Made by a program: the position numbers and the translations under genes | Notes under the pieces: model-generated | Databases searched by the model: none | Seen by the model: the letters and a program-made list of their open reading frames with translations, nothing else | What the model was told of the DNA's origin: nothing | Shown here: positions 1-64,000 of the stretch, one piece after another | How positions within the stretch are numbered: position 1 is the stretch's first letter | Layout: every line of letters begins with the position of its first letter | Assembly: GCA_010365135.1 (NCBI GenBank) | Contig: JAAFGY010000001.1 | Coordinates: 11,419-75,418, forward strand | From: Flavobacterium sp. | Lineage (GTDB): Bacteria > Bacteroidota > Bacteroidia > Flavobacteriales > Flavobacteriaceae | Reading direction: 5' to 3' | DNA length: 64,000 bases

Positions 1-784
1 TCAATGGTTTCAAATCTGCTAATTTATATTTTTCAGGATAACGCGTGGCGAATACAATATCCAGAATGTATTTTTCGATTTTTTCGTCCATATAAACTTC
101 CCGAACAGCTTCTTGCGCACGTAAAATTTGTTCTACAGAAACTACTGAATTAACTTTTTCGTAATTTCCTTTTAGGTTTTGACGAACTACCATTCTTTCG
201 TCTTCCATTTTCGGATAATCGATGACGGTTTTCAACATAAAACGGTCGACTTGCGCTTCTGGCAATGGATAAGTTCCTTCTTGTTCGATTGGGTTTTGGG
301 TAGCCAAAACTAAAAACGGTCTGTCTAATTTGAAAGTGGTGTCACCAATAGTCACTTGCTTTTCCTGCATCGCTTCCAATAATGCGGATTGCACTTTGGC
401 TGGCGCACGATTGATCTCATCTGCAAGAACGAAATTGGCAAAAATTGGTCCTTTTTTTATAGAAAATTCATTGGATTTAATGTTGTAAATCATGGTTCCC
501 ACCACATCAGCAGGCAATAAATCTGGTGTAAACTGGATTCTGCTGAACGAACCGTGAATGGCTTGCGCCAAAGTGTTTATCGCTAATGTCTTTGCCAATC
601 CTGGAACTCCCTCAAGTAAAATGTGTCCTTGTCCTAAAAGTCCAATTAATAAGCGCTCAATCATATGTTTTTGACCCACGATTACCTTATTCATTTCCAT
701 GGTAAGTAAATCGATGAAGGCACTTTCTCTTTCTATTTTTTCATTGATTGCCCTAATGTCCAAAGTTGTTGTATTTTCTTCCAT
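1..784 (-). CDS. moxR: MoxR-family AAA+ ATPase, 5' part (runs off the left edge)
   Basis: Manual translation from ATG at 784: MEENTTTLDIRAINEKIERESAFIDLLTMEMNKVIVGQKHMIERLLIGLLGQGHILLEGVPGLAKT (MoxR Walker A). Absent from the ORF track because no stop lies in the window. Confidence 0.9.
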   Translation of the reverse strand, partial: MEENTTTLDIRAINEKIERESAFIDLLTMEMNKVIVGQKHMIERLLIGLLGQGHILLEGVPGLAKTLAINTLAQAIHGSFSRIQFTPDLLPADVVGTMIYNIKSNEFSIKKGPIFANFVLADEINRAPAKVQSALLEAMQEKQVTIGDTTFKLDRPFLVLATQNPIEQEGTYPLPEAQVDRFMLKTVIDYPKMEDERMVVRQNLKGNYEKVNSVVSVEQILRAQEAVREVYMDEKIEKYILDIVFATRYPEKYKLADLKPL

Positions 785-997
785 TTTCGTATTTTAATAA
801 CTATAAATTGTGTTCATTATTTTTGACGGTGCAAATTGAATTTTTTTTTAGAAGTAGGATGTTAAAAAATGGTTAAAACTTCTCACAAACACTGAAATTT
901 AAGGATGATTTGTGATAGTATTTTCATAATTTTAAAGTTTCAAAAAAATATGCCTTAAAATTGACGATTCTCGAATATAAATCATTAAAATAAAATC

Positions 998-1870
998 ATG
1001 AATAAAACGCTTTTTTCTAAAATAATTGCCGGAACGATGACTTGGGGTTATTGGGGCAAAAATCTGGACAAAAACCAGATGATAGAACTGATGAACTCCT
1101 GTATTGAAACTGGGATTACCACCTTTGATCATGCTGATATTTATGGCGGTTACACTACTGAAAATGCTTTTGGCAACGCTTTTGGCGAAAGCCAGATCGA
1201 CAGAAAACAAATACAGCTGATTTCGAAATGTGGCATTCAATTGCCGTCCGAAAACAGAAATACTAAAATACATCATTATAATTATTCGAAATCACACATT
1301 ATTTGGTCCGTAGAACAATCTCTTAAAAATTTGAAAACGGATTATTTGGATTTGTTTTTGGTGCACAGACCAAGCCCATTGATGCAAGTGGATGAGATTG
1401 CCGAAGCCGTTGAAAAACTCGAAACCGAAGGAAAAATTCTAGACTTTGGTGTTTCGAATTTTACTCCAATTCAAACGGATTTAATTCAGACAAAAATGAA
1501 AGTAAATTACAACCAAATCGAGTTTTCGGCTACTCATTTTGAACCCATGCTTGACGGAAGTTTAGACTACATGCAAACGCACAATATAAAGCCTTTGTGC
1601 TGGTCTCCAATGGGAACTGTTTTCAAAAAAATCGATGAAAAATCGGTTCGAGTTAAAAACTTAGCAACAAGACTGTCAGCAAAATACAATGTCGAGGTTG
1701 ATGTTTTACTTCTTGCTTGGATTCTGAAACATCCAGCTGGAATTTTACCCGTTTGCGGTACAGCCGACAAAAAAAGAATTCCTAATTTGATGAAAGCGAC
1801 TGAAATTAATTTGGAAATAGAAGATTGGTTTGCTTTTTGGACAGAAAGTGCCGGAAATCCAATTCCTTAA
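998..1870 (+). CDS. Aldo/keto reductase (YdhF-like)
   Basis: FDHADIYGGY, ISKCGI, SLKNLKTDYLDLFLVHRP, GVSNF motifs. Confidence 0.92.
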   Translation: MNKTLFSKIIAGTMTWGYWGKNLDKNQMIELMNSCIETGITTFDHADIYGGYTTENAFGNAFGESQIDRKQIQLISKCGIQLPSENRNTKIHHYNYSKSHIIWSVEQSLKNLKTDYLDLFLVHRPSPLMQVDEIAEAVEKLETEGKILDFGVSNFTPIQTDLIQTKMKVNYNQIEFSATHFEPMLDGSLDYMQTHNIKPLCWSPMGTVFKKIDEKSVRVKNLATRLSAKYNVEVDVLLLAWILKHPAGILPVCGTADKKRIPNLMKATEINLEIEDWFAFWTESAGNPIP

Positions 1871-1924
1871 AAAATGTATACCCAAATTTTTGTGAGTGTC
1901 GCACTATAATTAGCAACTTTTTAG

Positions 1925-1985
1925 ACCATTAAGGAATTAAGGATGATTAAGTATGAACGCTTAATTTTCTTAATTTCTTAATGGT
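1925..1985. repeat. Intergenic inverted array with ACCATTAAG...CTTAATGGT termini
   Basis: Perfect 9-bp terminal inverted repeat; three TTAAG units on the left arm and three CTTAA units on the right arm. Confidence 0.75.
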
Positions 1986-2081
1986 TTTTAGAAAGGAATT
2001 TAATATTGAAAACAAAAACAGCACGAAAAATGGTGGAAATAAAAAATGAAATTGTACAATTTTTTAAAAAATTTATAAAAA

Positions 2082-2843
2082 ATGAATAAAATTGCCCTAG
2101 TTACTGGAGCGACCAGCGGAATTGGAAGAGCAACAGCAAGATTATTGGCCAAAAATAATTATAAAATTATTCTCTGCGGAAGGCGCGAAGATCGATTGAA
2201 CGAACTCGAAAAAGAACTTTCTGAATTTACTGAAATTCACACTTTGTCCTTTGATGTTCGAGATAAAAAAGCGGTTTTCGAAAGTATAAATTCATTGCCT
2301 TCTGCCTTTTCTAAAATTGATGTTTTGATAAATAATGCTGGAAATGCGCACGGTTTAAGTCCCATTCAAGAAGGCAATTTAGATGATTGGGATGCGATGA
2401 TTGACATCAACGTAAAAGGACTTTTGTATGTTTCGAAAGCTATAATTCCAAAAATGATTGAACAAAAATCTGGTCATATTATCAACATTGGTTCCATTGC
2501 CGGAAAAGAAGTGTATCCGAACGGAAATGTCTATTGCGCTTCAAAATATGCCGTTGATGCACTGAATAAAAGTATGCGAATCGACTTAAATCCTTATGGA
2601 ATTCGAGTGGGAGCCATTCATCCTGGAATGGTCGAAACCGAGTTTAGTGAAGTGCGTTTCAAAGGCGACAAGGATAAAGCCGCCAACACTTATAAAGGTC
2701 TGACACCATTGCGACCTGAGGACATTGCCGATATTATTCATTTTGTAGTTTCCAGACCTTATCATGTAAATATTGCCGATTTGATTGTGTTTCCAACCGC
2801 TCAAGCCTCGGCGACAATTGTAAATCGATTTTTGGAAATTTAA
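2082..2843 (+). CDS. Short-chain dehydrogenase/reductase (YdfG-like)
   Basis: TGATSGIG, NNAG, YCASK motifs. Confidence 0.92.
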   Translation: MNKIALVTGATSGIGRATARLLAKNNYKIILCGRREDRLNELEKELSEFTEIHTLSFDVRDKKAVFESINSLPSAFSKIDVLINNAGNAHGLSPIQEGNLDDWDAMIDINVKGLLYVSKAIIPKMIEQKSGHIINIGSIAGKEVYPNGNVYCASKYAVDALNKSMRIDLNPYGIRVGAIHPGMVETEFSEVRFKGDKDKAANTYKGLTPLRPEDIADIIHFVVSRPYHVNIADLIVFPTAQASATIVNRFLEI

Positions 2844-2921
2844 TTAGTTTTTTTTTAATAAAGTGCTTATTTAAAATCTAAAAATACCGAACAATAACCA
2901 AAAACAGTTTTAGTATAAAAC

Positions 2922-2953
2922 AAAAAAACAGCCAAAAATTTGGCTGTTTTTTT
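2922..2953. terminator. Bidirectional intrinsic terminator
   Basis: A7-CAGCCAAA/TTTGGCTG-T7 hairpin between convergent genes. Confidence 0.75.
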
Positions 2954-2972
2954 ACTACTTTAAGAATTTTTT

Positions 2973-3791
2973 CTACCACGAAATGCTACCCATATTTTTA
3001 ACTGCGCCATTAACGACAATTACTTCTGGAATCGTTTTTACCAACAATCCTGAAGTTGGGTCTGGCGTTAATGTCACAATATAAGTTCCTGCAGGAATAC
3101 CATTCAATTGAAATATACCTTGTGCATTGGCATAAGCCGAAACAATTTCGGTTCCCACAACAACAGAGGCCACTACTTGCTTAGCAACAGCTATATTAGT
3201 AATTGTGCCTTTAATAACTCCGGATGTTGCCGTTGTTGAAACTTTGACAACAGGGTGTAAATTATAATTTCCAGAAGTTCCTGCTTGAACAACAATAGAG
3301 TGTGCCACATCTAAATCTAGCAAGAAATCGTATGTAGCGCCTGCCATTAATGTTTGATTAACTTTCAATTTCAAACCTGATTGTTGGGCACTTGGAGTAT
3401 TCAAGGGATAAGATGTACCATCTTTAAGTACCACCGTGTTTTTATCGCCAAGCAGCAATCTAATTTGTCCTAAATATCCTGAAGGAACCATTTTGTCTGC
3501 CAATAGAGCACTAACCCCTCCTGTCAAAGTTAGCAAATTATAAATTTTGCCTTCAGTTGGGAGATTACCAATACTAATCCATCCTTGATCGTCTAAGTCC
3601 GCATTGTTTTTTATCATAATGTCTCTCACATCTAAATTTACTTCTTTATAGTCGCCGGGAGCATCGGATAATCTAACGGTCATTGCTGAAGTTTGTGAAC
3701 CACCACTACCGTCATTGTTACAGCCTGCAAAAAAAAGACTTACGAATGCAATTACAAGAAAACTTAACACATAAACTTTAATATTTTTCAT
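2973..3791 (-). CDS. DUF4382-like lipoprotein with C-terminal carboxypeptidase-regulatory-like domain
   Basis: Lipobox FAGC; VRLSDAPGDY, LLTLTGG, QIRLLLG, SAQQSGLKL, FLLDLDVAHSIV segments typical of DUF4382. Confidence 0.75.
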   Translation of the reverse strand: MKNIKVYVLSFLVIAFVSLFFAGCNNDGSGGSQTSAMTVRLSDAPGDYKEVNLDVRDIMIKNNADLDDQGWISIGNLPTEGKIYNLLTLTGGVSALLADKMVPSGYLGQIRLLLGDKNTVVLKDGTSYPLNTPSAQQSGLKLKVNQTLMAGATYDFLLDLDVAHSIVVQAGTSGNYNLHPVVKVSTTATSGVIKGTITNIAVAKQVVASVVVGTEIVSAYANAQGIFQLNGIPAGTYIVTLTPDPTSGLLVKTIPEVIVVNGAVKNMGSISW

Positions 3792-3891
3792 AGTTTTGGG
3801 GGAATTAAAAATTAATACTTTAATATCGATAGGACAACGGGTAAAAAAATAAAAAAGTGCCTTCCTAAAATAAAATCAGTGAATTTTACAA

Positions 3892-5031
3892 ATGATTAAT
3901 AAAAGGCTTTTGATTAAAAATCTCCTTGCTCACAATGATGAGAGTAGTTTTTATGACAAAAAACGCCAGTTGAATTTGCATTCGCGCGAAGGGAAAGCCA
4001 AGTTTTTGAAACATATTTGCGCCTTATCCAACTCGAATCCTACCAATAGTTCCTATATCGTTGTGGGTGTCGAAGATCACGATAACGAAATTGTAGGCGA
4101 CGATTTTTTTGACGACAGTCGGATTCAGAATTTAGTAAATGCTTATTTGGAAAATCCACCAAAAATTCAATACGAGAATGTTCCTTTTCCTAATTTGCCA
4201 AAAGATAAAGTGGTGGGATTAGTAACTATAAAAGCCAAAAGTAAAACCTCACATTTTAAAAAAGGAATTCACACGATTCCCGCCAACACTGTTTTTATTC
4301 GTCGAGGCAGCAACACCGTTCCTACTGAAGAGGAAATCGAAAAAAATTATCAAAACACGGAAACCGTCATTGGCATTGAAAATAATTCAAGAAATAGTAT
4401 TGGTTACACTCTCGATGGTGTGATTGATTTTATGAATTTTCGGCACAAGGATATGGCGCCAAAATACAAGGTTTTCAAGGAATTATTTGTCATTTGTTGG
4501 GCTGGTGTTCCTAAAAAATCTAGAGACAAAACCTTTCTATCACGTGTTGATATTGAGTTAATAAACGAGCAAATCAAACTGTTTTATTCGGCTCAAGATG
4601 TAGTCACGATTACTTTTGACGAGGATTCTTTTACGATTATCGAATATGTTCCTTTGGGTTTGAATGACAAAACAAGCTTTTATCCGTTAGAAAAACAAAC
4701 CATTTATTTTCACGATAATGGCTATTATAAAATTGACCGAGAAATCCTTTTTCAGCCGCCAGAATTCAATCGAAAAATGTTGTTTCATATTTATAATTCG
4801 AACATTTCCTTGTTGAACAAACTTCAAAAAGGACTTTCGTTAACGGAGCGAGAACAGAAAGATTTAGAAAATTTACCCTCGACATTTATGATTTGTTGCC
4901 TCAACGGATTTGAAGAAGCCAAGCAAAAATTGATAGACGCCAAACCACTTTTGAAACCTTTCACTTCTGTATATTTGTCCTTTAAAGAAGCTTTGCGGAT
5001 TTTGAGAAAAATGAAGTATGATGTGCAATAA
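3892..5031 (+). CDS. Schlafen/AlbA_2-domain protein with uncharacterised C-terminal region
   Basis: ESSFYDKK, KHICALSN, YIVVGVED N-terminal pattern of AlbA_2. Confidence 0.7.
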   Translation: MINKRLLIKNLLAHNDESSFYDKKRQLNLHSREGKAKFLKHICALSNSNPTNSSYIVVGVEDHDNEIVGDDFFDDSRIQNLVNAYLENPPKIQYENVPFPNLPKDKVVGLVTIKAKSKTSHFKKGIHTIPANTVFIRRGSNTVPTEEEIEKNYQNTETVIGIENNSRNSIGYTLDGVIDFMNFRHKDMAPKYKVFKELFVICWAGVPKKSRDKTFLSRVDIELINEQIKLFYSAQDVVTITFDEDSFTIIEYVPLGLNDKTSFYPLEKQTIYFHDNGYYKIDREILFQPPEFNRKMLFHIYNSNISLLNKLQKGLSLTEREQKDLENLPSTFMICCLNGFEEAKQKLIDAKPLLKPFTSVYLSFKEALRILRKMKYDVQ

Positions 5032-5157
5032 AGAGTTCATTCGAAAGACCACTAACTATCTTATTAGTTGAAAATCGGATGAAAAAATGTCAAAAAATTA
5101 AAAAAACCATTTGTTTTCTACTATTTTTGCACTATCATAAATTGATATAAATACTAA

Positions 5158-5883
5158 ATGAGAACACTCGTTATCGGTGACATTCACGGTGGTTTGCGTG
5201 CTTTGCACCAAATTATGGAAAGAGCCAAAGTTACCCAAAAAGATACCTTAATATTTCTAGGTGATTATGTTGATGGCTGGAGCCAATCGCCCCAAGTGAT
5301 TGATTATTTGATCGATTTGAAAACAACTCACAATTGCATTTTCATCATTGGCAATCACGATCAATTGTTGTTGAAATGGTTAGACGAAAGCATTGATAAT
5401 CCAATGTGGTACAAACACGGCGGCGAATCGACCGTTTTGGCGTATGACCAAACCAGTGGCGAAAGCATCCAAAAACACATTAAATTTCTCAAATCATTGA
5501 AAGAATATTATCTCGATGAGCAAAATCGTTTATTTGTTCACGCAGGTTTTACCAATATGAACGGTGTGATTTATGAATATTTTCCGGAACTTTTTTATTG
5601 GGACAGAACCTTGTGGGAAACCGCATTGGCATTGGATAAAAAGCTGAAAAATAGCGATTTACTGTATCCAAAACGATTGACATTATACGAAGAAATTTAC
5701 ATTGGTCACACGCCTGTTTCAAGAATTGGCAAATCCACCCCAGTAAAAATGGGCAACGTATGGAATATTGATACAGGAGCTGCTTTTAAAGGGCCTTTAA
5801 CTATTTTGGATGTGGACACTAAAGAGTTTTGGCAGAGCGAACCTTTACCGAATTTGTACCCAAGTGAAAAAGGTAGAAATTAA
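5158..5883 (+). CDS. Calcineurin-like metallophosphoesterase (PrpA/ApaH-like)
   Basis: GDIHG, GDYVD, GNHD, HAG, GHTP, IDTGA motifs. Confidence 0.9.
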   Translation: MRTLVIGDIHGGLRALHQIMERAKVTQKDTLIFLGDYVDGWSQSPQVIDYLIDLKTTHNCIFIIGNHDQLLLKWLDESIDNPMWYKHGGESTVLAYDQTSGESIQKHIKFLKSLKEYYLDEQNRLFVHAGFTNMNGVIYEYFPELFYWDRTLWETALALDKKLKNSDLLYPKRLTLYEEIYIGHTPVSRIGKSTPVKMGNVWNIDTGAAFKGPLTILDVDTKEFWQSEPLPNLYPSEKGRN

Positions 5884-5889
5884 AACCAC

Positions 5890-5897
5890 TATATTTG
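5890..5897 (+). promoter_or_regulatory. Bacteroidota sigma-A -7 element
   Basis: TATATTTG matches TAnnTTTG, 17 nt before the ATG at 5915. Confidence 0.55.
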
Positions 5898-5914
5898 CAA
5901 AAAAAATATACACT

Positions 5915-6406
5915 ATGAAAAAGATTTTTACAATCGTATTATTAGGAGCATTTTGTTTGGTAAATGCACAAGCTTTTAAAGGAAAAGGAGATACAAAACT
6001 CGACATTGGGGCGACGCTTCAAAATGGTGGAACTGGAGTTGTAGCTTCAGCAGATTTTGGTTTGGGAGAAAACTTTTCAATCGGGGTTTTGAGTTCTTAT
6101 TTACTTGGAGCTAATGAGTACTTAGGCGAAAAACCAAGTGTTGATTATCGTTTTGATGCCAAATTAAGATTTAATGCCAATTTAGGAAATGTATTAAATG
6201 TTTCTCCTAAATTTGATTTGTATCCCGGTTTGAATATAGGTTTGAAAAACTTTGGTGGTCATATTGGCGCAAGGTATTTTTTCACGGATGGTTTTGGAGT
6301 TTTTACTGAGTTTTCAGCTCCATTTGCAAAATACGATAAGGAAGCCTCTTCAAGATACAACAATGGAACTTCTTTTAATATTGGAGCTTCGTTCAATTTA
6401 GACTAA
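5915..6406 (+). CDS. Small outer-membrane beta-barrel protein (DUF6646-like)
   Basis: Signal peptide MKKIF...NAQ from ATG 5915 (the track start at 5810 overlaps the upstream gene); alternating beta strands; ends GASFNLD. Confidence 0.75.
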   Translation: MKKIFTIVLLGAFCLVNAQAFKGKGDTKLDIGATLQNGGTGVVASADFGLGENFSIGVLSSYLLGANEYLGEKPSVDYRFDAKLRFNANLGNVLNVSPKFDLYPGLNIGLKNFGGHIGARYFFTDGFGVFTEFSAPFAKYDKEASSRYNNGTSFNIGASFNLD

Positions 6407-6421
6407 TCAATCAAAACAAAT

Positions 6422-6457
6422 AAAAAGCGGCTCGATGAAAATCTTGCCGCTTTTTTT
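6422..6457. terminator. Bidirectional intrinsic terminator
   Basis: AAAAAGCGGC...GCCGCTTTTTTT between convergent genes. Confidence 0.7.
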
Positions 6458-6471
6458 ATGGATCAGATTTT

Positions 6472-8019
6472 TTACAAATCGAATTTTATTCCTTGTGCCA
6501 ATGGCAATTGCGTTCCGTAATTGATCGTGTTGGTTTGTCTTCGCATATATGCTTTCCAAGCATCGGAACCGGATTCTCGTCCGCCACCGGTTTCTTTTTC
6601 TCCGCCAAAAGCACCTCCAATTTCGGCTCCAGAAGTTCCAATATTAACATTAGCAATACCACAATCGGAACCCGATTGCGAAAGGAATAATTCCATTTCA
6701 CGCATATTATTGGTGAAAATCGAAGACGAAAGTCCTTGTGGAACTCCGTTTTGCATCGCAATGGCTTCTTCAATTTTGCTGTATTTCATCACATACAAAA
6801 TAGGCGCAAAAGTTTCTGTTTGTACAATATCAAAATGATTTTCGGCTTCAATAATACACGGTTTTACATAACATCCGCTTTCGAAACCTTGGCCTTCAAC
6901 AACGCCGCCTTCAACAACAATCGTTGCTCCTTCTTTTTTGGCTTTTTCAATAGCATCCAAATATTCCTGAACGGCTCCTTTGTCGATAAGTGGTCCAACG
7001 TGGTTGTTTTCGTCCAATGGATTTCCGATTTTCAATTGAGAATAAGCATTTTTCAAAACGCTGATGGTTTTTTCATACACACTTTCGTGAATGATTAAAC
7101 GACGAGTCGAAGTACAACGTTGTCCTGCGGTTCCAACAGCGCCAAAAACAGCGCCAACCAAAACCATACTAATATCAGCGTGTTCCGAAACAATAATGGC
7201 ATTATTTCCGCCCAATTCTAGAATCGTATTTCCAAAACGTTCGGCAACAGTTTTGGATACGTGACGTCCAATTCGGGTTGATCCTGTAAAAGAAACCAAG
7301 GAAATTCTGTGGTCATTATTGATTAAATCACCCGATTCATTTCCAGTTACCAAGCAACTTACCCCTTCGGGAACATTATTTCTTTCGAGAACGGTTTTGA
7401 TAATATTTTGGCAAGCAATGCCACATAACGGTACTTTTGAACTGGGTTTCCAAATCGCAACATCGCCACAAACAAAGGCTATCATGGCGTTCCAACTCCA
7501 AACGGCAACCGGAAAATTAAATGCTGAAATAATTCCAACAGTTCCAATCGGGTGGTATTGCTCATACATTCGGTGCAGTGGACGTTCAGAATGCATGGTT
7601 AATCCGTATAATTGGCGCGATAATCCTACTGCAAAATCACAAATATCAATCATTTCCTGAACTTCGCCATAGCCTTCCTGAAGACTTTTGCCCATTTCGT
7701 AAGAAACTAATTTTCCTAATGGTTCTTTAAATTTTCTTAGCTCGTCTCCCATTTGGCGCACAATTTCACCTCTTCTTGGAGCAGGAATCATTCGCCATTC
7801 TAGGAAAGCTTCGGTTGCTTTTTGCATCGCTTTTTCGTAATCATCTTTGGTCGAAGTTTTTACTTTTGCGATTAAAGCTCCATCGGCTGGCGAATAGCTT
7901 TCGATGATTTTTCCGTTAGCAAAATGATTTGCTCCTGTCGAAGTCCCGTCATTTAGGGCTTCGATGCCCAATTGTTTTAGGGCTATTTCTATTCCGAATG
8001 AATTGGCTATTGTTGTCAT
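6472..8019 (-). CDS. Aldehyde dehydrogenase, ALDH7/piperideine-6-carboxylate dehydrogenase type
   Basis: ISAFNFP, FTGSTRIG, LELGGN, GQRCT, ETFAP, SGSDAWKAYMRRQT motifs. Confidence 0.9.
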   Translation of the reverse strand: MTTIANSFGIEIALKQLGIEALNDGTSTGANHFANGKIIESYSPADGALIAKVKTSTKDDYEKAMQKATEAFLEWRMIPAPRRGEIVRQMGDELRKFKEPLGKLVSYEMGKSLQEGYGEVQEMIDICDFAVGLSRQLYGLTMHSERPLHRMYEQYHPIGTVGIISAFNFPVAVWSWNAMIAFVCGDVAIWKPSSKVPLCGIACQNIIKTVLERNNVPEGVSCLVTGNESGDLINNDHRISLVSFTGSTRIGRHVSKTVAERFGNTILELGGNNAIIVSEHADISMVLVGAVFGAVGTAGQRCTSTRRLIIHESVYEKTISVLKNAYSQLKIGNPLDENNHVGPLIDKGAVQEYLDAIEKAKKEGATIVVEGGVVEGQGFESGCYVKPCIIEAENHFDIVQTETFAPILYVMKYSKIEEAIAMQNGVPQGLSSSIFTNNMREMELFLSQSGSDCGIANVNIGTSGAEIGGAFGGEKETGGGRESGSDAWKAYMRRQTNTINYGTQLPLAQGIKFDL

Positions 8020-8239
8020 TGTAACTTTAGGAGTTAGAATTGTTATATTTATTTACAAATATATCATTTTACATAGCAATTAGGAATTAAACATGACGAA
8101 TTACGTTGGGAGTAACTGTTTTTGAAGCTATAAACCTTTGCTTTTTTGACTTTAAGATGCAAAGAATCGAATGCTTAGCAGATACAAGAAAGTCGTCAGA
8201 ATGACAAATTTAACCCAAAATTTTTTCGAAATAACCATT

Positions 8240-8390
8240 CCCTAGCCCTGAGTGAAGTGGAAATCCTTGTGAAAAGAAAGGCTAATTTTTTCTTGCCAAA
8301 AAAGAGCGACCACCGGAAGCTCCTTTTTGGGTTTAGAAAAATAGCCTTTATTGAGCAAGATTGAAACGGAAGGCAGGAAACAGCTCCTGA
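8240..8390 (+). repeat. Long nested-hairpin element (Flavobacterium repeat, possibly Flavo-1-like RNA)
   Basis: Nested pairings CCTG/CAGG, AATC/GATT, CTTG/CAAG, AAAGGCTA/TAGCCTTT, TTTTTCT/AGAAAAA, CCAAAAA/TTTTTGG, GAGC/GCTC. The Flavo-1 resemblance is from memory only. Confidence 0.6.
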
Positions 8391-8395
8391 AAAAT

Positions 8396-9322
8396 CTAAA
8401 ACATATTCTTTTTCTTGAATAAAAGGACGCCAGAAACAGAGATTAAAAGGGAAATTGATAACACAATCCAAAATCCGAAAGGGGTATTTTCGAAATTATT
8501 AGGAACGTTCATTCCGTATAAACTCGCGACCAAAGTGGGGATCATCAAAATGATGGATATCGAGGTCAGCCTTTTCATTATGACATTCAAATTATTGGAA
8601 ATAACGGAAGCATAAGCGTCCATCATTCCGGTTAAAATGTTGCTATAAATGCTGGTTGTTTCTTCGGCCTGACGCAATTCGATTTCGACATCTTCGAGCA
8701 ATTCGGGGTCGTAGGTGTCTTTTTGGGCTTTCAAATTTTTGATTCTACGAAATAAAACGTCATTACCTTTCAAAGAAGTCACGAAAAAGACCAAACATTT
8801 TTCTATTTGCCACAAGGCTTGAAGTTCTTCGTTTTTGATGGATTCTTCGAGGTTGTCTTCGGCGAGTTTGATTCTTTGATTGATTTGTTTCAGGTATTTC
8901 AAAAACCAAATGCTTGAGGAAAGCAGCAATTTTAACACTAAATCGAAGTCGTTTTCAATTGAAATTTTCTTGCGTTTGGTATATAAAACAAAGTCAGAAA
9001 GGATGTCCGTTTGGTGGAAACAAAGGGAAACAAAAACATCTTCTTTGAACATTAAACCTAATGGTGCTGTGTTAAAGGGCAGTTTTGGATCGTTACTTTT
9101 GAAAGGAATTCGAAGAATGATAAGCGTCCAACCGTTTTCGATTTCGATACGTGGTCGCTCGTCAATATCTTCAATATCGCTGTAAAAATCTTCGGGAATA
9201 TGGAGTTCTTTGAGCAGAAATTTGGTTTCTTCCTTTGTGGGACAAACTACATTCATCCAGCAGCTGCCTTCACGATTTTCGGTTTGAGTTAAACCGACAT
9301 TGTTTTTGTAATACGTAATCAT
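8396..9322 (-). CDS. corA: CorA-family Mg2+/Co2+ transporter
   Basis: DIDERPRIE N-terminal motif; two C-terminal TM helices with YGMN signature. Confidence 0.92.
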   Translation of the reverse strand: MITYYKNNVGLTQTENREGSCWMNVVCPTKEETKFLLKELHIPEDFYSDIEDIDERPRIEIENGWTLIILRIPFKSNDPKLPFNTAPLGLMFKEDVFVSLCFHQTDILSDFVLYTKRKKISIENDFDLVLKLLLSSSIWFLKYLKQINQRIKLAEDNLEESIKNEELQALWQIEKCLVFFVTSLKGNDVLFRRIKNLKAQKDTYDPELLEDVEIELRQAEETTSIYSNILTGMMDAYASVISNNLNVIMKRLTSISIILMIPTLVASLYGMNVPNNFENTPFGFWIVLSISLLISVSGVLLFKKKNMF

Positions 9323-9373
9323 AATGTAATGCGATATTTAAGGAAAATCGCTACCATTATGCAACGACTATTC

Positions 9374-9412
9374 CTATGTGATTATACTTTTCTCCGAATA
9401 ATAATCGTCCAT
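9374..9412 (-). CDS. Putative leader peptide MDDYYSEKSIIT upstream of corA
   Basis: ATG at 9412 to TAG at 9376-9374, inside a ~110-nt leader downstream of a TAnnTTTG box; overlaps predicted alternative hairpins. Confidence 0.45.
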   Translation of the reverse strand: MDDYYSEKSIIT

Positions 9413-9437
9413 TGTGGATGTTTTATTTTAATTTTTG

Positions 9438-9445
9438 CAAAAGTA
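9438..9445 (-). promoter_or_regulatory. Sigma-A -7 element for corA
   Basis: TACTTTTG on the minus strand. Confidence 0.55.
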
Positions 9446-9603
9446 TCACTTTTAATCTTAAAAACTGCCAATATCGTATAAACTAAAAATATTGGCGTAG
9501 CCTTTATGATTAATTTGCAATTTTAGTGGTGTTAAATATTATTTTGAAATTTCGAAATATTGCGAATAAAGAGGTGAAATTAAACACTTCTTTTCTTTGG
9601 ATT

Positions 9604-9636
9604 AGACCTCAAAGGTTTTAAAAACTTTTGAGGTCT
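9604..9636. repeat. 33-bp REP-like palindrome
   Basis: AGACCTCAAAGGTTTT-A-AAAACTTTTGAGGTCT: 16-bp arms, one G.T pair, 1-nt centre. Confidence 0.75.
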
Positions 9637-9689
9637 GTCTTGAAAATCAATGAGTACTAAATTTAACTCTTGAATTGCAGTAATAATAA

Positions 9690-9726
9690 AACCATTAAGA
9701 AATTCTAAAAAATGATCTTAATGGTT
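9690..9726. repeat. Short inverted element AACCATTAAGA...TCTTAATGGTT
   Basis: Perfect 11-bp terminal inverted repeat with the same termini as 1925-1985. Confidence 0.7.
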
Positions 9727-9752
9727 ACCTATTGAAGCTTTAGCGCTGAAAA

Positions 9753-10127
9753 TTATTCTTTTTTCAAGACAATACTTATAGGATTATAAATTTGAGGAAT
9801 TTGTTTTGGATCGTTTTTATAAGTAGTGATTTTACCTTTTATACAGACATTTTTATCTTTCAAATCTTCGATTTTGATGTTTAGTTTTTCGAGGTAACTG
9901 TTTGAAATTACCACCGTAAAAACGCTCTCAGGATACGGCTTGTCTATGTTGATGTAATTGGTGGATTTACCCTCGGAGGCAAGTTTGAAGGAAACCACTT
10001 TTCCTATTACACAAACTTCTTTATCCATATAATCCTTGGCCTTGGCGGTGGTAATAGTGTCTTGCGAAAAACAATTTACCGATAAAACCAGAAGAAAAGC
10101 TATTGCAAAATTTTTCATTGTAAGCAT
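9753..10127 (-). CDS. Small exported OB-fold protein (putative nucleic-acid binding); alternative start 10118
   Basis: Signal peptide ending FSQ; pattern AKDYMDKEVCVIGKV...YINIDKPYP...FTVVI...VCIKGKITTY typical of stand-alone OB folds. Confidence 0.65.
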   Translation of the reverse strand: MLTMKNFAIAFLLVLSVNCFSQDTITTAKAKDYMDKEVCVIGKVVSFKLASEGKSTNYINIDKPYPESVFTVVISNSYLEKLNIKIEDLKDKNVCIKGKITTYKNDPKQIPQIYNPISIVLKKE

Positions 10128-10136
10128 TTTTTAAAA

Positions 10137-11240
10137 TTATTTTACTTCTTTTAATAAATAAATATAAACTGGAAAGTGGTCGCTATAGCCTATTTCGTTT
10201 TCCGAATGTCGAAGAGGATACCCGGCGTATCTTCCGAATTTTTCGATCATAAACGGTTTGTTATAAATTCCGGCTTTCCAATATTCAAAAGTAGAATAAT
10301 CATTCTTAATCAACGTTTCGGAAACCATAATCTGGTCAAATATATCTCCAGCATCACGATAGAATAATGATGAATTGCCCTCTTTTGCCATTTGTTCGAA
10401 AGGATTATAAACACCAAATTGTTGTACTTCTGCTTTAGTTAATTTTGCTCCAAGTCCCACTTTTACACTTTTATTATAGGTTCCGTCGTTTAGATCGCCC
10501 ATTAAAATGATTTTGGCTTTTGGATTTACTTTATAAACAGAATCCATCACTTTTCGCGCTAATCTTCCTGCGGCTTCGCGAAATGGGCTACTTTTTTTCT
10601 CACCACCGGAACGTGACGGCCAGTGATTTACCATTAAATTTATTTCTTCGCCGTCAAGAAAACCGGTCACTAAGAGAATATCTCTGGTGTAAACTCTATT
10701 GTCGAAGGCAATTTCTATTTTATCTTTGTCGGCTTTGTCTTCTTCGGTTTCTTTATCTTTTTCATTATTATTTCCTCGATAAATAATTAAGGGAATATTG
10801 ATAAAACTGGTAGGTTTAAAATATTTTTTTTGATATAAAAGTCCTACATCAATACCTCTTTTGTCAGGAGAATCAAAGTGCACAATTCCATAATCGTCTT
10901 TAATGATATTTGGTTGTTTTACTAAATCTTCAAGCACGCCACGGTTTTCGATTTCGGAACATCCAATAAAAGTGGGTGCTTCTTTTTGCATATCATTGGT
11001 ACCGATTTGCATCAATACTTTCGACAGATTTTCTAATTTTTGTTTGTATTTAGCTGAAGTCCAACGCTGAAGCCCTTTTGGAGTCCATTCCTCATCAAAA
11101 TTTGGGTTGTTAATAGTGTCGAATAAATTTTCGAAATTATAAAATGCAACTGTATGTACAATATATTTTTTCTGTTGGGCATTTGCCTGAATTACTGAAG
11201 AAAAAACAAACAAAACAGCAATAAAACTTTTAATTTTCAT
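10137..11240 (-). CDS. Exported endonuclease/exonuclease/phosphatase (EEP, DNase I-like) protein
   Basis: Signal peptide ending ANAQ; FYNFENLF, SEIEN, NHWPS, MGDLND, FDQI, YSDHFPV motifs. The ATG at 11240 fits the upstream promoter better than the track start. Confidence 0.88.
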   Translation of the reverse strand: MKIKSFIAVLFVFSSVIQANAQQKKYIVHTVAFYNFENLFDTINNPNFDEEWTPKGLQRWTSAKYKQKLENLSKVLMQIGTNDMQKEAPTFIGCSEIENRGVLEDLVKQPNIIKDDYGIVHFDSPDKRGIDVGLLYQKKYFKPTSFINIPLIIYRGNNNEKDKETEEDKADKDKIEIAFDNRVYTRDILLVTGFLDGEEINLMVNHWPSRSGGEKKSSPFREAAGRLARKVMDSVYKVNPKAKIILMGDLNDGTYNKSVKVGLGAKLTKAEVQQFGVYNPFEQMAKEGNSSLFYRDAGDIFDQIMVSETLIKNDYSTFEYWKAGIYNKPFMIEKFGRYAGYPLRHSENEIGYSDHFPVYIYLLKEVK

Positions 11241-11284
11241 GATTAGATAATATTTTAATGTGAATTTTAACAAAAACTTAAGAG

Positions 11285-11292
11285 CAAAAGTA
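11285..11292 (-). promoter_or_regulatory. Sigma-A -7 element for the EEP nuclease/OB-fold genes
   Basis: TACTTTTG on the minus strand. Confidence 0.5.
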
Positions 11293-11312
11293 GATAATAA
11301 AAATTATAAATG

Positions 11313-11320
11313 TAGTTTTG
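11313..11320 (+). promoter_or_regulatory. Sigma-A -7 element for the TonB receptor/DUF5689 genes
   Basis: TAGTTTTG matches TAnnTTTG. Confidence 0.5.
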
Positions 11321-11374
11321 TAACCGTTAAGAATGATTATTTCTTGACAAATACGAATTAACCTTTTACTATTT

Positions 11375-14140
11375 ATGAAAAAAATTATTTTTAGTACATT
11401 ATTTGTAATGCAAATAGTGTTTGCCTTTGGACAATCAAATGCTGGTATTACTGGTAAATTGATTGATTCTAAAACACAAAAACCAATTCAAAGTGTTGTT
11501 GTGTCGATTCAAAATACCAATTTAATGCAACTTTCTGACTCCAATGGAAAGTTTTCTTTTGACAAAGTGGAACTGGGAAACCAAATAGTCCGCCTCAAAA
11601 CTAACGGCTACAAGGAACAATTACTTCAAATTGAAATTATTGAAGGGCAGTTATTGAATTTAGGAACTGTAACGATGGAAGAAGACATCACCACGGAGCA
11701 ACAATCTACCCTAATAACTATTACTGACAATGATTTGAGTGACGACAATAGTGGCTCCGAAAGTACTGCAGGATTACTACAAGCCTCAAAAGACGTGTTT
11801 TTGCAAGCTGCTGCCTATAATTTTGGACAAGCAAGATTTAGCGTTAGAGGTATTGATAATGAATATTCGAATGTAATGATTAATGGCATCACCATGAATC
11901 GTGTTGCCGATGGAAGACCACAATACGGCGACTGGGGAGGATTGAATGATGCTACTCGAAACCAAGAATATACTAATGGTTTAGCGCCCTCCGATTATAC
12001 TTTTGGTGGAATTGCTGGAACACAATTTATAAACACACGAGCCTCTATTTACAGACCCGGAACAAGAATTTCTTACCTGAACACAAATACTAATTATAGT
12101 AATAGAGTTATGGTAACTCACGCCTCAGGAATGGATAAAGACGGCTGGGCTTATGTGATTTCTGGCGGAAGACGTTGGGCTCAAAATGGATACTTCGAAG
12201 GAACTACTTATGATGCAAATTCTTTGTTCGCTAGTATTGAAAAGAAAATCAACGACCACCACAGCCTTAACTTTACCTCGATTTATGCACAAAATATAAG
12301 AGGAAAAAATTCTCCAAATACTGCCGAACAATCTGATTTAGCAGGCGAAAAATACAATTCATATTGGGGATATCAAGAGGGTGAAAAAAGAAATTCAAGA
12401 GTTAAAAAAACCGAAGAGCCTATGTTTATGTTGTCGCATTATTGGAAAGTTAATCCAAAAACAAACTTAAACACTACTGTTTCTTATCAAACTGGTCAAA
12501 TAGGAAATAGCCGTTTGGATTATACCAAAGCGGACAATCCTGATCCTATTTATTATAGAAAATTACCAAGTTTTTATACCAATTCTTTTGATGCCAATAA
12601 TAATTATGTTGGAAACACTCCAAAATATATTGCATTAGCAGAACAACAAAAAATCAATTTCCTTGACAACAAGCAATTAGACTGGAAAGATTTGTACCGA
12701 ATCAACGATGAAAGTTTAGCAAATGGCAGCCGAATAGTATTGTATGAAGATAGAAGTGACGAAAACATTGCCACATTCAATACAAGGTTAAACACTCAAC
12801 TATCGGATAATGTTATAATGACAGCCGGTGCAAACTATTTAGATTCTAAAACAAAGAATTTTAAAAATATGATTGACCTTTTAGGGGGAACCTATTTTGC
12901 AGATAAAAGTACTTTTGGTAAAGGACCCCAACAATTTTCAGATTTGAACAATCCAAACAGAACGGTGGGCGTTGGCGAGCATTATGGTTACAATTATAAT
13001 ATCGATGTTACTAAATTAGATGCTTTTACCCAATTTAAATTTACGTACAAAAAAGTAGATTTCTATTTAGCACAAACCTTTTCACGCTCCAGTTATTTAA
13101 GAGAGGGTTTATATAAAAATGGCTATTATGAGAATAATTCTTATGGAAAAAGCGAAAAAGTTTTCTTCGATAACTTTGGTTTCAAAGGCGGCATGACTTA
13201 TAAATTATCTGGAAGAAATTTTATTGACGTCAATGCAGTTTATATGACTAAAGCACCTAACTCAAAAGATGTTTTTCCAAACTCTCGTGTAAACAATGAC
13301 ATAACTCCGGACATTACTAACGAAAACATCAAAGGTGGAGATGTAAGTTATATTGTTAAAGCTCCAAAATTCAAAGCGCGTTTTACAGGATATTTCTCTG
13401 AAACCTTAAACTCAACTGACATCAGTTTCTATTATGCTGATGCAGTAAGTAGTGCTGGAAATGGAGCATTTGTATCAGAAGTAGTAACTGGTTTAAATAA
13501 AAAAAATAGAGGTGTTGAAGTGGGTCTGGAATATCAATTGACTTCTACCATAAAAGTTACTGGTGTTGCTGCTTATGGCGAATATCTGCTAACAAATAAT
13601 CCAAACGTAAGTTTATCCGATGATGCTTCGGCAACAGTCACAAATTACGGAAAAACTAAATTAGAGGGTTTAAGACAATCCGGAATGCCGCAACAGGCTT
13701 ATTCATTTGGAATAGAATACAGAGACCCAAAATTCTGGTGGATTGGGGCCAATGCCAATTATCTAGCAGACAATTATCTTGATGTTTCCTCCATTAGAAG
13801 AACCGATAACTTCTATACTAATATTGACAATGCCGGATTAACAATTGATCAAGCATTAGCAGACAAATATTTGAAACAAGAAAAATTTGATTCCTTCTTT
13901 TTGTTTAACTTAGTAGGAGGAAAATCTTGGAGAATCAAAGGAAACACTTTAGGACTTTTTGCAACCGTAAATAATGTTTTAGACATTACCTATAAAACAG
14001 GTGGTTTCGAGCAATCAAGAAATGCTACTTACAGACAAGAATTTGAAGATCATCAAAGTAGCGGAGCGAGTGTATTTGCTCCAAAATATTTCTATGGATA
14101 TGGAAGATCATATATGGTAAATCTATATTTAACCTTTTAA
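11375..14140 (+). CDS. TonB-dependent receptor with N-terminal carboxypeptidase-regulatory-like domain (non-SusC type)
   Basis: Signal peptide; plug FSVRGIDNEYSNVMING; beta-barrel pattern; C-terminal YLTF; 921 aa. Confidence 0.88.
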   Translation: MKKIIFSTLFVMQIVFAFGQSNAGITGKLIDSKTQKPIQSVVVSIQNTNLMQLSDSNGKFSFDKVELGNQIVRLKTNGYKEQLLQIEIIEGQLLNLGTVTMEEDITTEQQSTLITITDNDLSDDNSGSESTAGLLQASKDVFLQAAAYNFGQARFSVRGIDNEYSNVMINGITMNRVADGRPQYGDWGGLNDATRNQEYTNGLAPSDYTFGGIAGTQFINTRASIYRPGTRISYLNTNTNYSNRVMVTHASGMDKDGWAYVISGGRRWAQNGYFEGTTYDANSLFASIEKKINDHHSLNFTSIYAQNIRGKNSPNTAEQSDLAGEKYNSYWGYQEGEKRNSRVKKTEEPMFMLSHYWKVNPKTNLNTTVSYQTGQIGNSRLDYTKADNPDPIYYRKLPSFYTNSFDANNNYVGNTPKYIALAEQQKINFLDNKQLDWKDLYRINDESLANGSRIVLYEDRSDENIATFNTRLNTQLSDNVIMTAGANYLDSKTKNFKNMIDLLGGTYFADKSTFGKGPQQFSDLNNPNRTVGVGEHYGYNYNIDVTKLDAFTQFKFTYKKVDFYLAQTFSRSSYLREGLYKNGYYENNSYGKSEKVFFDNFGFKGGMTYKLSGRNFIDVNAVYMTKAPNSKDVFPNSRVNNDITPDITNENIKGGDVSYIVKAPKFKARFTGYFSETLNSTDISFYYADAVSSAGNGAFVSEVVTGLNKKNRGVEVGLEYQLTSTIKVTGVAAYGEYLLTNNPNVSLSDDASATVTNYGKTKLEGLRQSGMPQQAYSFGIEYRDPKFWWIGANANYLADNYLDVSSIRRTDNFYTNIDNAGLTIDQALADKYLKQEKFDSFFLFNLVGGKSWRIKGNTLGLFATVNNVLDITYKTGGFEQSRNATYRQEFEDHQSSGASVFAPKYFYGYGRSYMVNLYLTF

Positions 14141-14152
14141 AAATTAATCATT

Positions 14153-15556
14153 ATGAAAAATAAAATAAAAAATATATGTATCCTTATTGCATCGGCTGGG
14201 TTATTATCGAGCTGTGTGAATGATACTTTTAACACTCCCACATTTGATGATTGTGTTAGTCCAGGTTTGACAAAAACCAAAACAATTGCCGATATTTATG
14301 CTATTGCCAAAAATCCGGTAGCAACAGCGCCAAGTGTGGTTCCGAATACGCCAACATACACTGCCGACGATATTATTGAAGCTTATGTAGTTTCAAGTGA
14401 CGAAGGCGGAAATTTTTATAAAAGTATGTATTTCCAAGCTGTAGATGGTTCAAAAGGATTCAACCTTTCTGTAGATGAAGTAAATGCTTACACCAAACAT
14501 TTGCAACCCGGTAAAAAAGTGTTTTTAAAACTAAAAGGTTTGGCTTATGCAAATCCAACTAGTTTTGGTGTTGGTTTAATCTTTGGAGCAAAACCTACCG
14601 AGCAATATGCTGTGGATAGATTATCAGGTTTAGAATATAAAAAATATTTAATTCCTTCCTGCGATGCCGTTAGTGAAGATGCTATTATCCATAAAATCAC
14701 TTTGGCTCAAGTTGGCGATGCTTACTTAAACACCCTAGTGGAATTTGACAATGTTGAGTTTGCCGATGAATCTGCCGGTGGAACATACGATTCAGTACTG
14801 TCAGATGATTATGATTCAAGTATATTCATTACCGATGGTTCAAAAACGCTAACCATTAGAACAAGTCGATTTGCGAATTTTGCAGGTTCAAAAGTCCCTA
14901 CTGGAAGAGGAAAAATAAGAGGTGTATTGACTAAATACAATTCTACCTATCAAATTATAATGAGAACAGAACGCGACGTAAATATGCCAAATCCAAGAGT
15001 AGATTATTCGCCTGCACTTGTTGGTACAAATTCCACTGTTTTCCCTGGAACTGTAAACGAAACTTTCGAAAGTTATGCTACTTCTCAAACTAATTTTCCC
15101 AATTATATCAATGATGCAGCCGTAGGTTCAAGATATTGGGGAGTGACATCATTTAATTCTAATAAATACATCCAAATGACTTCGTTTGGTTCTGGTGGTT
15201 CTAATAATGCTTATTTATTGGTTCCTGTAAATATGACGACTGCTAATAATTTTTCGTTCAAATCGAATGTGGGGTATTGGAATGGTGCCGTTTTGAATGT
15301 GTATTACGTTTTAGCCACTGATTATATTGCTGGCGGAAAGGTAGATGTTTCTAAAATGGTAAATATTACCTCCAAATTCATAATCCCTTCAACACCAACC
15401 TCTGGTTATGGAACTGGTTTTGCTGCAAGTGGAGTTTATGCAATTCCAGCAACGGTAACGGGTAACGGGTATTTTGTGTTTGAATATGCCGGAAATGCTG
15501 CTGCTTTCCCTGCCGTAACTTCCACTTTACAATTGGATAATATTACAGTAAATTAA
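14153..15556 (+). CDS. DUF5689-family surface lipoprotein
   Basis: Lipobox LSSC; EAYVVSSDEGGNFYKSMYFQ and IRTSRFANFA...GVLTKYNSTYQII segments; C-terminal beta-sandwich-like region. Confidence 0.72.
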   Translation: MKNKIKNICILIASAGLLSSCVNDTFNTPTFDDCVSPGLTKTKTIADIYAIAKNPVATAPSVVPNTPTYTADDIIEAYVVSSDEGGNFYKSMYFQAVDGSKGFNLSVDEVNAYTKHLQPGKKVFLKLKGLAYANPTSFGVGLIFGAKPTEQYAVDRLSGLEYKKYLIPSCDAVSEDAIIHKITLAQVGDAYLNTLVEFDNVEFADESAGGTYDSVLSDDYDSSIFITDGSKTLTIRTSRFANFAGSKVPTGRGKIRGVLTKYNSTYQIIMRTERDVNMPNPRVDYSPALVGTNSTVFPGTVNETFESYATSQTNFPNYINDAAVGSRYWGVTSFNSNKYIQMTSFGSGGSNNAYLLVPVNMTTANNFSFKSNVGYWNGAVLNVYYVLATDYIAGGKVDVSKMVNITSKFIIPSTPTSGYGTGFAASGVYAIPATVTGNGYFVFEYAGNAAAFPAVTSTLQLDNITVN

Positions 15557-15574
15557 TAATTTTTGAATAAATTT

Positions 15575-15607
15575 AAAAAGGCTTCCACAACGGAAGCCTT
15601 TTTTTTG
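15575..15607 (+). terminator. Intrinsic terminator after DUF5689
   Basis: AGGCTTCC-acaac-GGAAGCCT followed by a T run. Confidence 0.8.
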
Positions 15608-15661
15608 ATTTATACTTAAATCATAGTTCGAAAAATACCCAAAAGTCCTTAATTTAATGAC

Positions 15662-15669
15662 TAACTTTG
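15662..15669 (+). promoter_or_regulatory. Sigma-A -7 element for the endonuclease gene
   Basis: TAACTTTG 21 nt before the ATG at 15691. Confidence 0.55.
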
Positions 15670-15690
15670 CTTTCCAAATTTTTTTTAAAA

Positions 15691-17655
15691 ATGAAAAATA
15701 CCTTTACCCTACTTATATCCCTTCTCACTTATTTTTCCTATGGACAAGTGGTTATCAACGAACTGGATTGTGACACTCCAAGTACTGACGACAAAGAATT
15801 TATCGAATTAAAATCAACTACACCACTTTTTCCCCTTGACGGTTATGTTTTAGTATTTTTTAATGGAAATCCCACGGGAAGCACAGCAAACAGCAGCTAT
15901 CTTACCATCAACCTCAATGGATTGACTACAGATGTCAATGGAATAATTCTTATTGGAAATACCCTCATTTCTCCGGTTCCTGAAAAAATAATTTCTGACA
16001 ATCTTATTCAAAATGGTCCTGACGGCGTTGGTCTTTATCTAGGAAGTACCTCAGATTTTCCATTAAATACTTTGGCAACAAAAGTGAATTTAATCGATGC
16101 ACTCGTTTATGATACAATCGACATAGATGCTACAGTATTGATGGGTTTATTGGGTGTTACTACACAATATGACGAAGGTCAAAACAACCTTCAAATGACA
16201 CAATCCATTCAAAGAAAAAACGACGGAACCTACGAAACCAAAGCACCAACTCCCGGAGCTAATAACGACGGAAGCGGAATAATTTTTAACGGAATTACAA
16301 TAACCACAAACACAGCCGACAAAAATGAAGGAGATAGCTTCCCTATTACTTTCACCACACAAACAAATGTAACCAGTGATTTAACATTTTCTTTTTCGCT
16401 AAATAATTCTACGTTCACAACCGCCGATTTTACGGGAAACACTATCATAACTATTCCTTCGGGTTCCAAAAGTTTTACCACGACTATTACTTTAACAGAT
16501 GATATTTTAGACGAAGGTGACGAAGTTTTAAAAATTAGATTTGGAACAATTCCAGCAACATACAACCGCCTTAATGATAATATCTTAGTTCGTGTTATTG
16601 ATAATGATTATGTGGTAGCACCTTATGGAACGCCATTAAATCCAACCTACGGCATCGTTTCTAGCACTAGTCCAACCGGATATTATGATGCTCTCGAAGG
16701 GCTTTCGGGTGCCGCTTTGAAACAAGCCGTTCAAAATATTATAGCAGATCCAGCCGTGGTTCACGCTCAAAATTACGGTGACATCATAGATATTCTAAAA
16801 AAAGCCGATCAAAATCCTAAAAATAGCAATCAAGTTTGGTTAATGTACGTAGAAAAACCACGATCAAAACTTGATTTTCAAGAAACTGGAATCAACACCG
16901 GAAAATGGAATCGCGAACACATTTACCCGCAATCGCGTGGCGGTTACACCGATGGCACTTCAAGTACTGCTGATGGAATAAATATTTGGTTGCCTACAAA
17001 TGCCGACGATATTCTTGCGGGTCACGGCGATGCACACCACATTCGTGCCGAAGATGGGGCAGAAAACAGCCTTCGCAACAATAATGATTATGGATTAACA
17101 GGTTACAATGGACCGGTCGGAACAATGGGTTCTTGGAAAGGCGATGTGGCACGTTCTGTATTTTATATGGCCGTTCGCTACAATGCTTTAAGCGTTGTCA
17201 ATGGCGATATTCCCGATACAACCGTTGGGCAATTGGGCGATTTAGCTTCTTTGTTATTGTGGAATAGTTTAGATCCTTCGGATGATTTTGAGATGAACAG
17301 AAATAATTACATTTACACCTGGCAAGTCAATAGAAATCCGTTTATTGATTATCCCGATTTGGCGAATTATATTTGGGGAGCCAAAGTGGGTCAAGCTTGG
17401 CATTCCAATTTATCGACTACTAATTTTATCAATCTTGGTATAAATTTGTACCCGAATCCCGCCAAAAAATCCATTACTATTTCAGGTTTGAATGAAAAGG
17501 CAAAGATCGAAATATACAATACCATTGGAGCGAAAGTAGTAGAAAAAACATTCACAGGAGAAACAAAAATAGACATCGATTTGCCTTCAGGAATTTATTT
17601 TGCCAAAATCAATTCAGAGGACAAAACCGTTGTCAAAAAAATTTTAATTGAGTAA
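15691..17655 (+). CDS. T9SS-secreted endonuclease I (His-Me finger) with N-terminal lamin-tail-like and Calx-beta-like domains
   Basis: VINELDCD...EFIEL (LTD-like); WNREHIYPQS, DAHHIRAED, KGDVARSVFYMAVRY, RNPFIDYP; type-A CTD LYPNPA...SGIYFAKI...VKKILIE. Confidence 0.88.
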   Translation: MKNTFTLLISLLTYFSYGQVVINELDCDTPSTDDKEFIELKSTTPLFPLDGYVLVFFNGNPTGSTANSSYLTINLNGLTTDVNGIILIGNTLISPVPEKIISDNLIQNGPDGVGLYLGSTSDFPLNTLATKVNLIDALVYDTIDIDATVLMGLLGVTTQYDEGQNNLQMTQSIQRKNDGTYETKAPTPGANNDGSGIIFNGITITTNTADKNEGDSFPITFTTQTNVTSDLTFSFSLNNSTFTTADFTGNTIITIPSGSKSFTTTITLTDDILDEGDEVLKIRFGTIPATYNRLNDNILVRVIDNDYVVAPYGTPLNPTYGIVSSTSPTGYYDALEGLSGAALKQAVQNIIADPAVVHAQNYGDIIDILKKADQNPKNSNQVWLMYVEKPRSKLDFQETGINTGKWNREHIYPQSRGGYTDGTSSTADGINIWLPTNADDILAGHGDAHHIRAEDGAENSLRNNNDYGLTGYNGPVGTMGSWKGDVARSVFYMAVRYNALSVVNGDIPDTTVGQLGDLASLLLWNSLDPSDDFEMNRNNYIYTWQVNRNPFIDYPDLANYIWGAKVGQAWHSNLSTTNFINLGINLYPNPAKKSITISGLNEKAKIEIYNTIGAKVVEKTFTGETKIDIDLPSGIYFAKINSEDKTVVKKILIE

Positions 17656-17659
17656 AAAT

Positions 17660-18661
17660 ATGCGGAATAATCGGTTTTCATTTAAAAAAAGGGACGCTGT
17701 TTTTTATAAACTTCTAATGCTTATTTTTGTTTTACAATTTTCCACTATTCAAGCGCAAACACCTATGAAAATTCCGCCCAGTTTACAAAAAGGAGATACT
17801 GTAGCCATTTTGGCAACCGCAAGAAAAAACATCGATAACAATCTAAAACCAGCCATAGATTTGCTACACAGTTGGGGATTGGAAGTCGTAATTGGCAAAA
17901 CGATAGGATTGGATGACAATCAATTAGCAGGAACCGATGCACAACGCGCCGAAGATTTTCAGCATCAATTGGACAATCCAAATATTAAAGCGATTTGGTG
18001 CGTTCGCGGTGGTTATGGAACCGTTCGAATAATAGATTTGTTGGATTTTACCCAATTCAAACAAAACCCAAAATGGATTGTTGGTTTCAGCGATGTCACC
18101 ATTCTCCACAGTTATTTAAATAAATTAAAAATCGCTTCTCTTCACGCCGCAATGCCTGTAACAGTCGCAAAAGCAACGCCAGAAACTATCGAAAGTTTAC
18201 GCAAAGCTCTTTTTGGCGAAAGCCTGAAATATGAAATTCCATCCGATGCCACCAACCGTTTGGGGAATGCAAAAGGCGAAATCGTAGGCGGAAATTTATC
18301 CATTTTATACAGTTTGATGGGCTCGAACGCGCAAATCGATTGCAAAGGAAAAATTCTTTTTATCGAAGATATCGACGAATATTTATACCACATCGATCGA
18401 ATGATGATGAGCCTAAAACGCTGTGGTTGTTTTGACAATTTGAATGCCTTAATTGTGGGTGGAATGACCAAAATGAGAGATAACGACATTCCGTGGGGGA
18501 AAAACGCCAACCAAATTATACAAGAGGTGACCAAAGGATATTCTTTTCCCATACTATATAATTTCCCCGCAGGACATTTTCACGACAACAGAGCTTTGAT
18601 TTTGGGCAAACAAGTTTCTTTAGAAATAAACAAAGCCTCTTCAAAACTGATTTTCGAATGA
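17660..18661 (+). CDS. LD-carboxypeptidase (peptidase S66)
   Basis: RGGYG, GFSDVT (catalytic Ser), GGNLS, FIED, GH motifs. Start uncertain (17648 TTG or 17660 ATG). Confidence 0.9.
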   Translation: MRNNRFSFKKRDAVFYKLLMLIFVLQFSTIQAQTPMKIPPSLQKGDTVAILATARKNIDNNLKPAIDLLHSWGLEVVIGKTIGLDDNQLAGTDAQRAEDFQHQLDNPNIKAIWCVRGGYGTVRIIDLLDFTQFKQNPKWIVGFSDVTILHSYLNKLKIASLHAAMPVTVAKATPETIESLRKALFGESLKYEIPSDATNRLGNAKGEIVGGNLSILYSLMGSNAQIDCKGKILFIEDIDEYLYHIDRMMMSLKRCGCFDNLNALIVGGMTKMRDNDIPWGKNANQIIQEVTKGYSFPILYNFPAGHFHDNRALILGKQVSLEINKASSKLIFE

Positions 18662-18768
18662 AGATTAACGGTTTTAAATTGCAGATTTATTCGTTTTACT
18701 GATCTTTCCAATCTGAAATCTTCTCCACCAATCAAAAATCAAAAATCGTTAATCAAAAATCTAAAATC
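18662..18768. repeat. Heptamer-periodic intergenic array (AATC family)
   Basis: AATC at 18730, 18737, 18744, 18751, 18758, 18765 (exact period 7); degenerate complementary left arm with AGAT at 18662 and 18683. Confidence 0.8.
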
Positions 18769-18771
18769 CTC

Positions 18772-19131
18772 ATGGCCGAACACAACGATTTAGGAAAACT
18801 AGGAGAAGAATTGGCTGTCGAATTTCTTCAGAAATACGGCTATACAATTCTAGAAACTAACTGGGTTTTTCAGAAGGCAGAAGTTGATATTATTGCCAAA
18901 AAAGAGAATATACTAGCTATTGTTGAGGTAAAAACGCGCTCTTCGTTAGATTTTGGTTTGCCGCAAGACTTTGTAAAACCAAAAAAAATCCAACTTTTGG
19001 TAAAAGCCGTAAACGAATATGTTATTTCAAATGATTTGGATGTTGAAGTCCGTTTCGACATTATAGCTGTTCATAAAGAAGGCAAATCTTTTGCTATGGA
19101 ACATTTAATTGACGCTTTTTATCATTTTTAA
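18772..19131 (+). CDS. yraN: YraN-family (UPF0102) endonuclease-like protein
   Basis: LGKLGEELA, EVDII, VEVKTR, RFDIIAV motifs. Confidence 0.92.
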   Translation: MAEHNDLGKLGEELAVEFLQKYGYTILETNWVFQKAEVDIIAKKENILAIVEVKTRSSLDFGLPQDFVKPKKIQLLVKAVNEYVISNDLDVEVRFDIIAVHKEGKSFAMEHLIDAFYHF

Positions 19132-19152
19132 TCCCAGATAATTAATGTTTAA

Positions 19153-19184
19153 TTTGTAACAAATTGTTTTTTTATTTATATTTG
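19153..19184 (+). promoter_or_regulatory. Complete sigma-A promoter (-33/-7)
   Basis: TTTG (19153-56), 20-nt spacer, TATATTTG (19177-84). Confidence 0.7.
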
Positions 19185-19228
19185 CACATCTTTTTGTTAG
19201 ATTACCACAAATAATAAAACAGCAAATT

Positions 19229-19885
19229 ATGAAAACCGTTTCTTCTATTGTCGAAAATTACATCAAAACAAAGCCTTTTTTATTGAATGCATTGTCCCTT
19301 GGAATAATCAATTTGACTTCTTTGTCCAGAAATATTATGGTCGAATTGGAGTCTGATTTTGGTAAAGAAGTCAAACAAGGTGCAGTTGTAATGGCACTAA
19401 AAAGACTCACCGAAGAATTGGATTTTAGACTGAATCACAAGATTAATAAGGTTATAAAAAACATTGGCGAAATCACGGTTCGTTCGTCATTGACCGATTA
19501 TACTTTTGCAGCATCGGAAACTGTTTTGAACAAACAAGCCGATTTAATTACCGATATCAACACCTTTTCAGATATTTTTTATACTTCTTCAAGAGGGGTA
19601 AACGAAACTAATATTGTGGTGAGTAACACCGTAAATCATTTGGTTGACAAACATTTTGCAAACGAAAAACTGATCCAAAAATTAGAAAATCTGGCTTCGA
19701 TTACGGTAAAACTACCCAAAGAAAATATTGTCGTTCCAGGAATTTATTATTTCATTTTCCAACGGTTGGCTTGGGAAGGAATCATCATCAACGAAGTAAT
19801 TTCGACTTCAAACGAGTTCACTATTTTAGTAAGCGAAGACGAAGTGGATGTAGCTTTTAAAGTGATTAAGGATTTGAAGAATTAA
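19229..19885 (+). CDS. ACT-domain protein lacking a kinase domain (often auto-annotated aspartate kinase)
   Basis: C-terminal ACT-like PGIYYFIFQRLAWEGIIINEVISTSNEFTILV; helical N-terminus; 218 aa is too short for aspartokinase. Confidence 0.7.
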   Translation: MKTVSSIVENYIKTKPFLLNALSLGIINLTSLSRNIMVELESDFGKEVKQGAVVMALKRLTEELDFRLNHKINKVIKNIGEITVRSSLTDYTFAASETVLNKQADLITDINTFSDIFYTSSRGVNETNIVVSNTVNHLVDKHFANEKLIQKLENLASITVKLPKENIVVPGIYYFIFQRLAWEGIIINEVISTSNEFTILVSEDEVDVAFKVIKDLKN

Positions 19886-19902
19886 AATATCATTTCTAAA
19901 CT

Positions 19903-19935
19903 AAAGCTTCCAGCCTTTGAAAGGCTGGAAGCTTT
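19903..19935. terminator. 33-bp perfect palindrome between convergent genes (terminator/REP-like)
   Basis: AAAGCTTCCAGCCTTT-G-AAAGGCTGGAAGCTTT followed by Ts. Confidence 0.75.
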
Positions 19936-22900
19936 TTATTTCCCCAACATCTCCATCAATTCCAAAGCTCTTCTCGTAGTTTTCACATTTTCAAAAGTCA
20001 ATAAAAGTCTTAATCCAACTGGTGTTTGCTTTTCTTTCATTACACAAATGCTGTTGTTTTTTTGCACAAACTGAATCATTTTTTGGAAACGATTCGAAGT
20101 ATAAAAATCGGAGTTTTGATCCGCCACAAAATAACCAATCATCTTGCCTTTTTTCATTACCAATTTTTCGATTCCTACTCGGGTAGCCACCCATTTGATT
20201 CGGATGCTGTTCATTAAAGCAACGGCTCGCGGTGGCATTGGTCCAAAACGGTCAATCAATTTATTTTGGAAAACAACTAATTCTTCTTCATTTTTCACGT
20301 TGCCCAAATCGTTGTACAAACTCAAACGCTCTGTAACATTATTGATGTATTCATCTGAAAACAACAACTCAAAATCGGTGTCGATTTGCAGGTCTTTTAC
20401 GTATTCTTTTTCGACTCCGCTATCTTCGTTTTCATACAAATCCTTGAATTCATTTTCTTTCAATTCATCGATGGCTTCGTTCATAATTTTTTGATAGGTG
20501 TCAAAACCAATTTCGTTGATGAAACCACTTTGTTCGCCTCCCAATAAATCTCCAGCACCACGAATTTCCAAATCTTTCATCGCAATATTGAAACCGCTTC
20601 CCAATTCCGAGAATTGTTCCAATGCTTGAATTCTTTTTCGGGCATCGTCCGTCATCGCCGAATACGGCGGACAAATAAAATAACAAAACGCTTTTTTGTT
20701 ACTTCGACCCACACGACCCCGCATTTGATGCAAATCGGACAGTCCAAAATTATTAGCGTTATTGATGAAAATCGTATTCGCATTCGGAACGTCCAAACCG
20801 CTTTCGATAATTGTCGTAGCTACCAAAACATCAAATTCTCCGTTCATAAAAGCCAACATCAATTCTTCGAGTTTCCTGCCTTCCATCTGGCCGTGACCAA
20901 TTCCCACTCGGGCATCGGGAACCAAACGCTGAATCATTCCTGCCACTTCCTTGATGTTCTCTATCCGATTATTGATAAAGAAAACCTGTCCATTTCGCTG
21001 AATTTCATACGAAATCGCATCCCGAATCAACTCTTCGCTAAAACCAACAACATTGGTTTCGATAGGATAACGATTGGGTGGAGGCGTTGTAATTACGGAT
21101 AAATCGCGCGCTGCCATCAACGAAAACTGCAAAGTTCTCGGTATCGGTGTTGCCGTTAAAGTCAAAGTATCAATATTGGCGGCAATGGTTTTGAGTTTGT
21201 CTTTTACGTTGACACCGAATTTTTGTTCCTCATCCACAATCAGTAATCCCAAATCTTTAAAAACCACATTTTTGTTTACCAATTGATGCGTTCCTATGAC
21301 AATATCCAATTTTCCTTCGGCTAATTGTTTCAGGGTTTCGGCTTTTTGTTTGGCGGTTCTAAAACGGTTTAAATAACCCACAGAAACAGGCATATCCTTC
21401 AATCTTTCGGTAAAAGTCCGATAATGTTGGTACGCCAAAATTGTGGTTGGCACCAAAATCGCAACTTGTTTTGAATTGTCCACGGCTTTGAAAGCGGCAC
21501 GAATCGCAACTTCTGTTTTTCCAAAACCTACGTCGCCACAAACCAATCGATCCATTGGGCGATCGCTTTCCATATCGGCTTTGACTTCGGCAGTGGATTT
21601 CGTTTGATCTGGCGTATCTTCGTAGATGAACGAACTTTCCAATTCGTTTTGCAAATAACTATCGGGTGCAAATTGGAATCCTTTTTCCAATCGTCGTTTG
21701 GCGTACAATTGAATCAAATTGAACGCAATGTGTTTGACTCTGGCTTTCGTTTTTTGCTTTAGAATTTTCCAAGCATTCGAACCCAATTTATAAATTTTGG
21801 GTGGCGTTCCGTCTTTTCCAGTATATTTCGAAATTTTGTACAGAGAATGAATGCTCACATAAACGATATCATTGTCGGCATAAACGAGTTTTATCGCTTC
21901 TTGAGTTTTGCCTTCGACCTGTATTTTTTGCAAACCGCCAAATCGTCCAATTCCGTGATCGATGTGCGTTACATAATCGCCAACAGACAAAGTCGTCAGT
22001 TCTTTAAGAGTGATATTTTGCTTCTTGGAATAATTGCTTTTGAGACTGAATTTATGATAACGCTCAAAAATCTGGTGATCGGTATAACACGCAATTTGAT
22101 TTTCTTCGTCGATAAATCCTTGGTAAATGGGCAAGACAATCGTATTGTATTGCTTACGAATATTCTCGGCATTTTCTTCGTCTAAAGTCTCGAAAATATC
22201 GTGAAACCGTTTCGCCTGTGCTTCATTGGAACAAAACAAATAATTTTTGTAACCGTTGAAATGATTCTCATTCAAATTATTCAACAACAAATCAAATTGT
22301 TTGTTGAATGAAGGCTGCGGTTTGATATGAAAATCGAATGCGGATTTGGTTCTATAAATAGGTTTAGAACTCAATTCGATTACCGAAAAATCCAAACTTT
22401 TCTTGATGAATTCGGTTTGATTTAAAAACAATTGTTCAGGAGCAACGTGATTTATGGTTGCATTTAAATTGTGAAAAATTTCATTGGCTTTGCCAAATAA
22501 TTTATCCAATTTAGAGAAAAGCAAATCGGTATTTTGGATAAAAATAACCGTTTGATTGTTGATGTATTCCAAGAAACTTTCGCGGTTTTCCTGAAAGAAT
22601 TTGTTCTCGACATTAGGAATAATCGTGATTTTCTTTTGCTTTTCGATGGACAATTGCGTTTCTACATCAAAGCTTCGAATACTTTCGACTTCGTCACCAA
22701 AAAATTCGATTCGGTACGGATTATCATTCGAAAATGAAAACACATCGACAATTCCTCCACGAACTGAGAATTCGCCGGGCTCCGTAATGAAATCCACTCT
22801 TTTGAATTCGTATTCAAATAAGACCTCATTGATAAAATCGATGGAAACTTTGTCGCCAACAGCCACTTTCAAGGTGTTTTTATCCAACTCTTTTCGGGTA

Positions 22901-23298
22901 ACTACTTTCTCGAAAAGGGCTTCGGGATAAGTGACAATAATCGCGGGTTTCTTGCGAGAATTAATGCGGTTTAAGACTTCAGCACGAAGCAAAACATTGG
23001 CATTATCAGTGTCTTCAATTTGGTACGGACGACGATACGAACCTGGATAGAAAAGCACGTCTTCTTCGCCAATCATTTGCTCCAAATCGTTCAAATAATA
23101 AGCCGCTTCTTCCTTGTCGTTCAAGATAAGCAAAAACGGTTTTTCGGTTTTTTTGAAAAGCGATTGCACCACAAACGAAAGCGACGAACCTAGCAATCCA
23201 TTCAATTGGATTTTATTTTCAGCTTGTTGCAAACTATCGACAATTTGCTTGATTTTTGGCGAATTATCGTAAATCGAATATAGATTTTTTTTACTCAA
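19936..23298 (-). CDS. mfd: Transcription-repair coupling factor Mfd
   Basis: UvrB-like N-terminus, RID (YVTHIDHGIG), GDVGFGKT, DEEQKFG, QMRGRVGRS, TRCF domain; TTG start overlaps the upstream stop. Confidence 0.97.
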   Translation of the reverse strand: MSKKNLYSIYDNSPKIKQIVDSLQQAENKIQLNGLLGSSLSFVVQSLFKKTEKPFLLILNDKEEAAYYLNDLEQMIGEEDVLFYPGSYRRPYQIEDTDNANVLLRAEVLNRINSRKKPAIIVTYPEALFEKVVTRKELDKNTLKVAVGDKVSIDFINEVLFEYEFKRVDFITEPGEFSVRGGIVDVFSFSNDNPYRIEFFGDEVESIRSFDVETQLSIEKQKKITIIPNVENKFFQENRESFLEYINNQTVIFIQNTDLLFSKLDKLFGKANEIFHNLNATINHVAPEQLFLNQTEFIKKSLDFSVIELSSKPIYRTKSAFDFHIKPQPSFNKQFDLLLNNLNENHFNGYKNYLFCSNEAQAKRFHDIFETLDEENAENIRKQYNTIVLPIYQGFIDEENQIACYTDHQIFERYHKFSLKSNYSKKQNITLKELTTLSVGDYVTHIDHGIGRFGGLQKIQVEGKTQEAIKLVYADNDIVYVSIHSLYKISKYTGKDGTPPKIYKLGSNAWKILKQKTKARVKHIAFNLIQLYAKRRLEKGFQFAPDSYLQNELESSFIYEDTPDQTKSTAEVKADMESDRPMDRLVCGDVGFGKTEVAIRAAFKAVDNSKQVAILVPTTILAYQHYRTFTERLKDMPVSVGYLNRFRTAKQKAETLKQLAEGKLDIVIGTHQLVNKNVVFKDLGLLIVDEEQKFGVNVKDKLKTIAANIDTLTLTATPIPRTLQFSLMAARDLSVITTPPPNRYPIETNVVGFSEELIRDAISYEIQRNGQVFFINNRIENIKEVAGMIQRLVPDARVGIGHGQMEGRKLEELMLAFMNGEFDVLVATTIIESGLDVPNANTIFINNANNFGLSDLHQMRGRVGRSNKKAFCYFICPPYSAMTDDARKRIQALEQFSELGSGFNIAMKDLEIRGAGDLLGGEQSGFINEIGFDTYQKIMNEAIDELKENEFKDLYENEDSGVEKEYVKDLQIDTDFELLFSDEYINNVTERLSLYNDLGNVKNEEELVVFQNKLIDRFGPMPPRAVALMNSIRIKWVATRVGIEKLVMKKGKMIGYFVADQNSDFYTSNRFQKMIQFVQKNNSICVMKEKQTPVGLRLLLTFENVKTTRRALELMEMLGK

Positions 23299-23896
23299 TG
23301 CGAGGGCGATTTGGGTCTGTTGGTGGTTTATTTGGTATTGCTCTTGAGGTATCCAACATTTTTAATAACTCGGATTCTCCTTCTTCAAGAGGAATTTTGT
23401 TTTTTTGAACAATTTTATCCATTTGATTTTGCAAAGAAGCTAATTCCACGTTGATTTCACCAACCAAAACAATAATTTTTTGGTCAGGAATGGTATTCAA
23501 ATGAATGAATAAATCCAGCATTCTTACCTTTGTAATTAATGCGGAAATTCGAGCTTTTAATTGAGGTTTGGCAAATTCGATTGGTATATTATCATTCAAT
23601 GCCATGGCTTTTTTAGAAAGTTCAGTAGCTTTTTTTTGAAAAGCGCCGATGGTTTTCTTAGGTTTTTGGTCTAATTCTGCCAAAAATAAACGCCATTCGT
23701 TCCATCCTAAAGCAGTAGATCGGGAAGTTTCATTGATAGGATTGGCATTAAAAACCCACCCTTTTTCTATGTTTGAAAAAATTAATTCTTTCTTTTTGGC
23801 CTCTTTCTCCGTTTCAACTAGGCGTTTTTCTGTGTCGTTTTTACACGAATTCAGAACAAAAATCAGCGGAAAAAGGTATAGGATTTTAAATTTCAT
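23291..23896 (-). CDS. Uncharacterised helical lipoprotein
   Basis: Lipobox LNSC from ATG 23896; TAACTTTG box at 23915-23922. Confidence 0.7.
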   Translation of the reverse strand: MKFKILYLFPLIFVLNSCKNDTEKRLVETEKEAKKKELIFSNIEKGWVFNANPINETSRSTALGWNEWRLFLAELDQKPKKTIGAFQKKATELSKKAMALNDNIPIEFAKPQLKARISALITKVRMLDLFIHLNTIPDQKIIVLVGEINVELASLQNQMDKIVQKNKIPLEEGESELLKMLDTSRAIPNKPPTDPNRPRIE

Positions 23897-24119
23897 TGCT
23901 ACTTTGTTAGAGTGCAAAGTTACGAAGTAAATCTACAATTACGAATTACAACAATTAGAATAACAATCTATTATCTTAGAGCTACGTTTCTTACATTTAC
24001 AGAATAAATTTTAAGAAATTAAGCAAGATTATAATGGTCATTTTACAATATTCCCTGCTTTTAACATAAATATTTGATGTTTACGAAAACGTTATCTTTG
24101 TATTTCCAAAATCATACAA

Positions 24120-25058
24120 ATGAATCCCAAAATACTAATAATAGGCGCTTGCGGGCAAATTGGCACAGAACTAACGCATAAACTTCGTGAACTTTATGGA
24201 ACCGAAAATGTTGTCGCTTCGGATATTCGAAAGTTGAATAATGATATCGTAAATTCCGGCACTTTTGAGGTGGTCAATGCACTCGATTTCAATCAAATTG
24301 AACATCTTGTAGAAGTACATCACATTACCGACATTTATTTAATGGCGGCATTACTATCGGCAACAGCCGAAAAAAACCCTGCTTTTGCTTGGGATTTGAA
24401 TATGAATTCTTTGTTTCACGTTTTGAATTTGGCCAAAGCCAAGAAAATAAAAAAGATATTCTGGCCATCAAGCATAGCGGTTTTTGGGCCAACAACTCCA
24501 CGGGAAAACACGCCACAATATACCATTATGGAGCCTTCAACGGTTTATGGCATTAGCAAACAAACTGGCGAAAGATGGTGTGAATATTATCATACTCATT
24601 TTGGTGTTGATGTTCGAAGTGTTCGTTATCCGGGATTAATTAGCTGGTCAACTCCTCCTGGTGGCGGAACGACCGATTATGCTGTAGATATTTATCACAA
24701 AGCGTTGAGCGATGGAAAATATGAATGCTTTTTATCCTCAGAAACCAAAATGCCCATGATGTATATGGAGGACGCGATTGATGCTACAATACGAATTATG
24801 CAAGCTCCGGCCGAGCAAGTCAAGATTCGTTCATCCTATAATTTAGCGGCGATGAGTTTTACACCAACTGAAATTGCTGCCGAAATTAAGAAACACATTC
24901 CAGAGTTTACCATTTCTTACGAACCTGATTTTCGTCAAAAAATTGCTGATAGTTGGCCGGCAAGTATTGATGATTCGCCAGCGAGAGCGGACTGGAATTG
25001 GCATCACGAATTTAATTTAGAAACTATGACCGTCGATATGTTAGCGCATTTGAGTTAG
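24120..25058 (+). CDS. L-threonine 3-dehydrogenase (SDR/epimerase type)
   Basis: GACGQIG, LMAALLSATAE, YGISK, PGGGTTDY motifs. Confidence 0.88.
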   Translation: MNPKILIIGACGQIGTELTHKLRELYGTENVVASDIRKLNNDIVNSGTFEVVNALDFNQIEHLVEVHHITDIYLMAALLSATAEKNPAFAWDLNMNSLFHVLNLAKAKKIKKIFWPSSIAVFGPTTPRENTPQYTIMEPSTVYGISKQTGERWCEYYHTHFGVDVRSVRYPGLISWSTPPGGGTTDYAVDIYHKALSDGKYECFLSSETKMPMMYMEDAIDATIRIMQAPAEQVKIRSSYNLAAMSFTPTEIAAEIKKHIPEFTISYEPDFRQKIADSWPASIDDSPARADWNWHHEFNLETMTVDMLAHLS

Positions 25059-25142
25059 AATATTAGTCTAAAAAGACTACTTTTAGATTCATTTTTCAAA
25101 TTAAAAAATAAAACCATCGAAACCAAAAAAAAATTTAAACCA

Positions 25143-27182
25143 ATGAAGAAACTATTTATCCTCGTCTTATTCGCATATGCTACTTTGCAAGCGCAAAACA
25201 CAACTTCAAATCTTCTACTAAAGCACGATAATAAACCTATTGATTTTTCCAAAGTAAAAGCCGCTACAATTCAAGAAGCCGTTGCAATTGTCATAAAATC
25301 CTCGGACGATAAAATAAAGAAAATAGTTGCGGTTAAAAAACAAACCGTTGCCAATACATTAATGGCTTACGACAATTTAAATTATGAAATTGTTGATTTA
25401 TCAATGAAAATAGGGTTGATTTCTTCAACTTATTCAAATGAATCCGTTAGAAACACCGCTTACGCAGAAATCGAAAAGCTATCTGTGTATGGCAGCAATT
25501 TGGGGTTAAACGAACTTTTGTACAAAGCCATAAAAAGGTTTTCGACTAATAAAACAATTGAACTTAACTCGAAACAAAAAAAGTTTATATCCGATGTTGT
25601 CATCTCATTCGAAAAAAATGGAATGAAGCTGAGTACAGCCGACAGAAAACCATTGGAAGAAATCAATAATAAACTAATAAAATTTGGAAATGCATTCGAC
25701 AAAAATATTGCCGAAAGCAAAGATAGTTTGACATTTAATGAGGGCGATTTAAAAGGAATCGATGCAGAATCTCTCCATTCTTGGAAACGTCCAAATGGCA
25801 AATATGTAGTTTACGTAAATGGTCCCAATAGTATAAAAATTAACGAAAATGCCGAAAATTCTACTACTCGAAAAATTGTTGGGGAACATTATAATAATAG
25901 AGCTTATCCTCAAAACATAGTTGTATTGGATAGTTTATTATATTACAGAAATGAATACGCTAAAAAATTAGGTTTTTCCTCTTATGCTGCCTACTCACTT
26001 GTAGATAAAATGGCTGCAAAACCCGAAAATGTTTGGGCATTTGAAAATGATTTGACCAAAAAACTAACTCCTTTGGTTACTGAAGAAGTAAAAACATTAA
26101 AAGCCTTTAAAAAAGAAGTGAGTCCCACAGAATCGGAAACTTTTTATACTTGGGACTATGGATATTACAGCAAAAAGATGCTAAATGCAAAATATCAATT
26201 GAATAAAGACGAGGTAAAGGAATACTTTGAAATGAACAATACCATCGCCGGAATGTTCAAGGTGTATGAATCATTGCTTGGCATTCAGATAAAACCGGTG
26301 ACCAATATGCCGGTTTGGGATTCTAAAGTGAAAACTTTTGAAATGTGGTGCGAAGGCAAAAAGATAGGAAGTTTTTACTTAGATTTATTTCCACGGGCTA
26401 ATAAGTACAGCCATTTTGCTTGTTTTCCAATGAGTCAATATATGAAAAATGGCGCGGTAGAAACTCTGCCTCAAGCGGCACTGATTTGCAATTTCCCAGA
26501 AGGAACCGTCAACGAACCTTCACTCTTAGAACATTCTGATGTAATTACTATGTTTCACGAATTTGGACATTTAGTGCATTGGTTAGTTTCTCATCCTGAG
26601 ATTGCTTCTCAAAATTCTTTTTCTGTAAAAGGTGATTTCAGCGAAGCTCCTTCCCAGTTTTTAGAAAATTGGTGCTGGGAATATGATGCTTTGAAGATTT
26701 TTGCCAAAAACTATAAAACTGGCGAACCGCTACCAAAAGAGTTATTTGCCAAAATGAAACAAACTCAGTTAGTCAATATTGGCAGTACTTATATTAGACA
26801 AATCTATTTGGGCCTTACTGACTTTACTTATGAAGACAACTATCTGGAAACCAAACAAAAAGGAGTTTTGCAAGTCTTCAAAGAACTTGCCGCTTTAAAT
26901 CAATTACCGTTTGATGACAACACTCATATGATTTACAGTTTTGGTCATCTTAGCGGATATGGTGCCAATTATTATGGCTATTTATGGTCCAAAGTCTATG
27001 CCCAAGATATGTTTTCTGTATTTAAAAAAAATGGTGTAATGGACTCAGCAACTGGAATTAGATATCGAAAAGAGATTTTAGAAAAAGGCGCAACCACTCC
27101 CGAAATAGAAATTGTAGAAAACTTTTTAGGAAGAAAACCCAATTCTAATGCTTTTTTAGAATCCTTGGGCATCAAAAAATAA
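25143..27182 (+). CDS. Exported M3A oligopeptidase (thimet/OpdA-like)
   Basis: Signal peptide; YLDLFPRANKY, FHEFGH, DFSEAPSQ, GANYYGYLWS motifs. Confidence 0.9.
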   Translation: MKKLFILVLFAYATLQAQNTTSNLLLKHDNKPIDFSKVKAATIQEAVAIVIKSSDDKIKKIVAVKKQTVANTLMAYDNLNYEIVDLSMKIGLISSTYSNESVRNTAYAEIEKLSVYGSNLGLNELLYKAIKRFSTNKTIELNSKQKKFISDVVISFEKNGMKLSTADRKPLEEINNKLIKFGNAFDKNIAESKDSLTFNEGDLKGIDAESLHSWKRPNGKYVVYVNGPNSIKINENAENSTTRKIVGEHYNNRAYPQNIVVLDSLLYYRNEYAKKLGFSSYAAYSLVDKMAAKPENVWAFENDLTKKLTPLVTEEVKTLKAFKKEVSPTESETFYTWDYGYYSKKMLNAKYQLNKDEVKEYFEMNNTIAGMFKVYESLLGIQIKPVTNMPVWDSKVKTFEMWCEGKKIGSFYLDLFPRANKYSHFACFPMSQYMKNGAVETLPQAALICNFPEGTVNEPSLLEHSDVITMFHEFGHLVHWLVSHPEIASQNSFSVKGDFSEAPSQFLENWCWEYDALKIFAKNYKTGEPLPKELFAKMKQTQLVNIGSTYIRQIYLGLTDFTYEDNYLETKQKGVLQVFKELAALNQLPFDDNTHMIYSFGHLSGYGANYYGYLWSKVYAQDMFSVFKKNGVMDSATGIRYRKEILEKGATTPEIEIVENFLGRKPNSNAFLESLGIKK

Positions 27183-27201
27183 TGAATAACACAAAACACA
27201 A

Positions 27202-28953
27202 ATGAAAAAAATAATTTCACTTACCATTATTATGATCTTTGCTTTTATTGGATGTAATAAAAACGATAAAAATGCCATTTCGGGAGATGCTGCTTTTGAA
27301 AAATTATCCGAAGAATTTCTTGACGGCTATTTAAGTTGGCGTCCGCAAACCGGCGTTTCCTTAGGTTACCATCAATACGACGGCAAAATCACAGATTACA
27401 GCAAAACTTCATTAGATGCTGAAGTGACAAGACTAAAAGAGTATGATAAAAAACTTTCCCAAATTGATTCGGCTTCATTAAGCACCAAAAAGTTCTATGA
27501 TTGGAAAATGTTGTCTTCCAATATCAAGCGGGAAATCTTCAATTTTGAAGATTTGAAAATCTACACCAAAAATCCGATGACTTATGCTGGTGTAATTGAT
27601 GTAAACATTTATATCAAAAGGAATTTTGCGCCATTGGAACAACAAATAAAATCCATCATTGCTATTGAAAACCAAGCGCCAAAGTTATATGAAGACGCCA
27701 AGGCAAATTTGCAGGATTCATTGGCATTGCCACACATTCAATTAGCGATTGAAATTGCTAGAGGTTCGGCTTCTTTTCTTGGAAACGATCTTTTAGTAGC
27801 TTTGAAAGATGTGAAAAATGATTCACTGATGATGGCTTTCAACATCGCCAATAAAAAAGCAATCGACGCCATAAACGGCTACGCTGACTTTTTGGAAAAA
27901 GAAAAATTGCCCAAAGCGAATACGGATTATGCTATTGGTAAAGAAAATTACCAAAAAATGCTTTTGTATGGCGAAGGAATTACCATGTCTGCCGATGACA
28001 TTTTAGCCGTTGGAATGAAAGAATTGCAAAAAGAACAATCGGCTTTTAATGCTGCTGCAAAAATCATAAACCCCAACAAAAAGCCAATTGATGTGTATAA
28101 TGATATGCAAAAAGAACATCCCACGGCCGAAAGTTTAATTCCAGATGCCAAGAAAAATCTGGAAGCCATTCGCCAGTTTCTAATTGACAAAAAAATTGTG
28201 ACCATGCCTTCAGAAGTTCGAGTGAAAGTGGAAGAAACTCCTACATTTGCCAGAGCAACAAGTACCGCATCGATGGATACTCCTGGCCCTTTTGAAACAA
28301 AAGCCACCGAAGCGTATTATTACATCACTCCAGTTGAAGCTATATGGACACCGCAACAAAAAGAAGATTGGTTGGCGCAATTTAATTTTTATACTACCGA
28401 TGTGGTTTCTGTTCACGAAGCCTATCCCGGACATTACACACAGTTTTTGCATTTGAATGCTTCTGACGCCTCTAAAATTCAGAAGATTTTTGGAAGCTAT
28501 GCGTACATCGAAGGGTGGGCACATTACACTGAAAAAATGATGCTCGATGCTGGATTCGGGAATTCTGGTGACCCAATTAAAGCAGCCAAATATCGTATGG
28601 CGCAATCTGGCGATGCTTTGTTGCGCATTTGTCGTTTGTGTGTGTCTATCAATACACATTGTCACGGAATGAATGTTGAAGATGCTACCAAATTCTTTAT
28701 GAATAATTGGTATCAAGGGGACAAACCATCTCGTCAGGAAGCGTTGCGAGGCACATTCGATCCTGGATATTTATTTTATACTGTCGGGAAATTGCAAATT
28801 CTAAAGCTTCGAGAAGATTTCAAAAAACAAGAAGGAGGCAACTATAGCTTGCAAAAATTCAACGATGCAATGCTGGATAACGGGATGCCGCCAATTCAAA
28901 TGATGCGCGAATTGTTGTTGAAAGACAAAAAAACTTGGAATGATATTTTATAA
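27202..28953 (+). CDS. DUF885-family lipoprotein (zincin-like)
   Basis: Lipobox FIGC; HEAYPGHY and EGWAHYTE motifs. Confidence 0.85.
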   Translation: MKKIISLTIIMIFAFIGCNKNDKNAISGDAAFEKLSEEFLDGYLSWRPQTGVSLGYHQYDGKITDYSKTSLDAEVTRLKEYDKKLSQIDSASLSTKKFYDWKMLSSNIKREIFNFEDLKIYTKNPMTYAGVIDVNIYIKRNFAPLEQQIKSIIAIENQAPKLYEDAKANLQDSLALPHIQLAIEIARGSASFLGNDLLVALKDVKNDSLMMAFNIANKKAIDAINGYADFLEKEKLPKANTDYAIGKENYQKMLLYGEGITMSADDILAVGMKELQKEQSAFNAAAKIINPNKKPIDVYNDMQKEHPTAESLIPDAKKNLEAIRQFLIDKKIVTMPSEVRVKVEETPTFARATSTASMDTPGPFETKATEAYYYITPVEAIWTPQQKEDWLAQFNFYTTDVVSVHEAYPGHYTQFLHLNASDASKIQKIFGSYAYIEGWAHYTEKMMLDAGFGNSGDPIKAAKYRMAQSGDALLRICRLCVSINTHCHGMNVEDATKFFMNNWYQGDKPSRQEALRGTFDPGYLFYTVGKLQILKLREDFKKQEGGNYSLQKFNDAMLDNGMPPIQMMRELLLKDKKTWNDIL

Positions 28954-28971
28954 TAACATGTACCACTATAT

Positions 28972-29011
28972 AAAAAGGTCTAATTCCAAAATAGCGGAAT
29001 TAGACCTTTTT
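28972..29011. terminator. Bidirectional intrinsic terminator
   Basis: AAAAAGGTCTAATTCC-N8-GGAATTAGACCTTTTT. Confidence 0.8.
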
Positions 29012-29032
29012 TACTATTATCTTTTTTTACTA

Positions 29033-30907
29033 CTATTTTATTTCATACGAATTATCGCTCTGTTTCACATCAGCCATTAATCCGCTTGGGTCGATGGTTA
29101 TTTTTTTTATGGTGGTTTTGTTTTTGGAAATGCTAAATTCATAGGTTGGATTTGCCCAAGTCCAATCATTCAAAACCGTTCTTTTAATTGTTGGATTTGG
29201 GTTTTCTTTCTCAAAACTCATCATTCGCAGCGGAATGTAAAAACTTTCTTTTGTGCCATCGGTATATTCAACCAAAATGTCGATAGGCATTGGCATTCGA
29301 CCGATTCTTTCTAACGTAATTTTAGAAGAATTTCCATCTTCTTTAACGTCTTTAATTCCATAATCTATCGTGTTTGTAGTTTGTGTCCAATCGATTAAAT
29401 ACCAATCTAAATTGGCTCCCGAAACACGTTCGGCAGTTCTTTTAATATCATTTGGTGTTGGATGTTTGAATTTGAAATCTTGAAAATACTTTTTTAAGGT
29501 TTTAGCAACATTCTCTTTTCCAATAATATATTCTAATTGAGCCAAGAAAATTTCTCCTTTGCTGTAGGAAGAAATGCTATAAGGTCTGTTTTCGTCATAC
29601 CGATCTCCGTGAGTGGATTGTGGTTGTTCTTTGCCCGATTCCACAAGTTTATAATAGGCATTATAAGTTGGTTCGAATGGATTTTCTATCTTTTTAACTC
29701 TGATTTCATTCAGTGCCAAATCTTCGATATAAGAAGTAAATCCTTCGTCCATCCAAGGATGTTTGCTTTCATTGGAGGCTAAAATATGCTGAAACCAAGA
29801 ATGTCCCAACTCGTGTATTGCAGTTCCTAAAATTCCCTCCAGCTTTCCATTTCCAAGCATCAAAGTACACATGGCATATTCCATTCCGCCATCTCCACCT
29901 TGAATAAACGAATATTGTTTATAGGGATAATTGCCAACGGTTTTGTTATAAAAATCCATAACTTTTATCATCATTGGCTGCATGGCTTTCCAGTTGTCAA
30001 TAATTTTTGGATTATTTTTATAAAGAAAATGCAAATCGACATTATTGGGCCCTTTGACCACATCGTGAAGGTAATTTTTGTCAGCTGCCCAAGTAAAGTC
30101 GTGAACCATTGGCGCATAAAAATGCCACGTCAGGGTTTTAGCTTTCTTTGGATACGCAACAGTTATTCCGGCATCTTGATAACCGTAACCTATTTCATTT
30201 TTATTTTGCAAATAGCCCGAACCGCCTAAAATATATGCCGCATCAATCGTTATTTTTACATCAAAATTGCCCCAAACACCGTGAAATTCTCTTCCAATAT
30301 AAGGATCAGCGTGCCAACCTTCAAAATCGAATTCGGCCATCTTTGGATACCATTGCGCCATCGACAATTCGATTCCTTCAACATTATTTCTTCCCGAACG
30401 ACGAATCTGAACTGGAACTTGACCGTCAAAATCTAAGGTAAAAGTCGTTTTTGAATTGGGTAAAATGGGTTTTGCCAAAGTCACTTCTAGAATGGTTCCC
30501 ACTGTTTTTGCATTGGCAATAATGCCGTCTTGCTTGAAATTTGAAATCTTCAAATAACCAATTTCATCGGGTTTCAAGGATTTTATTCGGCTTTCTTTTA
30601 TTTCTTTGCCATCCACTTTTATTTTATTGAACATTCTAGAATCTGGATCTTTGATACTTTGAATTCTGGCGTCCATTTCGCTTCCTGGTTGAAACGCATT
30701 GTTGTACAAATGATAAAAAACACGTTTCAAAGTATCTGGCGAATTATTGGTGTAGACCAATTCCTGTTTGCCTTTGTATTGGTAATTTTTGACGTTCATT
30801 ACAACGTCCATTCTATAATCGACATGCTGTTGCCAATAGCCTGAACTTTGGGCAAACAGATTTCCAAAACTCAGTGAAATTAAAATAAATAAAAGTATTT
30901 TTTTCAT
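29033..30907 (-). CDS. Exported M1-family aminopeptidase
   Basis: GGMEY exopeptidase motif; HELGH-X18-E zinc motif. Confidence 0.9.
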   Translation of the reverse strand: MKKILLFILISLSFGNLFAQSSGYWQQHVDYRMDVVMNVKNYQYKGKQELVYTNNSPDTLKRVFYHLYNNAFQPGSEMDARIQSIKDPDSRMFNKIKVDGKEIKESRIKSLKPDEIGYLKISNFKQDGIIANAKTVGTILEVTLAKPILPNSKTTFTLDFDGQVPVQIRRSGRNNVEGIELSMAQWYPKMAEFDFEGWHADPYIGREFHGVWGNFDVKITIDAAYILGGSGYLQNKNEIGYGYQDAGITVAYPKKAKTLTWHFYAPMVHDFTWAADKNYLHDVVKGPNNVDLHFLYKNNPKIIDNWKAMQPMMIKVMDFYNKTVGNYPYKQYSFIQGGDGGMEYAMCTLMLGNGKLEGILGTAIHELGHSWFQHILASNESKHPWMDEGFTSYIEDLALNEIRVKKIENPFEPTYNAYYKLVESGKEQPQSTHGDRYDENRPYSISSYSKGEIFLAQLEYIIGKENVAKTLKKYFQDFKFKHPTPNDIKRTAERVSGANLDWYLIDWTQTTNTIDYGIKDVKEDGNSSKITLERIGRMPMPIDILVEYTDGTKESFYIPLRMMSFEKENPNPTIKRTVLNDWTWANPTYEFSISKNKTTIKKITIDPSGLMADVKQSDNSYEIK

Positions 30908-30921
30908 AATTGATTAAACAG

Positions 30922-30953
30922 AAAATGGAAGGGAGAAAAATCCCTTCCATTTT
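30922..30953 (-). terminator. Hairpin between the S8 and M1 genes
   Basis: AAAATGGAAGGGA-N6-TCCCTTCCATTTT. Confidence 0.6.
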
Positions 30954-30974
30954 ATAATTAAAAACAAATTGGTG

Positions 30975-32600
30975 TTATTTTGACATTCTTTCGGCCATTA
31001 ACAAAGCGTTGTAGGCATTGACGATTTTTCCTGATTTAGACAAATTGGCAAAAGGACGCACATCAATTGGTTTTCCGCCAACAATAACGTCAGTGGTGAT
31101 TGCAATTCCCGAATCCATCAAAATGTGTTTTACTTGTTTCGCTGATAATTTTGGATAATAAGAGCGAATTAATGCGGCAACTCCAGCAACATTTGGTGAT
31201 GCCATTGACGTTCCTTGCAAAAATTTATAAGTGTTGTTGGGTGTTGAAGCATAAATTTTTACACCAGGAGCAAAAACGTCTACATTAAGTTTTCCAATGT
31301 TAGAAAATCTTGCCACTATTGTATTTCCATATTCATAATTTAAAGCGCCAACTGTGATTAAATTATCGGCAAATTCTGTTTTTTTATCGTCAGAGTCGTT
31401 TGGAAAATTATTTTCATAATCGATATCTTTTGCATCATTTCCTGCAGCGTGAACGATTAAAACATCTTTGCTTTCGGCGTATTTTATAGCATCATAAACC
31501 CATTGTTTGTGTGGAGAAAAACTTTTTCCAAAACTTCCGTTGATTACTTTTGCTCCATTATCCACTGCATAACGAATACCAAGAGCAATATCTTTGTCGT
31601 ATTCGTCTCCGTCGGGAACTGCTCGAACAACTAGGATTTCGACATTGTCGGCAATTCCGTCTCCGCCAATATTGTTAGATCTTACTTGTGCCACAATTCC
31701 CGCAACGTGAGTTCCGTGAAGAATTTGCTCCTTATCTAGACTAATCCCCATAACATTATTATTACCATATTTGGTATCAGCAAAATCGTCTGGATTGTCT
31801 CCTACAACTTTTCTGTAATTTGTTTTAAGATTGTCACCATTTATTACACTATTATATCCCTCCAGTTCTTTTTGAACTGCCGTTTTAAATTCTGACACAG
31901 TCATTCCGAAAGAATTTACACGTTGAATCATATGTTTACTTTTCGAAATTTCAGCATCTTGAGAAGTAATAGCATTGACTTCTTCGACAGAATAGCCCGT
32001 TTTGCCTAAATATTTCGTCAAAACAATATCCGCTTTCGAAGCATTTGATAACATTTCTTCTAAACTGGCTTTTCCGTTAATAGATGTTGCAATTTTTTTG
32101 TCATTCAAAGCTTTTGCTTCATTATATGTTTTTTCATCCACAAGGCTTTTGTTGGCAATAATTCTCTCGTATTCTATATTTTCTTTCGTGATATCGCCTA
32201 GAAAATTCCAACCGTGAATATCGTCTATATATCCATTTTTATCATCATCAATTCCGTTAGCGGGTATCTCTTTTTTGTTGGTCCAAATAACGGATTTCAA
32301 ATCTTCTTGTTCTATGTCAACACCTGAATCTACGATTCCTACGATTACTTTCTTACTTTTTTTGTTTTTCAACAATTCCGCATACGCTTTGTCCACACTC
32401 ATTCCTGGAATGGTGTCTTTTACAAGATCTAAATGACTCCAGCGTTTTAAGTCACTTTCACTAATTGGAGCCTTTTTTCGAACATTTACTGGCGCGGTTT
32501 CATATAATAAAGTAGTGTTAGAAGCAGATTTTGATGCGCCACAACTAGCCAAAACTAGAACTGCAAAACCAGAAATTACAATAGATTTAAAATTATTCAT
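30975..32600 (-). CDS. S8 subtilisin-like lipoprotein peptidase
   Basis: Lipobox LASC; triad GIVDSG, HGTHVAG, GTSMASP; AAGN oxyanion motif. Confidence 0.92.
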   Translation of the reverse strand: MNNFKSIVISGFAVLVLASCGASKSASNTTLLYETAPVNVRKKAPISESDLKRWSHLDLVKDTIPGMSVDKAYAELLKNKKSKKVIVGIVDSGVDIEQEDLKSVIWTNKKEIPANGIDDDKNGYIDDIHGWNFLGDITKENIEYERIIANKSLVDEKTYNEAKALNDKKIATSINGKASLEEMLSNASKADIVLTKYLGKTGYSVEEVNAITSQDAEISKSKHMIQRVNSFGMTVSEFKTAVQKELEGYNSVINGDNLKTNYRKVVGDNPDDFADTKYGNNNVMGISLDKEQILHGTHVAGIVAQVRSNNIGGDGIADNVEILVVRAVPDGDEYDKDIALGIRYAVDNGAKVINGSFGKSFSPHKQWVYDAIKYAESKDVLIVHAAGNDAKDIDYENNFPNDSDDKKTEFADNLITVGALNYEYGNTIVARFSNIGKLNVDVFAPGVKIYASTPNNTYKFLQGTSMASPNVAGVAALIRSYYPKLSAKQVKHILMDSGIAITTDVIVGGKPIDVRPFANLSKSGKIVNAYNALLMAERMSK

Positions 32601-32675
32601 TGACTATTTTTTAAGAATTTAATTTTTTTTCAAAAGTATGTTGTTTTTTGTAAATAGAACTATAATTAACACTAA

Positions 32676-33533
32676 TTAAAGAATTTCATCACAACTAAAT
32701 ACCTCTTTCAACCGAACACCTCTTTCCGTTTTTTCGACCGTGATGATTTGATGGTGAGCATCGTGTTCCAAAAATAAATAATAATTATTCTCGGCTGCAG
32801 CAGTAAGAAATTTAGTTTTTTCAGGCATTGTCAACAGGGGTCTGGTGTCGTAACCCATCACATACGGAATGGGAATGTGTCCGGCTGTGGCCAATAAATC
32901 TGCACAAAAAACAATCGTTTTATCCTGGTATTGAATGTGCGGAATCATCATTTTTTCGGTGTGACCGTTTACAAAGAAAACCCCAAAATCGAGTTCCGAT
33001 TTTTCGACAAAATCACCTTCAGGTAAGTGTATAAAATTCAATTGTCCGCTTTCTTCAATGGGCAAAATATTTTCTGAAAGGAAGGAAGCTTTTTCGCGAA
33101 GATTGGGTTTTGTAGCCCATTCCCAATGGTTTTCGTTGGTCCAATATTTGGCATTTTTAAACGCAATTTCATAGCCCGTTTTGTCCTTGTTCCATTGCAC
33201 ACTTCCACCACAATGATCAAAATGAAGGTGTGTCAAAAAAACATCAGTAATATCATCACGGTGAAAACCGTATTTGGCCAACGAATTATCCAAAGAATGT
33301 GTTCCCCAAAGTGAATAATAGCCAAAAAACTTCTCGGATTGTTTATCTCCCATTCCGTTATCAATCAAAATAAGACGATTTCCATCTTCGATGAGCAAAC
33401 ATCTTGCAGCAAGATCAATTAAATTTTTTTCGTCGGCTGGATTGGTTTTGTTCCAAATTGTCTTTGGGACAACGCCAAACATTGCGCCACCATCAAGCTT
33501 AAAATTTCCAGTTTCGATAGGATATAATTTCAT
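32676..33533 (-). CDS. MBL-fold metallo-hydrolase (YtnP-like)
   Basis: FKLDGGAMFGVVP; THLHFDHCGG; start MKLYPIETG at 33533. Confidence 0.9.
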   Translation of the reverse strand: MKLYPIETGNFKLDGGAMFGVVPKTIWNKTNPADEKNLIDLAARCLLIEDGNRLILIDNGMGDKQSEKFFGYYSLWGTHSLDNSLAKYGFHRDDITDVFLTHLHFDHCGGSVQWNKDKTGYEIAFKNAKYWTNENHWEWATKPNLREKASFLSENILPIEESGQLNFIHLPEGDFVEKSELDFGVFFVNGHTEKMMIPHIQYQDKTIVFCADLLATAGHIPIPYVMGYDTRPLLTMPEKTKFLTAAAENNYYLFLEHDAHHQIITVEKTERGVRLKEVFSCDEIL

Positions 33534-33641
33534 AAATTGTTTTGTGTAATCAATAGGAAACAAAGTTAGGAAATACATTTACTTATAAACGAAGGCAAAT
33601 CAACTTTTTCTATCCCGTTATAGTTATAATAATGTTATATG

Positions 33642-33673
33642 TTTGACAAAAAGCATTAAATGTAATATCTTTG
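33642..33673 (+). promoter_or_regulatory. Complete sigma-A promoter of the suf cluster
   Basis: TTTG (33642-45), 20-nt spacer, TATCTTTG (33666-73). Confidence 0.72.
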
Positions 33674-33677
33674 CCCT

Positions 33678-33700
33678 TTATTTAGACAAATTCTACATAA
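33678..33700. promoter_or_regulatory. Candidate palindromic operator upstream of sufA
   Basis: TTATTTAGA-CAAAT-TCTACATAA; matches the site before sufS. Confidence 0.6.
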
Positions 33701-33703
33701 GCT

Positions 33704-34033
33704 ATGATTAAAGTTTCTGATACTGCCAAAAAGAAAATCATCGATTTAATGAAAGACGATGGTTTCGATGCTGCAATAGATTACGTGAGAGTAGGCGTAA
33801 AAAGTGGTGGATGCTCCGGATTGTCTTACGATTTAAAGTTTGACAAAAACAAAGGCCAAGACGATAAAATTTTTGTGGACAACGATATAACAATTGCCGT
33901 GGAGAAAAAATCATTCCTCTACTTAGCCGGAACAATTCTCGAATTTTCTGGAGGATTAAACGGAAAAGGGTTTGTTTTCAATAACCCCAATGCGAGCAGA
34001 ACTTGTGGATGCGGAGAGAGTTTCTCACTTTAA
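33704..34033 (+). CDS. sufA: A-type Fe-S carrier (SufA/IscA, HesB family)
   Basis: SGGCSGLSY and CGCGESF motifs. Confidence 0.9.
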   Translation: MIKVSDTAKKKIIDLMKDDGFDAAIDYVRVGVKSGGCSGLSYDLKFDKNKGQDDKIFVDNDITIAVEKKSFLYLAGTILEFSGGLNGKGFVFNNPNASRTCGCGESFSL

Positions 34034-34034
34034 A

Positions 34035-34117
34035 ATTAAATGATTGAAAAATTTAAAGATTTAAAGAGCTTCTAGCAGTTTAATTTTTCAATTTTTCAAT
34101 TTTTAAATCTTTTAATA
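34035..34117. repeat. Octamer-periodic inverted array between sufA and sufB
   Basis: Left arm ATTAAATG ATTGAAAA ATTTAAAG ATTTAAAG; complementary TTTCAAT/TTTAAAT units on the right. Confidence 0.7.
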
Positions 34118-34129
34118 TTAAAAAAGAAT

Positions 34130-35578
34130 ATGTCAAAATACACCGAAGACCATTTACGAGTTGAACTCGAAAGCAAAGAATACGAGTACGGATTTTATAC
34201 AGATATAGAGTCGGATACTTTCCCCATTGGTTTGAACGAGGACATTGTTCGGGCCATTTCCCACCGAAAAGAAGAACCGCAATGGATGACGGATTGGCGC
34301 ATCGAAGCTTTTCGCGCTTGGGAAAATATGATGGAGCCAGAATGGGCGAATGTTCAATATATAAAACCCGATTTTCAAGCTATTTCCTATTATTCAGCAC
34401 CAAAGAAAATCGATCCCAGTAAATCATTAGACGACGTCGATCCTGAACTTTTAGAAATGTACAAAAAGTTAGGAATATCTGTAGATGAACAAAAAATGAT
34501 GAATAATGTGGCAATGGATATTGTCGTCGATTCGGTTTCAGTAGCGACGACATTTAAAAAAACATTAGGCGAGAAAGGTATTATTTTTATGAGTATTTCC
34601 GAAGCCATTAAGGAACATCCTGAATTAGTCCGAAAACATCTTGGAACTGTTGTGCCTCAAAAAGATAATTTTTATGCAGCATTAAATTCAGCTGTTTTTT
34701 CTGATGGAAGTTTCTGTTATATTCCAAAAGGCATTCGCTGTCCAATGGAACTTTCCACTTATTTTCGTATCAATCAGGCAGGAACTGGACAGTTTGAAAG
34801 AACATTACTTATTGCTGACGAAGGTAGTTATGTTTCATATCTTGAAGGCTGTACCGCGCCAAGTCGCGACGAAAATCAGTTGCACGCAGCAGTTGTTGAA
34901 CTTATCGCAATGGACGGTGCGGAAATTAAATATTCAACCGTTCAAAACTGGTATCCTGGAAACAAGGAAGGAAAGGGTGGCGTTTTTAATTTTGTGACCA
35001 AAAGAGGCTTGTGCGAGAAAAACGCAAAAATTTCTTGGACACAAGTCGAAACAGGTTCTGCCGTAACGTGGAAATATCCTTCTTGTATATTGAAAGGCGA
35101 TAATTCTGTTGGTGAATTTTATTCAATTGCCGTTACCAATAATTTCCAGCAAGCCGATACCGGAACCAAGATGATTCACCTTGGAAAAAACACCAAATCA
35201 ACGATTATTTCTAAAGGAATCTCGGCAGGTAAGTCACACAATAGTTATCGAGGATTAGTAAAAGTTGGTCCCAATGCAGATAATGCAAGGAATTTTTCAC
35301 AATGCGATTCGCTGTTGATGGGAAATAATTGCAGCGCCAATACTTTTCCCTACATCGAAAGCAAAAATCCATCGGCCAAAATAGAGCACGAAGCTACGAC
35401 GAGTAAAATTGGCGAAGACCAAGTTTTCTATTGCAACCAACGAGGAATTCCAACCGAAAAAGCCATCGCCTTAATCGTAAATGGTTTTAGTAAAGACGTT
35501 TTGAACAAATTGCCCATGGAATTTGCCGTGGAAGCCCAGAAATTATTGGAAATATCTTTAGAAGGTTCTGTTGGATAA
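34130..35578 (+). CDS. sufB: Fe-S cluster assembly protein SufB
   Basis: [45 protein letters not shown] motifs. Confidence 0.98.
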
Positions 35579-35618
35579 TTTTTGTAAATTTGAAGAAACA
35601 ATGTAAATTAAGATTGTT

Positions 35619-35813
35619 ATGGAACTCATTTTAAAAAACGTTAAGAAAAAAGATTTACCTGTACTGAAATCTTTGGCAAAATCATTGGGTTTTGAAATTG
35701 AAAAAGAAGAAAAACCGTATAATCCAGAATTTGTAAAAGAAATTTTGGAGGCTGAACAAAGCATCAAAGATGGAAAAGGAGTTAAAATCAAATTAGAAGA
35801 TTTGTGGAAGTAA
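35619..35813 (+). CDS. Putative antitoxin (DUF2683-like)
   Basis: 64 aa; EKPYNPEFVKEILEAE...LEDLWK; overlaps the toxin start by 10 nt. Confidence 0.75.
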   Translation: MELILKNVKKKDLPVLKSLAKSLGFEIEKEEKPYNPEFVKEILEAEQSIKDGKGVKIKLEDLWK

Positions 35814-36076
35814 TTTATTCAGAAAAAGCTCAAAAAGATAGAGATTTTTGGAAAAAATCTGGAAATAAAGCAATAATGAATAAAATATCTGCTTTAATTA
35901 AAGATATTACCTTGCATCCTTTTGAAGGAATTGGAAAACCCGAGCCTTTAAAATATCATTTGACTGGTCGTTGGTCAAGAAGAATTAATCACGAACATCG
36001 GATTATTTATAAAGTTACCGAAAAAAACACAATTGAGATATTAGACATTTTATCATTAAAAGGGCATTACGAATAA
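35804..36076 (+). CDS. yoeB: Txe/YoeB-family toxin (GTG start)
   Basis: PFEGIGKPEPLKY, WSRRINHEHRIIY, C-terminal KGHYE. Confidence 0.93.
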   Translation: MEVIYSEKAQKDRDFWKKSGNKAIMNKISALIKDITLHPFEGIGKPEPLKYHLTGRWSRRINHEHRIIYKVTEKNTIEILDILSLKGHYE

Positions 36077-36083
36077 TTTTTTA

Positions 36084-36572
36084 ATGAAAAACACAACAGT
36101 AATCATCGTAGGAACTTCTCGAAACAACGGAAATACCACAAAAATAGCCGCTGAAATTGCAAATCAATATGCTATTGATGTAATTAATTTGAATGATTAT
36201 CAATTTTCATATTATGATTATGAAGGCAAAAATAGAGACGATGATTTTCAACCTTTAATAAAATCGATAATAGAAAAATACGACACTGTAATTTTTGCCA
36301 CACCCAATTATTGGTATAATATGAGTGGGATTATGAAGGTTTTTTTCGATAGATGTACAGATATAATTCTAATCGAAAAAGAGACCGGAAAAAGTCTTAA
36401 AGGAAAAAAATGTGCCGTGATTTCAAATTCTCATACAGATGAAATGGAGTCAGACTTTTATATTCCTTTTCGAAAATCGGCCGAATATTTAGGAATGAAA
36501 TACATAGGAAATGCTCATTTTAACGCAGATAAATTTAACCTAAAAGATAAAATAGAATTAGCTTTTATATAA
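36084..36572 (+). CDS. Flavodoxin-family protein / NADPH-dependent FMN reductase
   Basis: GTSRNNGNT and ATPNYWYNMSGIMKVFFDR motifs. Confidence 0.85.
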   Translation: MKNTTVIIVGTSRNNGNTTKIAAEIANQYAIDVINLNDYQFSYYDYEGKNRDDDFQPLIKSIIEKYDTVIFATPNYWYNMSGIMKVFFDRCTDIILIEKETGKSLKGKKCAVISNSHTDEMESDFYIPFRKSAEYLGMKYIGNAHFNADKFNLKDKIELAFI

Positions 36573-36583
36573 AATAAAAAACA

Positions 36584-37339
36584 ATGTTATCAATAAAAAA
36601 TCTACACGCCTCTATTGGAGGAGATAAAGAAATATTAAAAGGAATTAACCTTGAAGTTAAAGCGGGAGAAATCCATGCGATTATGGGGCCAAATGGTGCC
36701 GGAAAAAGTACTCTTGCTTCAATTATTGCGGGAAACGAAAACTACGAAGTGACCCAGGGAGAAATCTTTTTGGACGGCGAAGATATTTCAGAATTGGCCC
36801 CCGAAGAAAGAGCCCACAAAGGGGTTTTCCTTTCGTTCCAATATCCTGTTGAAATTCCTGGAGTTTCGGTAACCAACTTTATGAGAACGGCAATCAACGA
36901 AACTCGTAAGGCCAATAAACTCGAAGAAATGCCAGCAAATGAAATGCTGAAATTCATTCGCGAAAAATCGGAATTACTGGAAATTGACCGTAAATTTTTG
37001 TCTCGTTCGTTAAATGAAGGGTTTTCTGGTGGCGAGAAAAAACGCAACGAAATTTTCCAAATGGCAATGCTAGAACCAAAACTCGCCATCCTTGACGAAA
37101 CCGATTCTGGATTAGATATTGATGCTTTGAGAATCGTTGCCAATGGTGTAAACAAACTCAAAAGTGACAAAAACGCCATCATCGTAATCACGCATTACCA
37201 AAGACTTTTGGACTATATTGTTCCTAATTTTGTTCACGTTTTATACAATGGAAAAATTGTAAAATCCGGAGGAAAAGAATTGGCTTACGAACTCGAAGAA
37301 AAAGGTTACGACTGGATTAAACAAGAACAAGAAGCTTAA
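36584..37339 (+). CDS. sufC: Fe-S cluster assembly ATPase SufC
   Basis: [41 protein letters not shown] motifs. Confidence 0.97.
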
Positions 37340-37343
37340 AAAT

Positions 37344-37373
37344 AGTCGAAAGTCGCAAGTCATAAAGTCAAAA
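37344..37373 (+). repeat. Left heptamer arm (AGTC family) of the four-helix-bundle cassette
   Basis: AGTC at 37344, 37351, 37358, 37366. Confidence 0.75.
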
Positions 37374-37385
37374 GAAAAAAATGGG

Positions 37386-37753
37386 ATGGGTAAATTTAGT
37401 TCTTTCGAAGAAATTAATTCTTGGCAAAAATCAAGGATATTCAACAAAAGAATATATCTAATTACAGAAACATCAAGTTTTAAAAAAGACTTTGATTTTG
37501 TTAGACAAATTAGACGAGCATCAATTTCAATATCATCAAATATAGCTGAAGGTTTTGAAAGAAATACAGATAAAGAGTTTGTATACTTTTTATATGTTGC
37601 AAAAGCTTCTGCGGGGGAAGTTAGCCCCAATTATATTTGGCATACGATTTAGAATACATAACAAAAGAAGATTTCGAAATATTATTAGAATCAGTAACAG
37701 AAATATCAAAATTGTTAAGTGGTTTTATAAAATATTTGAGTCTAAAGTCATAA
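37386..37753 (+). pseudogene. Four-helix-bundle protein (IVS-protein family) with a 1-nt frameshift
   Basis: DFVRQIRRASISISSNIAEGFER and YVAKASAGEV in one frame; QLYLAYDLEYITKEDFEILLESVTEISKLLSGFIKYLSLKS-stop(37753) continues in another frame from about 37625. Confidence 0.82.
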
Positions 37754-37768
37754 AGTAATTTTGCTTTT

Positions 37769-37844
37769 GACTTTCAGACTTGTAATAAACAAAATAGTTG
37801 ACAATCTTGAGTCTTTTGACTTTTGACATTCGACTTTAAGACTT
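37769..37844 (+). repeat. Right heptamer arm (GACT family) of the four-helix-bundle cassette
   Basis: GACT at 37769 and 37777; GAC at 37818, 37825, 37832, 37840. Confidence 0.75.
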
Positions 37845-37851
37845 AAATATA

Positions 37852-39168
37852 ATGGAATTGAAAGAAAAATTACTATCGTCTTTTATGGCTTTTGAAGAGC
37901 AAGTGGATGTTCATTCCGAACTTCACAATGTGCGAACTGAGGCTTTAAAAAACTTTGAAAATAAAGGTTTCCCCACCAAAAAAGAGGAATCTTGGAAATA
38001 TACTTCGCTAAATGCCATCTTAAAAAATGACTTCACGGTATTTCCAAAGGACGAATTGACGATCGAATTCAGGGATGTAAAAAAATATTTTATCCACGAA
38101 ATCGACACTTACAAAGTGGTTTTTGTTGACGGCGTTTTTAGCTCGCATTTGTCTTCGACTACACACGAAGGAGTAGATATTTGTTTGATGTCATCGGCAT
38201 TGCACAAGCCCAAATACAAAATGGTTATCGACAATTATTTTAATAAAATTGCTAGTAAAGACGAGAGTTTAACGACATTGAATACGGCTTTTGCCAATGA
38301 AGGAGCCTATATTAACATCCCGAAAAGTACTGTAGTTCGAAAACCTATTGAGATTATGTATTTCTCGACAGGCAACGAAGCGGCTCTTATGGTTCAACCT
38401 CGAAATTTAATAATTGTTGGAGAAAATTCTCATGTTCAAATCATCGAAAGACATCAAAGTTTGAACGAAAATCCAGTTTTGACCAATTCAGTTACTGAGA
38501 TTTTTGCCCAAAAACGCGCCATCGTCGATTTCTATAAAATCCAAAACGACAATCATGAAGCCAATTTAATTGATAATACTTACGTTTCCCAAAAACAAGA
38601 AAGCCACGTTTCAGTTCACACTTTCTCTTTTGGAGGAAATTTGACTAGAAACAATTTGAATTTCTATCATTTTGGAGAAAGATTGACTAGCACACTTAAC
38701 GGAATTACGATTATTGGAGACAAACAACACGTAGATCATTATACTTTAGTACATCACGCCGCGCCAAATTGCGAAAGCTTTCAAGATTATAAAGGCATTT
38801 TTTCGGACAATTCTACGGGTGTTTTCAACGGAAAAGTTTATGTCGAAAAAGAAGCTCAAAAAACCAATGCTTTCCAAAAAAGCAACAACATTTTGTTGGG
38901 CGATAGATCAACAATAAATGCAAAACCACAATTAGAAATTTTTGCCGATGACGTTAAATGTTCGCACGGTTGCACGGTAGGACAACTCGATGAAACTGCT
39001 ATGTTCTATATGCAATCCCGAGGAATTCCTAAGAAAGAAGCTAAAGCCTTATTGATGTACGCGTTTTCAAATGCGGTTATCGAAAGCATCAAAATCCCAG
39101 AATTGAAACAACGAATTACCAAAATCATCGCTTTGAAATTAGGTGTGAAATTGGGATTTGATTTGTAG
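37852..39168 (+). CDS. sufD: Fe-S cluster assembly protein SufD
   Basis: FPTKKEESWKYT, LNTAFANEG, KPQLEIFADDVKCSHGCTVG motifs. Confidence 0.96.
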   Translation: MELKEKLLSSFMAFEEQVDVHSELHNVRTEALKNFENKGFPTKKEESWKYTSLNAILKNDFTVFPKDELTIEFRDVKKYFIHEIDTYKVVFVDGVFSSHLSSTTHEGVDICLMSSALHKPKYKMVIDNYFNKIASKDESLTTLNTAFANEGAYINIPKSTVVRKPIEIMYFSTGNEAALMVQPRNLIIVGENSHVQIIERHQSLNENPVLTNSVTEIFAQKRAIVDFYKIQNDNHEANLIDNTYVSQKQESHVSVHTFSFGGNLTRNNLNFYHFGERLTSTLNGITIIGDKQHVDHYTLVHHAAPNCESFQDYKGIFSDNSTGVFNGKVYVEKEAQKTNAFQKSNNILLGDRSTINAKPQLEIFADDVKCSHGCTVGQLDETAMFYMQSRGIPKKEAKALLMYAFSNAVIESIKIPELKQRITKIIALKLGVKLGFDL

Positions 39169-39210
39169 TTTTTAAATACAACGTTTCAAAGGTTTACGAA
39201 CGGATGAACT

Positions 39211-39278
39211 AAAAGGCGCACAATTTAATAATAACAAACTTTGCGCCCTTTTCGATTTTCTTTGTGTGCTTTGTGGTT
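39211..39278. repeat. Degenerate 9-mer inverted array (CTTTGYG family)
   Basis: AAAAGGCGCA.../...TGCGCCCTTTT, then CTTTGTGTG CTTTGTGGTT. Confidence 0.5.
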
Positions 39279-39282
39279 TAGT

Positions 39283-40629
39283 TTACCTCTTTAAACTTTT
39301 AACAATCCCACTCAACAACCTATTAAAATCAAAATCAGGAGCTTCTGTTAAACCCATTCGCACGATTACTAAATCATGGCTTGGGAAAATGGCAACCATT
39401 TGGCCTTGATATCCGCTGCAATACAACATATCTTTAGGAACATCAGCAAATTTTCCGCCGGCATTGAGCCAAAAATGAGCTCCATATTTCCCGTTTGAAG
39501 TATTGGTCGGTGTAGCGACATATTTTGCCCAATTTGTGTCAAATAGTTGCTCGCCGTTCCAATTGCCTTTGTGCAAATACAGTAATCCAAATTTTGCCCA
39601 ATCACGCGTCGTTGCCCAACCGTACGAGGAACCTACATAATTTCCAGCCATATCCGTTTCCACTATCATCGAATTCATTCCAATTTTATCAATCAAGGCC
39701 GAATACCAAAAATCTAAATATTCCTGATGCGTTTTGAATTGTTTTAGCAAAATTCCGGACAATAAATTGGTCGTTCCGGAGGAATAATTCCAATGGGAAT
39801 TGGGTTTGAATTGCGCCGGTTTTTTCAATTGAGACTGGCTCATATCTTCCGCTTGAAAAAGCATTTGAGTGGCATCACAAATTTTGGTATAATCTTCTTC
39901 CCATTCCAAACCGCTGTTCATATTGAGCAAATTGGCGATGGTGATTTTGGAGCGTTCATCATTTGCCCATTCGGTAATTGGAGCAGGTTTAAAAACATCT
40001 AATTTGCCTTGTTTTTGCATAATTCCATAGATAGTTGCCGTAATACTTTTAGTCATTGACCAGCCCAAAATTTTGGAGTTTTTATTGAAACCCGTGTCGT
40101 ATTTCTCGGCAATAATTTTGTCTTTGTAAATAACCAAAACAGCACGAGTTCTTTTACTTTTTTGGTCTTTTACGTCAAAAGCATTGGCAACAGCCGCATT
40201 CAGTTTTGTGTAATCAATGTTGGCAAAAAAAGTGTCTTTTGGCTCGTTATTTCCATAGGGAAAAGGTAAATTGTTGCTGATTTTGGTTCTTTTTGGAACT
40301 TCATACGGTTTTGAAATATCAAAAGCATCGTTGATTAAAGTTGCCCCTAAACCTTCTCTGTAAATGGCTTTCCGTTCTTTTAAACCATAAACCGAACTAG
40401 TGACAAATTTTCCGTTTTCGTTAATTTTGTTTTTCGCCAAAGTAATCATCTTGATATCATTGTCTCCTGTCTCAATTATATCTTGCGAACGATGATCTAT
40501 AAAATGTCCCGAAGCCATACTTTTGGCCGAAAAACCTGAGATTAAATCCAGCTTTGGATACGTGGTGTAGCCAAAATAAATTAGGAATAACAAAACGACA
40601 AGACCAAGAATTTTGAATATTTTTTTCAT
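39283..40629 (-). CDS. Serine hydrolase (beta-lactamase class C-like), membrane-anchored
   Basis: WSMTKS (SxxK), WNYSSG (YxS), GYQGQ motifs; N-terminal TM segment. Confidence 0.88.
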   Translation of the reverse strand: MKKIFKILGLVVLLFLIYFGYTTYPKLDLISGFSAKSMASGHFIDHRSQDIIETGDNDIKMITLAKNKINENGKFVTSSVYGLKERKAIYREGLGATLINDAFDISKPYEVPKRTKISNNLPFPYGNNEPKDTFFANIDYTKLNAAVANAFDVKDQKSKRTRAVLVIYKDKIIAEKYDTGFNKNSKILGWSMTKSITATIYGIMQKQGKLDVFKPAPITEWANDERSKITIANLLNMNSGLEWEEDYTKICDATQMLFQAEDMSQSQLKKPAQFKPNSHWNYSSGTTNLLSGILLKQFKTHQEYLDFWYSALIDKIGMNSMIVETDMAGNYVGSSYGWATTRDWAKFGLLYLHKGNWNGEQLFDTNWAKYVATPTNTSNGKYGAHFWLNAGGKFADVPKDMLYCSGYQGQMVAIFPSHDLVIVRMGLTEAPDFDFNRLLSGIVKSLKR

Positions 40630-40744
40630 TTGAAGCGAAATTTTGACCAATTTAGCAAAAATAGCATAGAGAAATCATATTTTGTTATAAATTAATACTG
40701 TTAAAAATTGTAAAATCTTGCTATTGAAACCCACCTATATTCAC

Positions 40745-40773
40745 TACTTTTGTATTTAGAATTTTTCTAAATA
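40745..40773 (+). promoter_or_regulatory. sufS -7 element immediately followed by a palindromic operator
   Basis: TACTTTTG (40745-52), then TATTTAGA-ATTTT-TCTAAATA (40753-73). Confidence 0.65.
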
Positions 40774-40778
40774 ACAAA

Positions 40779-41993
40779 ATGTTAGATATAAATAAAATTA
40801 GAGCCGATTTTCCAATACTTTCAAGAACTGTAAACGGAAAACCATTGGTATATTTTGATAATGGAGCCACCAATCAAAAGCCGCAAATAGTAATTGATGC
40901 GATTGCCAAATATTACCAGGAAATCAATGCCAATATCCATCGCGGCGTGCATACTTTGAGCCAATTAGCCACCGATGCTTATGAAGTTTCGCGTGGTAAA
41001 ATTCAAAATCATATCCATGCAAAATTCGCCCACGAAGTGATTTTTACATCGGGAACAACGCACGGAATTAACGCCGTTGCGAATGGTTTTGCTTCGCTAC
41101 TACAAGCTGGCGACGAAGTTTTGGTTTCGGCAATGGAACATCACAGCAATATTGTGCCTTGGCAAATGTTGTGTGAGAAAACTGGGGCGATTTTGAAAGT
41201 GATTCCAATGAATGAAAACGGCGAGTTGATTCTTAGCGAATTCGATAAATTATTGTCGGATAAAACAAAAGTCGTGACGGTAAATCATATTTCTAACGCT
41301 TTGGGAACCATCAATCCCATCAAATATATCATTGACAAAGCACACGAATTTGGAGCAGCGATTTTAATTGATGGAGCGCAAGCCGTTCCGCATTTGAAGC
41401 CCGATGTCCAGGAATTAGATTGTGATTTTTATGTTTTTTCTGGTCATAAAATGTGTGGGCCAACGGGAACAGGAATTTTATACGGAAAAGAAGATTGGCT
41501 TAATAAATTACCTCCTTATCAAGGTGGTGGTGAGATGATAAAAGAAGTGACTTTCAAGAAAACTACTTATGCCGATTTGCCACACAAATTTGAAGCGGGA
41601 ACGCCAAATATTGCTGGAGGAATTGTTTTGGGAACAGCCGTTGATTATTTGAATTCCGTTGGTTTTGAGAACATTCAACAACAGGAAACAGAATTGGTAG
41701 AATACGCAACGAAACGATTATTGGAAATTGAAGGTTTGAAAATTTTTGGCACAGCCAAAGAAAAAACATCGGTGATTTCGTTTAATGTTGGCGAAATTCA
41801 TCCGTATGACATTGGAACAATTATAGACAAGTTAGGAATAGCCGTACGAACCGGACATCATTGCACGCAACCTATTATGGATTATTTCAAAATTCCGGGA
41901 ACAATTCGCGCATCGTTTTCGTTTTATAATACCAAAGAAGAAATTGACGTTATGGTCGAAGCGGTTAAAAAAGCGCAATTAATGTTGTCTTAA
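40779..41993 (+). CDS. sufS: Cysteine desulfurase SufS
   Basis: YFDNGAT, EHHSNIVPW, FSGHKM (PLP Lys), RTGHHC motifs. Confidence 0.96.
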   Translation: MLDINKIRADFPILSRTVNGKPLVYFDNGATNQKPQIVIDAIAKYYQEINANIHRGVHTLSQLATDAYEVSRGKIQNHIHAKFAHEVIFTSGTTHGINAVANGFASLLQAGDEVLVSAMEHHSNIVPWQMLCEKTGAILKVIPMNENGELILSEFDKLLSDKTKVVTVNHISNALGTINPIKYIIDKAHEFGAAILIDGAQAVPHLKPDVQELDCDFYVFSGHKMCGPTGTGILYGKEDWLNKLPPYQGGGEMIKEVTFKKTTYADLPHKFEAGTPNIAGGIVLGTAVDYLNSVGFENIQQQETELVEYATKRLLEIEGLKIFGTAKEKTSVISFNVGEIHPYDIGTIIDKLGIAVRTGHHCTQPIMDYFKIPGTIRASFSFYNTKEEIDVMVEAVKKAQLMLS

Positions 41994-42003
41994 AAATAAA
42001 AAA

Positions 42004-42438
42004 ATGAAACTATTTACCATGATTTTTCTAAGTATTTTTCTTGGCAAAAGTTGTTCTAGTCAAACCAAAAATGATTTGAAAACAGCTGTTTTGGAATATA
42101 CTGCCAACACCCGAGGTTTTTATCAAAAAATTACGATTCAAGACCAAATGGTTTCCGTTTCGAAAGATAGAAATAGCAATGAAAAGCCGATTGCTACAAA
42201 AATTTCGGATAAAGATTGGAAGGAATTGGTCGGTTATTTTGAAACCATCGAATTGGATAGTTTAGCCACTTTAAAAGCACCAACCGAAAAACGCTTTCAT
42301 GATGGTGCGGCAATCGCCAATTTGAAAGTGGTTTATAAAGACAAGACTTATGAAACCGTAGCTTTCGATCACGGTTTTGCACCAACAGAAATAAAAAAAT
42401 TAGTTGATAAATTAAACACCTTTGCTAAAAAAGAATAA
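42004..42438 (+). CDS. Uncharacterised lipoprotein
   Basis: Lipobox-like GKSC; DGAAIANL...YET..FDHG pattern; stop overlaps the sufE ATG (TAATG). Confidence 0.7.
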   Translation: MKLFTMIFLSIFLGKSCSSQTKNDLKTAVLEYTANTRGFYQKITIQDQMVSVSKDRNSNEKPIATKISDKDWKELVGYFETIELDSLATLKAPTEKRFHDGAAIANLKVVYKDKTYETVAFDHGFAPTEIKKLVDKLNTFAKKE

Positions 42439-42857
42439 TGAGCATTAAAGAAATACAAGAAGAAATAATAGATGAGTTTTCGATGTTTGACGATTGGATG
42501 CAACGTTATGAATACATTATTGATTTAGGGAAAAACTTGCCGTTAATCCAGGAGGAATTCAAAACTGATGATAATATTATTAAAGGTTGCCAGTCGAAAG
42601 TTTGGCTGAAAGGAGAACAAAAAGACGATAAAATAGTCTTCACCGCCGATAGCGATGCAATTTTGACCAAAGGAATAATAGCCATATTAATTCGGGTTTT
42701 TTCAAACCAAAAAGCTTTGGATATTCTCAATGCCGATATGAATTTTATTGATGAAATTGGTTTAAAAGAACATTTATCACCAACACGAGCCAACGGATTG
42801 GTTTCGATGATTAAGAATATAAAAATGTACGCATTGGCTTTCGATGCAAATAAATAA
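42438..42857 (+). CDS. sufE: Cysteine desulfuration protein SufE
   Basis: RYEYIIDLG, IKGCQSKVW, DSDAILTKG, LSPTRANGL motifs. Confidence 0.95.
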   Translation: MSIKEIQEEIIDEFSMFDDWMQRYEYIIDLGKNLPLIQEEFKTDDNIIKGCQSKVWLKGEQKDDKIVFTADSDAILTKGIIAILIRVFSNQKALDILNADMNFIDEIGLKEHLSPTRANGLVSMIKNIKMYALAFDANK

Positions 42858-42874
42858 TAAAAGATCAATAACTT

Positions 42875-42900
42875 GAGATGGCGCCGTGCCTCGCAATGAC
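42875..42900. repeat. Remnant of a REP-like hairpin arm
   Basis: GAGATGGCGCCGTGCCTCGCAATGAC resembles, from memory, Bacteroidota ...CTCGCAATGAC repeats; a related CGTCAGAATGAC tail lies at 8194-8205. Confidence 0.45.
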
Positions 42901-42907
42901 AAAAAAT

Positions 42908-43231
42908 ATGGAAACAAAAATAGACACAAACCAACTAGGAATTGATATCGTGGCAAAACTAAAAACCATCTACGATCCGGAAATTCCCGTTGATATTTAT
43001 GAATTGGGATTGATATATGACGTAATGGTCAGTACCGATTATGAAGTTAAAATCCTGATGACCTTAACTTCCCCAAATTGTCCGGTTGCCGAAAGTTTGC
43101 CAAGAGAAGTGGAAGAAAAAGTAAAATCATTAACTCATGTAAAAGACGCCGAAGTGGAAATCACTTTCGATCCGCCTTGGAGCAAAGATTTGATGAGTGA
43201 AGAAGCAAAATTAGAACTGGGAATGCTTTAA
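42908..43231 (+). CDS. DUF59/SufT-like Fe-S assembly protein
   Basis: IYDPEIPVDIYELGLIY, MTLTSPNCPVAE, TFDPPWS motifs; ATG 42908 preferred. Confidence 0.92.
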   Translation: METKIDTNQLGIDIVAKLKTIYDPEIPVDIYELGLIYDVMVSTDYEVKILMTLTSPNCPVAESLPREVEEKVKSLTHVKDAEVEITFDPPWSKDLMSEEAKLELGML

Positions 43232-43235
43232 TATT

Positions 43236-43316
43236 AGTTGTAAAGTTAGAAAGTCGTAAAGTCTGAAAGATAGCAATTTTATGACATTCGACTTTTGACA
43301 TTCGACTTTAAGACTT
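43236..43316. repeat. Gene-less AGTC/GACT heptamer inverted array
   Basis: Left AAAGTTAG AAAGTCGT AAAGTCTG; right GAC at 43283, 43290, 43297, 43304, 43312; 43290-43316 is identical to 37818-37844. Confidence 0.85.
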
Positions 43317-43321
43317 GAATA

Positions 43322-43825
43322 ATGGAAGAAATTGTAAATAAAGTTGCCAATAGTACTTTGGAGATTTTCGATTTGGAAGATTATTATCCAAAAGGAACTC
43401 GTGCGCAAATTGATATTTCTAAATGGTTTCTGGAAGGTTTCTTGTTGAAAGAAAAAGACTTTCGAGCGCATTTACAGGAACACGATTGGTCCCAATACCA
43501 AGACCAATATGTAGCCATTCATTGCAGTACCGAAGCTATTTTTCCAGCATGGGCTTCCATTTTGGTTGCGATTAAATTATCGCCTTTTGCCAAAAAAATC
43601 GTAAACGGAACTATCGAAGATTTGGATGCTGCTTTATACGAAGAAATCCTTTCTACAATAAATTATTCGGTTTACGAAAACAAAGCTATAATTATAAAAG
43701 GCTGTTCGAAAAAACCTGTTCCAATGCGTGCTTATATTTTGGCTGCCAATTATTTACAACCTTTTGCCAGAAGTATTATGTATGGCGAAGCTTGCTCGGC
43801 AGTGCCTCTTTTTAAGAAAAAATAG
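43322..43825 (+). CDS. DUF2480-family protein
   Basis: EIVNKVANS...FDLEDYYP, LKEKDFR, IKGCS, SIMYGEACSAVPL motifs. Confidence 0.85.
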   Translation: MEEIVNKVANSTLEIFDLEDYYPKGTRAQIDISKWFLEGFLLKEKDFRAHLQEHDWSQYQDQYVAIHCSTEAIFPAWASILVAIKLSPFAKKIVNGTIEDLDAALYEEILSTINYSVYENKAIIIKGCSKKPVPMRAYILAANYLQPFARSIMYGEACSAVPLFKKK

Positions 43826-43851
43826 AATTACTATTAAACAGTATTCAAAAC

Positions 43852-43889
43852 AAAAATACCCTTTTGATTTATTTCAAAAGGGTATTTTT
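43852..43889. terminator. Bidirectional intrinsic terminator
   Basis: AAAAATACCCTTTTGA-N6-TCAAAAGGGTATTTTT. Confidence 0.8.
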
Positions 43890-45115
43890 TATTCTTCTTT
43901 TTCCACAGCATCCTTATAATCCGGATACAAAAACTTGTTGTAAGGAAAGCGCGTGATGTGAATATGTCTCACCGCTTCGTAAAGACGTTCCCTAAATTCT
44001 TCAAAATTCTCTTTGTTTGTTGCCGAAATAAACAAGGCGTTTTCTTCGCCAACACGATGCATCCAGGTGGTTTTCCATTCTTCAAGCGTTGAATGTCTAG
44101 GTGTCTTTTCAGTCATCAAATCATCGTCATCAATGGTCAAATGTTTGTAGGCATCAATCTTATTGAAAACCATAATAACCGGTTTATTGTTCGCTTTGAT
44201 ATCCAATAAAGTTTGATTTACCGATGCAATATGATCTTCAAATTCAGGATGCGAGATATCGACAACGTGCAATAGCAAATCGGCTTCGCGAACCTCATCA
44301 AGTGTACTTTTGAAAGAATCCACCAATTGTGTCGGCAGTTTGCGAATAAATCCCACTGTATCTGAAAGTAAAAAAGGAAGGTTTTTTATCACTACTTTTC
44401 GAACGGTGGTGTCTAAAGTGGCAAAAAGTTTGTTTTCTACAAAAACATCGCTTTTCCCGATGGCATTCATCAAAGTCGATTTTCCAACATTGGTATAACC
44501 CACCAAAGCCACACGAACCATGGCGCCGCGATTGCCTCTTTGGGTTCCCATTTGCTTGTCGATGGCTTTTATTTTTTCTTTCAATAACGAAATTCGATCC
44601 CGAACAATACGTCTATCTGTTTCAATTTCCGTTTCTCCCGGTCCACGCATCCCAATTCCTCCTTTTTGACGTTCCAAGTGCGTCCACAAACCAGATAATC
44701 TTGGTAACAAATAAATACATTGTGCCAATTCTACCTGCGTTCTGGCATAGGAAGTTTCGGCTCTTTGGGCAAAAATATCCAAGATAAGATTGGTTCTATC
44801 CAAGATTTTGCAATCTATGATTTTGGAAATATTTTTTTGTTGGGAAGGTGTCAATTCATCATCAAATATCAAAGTGGAAATCTCATTTTCCTTAACAAAA
44901 TGATTGATTTCTTCTATTTTTCCAGTTCCGACGAAAGTCTTGGGATTGGGACGTTCCATTTTTTGGGAAAATCGTTTCACCACTTCACCGCCTGCGGTAA
45001 AGGTCAAAAACTCCAATTCGTCTAAATACTCATTGAGTTTATCCTCGCTTTGATTTTGAGTGACGATACCAACAATGGCCGTTTTTTCAAAATTTATAAT
45101 TTCTTTTTCTAACAT
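43889..45115 (-). CDS. hflX: GTPase HflX
   Basis: GPGETEIETDRR, GYTNVGKS, FATLD, DTVGF, NKID motifs. Confidence 0.97.
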   Translation of the reverse strand: MLEKEIINFEKTAIVGIVTQNQSEDKLNEYLDELEFLTFTAGGEVVKRFSQKMERPNPKTFVGTGKIEEINHFVKENEISTLIFDDELTPSQQKNISKIIDCKILDRTNLILDIFAQRAETSYARTQVELAQCIYLLPRLSGLWTHLERQKGGIGMRGPGETEIETDRRIVRDRISLLKEKIKAIDKQMGTQRGNRGAMVRVALVGYTNVGKSTLMNAIGKSDVFVENKLFATLDTTVRKVVIKNLPFLLSDTVGFIRKLPTQLVDSFKSTLDEVREADLLLHVVDISHPEFEDHIASVNQTLLDIKANNKPVIMVFNKIDAYKHLTIDDDDLMTEKTPRHSTLEEWKTTWMHRVGEENALFISATNKENFEEFRERLYEAVRHIHITRFPYNKFLYPDYKDAVEKEE

Positions 45116-45176
45116 AATTTTTAATAAGTTGCAAATTTAATGATTTGTGAGGGACTTATGAACATTGCATCGAAAT

Positions 45177-46388
45177 CTATTCCATTGCCTTTACTCTTTT
45201 GACCAAAAAGGCGATTAAAATTCCGAACATTCCGATAAAAGCAAATGAAAATCGCAAACCAAAAAGTTCCGAAATATGACCAATAACGGGCGGTCCGATC
45301 AAAAAACCGAGGAAACTTACGCTGGAAACCGCCGTTAATGCTTCGCCTGTTGGAATTGTTGGATGTTTTCCCGCAATACTATAAAGTGTGGGAATCACGG
45401 TAGAAACGCCCAATCCTACAATCATAAAAGCAAGAGTACACGGAACAATATAAGGAAAAATCACAGCCATATACAAGCCCGACGAAATCATTACACCGCT
45501 TATCTGCATCACGGTTTTTCGCCCAAATCTGTTGATTAAACGGTCTCCTAAAAATCGTCCGCCGGCCATCATTATCATAAACGAAGTATAACCAATAACG
45601 ATTAATGAACCTGGAGCTTTGACGATGTCTTTAAAATAAACACCACTCCAATCGAACATAATTCCTTCGCTCGCCATACTGCAAAACCCAATAACTCCCA
45701 ATAAAACTAATGATTTGTCTGGTTTTCTGAATATTTTTTTCTTTTCAGGACGAACTTTCTCTTTGGCCTTTATTAAATATTTGAAATTAATCGCCACCAA
45801 GGCTAATACAACGAAAGCGACAATAACAAAATGCAAATAAGTCGTGATTTTTAGCGCCATCATTCCCAGTCCAACTAAAGCTCCAGTGAATCCTGCCAAA
45901 CTCCACATTCCGTGAAAAGAGGACATAATGGTTCGTCTAAAAAGTCCTTCGGTATAAATTCCTTGGGTATTGATAGAAATATTGGACAAGTTTCCAAAGA
46001 TTCCAAAGGAAACCAACCCCAGGGCCAATTGCCAGGCGTTTTGAGCCAAACCAATATTCGTTAAACTAAAAGCATACATCAAAGCAGAAAAAGGGAGAAT
46101 ACGATCGCTGCCAAAACGAGTCACCAATTTGCCCGAAAAAAACATCATTGTCAACTGCCCAAGAGGCAATGCAAATAGAATCGTTCCGAGTTCTCCATCA
46201 CTCAATTGCAAATCTGCTTTGATGGTTGGAATTCGGCTTGCCCAAGTGGAAAAAGACAACCCCATACCAAAATAAAATAGAGAAACACCCCAGCGAATTC
46301 GGTTCAAATAGGATTGCTTGGCGTCTCGGTAGGTTTTTTTGTATTTGCCATTTGCTTTAAAGTTGCCAATAAAATTTAAATCTATCAA
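45177..46388 (-). CDS. MFS transporter
   Basis: About 12 TM segments; WASRIP, MSSFHGMWSLAG, GRFLGD motifs. Confidence 0.88.
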   Translation of the reverse strand: MIDLNFIGNFKANGKYKKTYRDAKQSYLNRIRWGVSLFYFGMGLSFSTWASRIPTIKADLQLSDGELGTILFALPLGQLTMMFFSGKLVTRFGSDRILPFSALMYAFSLTNIGLAQNAWQLALGLVSFGIFGNLSNISINTQGIYTEGLFRRTIMSSFHGMWSLAGFTGALVGLGMMALKITTYLHFVIVAFVVLALVAINFKYLIKAKEKVRPEKKKIFRKPDKSLVLLGVIGFCSMASEGIMFDWSGVYFKDIVKAPGSLIVIGYTSFMIMMAGGRFLGDRLINRFGRKTVMQISGVMISSGLYMAVIFPYIVPCTLAFMIVGLGVSTVIPTLYSIAGKHPTIPTGEALTAVSSVSFLGFLIGPPVIGHISELFGLRFSFAFIGMFGILIAFLVKRVKAME

Positions 46389-46482
46389 AACTGTTGCCTT
46401 TTAAAATTGGATCTGCAAAAGTACAAAATCCTTCTGTTTCTGTTTACCGTTTTATTTTTAAACTGAACAATACCGTTGTTGT

Positions 46483-47532
46483 TTATATCTGGATTACTTT
46501 CTTTTGTTCACTGCTTTGAAAAGATGCTTCAATAATTCGCATCACATTAACACCGTCTTGGGCAGTAACAGGTTCGGACTTTCCATTGGCAATTGCTTGA
46601 TAAACGCCATCAAAAAAATCGTAATAATTTCCTTGAAGTGTTGGTACTTTTTCTCTACTAATTTGACCATCAATTTCCGTGTGCAAAAGTCCTTCTTGAC
46701 CTTCATTTTCGGTTCCCCAACTGGTTAAATTGGGTTTTTTTCCCACTTTCAATTCGTCTTCCTGCACATCGCCACGCGATTTTAGAAATGACCCTTTCTT
46801 GCCGTGAACCACATACGAAGGGTTGGGTTCTCTCACAAAAAAACTGGCTTTTAATTGCACTCTAAAATCCGAATAATACAGCAAAACATCCATATAATCG
46901 TCGACCACAGAATGTTCTCTAGTGATTCGAATATCGGCAAAAACAGCATTGGGCAAACCAAACAAATACAAGGCTTGGTCAATAATATGCGGTCCCAAAT
47001 CTTTCATAATTCCTGAACCCGAATTGACCGTTTCCTTATGAACTTTTGGACTCAAAACAGGATTGTAACGGTCAAAATGAAACTCGGCTTCGACGATTTC
47101 TCCTAACAATTTGGCGTCAACAATTTTTTTCACGGTTTTAAAATCGCTATCCCACCTCCTATTTTGAAACACGGACAATTTCAACCCTTTTTCTTTGGCC
47201 AAAACTGCCAATTCTTTTGCCTCGGCAACATTTGAGGTAAATGCTTTTTCGACAATAACGTGTTTTCCGGCGAGCAACACTTTTTTGGCATACTCAAAAT
47301 GAGTATCAATTGGCGTGTTAACGATTACCAAATCAATCGTTTTATCCTCCAAAATGGATTCCAGACTAGGAAAACTTTTAACTCCGGGATACTTTTCTTG
47401 AATTAATTTTGTACTTCTTTCCCAAGAACCTAAGAGCTCAAAATCAGGATGAAGTTCTAGAAACGGAGCGTGAAAAACTTTTCCTGACATTCCGTAGGAT
47501 AAGAGCGCTGTTTTTATTTTTTGCATAATCAA
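46483..47532 (-). CDS. Gfo/Idh/MocA oxidoreductase
   Basis: YGMSGKVFHAP, VIVEKAF, FQNRRWD, DLGPH motifs; start may be 47526. Confidence 0.9.
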   Translation of the reverse strand: MIMQKIKTALLSYGMSGKVFHAPFLELHPDFELLGSWERSTKLIQEKYPGVKSFPSLESILEDKTIDLVIVNTPIDTHFEYAKKVLLAGKHVIVEKAFTSNVAEAKELAVLAKEKGLKLSVFQNRRWDSDFKTVKKIVDAKLLGEIVEAEFHFDRYNPVLSPKVHKETVNSGSGIMKDLGPHIIDQALYLFGLPNAVFADIRITREHSVVDDYMDVLLYYSDFRVQLKASFFVREPNPSYVVHGKKGSFLKSRGDVQEDELKVGKKPNLTSWGTENEGQEGLLHTEIDGQISREKVPTLQGNYYDFFDGVYQAIANGKSEPVTAQDGVNVMRIIEASFQSSEQKKVIQI

Positions 47533-47535
47533 TTT

Positions 47536-47632
47536 AAGATTTTAGAGTGTAGATTTTAGATCGGTTGGAATAGAAGGTAAATTCAAAAGTTAGATTTTCT
47601 GTGATTGTAAATTCTGAAATCTGCAATCTAAA
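47536..47632. repeat. Heptamer inverted array (AGAT/ATCT family)
   Basis: AGAT/AGAG at 47537, 47544, 47551, 47558; TTCT/ATCT at 47612, 47619, 47626. Confidence 0.75.
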
Positions 47633-48697
47633 TTATTTTGCTCTTTCGTATTGTTTTGGCCAAGGCACATCTGCACCAAGTTCTTTGGCGAAATCTAAGG
47701 CCAAGTATGGATTTCTAAGAGATTCTCTGGCAAATAAAACTAAATCGGCTTTTCCTGTGGCAACAATTGCTTCCGCTTGGGTTGCTTCTGTGATTAAACC
47801 AACTGCTCCCGTTAAAATTCCGGTTTCTTTTTTGATTCTTTCGGCAAAAGGAACTTGATAACCGGGTCCCAAAGCAATTTTTTGATGCGCAACTAATCCA
47901 CCAGAAGAAACGTCTATTAAGTCCACTCCCTTTTCTTCCAATAGTTGCGAAAGTTGTACCGATTCTTCAATATTCCATCCTCCATCGGCCCAATCTGTGG
48001 CGGAGATTCTGACGAATAAAGGCAAATCGCTAGGCCATTCAGATTGTACGGCTTCGAGAACTTCGAGCAGCAAACGGATTCTGTTTTCGAAACTTCCGCC
48101 ATATTCATCGGTTCTAAAATTTGACAAAGGTGAGAGAAATTGGTGTACTAAATAGCCGTGAGCTGCGTGGATTTCGACCACTTTAAAACCCGCTTGAACT
48201 GCTCTTTTTGCCGCCGATTTAAAATCGGAAATTACTTTTTGAATGCCTATTTTGTCTAAAGCAATTGGTGCTTTTTCATTGTCATGAAAAGGAATTGCTG
48301 ATGGAGCGACCGTTTCCCAACCGCCGTGAGCCTCGTCCAAAGGTTTATTTCCGTTCCAAGGTGCTGAAACACTCGCTTTTCTTCCGGCGTGAGCCAATTG
48401 AATTCCGGGAATCGCGTTTTGGGAAATAATAAACTGATTGATAATTTTCATTTTTTCGATCTGTTCGTCTTTCCAAAGACCCAAATCTCCGGGAGAAATT
48501 CGCCCTTCGGGAGAAACCGAAGTTGCTTCCTGAATGATTAAAGCGGCACCACCACTGGCTCGACTGCCTAAATGCACAAGATGCCAATCGTTGGCAAAAC
48601 CCTCTTCTGCAGTGTATTGACACATTGGCGAAATGGCGATTCTGTTTTTAAAAAGGAGGCTTTTTATTTGAATAGTTGAAAATAATTGCGATAGCAT
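47633..48697 (-). CDS. NADH:flavin oxidoreductase (Old Yellow Enzyme, YqjM/NamA-like)
   Basis: SPMCQY, QLAHAGRK, EIHAAHGYL, YGGSFENR, RISATDW motifs; ATG 48697 preferred. Confidence 0.92.
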   Translation of the reverse strand: MLSQLFSTIQIKSLLFKNRIAISPMCQYTAEEGFANDWHLVHLGSRASGGAALIIQEATSVSPEGRISPGDLGLWKDEQIEKMKIINQFIISQNAIPGIQLAHAGRKASVSAPWNGNKPLDEAHGGWETVAPSAIPFHDNEKAPIALDKIGIQKVISDFKSAAKRAVQAGFKVVEIHAAHGYLVHQFLSPLSNFRTDEYGGSFENRIRLLLEVLEAVQSEWPSDLPLFVRISATDWADGGWNIEESVQLSQLLEEKGVDLIDVSSGGLVAHQKIALGPGYQVPFAERIKKETGILTGAVGLITEATQAEAIVATGKADLVLFARESLRNPYLALDFAKELGADVPWPKQYERAK

Positions 48698-48839
48698 TGT
48701 ATAGGATTTTATTAGTAAAATGAACCTTCGAGGTCTTTGTTTTTGTAACAAAAAGTAAAGTTAAGGCACATATAGTAAAGTAAAAAAGGAAAAGGTAGAA
48801 TTATTAACAAATAATTATCGTCTTGCTCAAAAGGAAACC

Positions 48840-48870
48840 TTTGGAACTAAAATAGAAAACCTTACTTTTG
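48840..48870 (+). promoter_or_regulatory. Sigma-A promoter of rseP
   Basis: TTTG, 19-nt spacer, TACTTTTG. Confidence 0.65.
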
Positions 48871-48898
48871 TGCGCTGTACAGAATTTAAAAACAAGAA

Positions 48899-50239
48899 AT
48901 GGAAATAGTTATCAAGCTTTCTCAATTTTTATTGAGCTTATCATTACTGATTATATTGCACGAATTAGGACATTTTATTCCTTCGAAAATATTTAAAACT
49001 AGAGTAGAAAAATTCTATTTGTTTTTTGACATCAAATACTCTTTATTCAAAAAGAAAATTGGTGAAACCGAATACGGAATCGGTTGGTTGCCTCTAGGTG
49101 GTTACGTGAAAATATCCGGAATGATTGACGAAAGCATGGACAAAGATCAAATGGCTTTGCCTCCACAACCTTGGGAATTCCGTTCCAAACCAGCTTGGCA
49201 ACGTTTGATAATTATGTTGGGTGGAGTAATGGTAAACTTTATTTTGGCGTTTGTGATTTACATCGGAATGGCTTATGCTTATGGCGATATATACCTCAAT
49301 AATTCAGAATTGAAAGACGGAATTGCGGTTACCAGTTCTGTTGGAGAAGAATTAGGTTTTAAAACAGGGGATAAAATTATTGCTATTGATGGCGAAAAAA
49401 TAGTTCATTTTGATGAAATCCCAATGAAAGTCTTGTTTTCTAAATCAGCTTTGATTAATCGTAACGGAGTCGAACAGACCATCCATTTTCCAGTAGATTT
49501 GATTGATAAGGTTCTAAAGGGTGAAAAACGCGCTTTCATTGGAATAAGAGAACCCTTTATGGTAGGAAAATTGTCTGATTCATCAGCAAACAAATCACTT
49601 CAACCCAAAGATGTAATCAAATCCATCAACGGCTTGCCTGTAAAATATGCCGATCAGGTTATTGCATTTGCAAAAATGAATAAAAACAAAACTGTTGATG
49701 CTATTGTTTTAAGAGATGAAAAAGAAGTTCCTGTAAAAATTACTGTCAACACAGAAGGAAAATTAGGAATATACGCAGCTTCAGTAGGAGTTAAAAGCCT
49801 TGAAAAACTCGGTCTTTATAAATTCAGTACGCAAGAATATAGCTTTTTTGAAGCCATCCCAGTGGGAATCGAGAAAGGAAAAAACCAATTATTGGGTTAC
49901 GGCAAACAGTTGAAAGCGATTTTCAATCCAGACACAGGCGCTTATAAGGGTGTTGGTGGATTTAAGGCTATTTTTGATATTTTTCCAAGCACTTGGAGCT
50001 GGGAAGTATTCTGGAATATCACGGCTTTATTGTCGATAATGCTAGGTGTAATGAATTTATTGCCTATTCCAGCCCTTGATGGAGGTCACGTCATCTTTTT
50101 ATTATACGAAATGGTTAGTGGTAAAAAACCCAGCGACAAGTTCTTAGAGCACGCTCAAATGGTTGGTTTCTTTCTACTTATAACTTTGTTGCTGTTTGCC
50201 AATGGTAATGACATCTACAAGGCGATTGTAGGTAAATAG
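48899..50239 (+). CDS. rseP: RIP metalloprotease RseP
   Basis: HELGH, PLGGYVKI, PDZ domains, NLLPIPALDGG. Confidence 0.96.
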   Translation: MEIVIKLSQFLLSLSLLIILHELGHFIPSKIFKTRVEKFYLFFDIKYSLFKKKIGETEYGIGWLPLGGYVKISGMIDESMDKDQMALPPQPWEFRSKPAWQRLIIMLGGVMVNFILAFVIYIGMAYAYGDIYLNNSELKDGIAVTSSVGEELGFKTGDKIIAIDGEKIVHFDEIPMKVLFSKSALINRNGVEQTIHFPVDLIDKVLKGEKRAFIGIREPFMVGKLSDSSANKSLQPKDVIKSINGLPVKYADQVIAFAKMNKNKTVDAIVLRDEKEVPVKITVNTEGKLGIYAASVGVKSLEKLGLYKFSTQEYSFFEAIPVGIEKGKNQLLGYGKQLKAIFNPDTGAYKGVGGFKAIFDIFPSTWSWEVFWNITALLSIMLGVMNLLPIPALDGGHVIFLLYEMVSGKKPSDKFLEHAQMVGFFLLITLLLFANGNDIYKAIVGK

Positions 50240-50266
50240 TTTTTTTCAATATTTTTTTCAATTTAG

Positions 50267-50297
50267 TTTGCAAAAATTAAATTTAGCACTATATTTG
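50267..50297 (+). promoter_or_regulatory. Sigma-A promoter of the tRNA locus
   Basis: TTTG, 19-nt spacer, TATATTTG. Confidence 0.7.
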
Positions 50298-50375
50298 CAA
50301 CCGCTTAAACAAACAACTATTATTAGTTAAAGCGACACAAAACGTTCATTCAAAACAAGAATAATAAATACAGTT

Positions 50376-50449
50376 TCCTTCTTAGCTCAGTTGGTTAGAG
50401 CATCTGACTGTTAATCAGAGGGTCCTTGGTTCGAGCCCAAGAGAGGGAG
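50376..50449 (+). tRNA. tRNA-Asn(GTT)
   Basis: Acceptor TCCTTCT/AGAGGGA; D arm GCTC/GAGC; anticodon arm TCTGA-CTGTTAA-TCAGA; T arm CTTGG-TTCGAGC-CCAAG; CCA not encoded. Confidence 0.95.
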
Positions 50450-50450
50450 C

Positions 50451-50480
50451 AAAAAGCTAGTCGAAAGACTAGCTTTTTTT
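50451..50480 (+). terminator. Intrinsic terminator after tRNA-Asn
   Basis: GCTAGTC-GAAA-GACTAGC followed by T7. Confidence 0.85.
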
Positions 50481-50564
50481 GTTTAAATTCGGATCTAAAT
50501 CTTTACTTAATTTTTAGAAATACCCGAAAAAAACATTTAAGTTATTACTTTAGTAGCGGTTTTC

Positions 50565-50636
50565 AGCCCCGTAGTTCAACGGATAGAATGGGAGTTTCCT
50601 AAACTTTTGATCCGAGTTCGATTCTCGGCGGGGCTA
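50565..50636 (+). tRNA. tRNA-Arg(CCT)
   Basis: Acceptor AGCCCCG/CGGGGCT; anticodon arm GGAGT-TTCCTAA-ACTTT (two G.U pairs); T arm CCGAG-TTCGATT-CTCGG. Confidence 0.9.
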
Positions 50637-50637
50637 C

Positions 50638-50670
50638 AAAAAAGACTGTCAGAAATGATGGTCTTTTTTT
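50638..50670 (+). terminator. Terminator after tRNA-Arg
   Basis: AAAGACTGTCA-GAAA-TGATGGTCTTT followed by Ts. Confidence 0.65.
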
Positions 50671-50755
50671 GTGTTAAATTGAACAAGCCACAATAGCTAG
50701 TATAAAAAGTTAAAAATAAAACCTTACTTTTATATCAACATTTAATTGAAAATCC

Positions 50756-51871
50756 ATGAAAAAAGTCAACTTATTATTACTCGCTATTATTGTTTTGAGC
50801 TGTCAGGCACAGGTAAAACCTAACGATATTGCTATTCAAGACGAAGTAATCAAATATACTTTTGAAACCGTTGCAGATGGAATTCCTATACCTTGGGGAA
50901 TGGCTTTTTTGCCTGACAATTCGATGCTTGTCACTGAAAAAAGCGGTGTTTTATACCACATAAAAAATGGAGTTAAAACGGAAGTTAAAAATGTTCCTGC
51001 AGTTTATAATCGTGGACAAGGCGGTTTACTCGATATTGTTTTACATCCTGATTATGCCAAAAATGGTTGGATTTACATTAGCTATTCTTCCTCCGAAGGC
51101 GAAGGTCAAGGCGGCAACACTAAACTCATTCGAACAAAATTAGTGGACGGAGGTCTAACACAAATTGAATCCCTTTATAAATGCGAACCGAACACAACAA
51201 AAGGACAGCATTTTGGTTCCCGAATTGTTTTTGACAAGGAGGGTTATTTGTATTTTTCGGCAGGAGAACGAGGCAATCATTTTGTGAATCCACAAGACAT
51301 CACTCGCGATAACGGAAAAATTTACCGCCTCAATGATGATGGCAGTATTCCTAAAGACAATCCTTTTGTAGGACAAGCCAATGCTAAGGAAGCAATCTAT
51401 ACTTACGGAAATCGCAATCCGCAAGGATTAGTATTAAATCCCTATACAGGCGCAATATGGGAACACGAACACGGTCCGCAAGGTGGCGATGAAATCAATA
51501 TTGTCAAAAAAGGCGCTAATTATGGTTGGCCGGTGGTTACATACGGCATCGATTATGACAACACAATTATTAGCAAAGAACAACAAAAATCGGGTATAGA
51601 AGATCCTATTTACTATTGGCTTCCTTCTATCGCGCCAAGCGGAATGCTATTTGTTACAAGCGATAAATATCCAGATTGGAAAGGAAATTTACTCGTAGGT
51701 TCTTTGAAATTTCAATACTTGGAACTGGTAAAATTAGAAGGCAATAAAATCATTGGTAGACAAAAAATTGGCACAGGAATTGGTCGTATGCGTAATGTGG
51801 CTCAAGGTCCCGATGGTTACATCTATTTAGGGGTAGAAGGAAAAGGAATTCTAAAAATTATGCCGAATTAA
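50756..51871 (+). CDS. PQQ-dependent sugar dehydrogenase (glucose/sorbosone, YliI-like), lipoprotein
   Basis: Lipobox LSC; PWGMAFLP, GQGGLLDI, HFGSRIVF, YGNRNPQG, EHGPQGGDEIN, GANYGWP motifs. Confidence 0.9.
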   Translation: MKKVNLLLLAIIVLSCQAQVKPNDIAIQDEVIKYTFETVADGIPIPWGMAFLPDNSMLVTEKSGVLYHIKNGVKTEVKNVPAVYNRGQGGLLDIVLHPDYAKNGWIYISYSSSEGEGQGGNTKLIRTKLVDGGLTQIESLYKCEPNTTKGQHFGSRIVFDKEGYLYFSAGERGNHFVNPQDITRDNGKIYRLNDDGSIPKDNPFVGQANAKEAIYTYGNRNPQGLVLNPYTGAIWEHEHGPQGGDEINIVKKGANYGWPVVTYGIDYDNTIISKEQQKSGIEDPIYYWLPSIAPSGMLFVTSDKYPDWKGNLLVGSLKFQYLELVKLEGNKIIGRQKIGTGIGRMRNVAQGPDGYIYLGVEGKGILKIMPN

Positions 51872-51911
51872 ATTGCCGCAAAGTAGTGCTCAAGAAGTAT
51901 TCAATGGAATA

Positions 51912-51951
51912 ACCGCAAATGCGCAAATTATATTAATTGTGAATTTGCGGT
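51912..51951. repeat. 9-mer inverted array ACCGCAAAT...ATTTGCGGT
   Basis: Perfect 9-bp terminal inverted repeat; CGCAAAT at 51914 and 51923. Confidence 0.6.
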
Positions 51952-51973
51952 AAAAACTAAAAAGATTAAAGTA

Positions 51974-52429
51974 ATGATTACTAAACTATATCTTGGAATT
52001 GCTTTGATGGCTTCCGTTTATTTATATTATTCGGATGCAAGTAGTGCTTCAGAAATAAAGTACCTTTCTATTGCTGAAATCCAACAACAAACTCCTTTGC
52101 AAAAGAGTATAGCAAACGGAAAAGACGTCTATGCTGATTTTTGTGTCCAATGTCATCTGGCTAACGGCAAAGGGGACGGGCTGAATATTCCACCTCTCGA
52201 TGGTTCAGATTGGCTAAAAAAGAAAAGAAGCCAAATCATTCATGTAGTGAAATACGGTCAATCTAGTGAAATTATGGTCAATTCAAAAAAATTCAACAAT
52301 ATAATGCCTGCGCCCGTGGGGTTGAGTAATCAGGAAGTAGCTGATGTGCTGAATTATGTTATGAATTCATGGAGCAATAAAAATAAAAAAATAGTTACAG
52401 CTGACCAAGTCGCTTTGGTAAAACCTTAA
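51974..52429 (+). CDS. Monoheme cytochrome c
   Basis: Signal/TM segment; CVQCH heme motif; PPLDGS; distal Met in IMPAP. Confidence 0.9.
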   Translation: MITKLYLGIALMASVYLYYSDASSASEIKYLSIAEIQQQTPLQKSIANGKDVYADFCVQCHLANGKGDGLNIPPLDGSDWLKKKRSQIIHVVKYGQSSEIMVNSKKFNNIMPAPVGLSNQEVADVLNYVMNSWSNKNKKIVTADQVALVKP

Positions 52430-52444
52430 ACTAGTTTTTCCTTA

Positions 52445-54523
52445 CTAAAAAAGATAGCTCAAGTTGATGCCACCAAAATAATTTCTGGGATTTCCAGGAT
52501 AATAGTAACGAGGTTGTACATTTCCAAAACCTACAGCATTAGGTAAAATACTGGCCGCATAATGGGTGTTGCTAACATTATTGATTCCAGCGTTTAACTC
52601 CGTTTTTAGCCTTTTCAAAATGGTAAAAGCATAGCTTGTTTTAACATCTAAAAGGCTGTAGGCTTGAGTATATTTGGAGTTTTGATCATTCATTGGAATT
52701 TTACCCACTTTTCTAAAAGAAGTATATAGGCTAAAACCACTTTTAGTACTTGCATTAAGCCCAAAATTCGATTGTGATGCGGGAGCTCCCGTGAGTTCGT
52801 TGCCAGAATAATCCTTGCCTACATCTACAAAGTCTTTGAATTTAAAGTGATTCACAGTTCCTGAAATCGTAGCGCTAAGTTGCCATTGCTCCGTTTTTAC
52901 CAACTGATAATTTAACAAATATTCTAAACCAATATGGGAACTTTCACCCGCATTGATTCCTATATATTGATCGTTGGCAGTTCGGTTTGCCACTAATAAA
53001 TTTGTAATTTGACAGCTATATAGCGCTATTTCTGTGTATAATTTATGGTTTAACCAATTTCCTTTGAAACCCAATTCATAGTTCCAGCCTATTTCTGGTT
53101 TTAATTTGGTGTTGATTTGCCCTGTTGGAGTTAAAGTTTCTGCAACAGCTGGTGTCGAAAAACCTTTGCTTATGGAGGTGTAAAAGTTTTTAGCTTTAGC
53201 AATCTGATACGAAAGACCAGCCCTTGGCGACCATACAGACCCAAAAGAATAGGACTGCTTTGGGTTATTACTATTGGGTTCGAAAACATCTTGCAAAGTA
53301 TATTGTGTCGTGTTGAATGCCAAACCTGTTTCGAGATGCAACGCTTTGGTCAATGAGAAATCCATTTGCAAAAAATAATTGCTGTACTTTCTGTTTTGCT
53401 TCATTTTACTGAATTCAGCTCCAGCGATACTTCCTTGATTGGGTTGCGATAGATACCCATTTTTGAATAGCGAAACTCCATATTTTTCAGTAGCTAATTC
53501 CGTTCCTAAACTCCCCTCGAAAGGAATAGATAACAACGTACTTTTATAATTTAAAACCGAACGCAAGCCAATAGTACTTGTTTTTTCATCCAGAATATCA
53601 AAAGGTCTCGCCTCATACGCCTTTTTGTAATTGGAAAAAATACTGCTTACAAAATTCCATTTGTCTGATAGTTTATAACTGTAGCCAATTCCCACCAGCA
53701 ATTTATCATAGGATTCATATCCTTGTGATGCAGCCCAAGTAAATGCGGCCTTCTCCGGATGATTTTCATAATCGGTTTCATTGATAGAACTTGGGATAAA
53801 AGCTTTCAATCTGGTAAAAATTCCAATGAATGATAAGCTTCCGTTCTGCTTTATTTTTTGCTTTCCGTGGAAATTAAATGATTTTCGATCATAAGCGGAA
53901 TTTTGGCGAAAGCCGTCACTTTGTAAATGAGAATAACTCGTATATACATTAGAGTTGGTAGTGGCAAACGCTCCCGAAAGTGTTTGTTTTACAAACCCGA
54001 AACTACCATAAGTGGTGGTTGATTTCCCTTCTAATTGTTGAAAACTAGCTTCTGTTGCCAAGAGATGAATTACTCCGCCAAGACCCGAACCAAAACTGGT
54101 AGAATTTGGTCCTTTGATAATTTCAATACTGCCAATGGATTCTAAATCAACATCTTCAATACTAGATTCCCCCTCAGCGGATGTCAACGGAATATTTTCA
54201 AAGTAAGTTTTTAATCTCGTAGTCCCATATTGAGCACGAGCCCCTATTCCTCTTATCGTAATCCGGTTTGTATTCAAGGTGCCTTGCAGCATAAAAACAC
54301 CAGAGATTTTGTTCAAAACAGCCGTAAGAATGACACCATCTGTTGTATTAAGTTCCTTTCTGTCAATAACCGAAACGGAATAAGCTGCGTTTTGAAGGGA
54401 AGTTTTTATAGGGGAAGTCACTATCTTAATTTCAGAAAGGGAAATAGTATCTTTTTTAACTTGACTAGAAACAAGATATACTGCAAAGAAAATTAGAAAA
54501 AAAGAAATTATATTTTTATGCAA
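52445..54523 (-). CDS. TonB-dependent receptor (YncD/PqqU-like plug)
   Basis: Plug TIRGIGARAQYG...IEIIKGPNSTSFGSGLGGVI; barrel; C-terminal YLF. Confidence 0.88.
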   Translation of the reverse strand: MHKNIISFFLIFFAVYLVSSQVKKDTISLSEIKIVTSPIKTSLQNAAYSVSVIDRKELNTTDGVILTAVLNKISGVFMLQGTLNTNRITIRGIGARAQYGTTRLKTYFENIPLTSAEGESSIEDVDLESIGSIEIIKGPNSTSFGSGLGGVIHLLATEASFQQLEGKSTTTYGSFGFVKQTLSGAFATTNSNVYTSYSHLQSDGFRQNSAYDRKSFNFHGKQKIKQNGSLSFIGIFTRLKAFIPSSINETDYENHPEKAAFTWAASQGYESYDKLLVGIGYSYKLSDKWNFVSSIFSNYKKAYEARPFDILDEKTSTIGLRSVLNYKSTLLSIPFEGSLGTELATEKYGVSLFKNGYLSQPNQGSIAGAEFSKMKQNRKYSNYFLQMDFSLTKALHLETGLAFNTTQYTLQDVFEPNSNNPKQSYSFGSVWSPRAGLSYQIAKAKNFYTSISKGFSTPAVAETLTPTGQINTKLKPEIGWNYELGFKGNWLNHKLYTEIALYSCQITNLLVANRTANDQYIGINAGESSHIGLEYLLNYQLVKTEQWQLSATISGTVNHFKFKDFVDVGKDYSGNELTGAPASQSNFGLNASTKSGFSLYTSFRKVGKIPMNDQNSKYTQAYSLLDVKTSYAFTILKRLKTELNAGINNVSNTHYAASILPNAVGFGNVQPRYYYPGNPRNYFGGINLSYLF

Positions 54524-54667
54524 TTGTTAGGAATTTTAGGTGAATAAATCGTTTATAAAATTAACCTATTCTTTCCTATTCTCAAAAAAATGCTGGGCTA
54601 GTTAACATTTAAACTATTTATTGAATGTGGTTAATGGTCACTCAAAAAAAGGCGTTCGATTAACTTA

Positions 54668-54688
54668 TTCGATTCTCGGCGGGGCTAC
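54668..54688 (+). repeat. Duplicated tRNA-Arg 3' end (att-like)
   Basis: Identical to 50617-50637. Confidence 0.85.
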
Positions 54689-54821
54689 TTGAAAGACTTT
54701 TCAGTGATATAAGGTTTTTTTTCGTATAACGATGAACCTTCCGATTTCTTCAAAGTTATTTTTGATTATATTTGGTTTTAATAAATCCACCAAATTAAAA
54801 ACATTCAAAAAACGCCCCACA

Positions 54822-55351
54822 ATGGAAAATAAAAAACGCTTGTCTGCAGAACTACGTTCGTCAATTCTCATTATATTGAAAGAGCGTTTTGAAAAAAACA
54901 CAAATCGCCACGCCAATCTTGAATGGGATTTGGTGCGAACGAAACTGGAAGCTAACCCTGAGAAACTATGGTCGCTCCACGAAATGGAAAGAACAGGCGG
55001 CGAACCAGATGTTGTACTCCCAATTCGGCCGAAAGTCCTAAAGGCCGCAGAAGCATTTGTTACGACCAAGAAGCATTGGATTCCAGAAAAGAACATAAGC
55101 CCGCAACGAGTGCTATTGAAATGGCATTAGAAATGGGCATTGAACTTTTATCAGAAGAAAACTACCGAGAATTACAACAACTTGGCAATTTCGACTCCAA
55201 AACATCGAGTTGGATAAAAACGCCTCCCGAGATTAGAAAACTTGGTGGTGCTCTTTTTGCCGATTTTCGTTATAACACCGTCTTTGTCTATCATAATGGC
55301 GCAGAATCTTATTATGCTGCAAGAGGGTTTCGAGGATTGTTAAGGGTTTAA
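54822..55351 (+). pseudogene. DUF4256-family protein disrupted by a frameshift, probably with a short deletion
   Basis: MENKK...EMERTGGEPDVV in one frame; SAESPKGRRSICYD...YYAARGFRGLLRV in another; junction near 55010-55030. Confidence 0.78.
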
Positions 55352-55539
55352 AATATTTATAAAAGCACCCTGTAAAAATGGTTTTGAATTCAAATGCACA
55401 GCGTTACTAATCATGACGAAACTATGGCGTGAATTTTGTTCATTAATCATTTTTTAGCTTCGATTTAAGGGAGTTTATACGATATACAAGAATTATTATT
55501 TTAAATCACCTACTTTTATGTCCTTATAAACGCTGCCAC

Positions 55540-56571
55540 ATGAAAAATTCTATATTTTCTTTCCTAGTTCAACTTGTTCTGTTTTATTTTATAATGATTA
55601 CTTTCAGTTGCGATAAAGTCAAAGTACTTGATACTCGAACTGAAAAAGACAAGAAAACAACCGTTCCGGCTATTGCTAAACCTGACGAAGCCTCCATTGA
55701 CACTTTAGAGTACAACCGACTGATGCTTCACTTAAGTAACAATGATAGCACGGGAAAATGGCCTGTAAAAACCCCTTATCCATTGCCAGGAGCTCTATTG
55801 CCTTACAACAGAATTATTGCTTTTTATGGGAATCTGTATTCCAAAAGAATGGGGATTTTAGGTGAATTGCCAAAAAAGGAAATGCTGAAAAAACTACAAT
55901 CTGAAGTAACTAAGTGGCAAGAAGCAGATTCTACCATAAAAACAATTCCTGCCTTGCATTATATCGCCATTACAGCACAAGGAGCACCGGGAAAAAGCAA
56001 TTTACATCGGATGCGAATGCCCTTTAAACAAATAGATACCATTGTGAGTTGGGCAAAATCAATTAATGCAATAGTTTTTTTAGATATTCAGGTGGGTCAT
56101 AGTTCAGTAAAAGATGAAGTAGCGACGCTAGAATCCTATCTTAAATTACCAAATATCCATCTAGCTATTGACCCAGAATTTTCATTAAAAAATGGAGAAA
56201 TTCCCGGAACAAAAATTGGCACATTTAAGGCAGATGACATTAATGACGCGATCGACATCTTAGTTAAAATAGTGCGTGAAAATAATCTTCCTCCTAAAAT
56301 TTTGATTGTTCATCGCTTTACACAAGGTATGGTCACCAATTACAAAAAAATAAAAACAGTCCCCGAAGTACAAATAGTTATGGATATGGATGGATTTGGT
56401 TCCAAAGTATTAAAAAAATCTACTTATGTTCGCTATATTCATAAAGAACCGGTAGAATTTACAGGATTTAAATTGTTTTATAAAAATGACAATAAAAACG
56501 GATGGCAAATGTACACCCCTGAGGAGTTATTACAATTGACCCCAAAACCCATTTACATACAATATCAGTGA
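55540..56571 (+). CDS. Uncharacterised lipoprotein, possibly glycoside-hydrolase-like barrel
   Basis: Lipobox TFSC; RIIAFYG, VFLDIQ, LAIDPEF, DMDGFG, GFKLFYK conserved-looking blocks. Confidence 0.65.
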   Translation: MKNSIFSFLVQLVLFYFIMITFSCDKVKVLDTRTEKDKKTTVPAIAKPDEASIDTLEYNRLMLHLSNNDSTGKWPVKTPYPLPGALLPYNRIIAFYGNLYSKRMGILGELPKKEMLKKLQSEVTKWQEADSTIKTIPALHYIAITAQGAPGKSNLHRMRMPFKQIDTIVSWAKSINAIVFLDIQVGHSSVKDEVATLESYLKLPNIHLAIDPEFSLKNGEIPGTKIGTFKADDINDAIDILVKIVRENNLPPKILIVHRFTQGMVTNYKKIKTVPEVQIVMDMDGFGSKVLKKSTYVRYIHKEPVEFTGFKLFYKNDNKNGWQMYTPEELLQLTPKPIYIQYQ

Positions 56572-56596
56572 TATAGCATATTTTAAAAATTTAGTT

Positions 56597-57439
56597 ATGA
56601 AATACAGTCTATTTTCGTTGCTTGTTGCTCTTCTGATAGTATCTGGATGTCAATCTAAACCCGATGGGGTAAAAAAAGATGCGGCTATCACAAAAAAAGT
56701 GGTCAAAATAGAAACCTCCAAAAAGAAAGAAGCCAGCCCTGAAGAAATTCTTGAAAAACCCGAAGTACCAGTATTATGCTATCATCGCATTCGAAATATT
56801 CTTCCTAGCGACGGGTCAGATATGAAAACCTATTCGGTCACGCCTGTTAACTTTGCCCAACAAATGAAAACACTGTCCGATAATGGATTTCACACCATTT
56901 TACCGAACCAGTTATACGAATACTTGGTATATAATAAAAAATTGCCTTCCAAACCAATCCTAATTACATTTGATGACGGCCGAGAAGAACAATATAGTTT
57001 GGGTGCAACCGAAATGAATAAATATGGTTTCAAAGGGGTGTTTTTCATAATGACGGTTGCTATGAATCGACCTGGGTATTTGACTAAAACTGACATCAAG
57101 AATTTATCGGTAAGTGGGCATTGTATTGGGGCTCATACTTGGGACCATCATGCCGTAACAAAATATGATGATAAGGATTGCGCTGTTCAACTTATAAAAC
57201 CAAAAAATAAATTGGAAGTCATTATTGGTGGGCAAGTAAATTATTTTGCGTATCCATTCGGAGTTTGGAACAAGGCTTCCCTGCCTAAAATAAAAAACAG
57301 CGGATACCAATTGGCTTTTATTCTTTCGAATAAAAGGGATTTGGATAATCCACTCTTCACCATTAGAAGATTAATTGTGGGCGGCTCTATGACTAGCACC
57401 GAAATGCTTCAGGCAATACAATCTACATTTAAGAAGTAA
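56597..57439 (+). CDS. Polysaccharide deacetylase (CE4) lipoprotein
   Basis: Lipobox VSGC; VLCYHRI, ITFDDG, GAHTWDH, FAYPFG motifs. Confidence 0.88.
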   Translation: MKYSLFSLLVALLIVSGCQSKPDGVKKDAAITKKVVKIETSKKKEASPEEILEKPEVPVLCYHRIRNILPSDGSDMKTYSVTPVNFAQQMKTLSDNGFHTILPNQLYEYLVYNKKLPSKPILITFDDGREEQYSLGATEMNKYGFKGVFFIMTVAMNRPGYLTKTDIKNLSVSGHCIGAHTWDHHAVTKYDDKDCAVQLIKPKNKLEVIIGGQVNYFAYPFGVWNKASLPKIKNSGYQLAFILSNKRDLDNPLFTIRRLIVGGSMTSTEMLQAIQSTFKK

Positions 57440-57491
57440 TCTCTATGGCTTTTCAGACATTTAGAAGCTATTTTACAAATCATTTCCTCAT

Positions 57492-58799
57492 TTACATATT
57501 AGACAACCAACTTGCTGGATTGTTATACGTTGTGTTTTGCGAAATTGTAAACTTAATTACCGTTTTACCAGTATCACCATTGGTCCTAATTTTTCCAATG
57601 TTTTGTTTCGTAGATACTTTGTCTCCTTTACTTACATTTACTGAACTTAAGTTTTGATACACTGTAAAATAATCTCCGTGTTGAATCATTACCGCTTTAT
57701 TTACGGGTGATAAAACCATAACACTGATTACTTCACCACCAAATACAGCTCTTGCATTTGCGCCTTGATCAGTGGTGATATCTATACCGCTATTGTGAAC
57801 CATTAATGAACTAATAACGGGATGTGGGTGATCTCCATAAGCTGAAGTCACGACTCCCCTTTCGACTGGCCAAGGCAGTCTTCCTCGGTTGGATTTGAAA
57901 TTATCTGACAACATTTTTGCTTCTGGAGTTAATTCAATCCTAGATGAGGATACTGCAGAAGCGGAAGAAACAATAGCTTTAGCACGAGTTTTTATTTCTT
58001 CTTTTGTGTCTCCTATTTTTGCTTCGTTTCTAGCTTTTTCCATCGCTTTTTCTAAAGCTGCTTTTCTGTTGGCTTCGGCAATGGCTTCACGAATCAATCG
58101 GTTTATTTGTTTATCGATAGTTTTTGATTCCTGCTGTCTTTTCTTTATTTCCCTTGCAATTTTATTCTTGTCTTTTTTAATAGAATTGACTAATTTTTCT
58201 TGTTCTAGTTTTGCTTTTAAAAGTGATAATCGTTCTTTTTCGTTTTCGGCAATCAGTTTTTGTTTGGCTGTTTTTTGAACATTTAACTTACCGTTATAAA
58301 CAATGAGCTCGTCTGATTTTGATTTAATTTCATCGCCTTGCATTTTTCTGTAATTCGTGTATTGCTTCATATACTGTGCCCTTTTATAAGCTTGCAAGAA
58401 ACTATTAGACGACAAGATAAACATTGCGCGACTTTGCTCAGAACGACTTTTATATGATTTTAAAATCATCTTGGCATAATCCTCTTTGAGGAGAACAAGT
58501 TCGCGATTTAATTTGTTGATTTTTACCTGATTAATATACATGTCATTTCCGAGCAACTTGGATTGCTTTTCGGTTGTATTGATCAGTTTTTCTTTCAGTT
58601 TTATTTTATTGCCCTGAATAATAATCACATTCACTGCAGATTTTTCTTTTTTCTTTACCGTCTGCAACAACCTTTCGTTATCTCTAATTTCTTGTTGTAT
58701 TTGGGCTTTTCGTTGTTCTAATTTTTCTTGTTGCGATTCTTGACTCCACATAGTTGCAGTCAGGCATATTAAAATCAGGCTTAGGAGAAATTTTGGCAT
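57492..58799 (-). CDS. envC: EnvC-family murein hydrolase activator (coiled coil plus degenerate M23 domain)
   Basis: Long coiled coil; LPWPV...HNSGIDI...HGDYFTVYQNL, where the zinc His residues are replaced. Confidence 0.88.
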   Translation of the reverse strand: MPKFLLSLILICLTATMWSQESQQEKLEQRKAQIQQEIRDNERLLQTVKKKEKSAVNVIIIQGNKIKLKEKLINTTEKQSKLLGNDMYINQVKINKLNRELVLLKEDYAKMILKSYKSRSEQSRAMFILSSNSFLQAYKRAQYMKQYTNYRKMQGDEIKSKSDELIVYNGKLNVQKTAKQKLIAENEKERLSLLKAKLEQEKLVNSIKKDKNKIAREIKKRQQESKTIDKQINRLIREAIAEANRKAALEKAMEKARNEAKIGDTKEEIKTRAKAIVSSASAVSSSRIELTPEAKMLSDNFKSNRGRLPWPVERGVVTSAYGDHPHPVISSLMVHNSGIDITTDQGANARAVFGGEVISVMVLSPVNKAVMIQHGDYFTVYQNLSSVNVSKGDKVSTKQNIGKIRTNGDTGKTVIKFTISQNTTYNNPASWLSNM

Positions 58800-58821
58800 A
58801 GTAAAATAAGTTTGTGCAAAT

Positions 58822-59619
58822 TTACTTAATTATAATTCTTTTATAACCATCTGGAACGCTATAAGGAAAAGAAAGTTCTTCATTAAAGGTTACGGTGTTG
58901 TAATCTAAATTGATTTGGGCTTTGCCTTTCTTTTGATAGCTGTCAATATTCACTGTCAATGGCAAAGTCATTTCATTAAATTCTTTTTTGTTGGAATAAA
59001 CAACTTGAATCATTCGGCCTTCGTTAGTTTGTGTAATTTCCTGTTTGTTTATCAAAAATTTATCAGCATCAAAATAGAACGACTTTTTGGTGTTATTGTC
59101 TGATGTATCGTCCAATCTATAGCCTTGATCCGTCAATGATTCGGCGTAATTTCCCTTTTTCAAATCATCAATTGCTCTTCCCAACAACAAGTTTTGAACC
59201 TTATTGAAATCCAAATCGGTGCCCAACAATTGACTTAAGGCGCTGAAATCACCTTCATAATAACTGCCATTCACTTTTTCGTAATAGCTCACCGTTGTTG
59301 GTGTAATCGATGCTTTAGCCATTGTAATTCCCAAAAATCGAATGCTTATCAAAATTTGTTCGTTTTTCTTGATTTTAATTTCGGCCGTAACATTCTGATT
59401 TTGCTTCTCAGTTGCATAATGGGCGTTCGCTTTTATATATAATGTCGAAAATTCGTTTTTATTGTTGTAGTAGTTTTCTATTATTTTATTGGCACTAAAG
59501 CGGCGGTCGTTTTTGGTCGCGTTGACTGCCACTGCTTTCGATTTACACGATACAAATGCCAATGAACTGCCGAAGCAAACCACTAAAATAACTAATATTC
59601 TTAGCAAAAATTTATTCAT
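58822..59619 (-). CDS. DUF4292-family lipoprotein
   Basis: Lipobox FVSC; RFLGITMAKA, LLGTDLDFNKVQNLLLG, FPYSVPDGY motifs. Confidence 0.82.
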   Translation of the reverse strand: MNKFLLRILVILVVCFGSSLAFVSCKSKAVAVNATKNDRRFSANKIIENYYNNKNEFSTLYIKANAHYATEKQNQNVTAEIKIKKNEQILISIRFLGITMAKASITPTTVSYYEKVNGSYYEGDFSALSQLLGTDLDFNKVQNLLLGRAIDDLKKGNYAESLTDQGYRLDDTSDNNTKKSFYFDADKFLINKQEITQTNEGRMIQVVYSNKKEFNEMTLPLTVNIDSYQKKGKAQINLDYNTVTFNEELSFPYSVPDGYKRIIIK

Positions 59620-59627
59620 TTGAATTC

Positions 59628-60977
59628 TTATTTTTTATTTTTTAATACTTGATTGGCCTTTGAAAAATACTGTTCTTTTTTCTTAAAATCGCCCAATCCA
59701 TTGTAAGCTTCACCTAATTGAATGTTGAAATTAAATTCCAAAAGCACATCGTTAACCACATAATCCATTCCCATTTCTAGCATTTCCGCGGCTTTTTTGA
59801 ATTGCTTCAATTGATTGTTTGCCAAACCTGAAAAGTAATAAAACTGCGGTTGACTTGGGTAAATTTCGACCAAAGCGGTTGCTTTTTTAGCCACTATCTC
59901 AAATTGTTTCGTTTCAACATACGATTGAACCAGCAGCAAATTCGTTTCAATATCTTCGCCCGAATTGTTTTTTAAAGCCAATTCATAATAGGAAATCGCT
60001 TTGTCCCACTGCTTTTTATTGTGATAATATTTTCCAATTTCTTTGGCAACATTTACATCTGGATCTTTGTCAAAATACGAAATTGCTTTCTCCAAATCTG
60101 GTGCAAACTGCGAATTTGTATTGACAAAAATCAAAAACTCATTCAACACCCGGTGTTTTATTTTGGAATCTATTTTGGAACTTGCCAAAACCACGTTCAT
60201 CGAATTTATAGCTTTTTGTCCTTGTTTGTTGTCCAAATAATACTTAAACAAACCCACTTGTGCCCATTCTGAACTTGGAATTTCTGCTTCCAATTTCTTT
60301 GTTATTTCGACTGCTTTTTGAGTTTCATTGTTCTCCGAATACAACTTAATTAAGGCAACATAATTCGATTCCACTTTGGGATTTTTACCAATTTGCTCGA
60401 TTAAATTATCAATTTCGGCATTTTGATATTTCCCTTGAGACAAAATCTGCATTTTATAAGACTCTCTCCTATCTGATTTTCCAACTTTGTCGTTCAACTC
60501 ATTGATAAGAACGAGCGCTTTGTCAAATTGTTGCGTGTTCATATACAACGAAACCAAATCTTCCTTATACACGTCGTCAATCTCAATCAATTTATTGACA
60601 GTAATTATGGATTGATTGTAATTCTTGGTTTGATAACTTACATCATACATTCCCAACAAAAACCACTTGTTTTTTGGGTCAATTTGCGCGGCTTTTTCAA
60701 AAGAATTATAGGCGTGTTCATACTCTTTTGTTGCCAAATAATTCTTCCCTAATTCCGAATAAACCGTAGCATTATTAGGTTTCAATTTAGAGCATTCTTC
60801 CAATGCTGTAATGGCTTTGTCATAATTTTCGATCCCTTTTTGTTTCAAGGATTCATAAAAATAATCCTGAAATTTATCCGCATCCGGCACAATTGATTCT
60901 GGTTCGGTTTGCGCCAAAAGCACCGCTGAATTGCAAAGCAAAACCAAGAATAAAAAGAAGGAAACCTTTTTTTTCAT
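59628..60977 (-). CDS. Exported tetratricopeptide-repeat protein
   Basis: Signal peptide MKKK...LLAQ; multiple TPR helices. Confidence 0.88.
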   Translation of the reverse strand: MKKKVSFFLFLVLLCNSAVLLAQTEPESIVPDADKFQDYFYESLKQKGIENYDKAITALEECSKLKPNNATVYSELGKNYLATKEYEHAYNSFEKAAQIDPKNKWFLLGMYDVSYQTKNYNQSIITVNKLIEIDDVYKEDLVSLYMNTQQFDKALVLINELNDKVGKSDRRESYKMQILSQGKYQNAEIDNLIEQIGKNPKVESNYVALIKLYSENNETQKAVEITKKLEAEIPSSEWAQVGLFKYYLDNKQGQKAINSMNVVLASSKIDSKIKHRVLNEFLIFVNTNSQFAPDLEKAISYFDKDPDVNVAKEIGKYYHNKKQWDKAISYYELALKNNSGEDIETNLLLVQSYVETKQFEIVAKKATALVEIYPSQPQFYYFSGLANNQLKQFKKAAEMLEMGMDYVVNDVLLEFNFNIQLGEAYNGLGDFKKKEQYFSKANQVLKNKK

Positions 60978-61002
60978 TGACATAAATTTCGATTGATTAC
61001 CT

Positions 61003-61035
61003 AGATTTGACAACTTTTAAAAAGTTGTCAAATCT
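61003..61035. repeat. 33-bp perfect palindrome
   Basis: AGATTTGACAACTTTT-A-AAAAGTTGTCAAATCT. Confidence 0.8.
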
Positions 61036-61067
61036 TTTTGTTTCCAGCTGAAGCTACACATTACTAA

Positions 61068-62078
61068 TTACTCCAAAACAGAATAATCGCCAATACTTAT
61101 ACTTGTAAAATCACCATCAAAACTAGCGTGACTTCCTATCATTGCGTTGTCTAAATTGGCATTTTTTATATGGGAATGCAACTGCACCAAACTGTTTTTT
61201 ATGGAGCTATTGCTCACGTGACAACCACTTCCTAAAGACACATTAGGTCCAACAGTGGCGTTAATTAAAACCACATCTTTGCCAATGTAACAAGGCGGAA
61301 TAATAGTTGAATTCTCTAATTTTACATCATAATCTACCAAATGTTCGCCGTCATTGTGCAAGAAACCTAACATTCTGGAATTCGTTTCCACGGTAACATC
61401 TTTGTTGCCGCAATCCATCCACTCGGCGACTTCTCCGGGTACAAAAACCATACCTTTTGCCATCATTTGCTTGATTCCGTCATTAATTTGGTATTCGCCA
61501 CCGTTTACAATATTATTGTCCAAGACAAATTGCAATTCGTTTTTGAGAACAGCAACATCTTTGAAATAGTAAATACCGATAACGGCAAGGTCTGAAACAA
61601 ATTCCTTAGGTTTTTCGACCAATTCAATAATTTGATTCGCTTCATTTAAATTTACCACACCAAAAGCCTCTGGTTGATCTACTTTTTTTACCCAAATCAC
61701 ACTATCGGCATTTTGATCCAAATCGAAATCCGCACGAATAAGGGTATCAGCATACGCAATTACGGCGGGTCCACTCAAAGAATCTTTGGCACACATAATG
61801 GCGTGACCCGTTCCCAATGCTTCGTTTTGATAATAAATCGTTCCTTTTGAACCCAATTTTTCGGCAATGGCGATTAAGTCTTCTTCTACTTTTTTACCAA
61901 AACTTTCGTGAATGATAAAGGCAATTTCTTCGATATCTTGGTTCAAAACTCCAGCAATATCTTCGACTAACCGGTGAACGATTGGTTTTCCAGCAATTGG
62001 AATTAAGGGTTTCGGAATCGTTAACGTGTGAGGTCTTAATCTGGAACCACGTCCAGCCATTGGTACTATTATTTTCAT
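61068..62078 (-). CDS. Sugar-phosphate nucleotidyltransferase (GT-A NTP-transferase with left-handed beta-helix tail)
   Basis: PMAGRGSRLRP, PKPL, VEKP, WMDCG motifs; C-terminal hexapeptide repeats. Confidence 0.88.
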   Translation of the reverse strand: MKIIVPMAGRGSRLRPHTLTIPKPLIPIAGKPIVHRLVEDIAGVLNQDIEEIAFIIHESFGKKVEEDLIAIAEKLGSKGTIYYQNEALGTGHAIMCAKDSLSGPAVIAYADTLIRADFDLDQNADSVIWVKKVDQPEAFGVVNLNEANQIIELVEKPKEFVSDLAVIGIYYFKDVAVLKNELQFVLDNNIVNGGEYQINDGIKQMMAKGMVFVPGEVAEWMDCGNKDVTVETNSRMLGFLHNDGEHLVDYDVKLENSTIIPPCYIGKDVVLINATVGPNVSLGSGCHVSNSSIKNSLVQLHSHIKNANLDNAMIGSHASFDGDFTSISIGDYSVLE

Positions 62079-62084
62079 TTTTTT

Positions 62085-62162
62085 ATTGAAAGATTAAATG
62101 ATTGAAAGATTTAAAAATTCCTCTTGATTCTTTAAATTTTTCAATCTTTAAATTATTAAATT
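62085..62162. repeat. Octamer-periodic inverted array between dut and the nucleotidyltransferase gene
   Basis: ATTGAAAG ATTAAATG ATTGAAAG ATTTAAAA ... CTTTAAAT TTTTCAAT CTTTAAAT; 22/23 identity with 34035-34057. Confidence 0.78.
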
Positions 62163-62597
62163 TTATTTCACTCCCGTACTTCCAAAACCGCCTTCTCCAC
62201 GAGATGTTTCGGATAATTCCTGAACTTCAATCCATTCGGCTCTTTCATGTTTGGCGATGATGAGTTGGGCTATGCGTTCGCCATTTTCTATAACGAAAAC
62301 TTCATTGGATAAATTTACTAAAATCACTCCAATTTCTCCACGATAATCAGCATCGACAGTTCCGGGCGAATTGAGAACTGTAATTCCTTTTTTGGCTGCC
62401 AAGCCGCTTCTCGGGCGAACTTGGGCTTCGGAACCTATTGGTAATTCTATGAAAAGCCCTGTTTTTACAATGGCTCTTTCTAATGGTTTCAATGTTATTG
62501 ATTCCGTAAGATTGGCACGCAAATCCATTCCTGCCGAAGCGATGGTTTCATAGTTGGGTAAGTCGTGTTGCGATTTGTTGATGATGTTAATTTTCAT
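62163..62597 (-). CDS. dut: dUTP diphosphatase
   Basis: [39 protein letters not shown] motifs. Confidence 0.98.
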
Positions 62598-62613
62598 TTT
62601 TTTATGTTTATTC

Positions 62614-62662
62614 GTAGGGACAGGTCGCGACCTGTCCGTTCTTATTGTCCGTTCTTATTGTC
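62614..62662 (+). repeat. GTAG-type REP followed by a 13-bp tandem duplication
   Basis: GTAG, then perfect palindrome GGACAGGTCGCGACCTGTCC; TGTCCGTTCTTAT twice, then TGTC. Confidence 0.75.
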
Positions 62663-62666
62663 AGTA

Positions 62667-64000
62667 TTATTTTGTTTGTTTAAGGATGCCCAATATCGTT
62701 TCTTTCTCGTTGTAATAAACAAAATACATAAACCCAATTAATAACGGAATTCCAACGAAATAATTTTCTCTAAAACCGTAGAAAGAAATGCCTGAAAAAA
62801 GGATAGATAATCCCAAATACCCGCCTATTTTCTCCATATCGTACGGAATTGGGTAATATTTATTTCCGAGTATATAGGAAATAATCATCATACTTCCGTA
62901 AGCTGCAATAGTCGCGATTGCCGAGCCATAATAACTGTATTTTGGAATTAAAACATAGTTTAGAACCAACGTTAATACTGCTCCCACAATAGAAATATAA
63001 GCCCCAATTTTCGTTTTATCGGTGAGTTTATACCAAACCGAAAGATTGTTATAAATCCCCAGAAAAAAGTTAGCCAAAATAATTAACGGCACCACTTTCA
63101 TCGCTTCCCAATACGATTTATTGTCGAGCAATAAGAACTTTAAAACATCCGCAAAAACAATAACGCTAAGAAGAATTAAAGAGCCCATAATCACAAAATA
63201 TTTAGTGATGACAGCATAAGTCTTTGGCGCATTTTCATTTCCCGAATGACTAAAAAAGAAAGGTTCTATTCCCAAACGGAATGCTGTGGCAAACAAAACC
63301 ATAAACAATCCGAGTTTGTAACAGGCAGAATAGGCTCCAACTTCGGATTTTGCAATATGTTCTGGCAGCAGATAGCCCAATAATATTTTATCGAAATGTT
63401 CATTGACCGCAAAAGCGATTCCTGCCACAAGTATTGGCAAACCGTATTTCATCATTTTTTTCCAAAGTACCTTGTCGAATTTTCGGTTTAAATAGAAATA
63501 ATTTGGCGAAAGCACGACCAAAGTCAATAAACTGGCTAATAAATTGGCAACGAAAATATACCCTATTTCAAAGTGGTCGATGTATAAATTATCAATGAAG
63601 GAATTGGGATTTGAAGCGGCTAATTTTGGCAAAAACAGTAAAAAGAAAATGTTGAGAATCAAGTTGACCATCACGTTTCCAATCTTAATAGCGGCGTACA
63701 TTGTGGGTCTTTGATTCGCACGCAGTTTCGAAAACGGCACGATTACCAATGCATCCAATGCTAAAATCCAAATAGAATAGGTGATGTATTGCACATCGAC
63801 ATTGGCCAAAGCAGCTAAAGAATTCCTGAAAATCAAGGCTCCAAAAAGAAAGAAAATCGAAGACCAAAATATGGAAATTGTGGAAGTTGCGATTACATTT
63901 TGCTTGTCTTTTTCGGAATTATAAAAACGGAAAAAAGCGGTTTCCATTCCGTAAGACAAAATCACATTGAAAAAAACCATCCAAGATAATAGGATGGACA
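62667..64000 (-). CDS. Polysaccharide-biosynthesis flippase (Wzx/MOP family), 5' end outside the window
   Basis: Frame is open to the edge (SILLSWMVFFNVILSYGMETAFFRF); multiple TM segments; EVGAYSACYKL, FRLGIEPFFF. Confidence 0.88.
   Translation of the reverse strand, partial: SILLSWMVFFNVILSYGMETAFFRFYNSEKDKQNVIATSTISIFWSSIFFLFGALIFRNSLAALANVDVQYITYSIWILALDALVIVPFSKLRANQRPTMYAAIKIGNVMVNLILNIFFLLFLPKLAASNPNSFIDNLYIDHFEIGYIFVANLLASLLTLVVLSPNYFYLNRKFDKVLWKKMMKYGLPILVAGIAFAVNEHFDKILLGYLLPEHIAKSEVGAYSACYKLGLFMVLFATAFRLGIEPFFFSHSGNENAPKTYAVITKYFVIMGSLILLSVIVFADVLKFLLLDNKSYWEAMKVVPLIILANFFLGIYNNLSVWYKLTDKTKIGAYISIVGAVLTLVLNYVLIPKYSYYGSAIATIAAYGSMMIISYILGNKYYPIPYDMEKIGGYLGLSILFSGISFYGFRENYFVGIPLLIGFMYFVYYNEKETILGILKQTK

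Follow-up and report, generated by a model that had tools for sequence, protein, structure and literature searches.

An upstream ORF encoding MDDYY and a pair of competing hairpins look like an undescribed translational switch on corA in Flavobacterium and other Bacteroidota

We analyzed the leader of a corA gene on the minus strand of a 64,000-nucleotide stretch of Flavobacterium sp. DNA (hereafter the window). The gene (ATG at 9322-9320, ORF end at 8396) encodes 308 aa, and its product was identified as CorA by Pfam (PF01544, E = 8.5e-50) and by the presence of the GMN motif as YGMN. The features of the locus, all on the minus strand, are as follows, with the basis of each in brackets where it applies.

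9438..9445, minus strand: -7 promoter box of Bacteroidota type, TACTTTTG (sequence read)
9408..9418, minus strand: candidate mini-hairpin UCCA-CAA-UGGA around the uORF AUG (fold prediction, weak)
9374..9412, minus strand: uORF, predicted leader peptide MDDYYSEKSIIT, with UAG stop (sequence and conservation)
9396..9409, minus strand: region 1, uORF codons 2-6 (GACGAUUAUUAUUC), 5′ arm of stem 1 (MFE folds)
9361..9375, minus strand: region 2, 5′ arm of the anti-sequestor, AGGAA plus AGUCGUUGC (constrained folds, pair counts)
9355..9361, minus strand: 5′ arm of the outer sequestor helix, CAUAAUG (sequence and folds)
9341..9354, minus strand: region 3, 3′ arm of the anti-sequestor, GUAGCGAUU plus UUCCU (constrained folds, covariation)
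9320..9335, minus strand: region 4, 3′ arms of the sequestor (AUCGC, 9335-9331; CAUUAUG, 9326-9320), corA AUG included
8396..9322, minus strand: corA, CorA-family Mg2+/Co2+ channel, the putatively regulated gene (ORF and Pfam)

Transcription is predicted to start a few nucleotides downstream of the -7 box (9438..9445), and the uORF AUG would therefore be the first AUG of the mRNA. The uORF has 12 codons (ATG at 9412-9410, TAG at 9376-9374), and two codons past its stop there is a second in-frame UAG (UAG GAA UAG). Region 2 starts within the uORF stop codon and doubles as the 3′ arm of stem 1; in the MFE folds of the window it pairs with region 1 if the RNA is free of ribosomes. The CAUAAUG at 9355..9361 forms the loop of the anti-sequestor hairpin, and GCGAU (9351-9347) of region 3 serves a second time, as the 5′ arm of the inner sequestor helix. 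Because GCGAU is common to both, the sequestor and anti-sequestor folds are mutually exclusive. The first-pass annotation had placed the -7 box, the uORF and two stems on the minus strand, and on reading the sequence all of its coordinates are correct: in stem 2, CAUAAUG (9361-9355) and CAUUAUG (9326-9320) are fully complementary and enclose an inner GCGAU/AUCGC helix (9351-9347 / 9335-9331), and in stem 1 the arm GACGAUUAUU is complementary to AAUAGUCGUU.

The MFE fold of the window (-20.6 kcal/mol) contains stem 1 and stem 2 together, and the ON fold, with the start codon open, is nearly equal in energy to the OFF fold (-19.9 vs. -20.6 kcal/mol). By itself the element is barely above chance (z-score = -1.69; 10 of 200 shuffles equally stable), and an ORF of 12 codons is ordinary in A/T-rich DNA. 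The window sequence alone is therefore insufficient, and the element is significant because of the comparative data. The conserved 18-mer ATGGACGATTATTATTCG occurs once in the window, where 0.05 matches would be expected even with three mismatches allowed.

About 543 relatives were detected, 80 of which were retrieved and 79 were usable, the locus of the remaining one (L017) being cut by a contig end. A first protein search returned close relatives only, and a second, seeded with the 45%-identical CorA of locus L116, widened the phylogenetic range. A short uORF, which the first-pass annotation had proposed behind a -7 promoter box in the window, was found ahead of corA in all 79 usable loci and in 64 metagenome contigs. 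The encoded peptide begins M-D-D-Y-(Y/H)-(S/P/Q/A), with 8-17 codons in total, and AUG-GAC-GAU-UAU-(UAU/CAU)... lies 81-93 nt 5′ of the corA AUG in the window, in 77 related genome loci and in L046. More distant corA orthologues carry MDDYHS.., MDDYHA.. or MEEGSE... Residue 2 is acidic in 119/119 unique leaders and residue 3 in 114/119, counts that are biased upward because 45 of the 119 were found through the exact 18-mer. Proline is rare in the peptides, and Tyr is bulky. Some orthologues lack the uORF: L176 and L180, both directly behind an Nramp gene, and L179, which overlaps the upstream gene.

The exact 18-mer was found in 94 metagenome contigs, and in 64 of these it belongs to a short uORF ahead of a gene for a CorA orthologue (45-96% identity). 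None of the metagenome matches placed it ahead of another transporter gene; we considered a shared leader on such genes and rejected it, the other matches being within long ORFs (DnaJ-like, TolQ-like) or isolated chance occurrences. The window sequence itself was found in metagenome DNA runs only. Nearly all related loci have a TAnnT[TC][TC]G box 16-30 nt 5′ of the uORF AUG, the 15 nt upstream of the uORF are A-rich, and the stretch from the box to the uORF AUG is free of AUG in 108 of the 116 leaders with a box. AUG is usually depleted around start codons in Bacteroidetes (PMC6847099).

Codons 2-6 are near-invariant at synonymous sites too, including a UCG serine codon, of a kind that A/T-rich genomes would be expected to use rarely. 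Selection acting on the peptide does not by itself account for this invariance. Such near-complete nucleotide conservation would also be left by an untranslated RNA element of 18 nt (a protein or small-RNA site, or a segment of a direct Mg2+-sensing RNA, as has been proposed for the mgtA leader) with the ORF incidental, and a mini-hairpin enclosing the AUG, similar to that of the window, is predicted in 48 of 74 leaders, albeit weakly (mean -1.46 vs. -0.77 kcal/mol with the upstream 14 nt shuffled). We regard this alternative as quite unlikely, since the pattern of change is that of a reading frame. The AUG is invariant except in L009, where it is lost and an in-frame AUG 15 nt upstream keeps the frame; the third-position changes in codons 2-5 are exclusively synonymous C/U transitions, with both CAU and CAC in use for His; deletions remove multiples of 3 nt (MDDYS, MDYYS), all indels being in frame; and in group B the uORF of 30 nt has no indels, which start directly after the stop codon. 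Furthermore, the stop codon sits at region 2 in lineages of otherwise unrelated sequence, and the other ~70 nt vary more than a conserved aptamer would allow.

The Rfam searches argue against the RNA-element alternative as well. A permissive scan of positions 8300-10200 with all 4227 families of Rfam 15 returned noise only, with no match to the leader at E <= 10; scans at the gathering thresholds over the whole window and 17 related loci gave no match in the leaders; and neither the M-box covariance model (RF00380) nor the Mg sensor family matched in the window or the 17 loci. The element was not found described in the literature on corA, leader peptides or uORFs in Bacteroidota, Flavobacterium and Bacteroides, in which 'MDDYY' retrieved date strings only, and a Ribo-seq paper on F. 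johnsoniae (PMC6847099) does not mention corA, the sole corA entry of its supplements being the E. coli gene. The first-pass annotation had not recognized the leader as a described family, and these searches agree with it. The element is shared by Flavobacterium and other Bacteroidota and looks like an apparently undescribed switch.

Past the uORF, the leader sequence is wholly different between lineages while its layout is constant: an anti-sequestor hairpin, which starts at the stop codon of the uORF, competes with a sequestor that hides the corA start codon. In group A, which includes the window, the sequestor (stem 2) is paired in 83.8% of cells, with compensatory change in six pairs (28 cells), a level that 0/500 shuffles reached; the anti-sequestor is 86% paired with compensatory change in three pairs, and alignment column 69 covaries with both column 46 (anti-sequestor) and column 87 (sequestor). 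In group B, the anti-sequestor is 90.8% paired with four compensatory pairs and was recovered independently as the RNAalifold consensus, and the sequestor is 93.8% paired. There, columns 38, 67 and 80 change jointly from (U,A,U) to (C,G,C), and a G to A change in column 61 is compensated by its anti-sequestor partner, its sequestor partner U tolerating both. RNAalifold found no consensus structure for the full alignment of the window's lineage, and for the trimmed alignment returned only the core of stem 2, weakly (-1.8 kcal/mol).

The attenuator anatomy that the first-pass annotation had drawn is thus supported in its main part, stem 2 being a conserved sequestor that buries the corA AUG, and the covariation divides its two stems: stem 2 has compensatory changes and stem 1 has none. 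The lack in stem 1, which is paired in 88.8% of cells in the window's lineage, follows from the invariance of region 1. The stem 1 pairing was not found in groups B-E, which retain the uORF and the switch. In the modelled OFF fold the corA AUG is base-paired along with the 8-12 nt ahead of it, so that the start site is predicted to be locked in a hairpin from which an alternative pairing can release it.

We modelled the effect of a ribosome on the uORF in 78 leaders by equilibrium folding with a fixed 28-nt mask and without folding kinetics. The mean cost of opening corA from -12 to +10 was 4.8 kcal/mol in the free RNA, 3.5 kcal/mol when a ribosome occupied the first codons, and 9.4 kcal/mol when the A site held the uORF stop codon. 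In 74 of the 78 leaders a terminating ribosome was costlier than an early one (mean difference +5.8 kcal/mol vs. -0.19 +/- 1.9 in shuffles); the modelled effect was missing or reversed in L116, L020, L036 and L034. When the mask was slid along the uORF, the mean cost was maximal with the last sense codon in the P site, and the maximum of the individual leader fell within one codon of that position in 48/78 leaders (~20 positions scanned). For the window leader, the terminating and early costs were 10.5 and 1.8 kcal/mol, a difference of 8.7 kcal/mol compared with -0.3 +/- 1.9 in shuffles (0/300 reaching it). In this model, the extent of uORF translation would choose between the two mutually exclusive folds.

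These results revise the switching scheme of the first-pass annotation, in which stem 1, formed by the uORF start with AAUAGUCGUU-G-CAU, competes with stem 2 for the shared CAU and any ribosome on the uORF favors stem 2. Both stems are indeed present in the window, stem 1 is compatible across the lineage of the window, and there the free RNA is more closed than the RNA with a ribosome on region 1 (5.3 vs. 2.8 kcal/mol), so stem 1 matters in that lineage. The competition for the CAU is negligible, however, as the MFE fold holds both stems and only the 3-bp AUG:CAU extension clashes. The competitor of stem 2 is a hairpin that had been overlooked, between region 2 (9375-9361) and region 3 (9354-9341), which leaves the start codon open. 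Because this hairpin and not the shared CAU competes with stem 2, the predicted direction is partly reversed: only a ribosome at the uORF end, where it covers region 2, favors stem 2 as had been proposed, and one on the first codons disrupts stem 1 and opens the corA start, region 2 then pairing with region 3. As groups B-E also keep the uORF and the switch without stem 1, and stem 1 lacks compensatory change, we consider the shared-CAU scheme very unlikely.

We also considered that the terminating ribosome might reinitiate or unwind stem 2, and judge this unlikely: a ribosome whose A site holds UAG would extend to about 9365, whereas stem 2 begins only at 9361, and in most loci 41-59 nt separate the uORF stop from the corA AUG.

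We propose, with a probability of roughly 0.7, that the leader is a translational switch on corA operated by its leader peptide, finished translation of the uORF turning the gene off and an early stall on DDYY turning it on. The corA mRNA would begin just 5′ of a leader ORF encoding M-D-D-Y-(Y/H)-x and a variable tail. In the OFF fold, regions 3 and 4 would pair (stem 2 in the window), hiding the corA start codon and blocking initiation; a buried start should have this effect because Bacteroidota ribosomes ignore Shine-Dalgarno sequences and need an unstructured start region, and initiation in the phylum is tuned by secondary structure at the start site (PMC6847099). In the ON fold, regions 2 and 3 would pair and leave the start region open. 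Region 2 starts at or overlaps the uORF stop codon. Once a ribosome had translated the whole uORF, it would cover region 2, allowing regions 3 and 4 to pair and shutting corA off. Were it instead to pause or abort on the conserved first codons (DDYY), region 2 would never be covered, the ON hairpin would form, and corA would be translated. In the window's lineage, the paused ribosome would also block the pairing of regions 1 and 2.

The same uORF could instead act on transcription, as does corL of enterobacterial corA, its translation exposing a Rho loading site or a terminator in place of, or besides, masking the start. This mechanism has been demonstrated for corA and mgtA of E. coli and Salmonella, and we nevertheless think it unlikely here. 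In most leaders the pairing of the conserved second hairpin takes in the corA AUG together with the 8-9 nt that precede it, none of the leader hairpins on the corA strand precedes a U run as an intrinsic terminator would, and start-site structure tunes initiation in Bacteroidota (PMC6847099).

Within the translational switch, we infer that the uORF is translated and that ribosomes stall on DDYY, with low intracellular Mg2+ as the likely signal, which would hamper elongation through the acidic N-terminus of the nascent peptide. Acidic N-terminal residues make ribosomes pause or fall off, an effect that is stronger at low Mg2+, and MgtL (MEPDPT..) switches mgtA on in this way; it is the analogy with mgtL/mgtA and with corL/corA that suggests Mg2+ for the MDDYY leader. 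MDDYY is atypical as a destabilizing motif, since di-acidic residues alone are reported to be insufficient for ribosome destabilization and bulky residues near the peptidyl-transferase center are reported to counteract it. The acidic-peptide model leaves YY/YH unexplained, and a different signal might drive the same switch: the supply or modification of the tRNAs that read the conserved codons, another divalent cation that CorA transports (Co2+, Ni2+), or the overall capacity for translation. Asp, Tyr and His have NAY codons, which are read by queuosine-modified tRNAs; codons 2-5 (GAC GAU UAU UAU/CAU/CAC) are all NAY, and Y5 is replaced mostly by H, another NAY amino acid. A signal other than Mg2+ nonetheless seems to us improbable: we know of no link between NAY-reading tRNAs and CorA, the peptides MDSYQ, MDTYS and MEEGSE violate the NAY pattern while retaining the acidic second residue, and Mg2+ is what is sensed in the only precedents of a leader peptide on a Mg2+ transporter gene.

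Among the closest known arrangements is corL-corA of E. coli and Salmonella enterica, which likewise has a short uORF in the corA 5′ leader and two mutually exclusive folds, with control at the leader rather than the promoter and fuller uORF translation giving less corA, as we predict here (PMC11552253); in E. coli, corL translation is inversely related to corA expression (PMC11552253). The present leader has neither sequence similarity nor an Rfam match to it. Whereas the enterobacterial output is Rho-dependent termination, here the OFF fold buries the start codon, and whereas corL has a UUG start, a Shine-Dalgarno sequence and few acidic residues, the uORF described here has AUG, no Shine-Dalgarno sequence and an invariant MDD. 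The resemblance to mgtL-mgtA (MgtL = MEPDPT...) lies in the acidic residues right after the initiator Met, in the Mg2+ transporter gene downstream, and in the predicted switching on of that gene by incomplete translation of the leader peptide. It differs in the peptide (DDYY, usually proline-free), in the transporter (a CorA channel, not the P-type ATPase MgtA), and in the output, which is likely translational.

In the model, a ribosome position selects between overlapping hairpins as in trp attenuation (1:2 / 2:3 / 3:4), the four regions of the window's lineage corresponding to trp regions 1-4, and, as in ermC, what is controlled is whether ribosomes can reach the start site of the gene downstream. 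Unlike trp, ermC and cat, the gene concerns neither amino-acid biosynthesis nor resistance, there is no terminator, the sensing codons immediately follow the AUG, and it is the bare start codon region that is masked and not a Shine-Dalgarno sequence. The M-box (ykoK, RF00380) also lies upstream of Mg2+ transporter genes, those of the corA family included, and turns them off at high Mg2+; it is a large conserved aptamer that needs no uORF, whereas here only the start of the uORF is conserved in sequence.

Leader-peptide regulation and translational control are scarcely charted in Bacteroidota, where start-site structure is the main lever because the ribosomes ignore Shine-Dalgarno sequences. 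If the switch operates as proposed, it would be a phylum-wide, sequence-defined example in which a six-codon sensor is far more conserved than the surrounding RNA, and Mg2+ homeostasis in Bacteroidota would be coupled to the ribosome as it is in enterobacteria, with neither the peptide nor the output in common. Tentatively, and at somewhat less than even odds, we suggest further that MDDY(Y/H) is an unrecognized sensory nascent peptide of Bacteroidota, with which a ribosome blind to Shine-Dalgarno sequences senses Mg2+ or another state (e.g., the NAY-codon tRNAs) and to which a purely translational hairpin output is coupled. The six-codon sensor would have stayed fixed while the switch region was rebuilt with unrelated sequence in each lineage, the mgtL/corL principle having been invented independently in another phylum.

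For annotation, an MDDYY motif followed by a corA start ~85-90 nt on offers a handle, and the variation among lineages is a natural set of compensatory mutants. Direct testing would be possible in the genetically tractable F. johnsoniae (Flavobacterium johnsoniae). RNA-run contigs matching the F. johnsoniae-like leader of locus L068 end just short of a perfect hairpin, which we attribute to assembly breakage and which is uninformative on 5′ ends or ribosome occupancy. The leader of this locus, from F. johnsoniae strain CI04, is of the group B type.

We read the leader of corA, which encodes a CorA-family Mg2+/Co2+ channel, as a translational switch operated by a short upstream ORF (uORF), at a probability of about 0.7. 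The promoter box, the uORF, the corA AUG and the two pairings reported in the first-pass annotation (stem 1, region 1 with region 2; stem 2, region 3 with region 4) were all recovered in place on the minus strand of the window, together with a region 2:region 3 hairpin missing from that account:

9445-9438, minus strand: -7 box of the Bacteroidota type, TACTTTTG, read from the sequence
9412 (AUG) to 9376-9374 (UAG), minus strand: uORF encoding MDDYYSEKSIIT, read from the sequence
9375-9361 with 9354-9341, minus strand: anti-sequestor hairpin (region 2:region 3)
9361-9355 with 9326-9320, minus strand: outer helix of stem 2, the sequestor (CAUAAUG/CAUUAUG, a perfect 7 bp), enclosing GCGAU/AUCGC
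9322-9320, minus strand: corA AUG, start of a 308-aa ORF

The corA product matches Pfam CorA (E = 8.5e-50) and carries the YGMN motif. Stem 1 pairs GACGAUUAUU with AAUAGUCGUU on the minus strand. The annotation had set stem 1 against stem 2 as competitors, which they hardly are, because the predicted minimum-free-energy fold (-20.6 kcal/mol) contains both. Its attenuator reading is supported in part: the uORF and the sequestor are real and conserved, but with the anti-sequestor overlooked the details of the competition and its direction came out wrong. In predicted energy the closed fold, with stems 1 and 2 (-20.6 kcal/mol), and the open fold, with the anti-sequestor (-19.9 kcal/mol), are nearly equal, as would suit a switch. 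From the window alone the feature does not clearly exceed chance, because the z-score of the leader fold against shuffles is only -1.69. An Rfam scan of the window leader matched no family, even at E ≤ 10, in agreement with the view that it belongs to none described. The window uORF ends in tandem in-frame stops, UAG GAA UAG (9368-9376, minus strand), the second of which is the stop of most relatives, where it lies within a conserved GGAAUAG of region 2.

Relatives of the window CorA were sought with one genome per species, and 80 loci were retrieved, mostly from Flavobacterium, with some MAGs labelled Prolixibacteraceae, Cyclobacteriaceae, Chitinophaga or Bacteroidales (the labels are the depositors' own, and some MAGs may be mis-binned). 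CorA identity across them ranged from 96% down to 66%. Within the 140 nt upstream of each corA, ATGGACGATTATTATTCG or a close variant occurred almost everywhere, including leaders otherwise unrelated to that of the window. An AUG-initiated uORF of 8-17 codons starting M-D-D-Y-(Y/H)-(S/P/Q) was conserved in 78 of the 79 usable loci (L017, its leader truncated by a contig end, was left out), with 81-93 nt between the uORF AUG and the corA AUG in most loci and a TAnnTTTG box 16-30 nt upstream of the uORF AUG. Only at L009 (1397-1460) is the uORF AUG mutated, to AAG; the frame there is opened instead by an AUG lying 15 nt further upstream, for a peptide MKHPQKDDYYS... (MKHPQKDDYYSRKIKNNQE), and a search of the 160 nt before the corA start detected no TAnnT[TC][TC]G box. 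A search of metagenome contigs for the exact 18-mer returned 94 matches, of which 64 were short uORFs ahead of a CorA gene (lowest CorA identity 45%, L116), and the others lay inside long unrelated ORFs, were truncated by contig ends or were isolated; none of the 94 preceded another transporter gene. More distant orthologues were collected by a protein search seeded with the L116 CorA, after which the encoding contigs were fetched, and upstream of these we found MDDYHSTQLKLLIR, MDDYHASPYSYQLI, MDDYHAEISFLNPGI and MEEGSEKRQIEYINLP. The uORF was absent in three distant orthologues, in which corA directly follows an Nramp gene or overlaps the upstream gene.

Some of the distant orthologues (L176, L177 and L180, with corA at 601) have corA downstream of a gene for Nramp, a Mn2+ transporter. 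In L177 the two genes are separated by a promoter box belonging to corA and an MDDYHS uORF. L176 and L180 lack the uORF, and the Nramp stop codon occupies the position of the uORF tail, just before the conserved GUUAUUAAUC; ribosomes terminating on the Nramp gene may have assumed the role of the uORF.

Indirect evidence from leader comparison is consistent with a coding uORF. Of 119 distinct leaders, 118 have D at position 2 and one has E, 114 have an acidic residue at position 3 and 118 have Y at position 4, counts that are biased upward by a metagenome subset picked with the 18-mer; the residue pattern is unchanged in the 74 distinct leaders that come from genomes. At the third positions of codons 2-5 the changes are synonymous C/U transitions, histidine is encoded by both CAU and CAC, and length variants come in 3-nt units (MDDYS, MDYYS). 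Among 30 distinct group B sequences (one of the leader lineages), the 30-nt uORF contains no indels, which start directly past its stop codon. In 108 of 116 leaders the uORF AUG is the first to follow the promoter box, and the 15 nt upstream of the uORF are A-rich. In Bacteroidetes, secondary structure and adenines ahead of the start codon tune initiation, and AUG is otherwise depleted near start codons (PMC6847099). Codons 2-6 are nearly invariant at synonymous sites too, so there is also conservation at the RNA or codon level, which counts against a purely peptide-level constraint on the uORF. These nearly invariant sites include the serine codon UCG, which would be expected to be uncommon in such A/T-rich genomes.

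At least five leader groups, with sequences unrelated past codon 6, share one architecture. In all groups the region 2:region 3 hairpin begins 0-5 nt past the uORF stop or overlaps it, and region 3 has an alternative partner in region 4, a stretch similar to region 2 that adjoins or includes the corA AUG. In group B (34 leaders, including L068 of F. johnsoniae strain CI04), the anti-sequestor is 90.8% paired with 4 compensatory pairs (27 cells), a level reached by 0/500 shuffles, and RNAalifold predicts it unprompted; for the second hairpin, pairing is 93.8%. An A-to-G change in column 67 is accompanied by changes in its partners in the first hairpin (column 38, U to C) and the second (column 80, U to C), and where column 61 changes from G to A the first-hairpin partner compensates (C to U) and the second-hairpin partner, U, fits both. 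This covariation is the signature that would be expected if one strand serves two helices.

In group A (30 leaders, the window included), the sequestor is 83.8% paired with 6 compensatory pairs (28 cells; 0/500 shuffles; slid controls 19-54% paired), and the anti-sequestor is 86% paired with 3 compensatory pairs. Stem 1, in which uORF codons 2-6 pair with region 2, has 88.8% pairing, is unable to show compensation because region 1 never varies, and does not exist in the groups other than A. RNAalifold found no structure on the full group A alignment and, weakly, the stem 2 core only on a trimmed one; support for the window lineage, resting on structures named by the analyst, is therefore weaker than that for group B.

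At L018 and L033, region 3 (AACGUUAUC) pairs with corA codons 1-4 (AUGAUAACG) and not with sequence before the AUG, a predicted sequestor that is moved into the coding region. In eight MDDYH-type leaders (L041, L046, L074, L075, L079, L114, L178 and L182), region 4 takes the form of a Shine-Dalgarno-like motif (GGAGG or AAGGAG) spaced 7-10 nt from the corA start, in the interval 15-25 nt before it, with the complementary CCUCU as region 3. This is unexpected, since the ribosomes of Bacteroidia reportedly do not recognise Shine-Dalgarno sequences (PMC13000453); region 4 may be purely structural in these leaders, or Shine-Dalgarno pairing may be used there.

The ribosome was modelled as a 28-nt unpaired mask in 78 leaders, and the ensemble cost of opening corA -12 to +10 was computed with the ribosome absent, on the first codons, or with the uORF stop in the A site.

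Modelled opening cost (kcal/mol): free RNA / early ribosome / terminating ribosome
All 78 leaders (mean): 4.8 / 3.5 / 9.4
Group A: 5.3 / 2.8 / 7.5
Group B: 4.3 / 3.8 / 10.2
Group C: 3.6 / 1.5 / 13.6
Group D: 5.2 / 5.6 / 11.6
Window: 3.0 / 1.8 / 10.5

The cost was higher with a terminating than with an early ribosome in 74 of 78 leaders (mean difference +5.8 kcal/mol vs. -0.19 ± 1.9 in dinucleotide shuffles), and the difference in the window was reached by 0/300 shuffles. When the mask was moved codon by codon, the mean cost peaked exactly with the last sense codon in the P site, dropping to about 3.5 upstream and about 2.2 downstream. The per-leader maximum fell within one codon of that position in 48/78 leaders (about 20 positions scanned; B 30/34, C 3/3, D 5/8); in group A it was spread across the last six uORF codons because region 2 overlaps the uORF end. 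The distant leaders L177, L181, L178, L182 and L114 behaved like the rest in the model, L175 showed a small effect only, and L116 did not follow the pattern.

Ribosome-mediated translational attenuation is our preferred reading of this leader. A ribosome completing the uORF would cover region 2, region 3 would pair with region 4 and the corA start would be hidden; a pause or abort on the conserved first codons would leave region 2 free to hold region 3, and the start would be open. In the window lineage, a naked region 1 would in addition tie up region 2, giving the classic 1:2/2:3/3:4 logic, and a stalled ribosome would therefore be a better ON-switch for corA than one that has dropped off.

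Whether Mg2+ is the signal, with low Mg2+ proposed from precedent, we consider an even bet. In MgtL (MEPDPT...), translation aborts within the initial six residues, to a greater extent when Mg2+ is low, and mgtA is thereby induced; acidic residues early in a peptide pause or dissociate ribosomes, di-acidic residues alone are insufficient, and bulky residues counteract the destabilisation (PMC11282234; bioRxiv 10.1101/2021.02.02.429294). The conserved YY/YH is therefore unexplained by the acidic-peptide precedent. The conserved sense codons 2-5 (GAC GAU UAU UAU, or CAU/CAC at 5) are all NAY, in the window (9397-9409, minus strand) and in all related leaders. NAY codons (Asp, Tyr and His) are read by queuosine-modified tRNAs, a coincidence for which the acidic-peptide model has no explanation. 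For E. coli, an inverse relation is described between translation of corL and expression of corA; corL translation responds to intracellular Mg2+ and acts through Rho (PMC11552253).

The element resembles corL/corA and mgtL/mgtA in function and trp- or ermC-type attenuation in logic, and by sequence or covariance model it is a member of none of these families; its likely output, masking of the start codon, is distinct from Rho-dependent termination. Full-text literature searches outside subscription-only papers turned up no account of a corA leader peptide from Bacteroidota, and we provisionally regard the element as undescribed. The element recurs widely in conserved form and is apparently unannotated; little is known of translational control in its phylum, and the switch is directly testable in F. 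johnsoniae.

Other features lie nearby. At 8240-8384 (plus strand), the Flavo-1 motif of Rfam (RF01705) scores 45.4 bits vs. a gathering score of 42; this RNA motif lies 12 nt past the corA stop codon, on the strand opposite to corA and directed towards it. The motif was not found at the gathering threshold in 15 other related loci; two close relatives, L003 and L006 (2439-2583, minus strand), carry it in the same arrangement at 46-50 bits. A strong hairpin, AGACCUCAAA(A)G...C(C)UUUGAGGUCU, at 9600-9640 (minus strand; -16.2 kcal/mol, z = -3.8) lies about 110 nt past the OB-fold gene upstream of it, leaving about 155 nt to the corA promoter box, and is probably the terminator of the OB-fold gene, though without a trailing U run. 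The Rfam scan of the whole window also located two tRNA genes, at 50376-50449 and 50565-50636 (plus strand).

Follow-up and report, generated by a model that had tools for sequence, protein, structure and literature searches.

DNA uptake and utilization systems in Bacteroidota

Two independent genetic systems link a TonB-dependent transporter and an adjacent DUF5689 protein to the handling of extracellular DNA in Bacteroidota. Natural transformation of Riemerella anatipestifer requires both the CarbopepD_reg outer-membrane protein RA0C_RS04915 and the DUF5689 protein RA0C_RS04920 (Huang et al. 2021, PMC8459023), and deletion of tonBA or tonBB lowers the transformation frequency (PMC8383284). 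Flavobacterium homologs of RA0C_RS04915 and RA0C_RS04920 were reported at 59.6% and 40.2% identity, respectively, and F. johnsoniae carries all homologs, yet it could not be transformed under the conditions used (PMC8459023). Depletion of DNA by Bacteroides thetaiotaomicron depends on ddbABCDEF, a “DNA-utilization locus” explicitly termed PUL-like. [quoted passage not shown] 2025, PMC12478041). Secreted endonucleases are also known from F. johnsoniae, in which EndA1 and EndA2 (Fjoh_4721 and Fjoh_4723), composed of LTD and Endonuclease_1 domains, are part of the exoproteome and are induced when phosphate is depleted (Lidbury et al. 2020, PMC8115612).

Comparison of the Flavobacterium locus with described systems

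The window analysed here is a 64-kb stretch of DNA from a metagenome bin of a freshwater Flavobacterium, for which a search for RNA runs returned none. [quoted passage not shown] A preliminary description had presented these as five contiguous exported proteins. All five ORFs are present at these coordinates, but they are split over two strands and three transcription units, and two start codons had to be shifted (EEP nuclease to 11240, endonuclease I to 15691). The locus is real and coherent but not new: it is the Flavobacterium version of a gene cluster known from the literature, and the suspicion of prior publication in the preliminary description was correct. The system is defined by a DdbC-type transporter, a DdbD-type DUF5689 surface lipoprotein and a divergent, exported EEP nuclease.

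The Riemerella genes RA0C_RS04910-04920 belong to the same order, Flavobacteriales, and have the same three-gene layout as the window, with the transporter followed by DUF5689 and an exported nuclease alongside. The EEP gene sits where Riemerella has RA0C_RS04910, which was reported to be homologous to ddbB by Sharan et al. (PMC12478041). In the Weeksellaceae loci examined, nuclease and transporter genes are divergently oriented. RA0C_RS04920 also shares with the window protein a C-terminal domain of the DUF5017 / choice-of-anchor-J type. In the window, genes for an exported OB protein and a T9SS-secreted endonuclease I are present in addition, and the demonstration of transformation comes from Riemerella.

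With ddbABCDEF, the window locus shares a PUL-like logic without SusD and CAZymes: one or more secreted nucleases, a DdbC transporter, a DdbD DUF5689 protein and a presumed periplasmic nuclease with an SPI-type signal. Four traits of the DdbC-DdbD family were found, namely a transporter with CarbopepD_reg extension, plug and barrel, DUF5689 downstream of it, exported nucleases in the locus and a DUF5689 domain that is HIN-like in the structural model. The two organisms belong to different orders, and the secreted nucleases are SPII lipoproteins in B. thetaiotaomicron, whereas the window has an endonuclease I as T9SS cargo. An equivalent of DdbE is absent from the window and the OB protein is absent from B. 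thetaiotaomicron. The ddb subtypes Bt1, Bt2, Pv1 and Pv2 are delimited by >50% identity and >75% coverage to DdbC, and the window locus is expected to fall outside them because of the distance between the orders.

The locus is not a canonical SusC/SusD PUL. It resembles one in its CarbopepD_reg TonB-dependent transporter, the lipoprotein directly downstream and the flanking degradative enzymes, but it has neither SusD, a SusC-type signature nor glycoside hydrolases, and its lipoprotein consists of OB / HIN-like domains. Profile searches with Pfam and NCBIfam bore out the earlier statement on SusD and CAZymes: neither the locus nor its flanks gave a match to SusD, a SusC-type model or a CAZyme, and glycoside hydrolase Pfam families went unmatched there as well.

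The transporter and the DUF5689 lipoprotein

The transporter of the DdbC / RA0C_RS04915 type (11375..14140, forward strand, 921 aa) is built from an N-terminal CarbopepD_reg extension, a plug and a barrel, and ends with a C-terminal Phe. CarbopepD_reg_2 was detected with E=5e-11, while Plug, at 23.0 bits, stayed just under its cutoff of 23.9; the barrel had no Pfam match, and there were no NCBIfam matches at all and thus none of SusC type. An end-to-end alignment of residues 127-921 (E=7e-37) pairs it with a Chryseobacterium protein above the Pfam thresholds for both Plug and TonB_dep_Rec_b-barrel. The protein is therefore a genuine, divergent TonB-dependent transporter, in agreement with its initial assignment as a 921-aa receptor.

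The DUF5689 lipoprotein of the DdbD / RA0C_RS04920 type (14153..15556, forward strand, 467 aa) lies directly downstream after a gap of 12 nt. It matches PF18942 with E=4e-52 and has the lipobox LLSSC. The sequence at the lipobox Cys continues as CVNDT, which does not strictly fit the C(x/xx)(D/E)(D/E) surface-export motif applied by Sharan et al., so that surface exposure is an assumption. NF052645 (the M949_1556 family) matches over the full length (E=2e-85), but at 287.4 bits, below the cutoff of 475, so that the protein is homologous to the curated subfamily without being part of it. In an end-to-end alignment it shares 34% identity with P0174, for which the same model gives 627 bits.

An AlphaFold2 model of this lipoprotein had a pLDDT of 80-90 over residues 40-280. 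Foldseek matched the N-terminal domain to p202 HIN1 (4l5q; E=2.4e-3, probability 0.99), IFI16 HIN (2oq0) and p204 HIN-dsDNA (5z7d), with moderate E-values, indicating a HIN-like tandem OB; the models of DdbD and of the window protein both resemble p202 HIN. At the C-terminus lies a choice-of-anchor-J / DUF5017-type beta-sandwich that resembles adhesin and carbohydrate-binding domains of this fold in Foldseek searches. The lipoprotein is presumed to be a DNA-binding lid of the transporter. The published link between DUF5689 and DNA is structural similarity, and no biochemical demonstration of DNA binding by DUF5689 was found in the studies of homologs.

A divergent promoter region (11241..11374) separates the transporter gene from the EEP gene. 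Back-to-back Bacteroidetes -7 boxes were read directly from its sequence: TAnnTTTG on the forward strand at about 11312-11319, and the reverse complement of this motif, CAAAAGTA, at about 11286-11293. This divergent layout is common to about 50 Flavobacterium loci. At the start of the transporter leader lies an inverted repeat, GTTAAGAA...TTCTTGAC (about 11325-11352). RNAalifold returned no consensus structure for the leaders, and the hairpins had a mean z of -1.5 across 53 non-redundant leaders. The transporter-DUF5689 operon is closed by an intrinsic terminator hairpin, AAAAAGGCTTCC...GGAAGCCTTTTTTTT (15575..15603, forward strand).

The nucleases and the OB-fold protein

The EEP nuclease/phosphodiesterase (10137..11240, reverse strand, 367 aa) matches Exo_endo_phos_3 (PF19580) with E=6e-102. 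Its catalytic motifs N35/E37, ExENR, NHWPSR, GDxND and SDHFP are intact and invariant in 70 orthologs. All four non-lipoproteins of the locus have signal-peptidase-I-type signals with Gln at +1, as read directly from the sequences (FS|QD, NA|QQ, FG|QS and YG|QV). Given such a signal and no T9SS domain, the EEP nuclease is predicted to be periplasmic.

The OB-fold gene (9753..10118, reverse strand) starts 18 nt downstream of the EEP gene and is probably co-transcribed with it. Homologs, which begin with MKN, were used to correct its start, giving a single-domain, exported protein of 121 aa. The earlier proposal of an OB fold agrees with the modelling. Pfam tRNA_anti_2 matched weakly (E=7e-4, 20.2 bits, below the 27-bit cutoff), and the AlphaFold2 model (pLDDT 82, pTM 0.73) retrieved class IIb aaRS anticodon-binding domains, Stn1 and RPA in Foldseek (probability 1.0, TMq 0.5-0.6). 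The modelled fold thus resembles a nucleic-acid-binding-type OB, and binding of such a ligand is predicted. A lipoprotein identity was considered for this protein and rejected: the upstream Cys varies among homologs while the cleavage motif F[SA]|QDTI is invariant, which identifies it as an SPI substrate.

The endonuclease I (15691..17655, forward strand, 654 aa) consists of a lamin-tail-like N-terminal region, an Ig-like middle part, Endonuclease_1 and a type-A T9SS C-terminal domain. The combination of Endonuclease_1 (PF04231; E=2e-29, 103 bits, cutoff 25) with a type-A sorting domain (Por_Secre_tail, E=4e-14, 53 bits, cutoff 27; TIGR04183, 51 bits, cutoff 23) marks it as T9SS cargo. LTD was detected weakly (E=0.09), and the C-terminal domain matches PDB 8glk_D, annotated as ‘Endonuclease I’. 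A putative catalytic EH...N motif (NREHIYP; ENSLRNN) was recognized by reading the sequence alone, as no solved structure was found for placing it. EndA1 and EndA2 come from the same genus and are likewise Endonuclease_1 exoproteins with an LTD-type N-terminal region, a likeness at the domain level; unlike the window gene they have no transporter beside them, and their fn3 domain has no detected counterpart in the window protein.

Conservation of the locus

To what extent the five genes belong together was addressed with 80 Flavobacterium and Weeksellaceae loci. The transporter gene adjoins DUF5689 in all 80, and an EEP gene in divergent orientation to it is present in 68 of the 69 assessable loci, so that the clustering is not due to chance. 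The neighbourhood check proposed at the outset, whether the receptor and DUF5689 co-occur with nucleases, thus came out in favour of the association. The conserved unit comprises these three genes only. Endonuclease I was present in 3/68 species-level loci and absent from 65/68, and the OB gene in 7/66 loci. In one freshwater Flavobacterium subclade both genes are fixed; the cultured F. limnophilum belongs to it and likewise has the complete five-gene cluster. The proposal of a single five-gene system therefore stands for the three genes broadly conserved together, while the OB protein and endonuclease I are clade-specific accessories: the former occurs only in some Flavobacterium, and the latter is fixed in one subclade.

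This distribution raises the alternative that the functional unit does not extend beyond the three-gene core, with endonuclease I and the OB protein being neighbours by descent in one clade and the endonuclease serving independently, for example in phosphate scavenging or biofilm-DNA remodelling. Besides the low counts, the transcriptional layout points in this direction. The endonuclease I gene lies behind the conserved terminator and has its own TAnnTTTG promoter box, TAACTTTG (about 15660-15667), making it a separate transcription unit. The terminator hairpin is kept with compensatory changes in loci L001, L003, L081 and L082; L002 has it as well, in the absence of an endonuclease gene. Taken with the lack of the endonuclease gene in most loci, this means that the coupling of endonuclease and transporter rests on adjacency within one clade. 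Other species have unrelated housekeeping genes downstream in its place, and EndA1 and EndA2 of F. johnsoniae were described as ‘orphan’ genes (PMC8115612). Other observations argue against mere neighbourhood. The OB gene is located immediately 3' of the EEP gene each time it occurs, even at 37-52% identity. The 654-aa endonuclease ortholog adjoins DUF5689 in F. limnophilum and L082, and the five-gene form persists in its clade although DUF5689 has diverged to about 65% identity. In L049, a different, shorter T9SS endonuclease I is placed convergently beside DUF5689, which looks like an independent second association. On balance, we consider it rather unlikely, though well worth keeping in mind, that the two accessory genes are functionally unconnected to the core.

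Proposed function

Given the gene content, homology, folds, conserved synteny, intact catalytic motifs and transcription-unit layout described above, the window locus is probably a Flavobacterium member of a Bacteroidota system for the uptake and processing of extracellular DNA. From published homologs and the architecture of the locus we infer DNA as the ligand, the protein locations, the order of the steps and the physiological purpose, as follows. Endonuclease I, secreted by the T9SS, would fragment environmental DNA, which would then be captured at the cell surface by the HIN-like domain of the DUF5689 lipoprotein. The transporter would carry the DNA into the periplasm with TonB energy. 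There, the EEP nuclease would break it down, and the probably co-transcribed OB-fold protein may hold the incoming strand or oligonucleotides. The preliminary description had put forward this sequence of fragmentation, capture, import and processing; the comparison supports it, and it is essentially published for homologous loci (PMC8459023, PMC12478041). In a freshwater Flavobacterium, the payoff would most likely be nucleotide and phosphorus salvage, and the entry route could possibly feed transformation in addition.

Alternatively, the core triad may mainly be the outer-membrane entry step of natural transformation rather than of catabolism, with DNA handed to ComEC, DprA and RecA. Transformation requires the closest experimentally characterized relatives, which come from the same order and show the same arrangement of the three genes (PMC8459023), and Weeksellaceae share the transporter-DUF5689-EEP triad at about 35% identity. 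However, F. johnsoniae with all homologs was not transformable under the same conditions (PMC8459023), and no competence genes (ComEC, DprA, ComF or a ComEA-like helix-hairpin-helix protein) were found within the 64-kb window, although they may lie elsewhere in the genome. The clade has, furthermore, gained a secreted non-specific endonuclease beside the transporter, which would destroy transforming DNA and so counts against this reading. We regard transformation as an improbable main function, and salvage of extracellular DNA as the preferred one. It is very improbable that the transporter/DUF5689 pair instead handles another polyanion or a cell-envelope component, with the DNA phenotypes being indirect. 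In favour of that reading, LPS antigenicity and virulence were altered when M949_1556 was disrupted in R. anatipestifer CH3, direct DNA-binding assays were not found in the homolog studies and the C-terminal domain of the DUF5689 lipoprotein resembles adhesin and carbohydrate-binding beta-sandwiches, but M949_1556 is only a putative ortholog of RA0C_RS04920, and the genetics of both described systems (PMC8459023, PMC12478041), the near-universal exported nuclease beside the pair and the HIN-like N-terminal domain all point to DNA.

The Weeksellaceae loci have a neighbour of their own, a DUF6146 lipoprotein gene after the nuclease gene.

Products and export signals of the five genes

Five contiguous genes had been proposed for positions 9753-17655, and this arrangement was confirmed by ORF prediction and by Pfam and NCBIfam searches. 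Neither SusD nor a CAZyme was found in the locus or its flanks, in agreement with the preliminary description, and a SusC-type model was likewise absent. The GC content of the window is ~35% and flat, without a compositional break. Signal-peptidase-I (SPI)-type signals were read from the sequences of four of the proteins, with predicted cleavage directly before a glutamine in each (FS↓QD, NA↓QQ, FG↓QS, and YG↓QV). Cleavage leaving Gln at position +1 is the usual pattern of Bacteroidota SPI substrates.

The exported OB-fold protein (OB; 9753-10118, minus strand) was assigned the ATG at 10118 as its real start within a 124-aa ORF, giving 121 aa, based on the length of 233 homologs, all of 121 aa. 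Pfam gave a weak tRNA_anti_2 match below the cutoff (E=7e-4). The predicted OB fold appears genuine, as the AlphaFold2 model (pLDDT 82, pTM 0.73) resembles the anticodon-binding domains of class IIb aminoacyl-tRNA synthetases, Stn1, and RPA. The DNase I-like EEP nuclease (10137-11240, minus strand; real start ATG at 11240, 367 aa) matched Exo_endo_phos_3 (PF19580, E=6e-102), and all canonical EEP motifs are invariant among 70 orthologs.

The transporter (11375-14140, plus strand; 921 aa, C-terminal residue Phe) gave CarbopepD_reg_2 and Plug narrowly below threshold in Pfam, and its barrel was missed both by Pfam and by sequence searches of the PDB. Since a profile of 24 transporter sequences reached only N-terminal-extension domains in the PDB, the barrel was demonstrated through a Pfam-positive paralog: residues 127-921 could be aligned over their full length (E=7e-37) to a Chryseobacterium protein scoring above the Pfam thresholds for Plug and TonB_dep_Rec_b-barrel. 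Searches of the PDB with the transporter, EEP nuclease, and endonuclease domain sequences returned nothing informative, even at E<=10. A second, canonical TonB-dependent receptor is encoded at 52445-54523 (minus strand; Plug and TonB_dep_Rec_b-barrel, 134 bits), contrasting with the DdbC-type transporter, whose barrel Pfam misses.

The DUF5689 protein (14153-15556, plus strand; 467 aa) carries a lipobox (LLSSC) and matched DUF5689 with E=4e-52. It also matched the NCBIfam model "M949_1556 family lipoprotein" over its full length (E=2e-85), at 287 bits against a subfamily cutoff of 475, and thus falls outside that subfamily; it shares 34% identity, along its entire length, with a protein above the cutoff. 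Its AlphaFold2 model, confident for residues 40-280 only, matched p202 HIN1, IFI16 HIN, and dsDNA-bound p204 HIN, and the modelled C-terminal domain gave adhesin- and CBM-like beta-sandwich matches. The T9SS endonuclease I (EndoI; 15691-17655, plus strand) starts at the ATG at 15691 and comprises 654 aa, a length shared by more than 120 orthologs. It combines an Endonuclease_1 domain (E=2e-29), in which the expected EH...N signature was recognizable by eye (NREHIYP and ENSLRNN), with a type-A T9SS sorting domain, and the latter matched PDB chain 8glk_D, which is named "Endonuclease I".

A conserved three-gene core with lineage-specific accessories

To compare the locus among relatives, 80 loci (one genome per species) from Flavobacterium and the Weeksellaceae (Chryseobacterium, Kaistella, Soonwooa, Epilithonimonas, and Moheibacter) were found by a scan with a DUF5689 alignment, and the window genes were scored as present or absent by comparing their products with every ORF of the 80 loci (BLASTP). 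The expected co-occurrence of receptor, DUF5689 protein, and nuclease was borne out: the transporter gene immediately precedes DUF5689 in all 80 loci, and of the 69 loci that extend far enough upstream to be assessed, 68 have the EEP nuclease gene divergent from it. The proposed five-gene locus held for these three genes and not for the other two, with OB present in 7/66 and EndoI in 3/68 loci. Across the loci, the two ORFs 3' of DUF5689 (142 proteins) were mixed housekeeping genes, e.g. HflX, LD-carboxypeptidase, and PolA, with no further recurrent nuclease among them. Given the rarity of OB and EndoI, the heterogeneity of the downstream genes, and the lack of another recurrent nuclease there, the broadly conserved module consists of three genes (transporter, DUF5689 lipoprotein, and divergent EEP nuclease).

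It is possible, though we consider it rather unlikely, that the accessory genes are independent of this core, a reading that overlaps the others discussed below and does not exclude them. The low frequencies of OB and EndoI can be set against their placement, which is not random. OB, confined to Flavobacterium, directly follows the EEP gene wherever it is present, even at 37-52% identity, and the 654-aa EndoI ortholog group adjoins DUF5689 in every case examined. The complete genome of F. limnophilum, CP114289.2, has the same gene order as the window (AldDH-CorA-OB-EEP-transporter-DUF5689-EndoI-LDcp-YraN). In another related locus, L049, a different, shorter T9SS endonuclease I lies convergently beside DUF5689, which suggests a second, independent association.

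Other accessories occur elsewhere in the set. An extra gene of ~210 aa, absent from the window, lies between transporter and DUF5689 in 37/80 loci (e.g. L017:9356-9988); it has no Pfam match and resembles the C-terminal domain of the DUF5689 protein (residues 295-466). A DUF6146 lipoprotein (~140 aa, aromatic-rich) is encoded in 12 Weeksellaceae loci, e.g. L056:5198-5617 (minus strand), in the position immediately 3' of the EEP nuclease gene that OB occupies in the window, and is possibly an accessory of this system restricted to that lineage. OB and DUF6146 were considered as a shared fourth component and rejected, as their profile-to-profile match was confined to the signal peptides. No similarity was found between the OB and DUF5689 proteins. 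An origin as a mobile element or island was also rejected, considering the flat GC content and the conserved chromosomal synteny (AldDH ... LD-carboxypeptidase-YraN-Mfd).

Transcription units and regulatory sequences

The divergent region between the EEP and transporter genes (11241-11374) is 134 nt long in the window, and its length (~135 nt) is conserved in ~50 loci. Here, in the window as in ~50 other loci (e.g. L018, L021, L010, and L032), two Bacteroidetes -7 boxes (TAnnTTTG) are arranged back to back. In each sequence, a conserved GTTAAG motif, located 5-8 nt past the plus-strand -7 box, serves as the 5' arm of a predicted hairpin (mean z -1.5 for 53 leaders, single-sequence predictions). 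RNAalifold returned no consensus structure when applied to the transporter leaders, because the 3' hairpin arms are out of register. The hairpin could represent a stem-loop of the 5' leader or else a palindromic operator.

Directly 3' of the DUF5689 stop codon, a strong bidirectional intrinsic-terminator hairpin with a T-run was found at 15575-15603. It is kept with compensatory changes in L001, L003, L081, L082, and L002, relatives with and without the endonuclease gene, and gave only sub-threshold matches in Rfam (Phe_leader and ctRNA). EndoI has its own TAnnTTTG box. Because of the divergent -7 boxes, this terminator, and the separate EndoI box, three transcription units are predicted: EEP-OB (minus strand), transporter-DUF5689 (plus strand), and endonuclease I (plus strand). 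The LD-carboxypeptidase gene may be co-transcribed with EndoI, as its probable start (ATG at 17660) lies only 4 nt past the EndoI stop codon. A search for RNA-seq runs for the window sequence found none.

Relationship to published DNA-uptake loci

A DNA-catabolism locus was suspected to have been published earlier, and the concept is indeed in the literature (PMC8459023, PMC12478041). Natural transformation of Riemerella anatipestifer requires both RA0C_RS04915, an outer-membrane protein with a CarbopepD_reg domain, and RA0C_RS04920, which combines DUF5689 with DUF5017; binding and import of DNA were proposed for the pair (Huang et al. 2021, PMC8459023). Flavobacterium homologs of the pair show 59.6% and 40.2% identity, and F. 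columnare has an additional DUF5017 gene between the two (PMC8459023); the extra ~210-aa gene of our comparison set is probably the same gene. Deletion of tonBA or tonBB in R. anatipestifer lowers the transformation frequency (PMC8383284). The ddbABCDEF locus of Bacteroides thetaiotaomicron comprises genes for a transporter (DdbC, WP_008762511.1), a DUF5689 protein (DdbD, WP_048698952.1), DdbE, and three active nucleases, among them DdbB (WP_008767132.1); depletion of DNA and the production of uracil and xanthine depend on it (Sharan et al. 2025, PMC12478041). The ddb locus was termed PUL-like and evolutionarily related to the Riemerella locus, in which a DdbB-homologous nuclease, RA0C_RS04910, adjoins the pair (PMC12478041).

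In architecture, the window locus belongs to this DdbC-DdbD/Riemerella-type family rather than to the canonical SusCD PULs. For DdbD, a model similar to the p202 HIN domain, which binds dsDNA, was reported (PMC12478041), and the DUF5689 model from the window independently retrieved the same domain. The secreted nuclease would be exported by T9SS in this Flavobacterium clade, whereas lipoprotein export is used in Bacteroides. Nuclease swapping between subtypes is already part of the published picture. The terms "T9SS", "OB-fold", and "endonuclease" are absent from Sharan et al. (PMC12478041), so the particular accessory set of the window is not described there. A cluster look-up for a named Riemerella member yielded only metagenome proteins and one Soonwooa protein.

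Proposed mechanism and purpose

Our analysis provides homology, folds, synteny, intact active sites, and a transcription layout, from which we infer roles for the five proteins in DNA import and degradation. The T9SS endonuclease I would cut extracellular DNA into fragments, and the DUF5689 lipoprotein would bind DNA at the surface and serve as the transporter lid. TonB-powered import would then bring the DNA into the periplasm, where the SPI-exported EEP nuclease would degrade it and the OB protein would bind strands or oligonucleotides.

Nucleotide and phosphorus salvage is probably the main payoff, since the clade placed the gene of a non-specific, predicted secreted nuclease next to that of the importer, and phosphate starvation elicits a response from related endonucleases of the genus. 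Phosphate depletion induces the endonuclease I proteins EndA1 and EndA2 of F. johnsoniae, both of which occur in the exoproteome (Lidbury et al. 2020, PMC8115612); neither DUF5689 nor PF19580 is listed in the supplements of that study. Transformation as the primary role seems unlikely to us; F. johnsoniae has all homologs, yet was not transformable under the conditions tested (PMC8459023). A ligand other than DNA is very improbable, its sole hint being the LPS/antigenicity phenotype reported for M949_1556 of R. anatipestifer. This gene, possibly the ortholog of RA0C_RS04920, gave its name to the best-matching NCBIfam family of the DUF5689 protein; disruption of the gene reportedly changed LPS antigenicity and virulence, which a DNA-uptake role does not obviously explain.

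Beyond salvage, we tentatively suggest, while regarding it as a long shot, that OB is an undescribed periplasmic DNA- or oligonucleotide-binding part of TonB-dependent import and that the clade, using T9SS export, arrived independently at a complete ddb-like locus of secreted nuclease, importer, and periplasmic nuclease. OB could then serve as a ratchet of the ComEA type, or else as a partner or modulator of the nuclease.

These results extend the recently described Bacteroidota DNA-uptake/DNA-utilization system to environmental freshwater Flavobacterium, with relevance for dissolved-DNA turnover and gene exchange in lakes. They also tell the invariant core apart from the parts swapped between lineages, i.e. 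secreted nucleases, OB, DUF6146, and the extra paralog of the DUF5689 C-terminal domain. F. limnophilum is a cultured species with the full five-gene version, in which use of DNA as a phosphorus source and transformation could be compared.

Neighbouring genes

EndoI is followed by an LD-carboxypeptidase gene and a YraN-family (UPF0102, nuclease-like) gene within 17648-19131, and in relatives without the endonuclease gene this pair directly follows DUF5689. Peptidoglycan-related genes of R. anatipestifer (DUF1343 and an amidase) affect transformation, so that, by analogy, a link between the LD-carboxypeptidase gene and transformation is conceivable. A 379-aa Schlafen AlbA_2 plus DUF5929 protein is encoded at 3892-5031 (plus strand), and the same protein occurs near the locus in L082. 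A 218-aa protein at 19229-19885 (plus strand), with no family above threshold and weak DUF7523 and ACT_7 matches, occupies the same place after YraN in L001, L081, and L082.

Follow-up and report, generated by a model that had tools for sequence, protein, structure and literature searches.

Two palindromes at the suf promoters of a Flavobacterium genome are probable Flavobacteriales-type Fur boxes

Introduction

In Riemerella anatipestifer, a member of the Flavobacteriales, a Fur box with the sequence 5'-ATTTAGAATTATTCTAAAT-3' was derived from Fur-regulated promoters, four of which were tested in gel shifts that backed it (Guo et al. 2017, PMC5609570). The rhuB promoter of the same species supported the box again, in a study that gives Fe2+ as a requirement for Fur to bind DNA (PMC10986502). 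The suf genes of R. anatipestifer rose on iron restriction both in the wild type and in a fur mutant (Table 3, PMC5609570). Flavobacterium psychrophilum has a single fur gene, located upstream of purA, and its deletion failed (PMC9331221); the Fe-S assembly genes of this species are induced by peroxide (PMC9723704).

Outside the order, the suf genes of E. coli are an established target of Fur repression (cited in PMC1698941). Irr, which also belongs to the Fur superfamily, binds the iron control element (ICE) in Rhizobiales and Rhodobacterales, and among the members of its regulon are suf, hemA, fumA, nuo, cyc and dps; as of 2006, the ICE had been reported only from alpha-proteobacteria (Rodionov et al. 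2006, PMC1698941).

Here we analyse a 64,000-nucleotide stretch of Flavobacterium DNA, hereafter the window, which carries a suf cluster with a palindrome at each of two promoters. The original prediction took these palindromes to be repressor sites for an iron- or Fe-S-sensing factor of the Fur, Rrf2/IscR or DtxR type. Flavobacteriales Fur boxes and Fur control of suf are already known, and the sites are largely what a specialist would expect. The points of interest are the duplication of the operator on a split operon and the order-wide occurrence of a box, identical in its core to the ICE, before iron-using genes.

Results

The suf genes form two units, each with a palindrome at its promoter

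NCBIfam and Pfam scans of the window gave the following gene order.

33704-39168, + strand: first suf transcription unit, sufA to sufD
33704-34033, + strand: sufA
34130-35578, + strand: sufB
35619-36076, + strand: inserted DUF2683/YoeB pair
36084-36572, + strand: flavodoxin-like gene
36584-37339, + strand: sufC
37386-37652, + strand: small IVP-like ORF
37852-39168, + strand: sufD
39283-40650, - strand: serine-hydrolase gene (beta-lactamase fold), between sufD and sufS
40779-43825, + strand: second suf transcription unit, sufS to DUF2480
40779-41993, + strand: sufS
42004-42438, + strand: 144-aa ORF without an assigned family
42438-42857, + strand: sufE
42878-43231, + strand: FeS_assembly_P (DUF59-type)
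43322-43825, + strand: DUF2480

Because the opposite-strand serine-hydrolase gene separates sufD from sufS, sufS needs a promoter and an operator of its own. The scans found no transcription factor among the ORFs in or beside the suf cluster, in agreement with the original prediction that the cluster encodes no regulator. A divergent 300-aa ORF was considered as a LysR-type regulator and rejected, as it has a metallo-beta-lactamase fold. The serine-hydrolase gene has its own -7 box on the minus strand (TATTTTTG, 40656-40663), and because this box is about 90 bp from the sufS palindrome, the gene is probably outside the control of that site.

The promoter elements and the cores of the two palindromes are as follows.

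33623-33638, + strand: second conserved promoter block, direct repeat GTTATA-N5-GTTAT, just upstream of the sufA -33 element
33642-33645, + strand: sufA promoter -33 TTTG, with a spacer of 20 nt to the -7 box
33666-33673, + strand: sufA promoter -7 box TATCTTTG, of the TAnnTTTG type (Bacteroidetes), kept in relatives
33680-33698, no strand: putative sufA operator core, 19 bp, ATTTAGACAAATTCTACAT; 15/19 to the Riemerella consensus
40724-40726, + strand: possible sufS promoter -33 TTG, with a spacer of 18 nt; inferred from the consensus only
40745-40752, + strand: predicted sufS promoter -7 box TACTTTTG; inferred from the consensus only
40754-40772, no strand: putative sufS operator core, 19 bp, ATTTAGAATTTTTCTAAAT; 18/19 to the Riemerella consensus

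The palindromes read in the sequence as they had been described. The sufA-side palindrome (33679-33699, TATTTAGAcaaatTCTACATA) has a half-site agreement of 7/8 and lies 5 nt downstream of the -7 box, with 4 nt between its end and the sufA ATG at 33704, and the sufS-side palindrome (40753-40773, TATTTAGAattttTCTAAATA) is a perfect 8-N5-8 palindrome that abuts its -7 box directly and ends 5 nt before the sufS ATG at 40779. The 19-bp cores start 6 nt (sufA) and 1 nt (sufS) downstream of the -7 boxes, and their ends are 5-6 nt from the ATGs. When transcription starts are predicted from the -33/-7 consensus of Bacteroidetes promoters (Chen et al. 2007, as cited in PMC5609570), both boxes span the predicted start, as the original prediction expected, and this is the overlap of a repressor that acts by occlusion.

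The genus as a whole keeps the GTTATA-N5-GTTAT block upstream of the sufA -33 element, also in relatives whose leader is rearranged. The copy at 33623-33638 is the sole intergenic one in the genome, and because there is no other, no regulon can be inferred for it. The block lies outside the palindrome and is a candidate activator site; its position suits an activator, perhaps one with a peroxide input. The sufS promoter contains a looser version, GTTATA-N10-GTTAAA, at 40684-40705.

Both cores match the Riemerella Fur box, and the genome encodes one Fur

Both cores are 19-bp inverted repeats matching ATTTAGAATnATTCTAAAT. With the centre base ignored, the sufS core has 1 mismatch and the sufA core has 3 to the Riemerella consensus, and in a 9-1-9 reading the cores are ATTTAGAATtTTTCTAAAT (sufS) and ATTTAGACAaATTCTACAT (sufA). 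It had been stated, correctly, that the sites do not match the enterobacterial Fur box; this is no argument against Fur, because the Flavobacteriales use a Fur-box variant of their own.

Exactly one gene of the Fur family is present in the genome (C79:7614-8069), directly downstream of a relA/spoT gene. The closest solved relatives of its product are true Fur/Mur proteins (4raz, 5fd5), and alignment to them shows that the metal-site residues are kept. The recognition helix, SRATLYNTIELL, shows essentially no variation among 30 orthologues drawn from many families of the order. Riemerella Fur is 55% identical overall to the Fur of this genome, with the helix SKATIYNSIE against SRATLYNTIE here. 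Because the recognition helices are near-identical, it is reasonable to transfer the Riemerella box to the Flavobacterium genome. The helix of the order, ATLYNTIE (Fur orthologues L068-L097 and L117), carries Asn where the closest solved Fur proteins carry Arg (ATVYRT), and we take this position to be the Fur/PerR specificity switch of Bacillus. The Asn could account for a TTAGAA half-site instead of GATAAT.

The sequence analysis shows the box match, the presence of a Fur gene, the conservation of its recognition helix, and the over-representation and conserved position of the box, whereas binding by Fur, the start sites and the direction in which iron acts are inferred. Taken together, we conclude that both palindromes are probably Flavobacteriales-type Fur boxes through which iron-loaded Fur would repress both suf units. 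The original call of a repressor site for an iron-sensing factor is therefore supported and, on sequence grounds, can be narrowed to Fur by the box match, the single Fur, the helix and the position. Of the three candidates it listed, the first, Fur, is retained on box match and helix, and a DtxR-like factor finds no support.

The third candidate was an Rrf2-family repressor (IscR-, SufR- or RirA-like) that senses Fe-S clusters, is encoded elsewhere in the genome and binds the palindromes. Six Rrf2 genes are present in the genome, IscR-type control of suf is common, and one of the six stands at the head of a second suf cluster on contig C134. However, the operator of that Rrf2-headed cluster is different, a tandem ATATATACTnTTTAGTATAGATTAA x2, and the cluster in the window has no Rrf2 gene linked to it, whereas an IscR/Rrf2-controlled operon would be expected to have such a gene or an IscR-type operator. 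The two sites, moreover, match a box that has been validated for Fur, in the 9-1-9, 19-bp layout typical of the Fur family. We consider Rrf2 control very unlikely.

Contig C134 (7.7 kb) carries, on its minus strand, the Rrf2 gene (6605-7069), a sufA-like gene (6232-6558), a ferredoxin gene (5780-6133) and sufB (4270-5718), followed by sufC, sufD and sufS. Its SufB is 75% identical to the SufB of the window. Either the cluster represents a second operon under IscR-like control, or the contig is a contaminant; the contamination estimate for the assembly is 2.5%.

Recognition by another factor, such as a homologue of the MerR-like MliR or an uncharacterised regulator, is a further alternative. 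Deletion of mliR in the flavobacterium Bizionia lowers the transcripts for Fe-S assembly and iron uptake, but MliR has no known motif, its authors suggest an activator, and the effect on Fe-S assembly genes may be indirect. In addition, MerR-type sites sit in the promoter spacer and not downstream of the -7 box. We give this alternative very little credence and retain Fur as the probable factor at both sites.

Genome-wide counts single out the sufS site

No further copy of the pattern was present in the window at ≤3 mismatches, as the original prediction had also reported. A shuffle test of the window at this threshold gave 2 sites against 1.3 expected and has no power. Because the window test was uninformative, we used counts over the whole assembly (3.64 Mb, 239 contigs, 34.8% GC) and composition-matched palindromes. 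At ≤1 mismatch to the 16-position pattern of the original prediction, the two suf sites are the only ones in the genome. Counts of the 19-bp box at ≤1, ≤2 and ≤3 mismatches were 1, 5 and 33, whereas 150 composition-matched palindromes gave 0.05, 2.0 and 23.9 on average, and the sufS site is the sole one at ≤1 mismatch.

Enrichment within this genome alone is weak, and this counts against the Fur assignment. The sufA site, with 3 mismatches, is not significant genome-wide by itself (33 such sites against about 24 expected). By our estimate, the chance of such a site falling in the same slot of about 12 positions between -7 box and ATG is about 1e-4. The sufA site counts because of its position in this slot and the conservation of the slot in relatives.

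The boxes are conserved at suf within the genus and in other families

Among 61 genomes of the genus, 45 had a site at ≤1 mismatch, compared with 4 for a reversed control. In other families, 12 Fur-bearing genomes had 57 sites at ≤2 mismatches, compared with 8 for the control. Four Fur-less genomes of one family (f10) had 0 sites; the control also gave 0 in these genomes, a fetched piece of their DNA has 53% GC, and the absence of sites may come from composition.

At sufS, many species of the genus carry the exact 19-mer 4-6 nt upstream of a 404-aa sufS gene. The sufS box lies 1-2 kb beyond the sufD match in G005, G006, G013, G014, G019 and G020, and at several genus loci an opposite-strand ORF of about 450 aa adjoins it. 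Because this arrangement recurs, we conclude that the operon split and the second operator are old in the genus.

At sufA, most members of the genus have (T/A)ATTTAGACAAAATCAAAATAA directly after the -7 box. These boxes are mostly weak, with a good left half, a poorer right half and 4-5 mismatches, which counts against the Fur assignment; the sufA box in the window, with 3, is better than most genus copies. The slot 4-8 nt before the sufA ATG contains a box in the genus as well as in families f6, f12 and f16. In several other families, the boxes in this position have 2-3 mismatches. That of f12 (...TACTTTTGcggcagATTTAGATTAATTATAAATaactATG) sits in DNA of 48% GC. No box was found at sufA in the remaining other families compared, and family f4 has a 1-mismatch box about 85 nt before sufB.

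In four relatives with large genomes of 5.3-5.7 Mb (L009, L010, L012 and L014), all that follows the -7 box is AGACAATTTC, which is what remains of the Fur box, and sufA comes after a further leader of about 110 nt. This suggests that the subgroup has a different, possibly leader-based, control of suf.

The palindromes could also act as RNA, in which case a hairpin in the 5' leader by the start codon would control translation or mRNA stability. The folding energy is -6.7 kcal/mol for the sufS leader (z = -3.75) and -2.5 kcal/mol for that of sufA (z = -2.07). Stems of these energies are weak, however, and the full stem would not be transcribed, because the predicted start lies inside the left arm. 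Relatives keep the sequence (ATTTAGAC...TC) with an unpaired position and show no compensatory changes, and elsewhere the same 19-mer lies far from start codons, with 45-165 nt between it and the gene that follows, or in the gap between divergent genes. No Rfam family matched in 33000-41200. An RNA role is, in our judgement, hardly credible, and we return to the palindromes as DNA sites for Fur.

The suf response of R. anatipestifer also counts against Fur control, since its fur mutant is the only one studied in the Flavobacteriales and its suf genes responded to iron independently of Fur. We located a complete R. anatipestifer chromosome (L115) via its rhuB box. The sufA promoter there has the right half-site only (...TATTTTTGttggcgaaaatcATTCTAAATaaacacaATG), and the best full match has 5 mismatches. 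The perfect right half-site, ATTCTAAAT, lies 7 nt before the sufA ATG, in the homologous slot, and the left half has decayed. Because only a half-site remains, a suf response without Fur is expected in Riemerella and is no guide to genomes that carry a full box. The response does show that suf in this order also receives iron-responsive inputs of another kind.

The box stands before iron-using genes and its core is identical to the ICE

We fetched 30 genus loci around sites at ≤1 mismatch, one per genome (L038-L067), and 11 of these were at sufS, the locus of the window included. The other targets, and the sites in this genome listed alongside the ICE-identical core, are as follows.

Genus target, 6 genomes: hemA, with a divergent AraC-type gene
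Genus target, 3 genomes: multihaem cytochrome c of the alternative-complex-III type, with a divergent SPOR gene
Further genus targets: nqrA; class I Fe-S fumarase; nuoA; another multihaem cytochrome
Further genus targets: TonB-dependent receptor; thioredoxin/AhpC-like gene
C154:1645; C205:22591; C126:2084: sites in this genome

In this genome, the multihaem cytochrome c box is present with 2 mismatches, a second site with 2 mismatches is 160 nt upstream of dps, and a third overlaps the start of a CDF-type cation efflux gene. The hemA, nuoA and TonB-dependent receptor homologues of this genome lack good boxes (best 5-7 mismatches), and fumarase and nqrA gave no match in the assembly at the chosen cut-off. 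The top box matches in this genome include no TonB-dependent receptor, which counts against the Fur assignment. The genome scan that the original prediction proposed, with hits expected before iron genes, was thus borne out in part: dps, the multihaem cytochrome c and the CDF efflux gene are the few additions in this genome, where over-representation is weak, and a clear iron-related set recurs at the genus level.

The core of the box, TTTAGAA-N3-TTCTAAA, is letter for letter the ICE consensus. We did not find a parallel between the Flavobacteriales Fur box and the ICE described in the literature searched. The genus target set is rich in iron-using genes, which is counter-intuitive for simple repression by iron-loaded Fur, and because many of the targets use iron the sign of regulation could differ.

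One form that such a difference could take is that the same Fur works with opposite logic, either binding at low iron like Irr or apo-Fur (for which Helicobacter and Campylobacter are precedents) and shutting iron-consuming genes, suf among them, so as to spare iron, or activating some genes when loaded with iron. The identity of the core to the ICE and the parallel between the Irr regulon and the genus target set fit this logic, as does the repression of suf by Irr at low iron in Rhizobium (PMC1698941). The protein in this genome, however, keeps the metal-site residues of Fur and is closest to true Fur/Mur, and Riemerella Fur needs Fe2+ on the same box. Moreover, iron restriction raises suf in Riemerella and peroxide does so in F. 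psychrophilum, and activation by Fur is not possible from a site over the start point. We regard the opposite logic as unlikely and prefer repression by iron-loaded Fur.

A separate question is what the ICE-identical core says about the Fur of the order. We advance only tentatively, and with some doubt, that Flavobacteriales Fur may have an Irr-like DNA specificity via the Asn of its helix and may directly govern iron-consuming functions (Fe-S assembly, haem synthesis, Fe-S fumarase, complex I and cytochromes) together with uptake genes. If true, this would be a direct, protein-only iron-sparing circuit; we know of no RyhB-like small RNA in the phylum. It would also mean either convergent evolution or a specificity that is older in the Fur superfamily than the 2006 view of the ICE as confined to alpha-proteobacteria.

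Discussion

The mechanism that we propose follows the logic of E. coli, which is the most economical reading and agrees with the need of Riemerella Fur for metal, with the increase of suf under iron restriction in Riemerella and with the induction of Fe-S assembly genes by peroxide in F. psychrophilum. When iron is sufficient, a Fur dimer loaded with Fe2+ would bind each 19-bp inverted repeat. Each repeat covers roughly -3 to +20, right after the -7 box and over the predicted start, and because this is the classic position for occlusion we read the sites as repressor sites. Bound Fur would block RNA polymerase and keep sufA-B-C-D and sufS-E low. A drop in iron, or oxidation of Fe2+ by peroxide, would cause Fur to leave, and both units would be derepressed together.

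The two palindromes provide a concrete candidate operator for iron control of Fe-S assembly in Flavobacterium, a genus in which no Fur box had been defined before. They suggest that a split operon can keep co-regulation by duplicating its operator. The Riemerella Fur box is extended to much of the order, where its targets are largely iron-using genes, and the ICE-identical core offers a lead on iron sparing in Bacteroidota and on the evolution of DNA specificity in the Fur superfamily.

Comparison with known systems

The locus is most readily compared with the Fur-regulated promoters of R. anatipestifer. Both have the same 19-bp inverted repeat, within 100 bp of the ATG and behind a promoter of the -33/-7 type, and the two organisms belong to the same order, have one Fur each and share near-identical recognition helices. 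They differ in that the validated targets in R. anatipestifer are haem and iron uptake receptors, whereas the best sites in the present genome are at suf.

The proposed control resembles that of E. coli sufABCDSE, in which a Fur dimer that senses iron occupies the suf promoter and is released on iron starvation or oxidative stress. An extra upstream activator site may be a further likeness, with GTTATA-N5-GTTAT as the candidate here. In contrast, the box sequence is GATAATGATAATCATTATC in E. coli and of the Flavobacteriales type here, the promoter type differs as well, and the Flavobacterium operon is split, with two operators and no linked input of the IscR type seen.

The PerR box of Bacillus subtilis is TTATAATnATTATAA, a 7-1-7 inverted repeat. 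Like the suf boxes, it is an inverted repeat about a single central base, and the PerR helix has ...YN... as does the Flavobacterium protein, compared with ...YR... in classical Fur. The half-site sequence is different, however, and the Flavobacterium protein is the only Fur-family member encoded in its genome. We treat the likeness to PerR as a lead only.

A further comparison is with Irr and the ICE. Irr senses haem and is active at low iron, whereas the Flavobacterium protein is, judged by its sequence, a Fur with a metal site, nearest to 4raz and 5fd5, and we do not file it as an Irr. Nevertheless, the core motif is identical, Irr is also a member of the Fur superfamily, and the targets overlap at suf, hemA, class I fumarase, nuo, cytochromes and dps.
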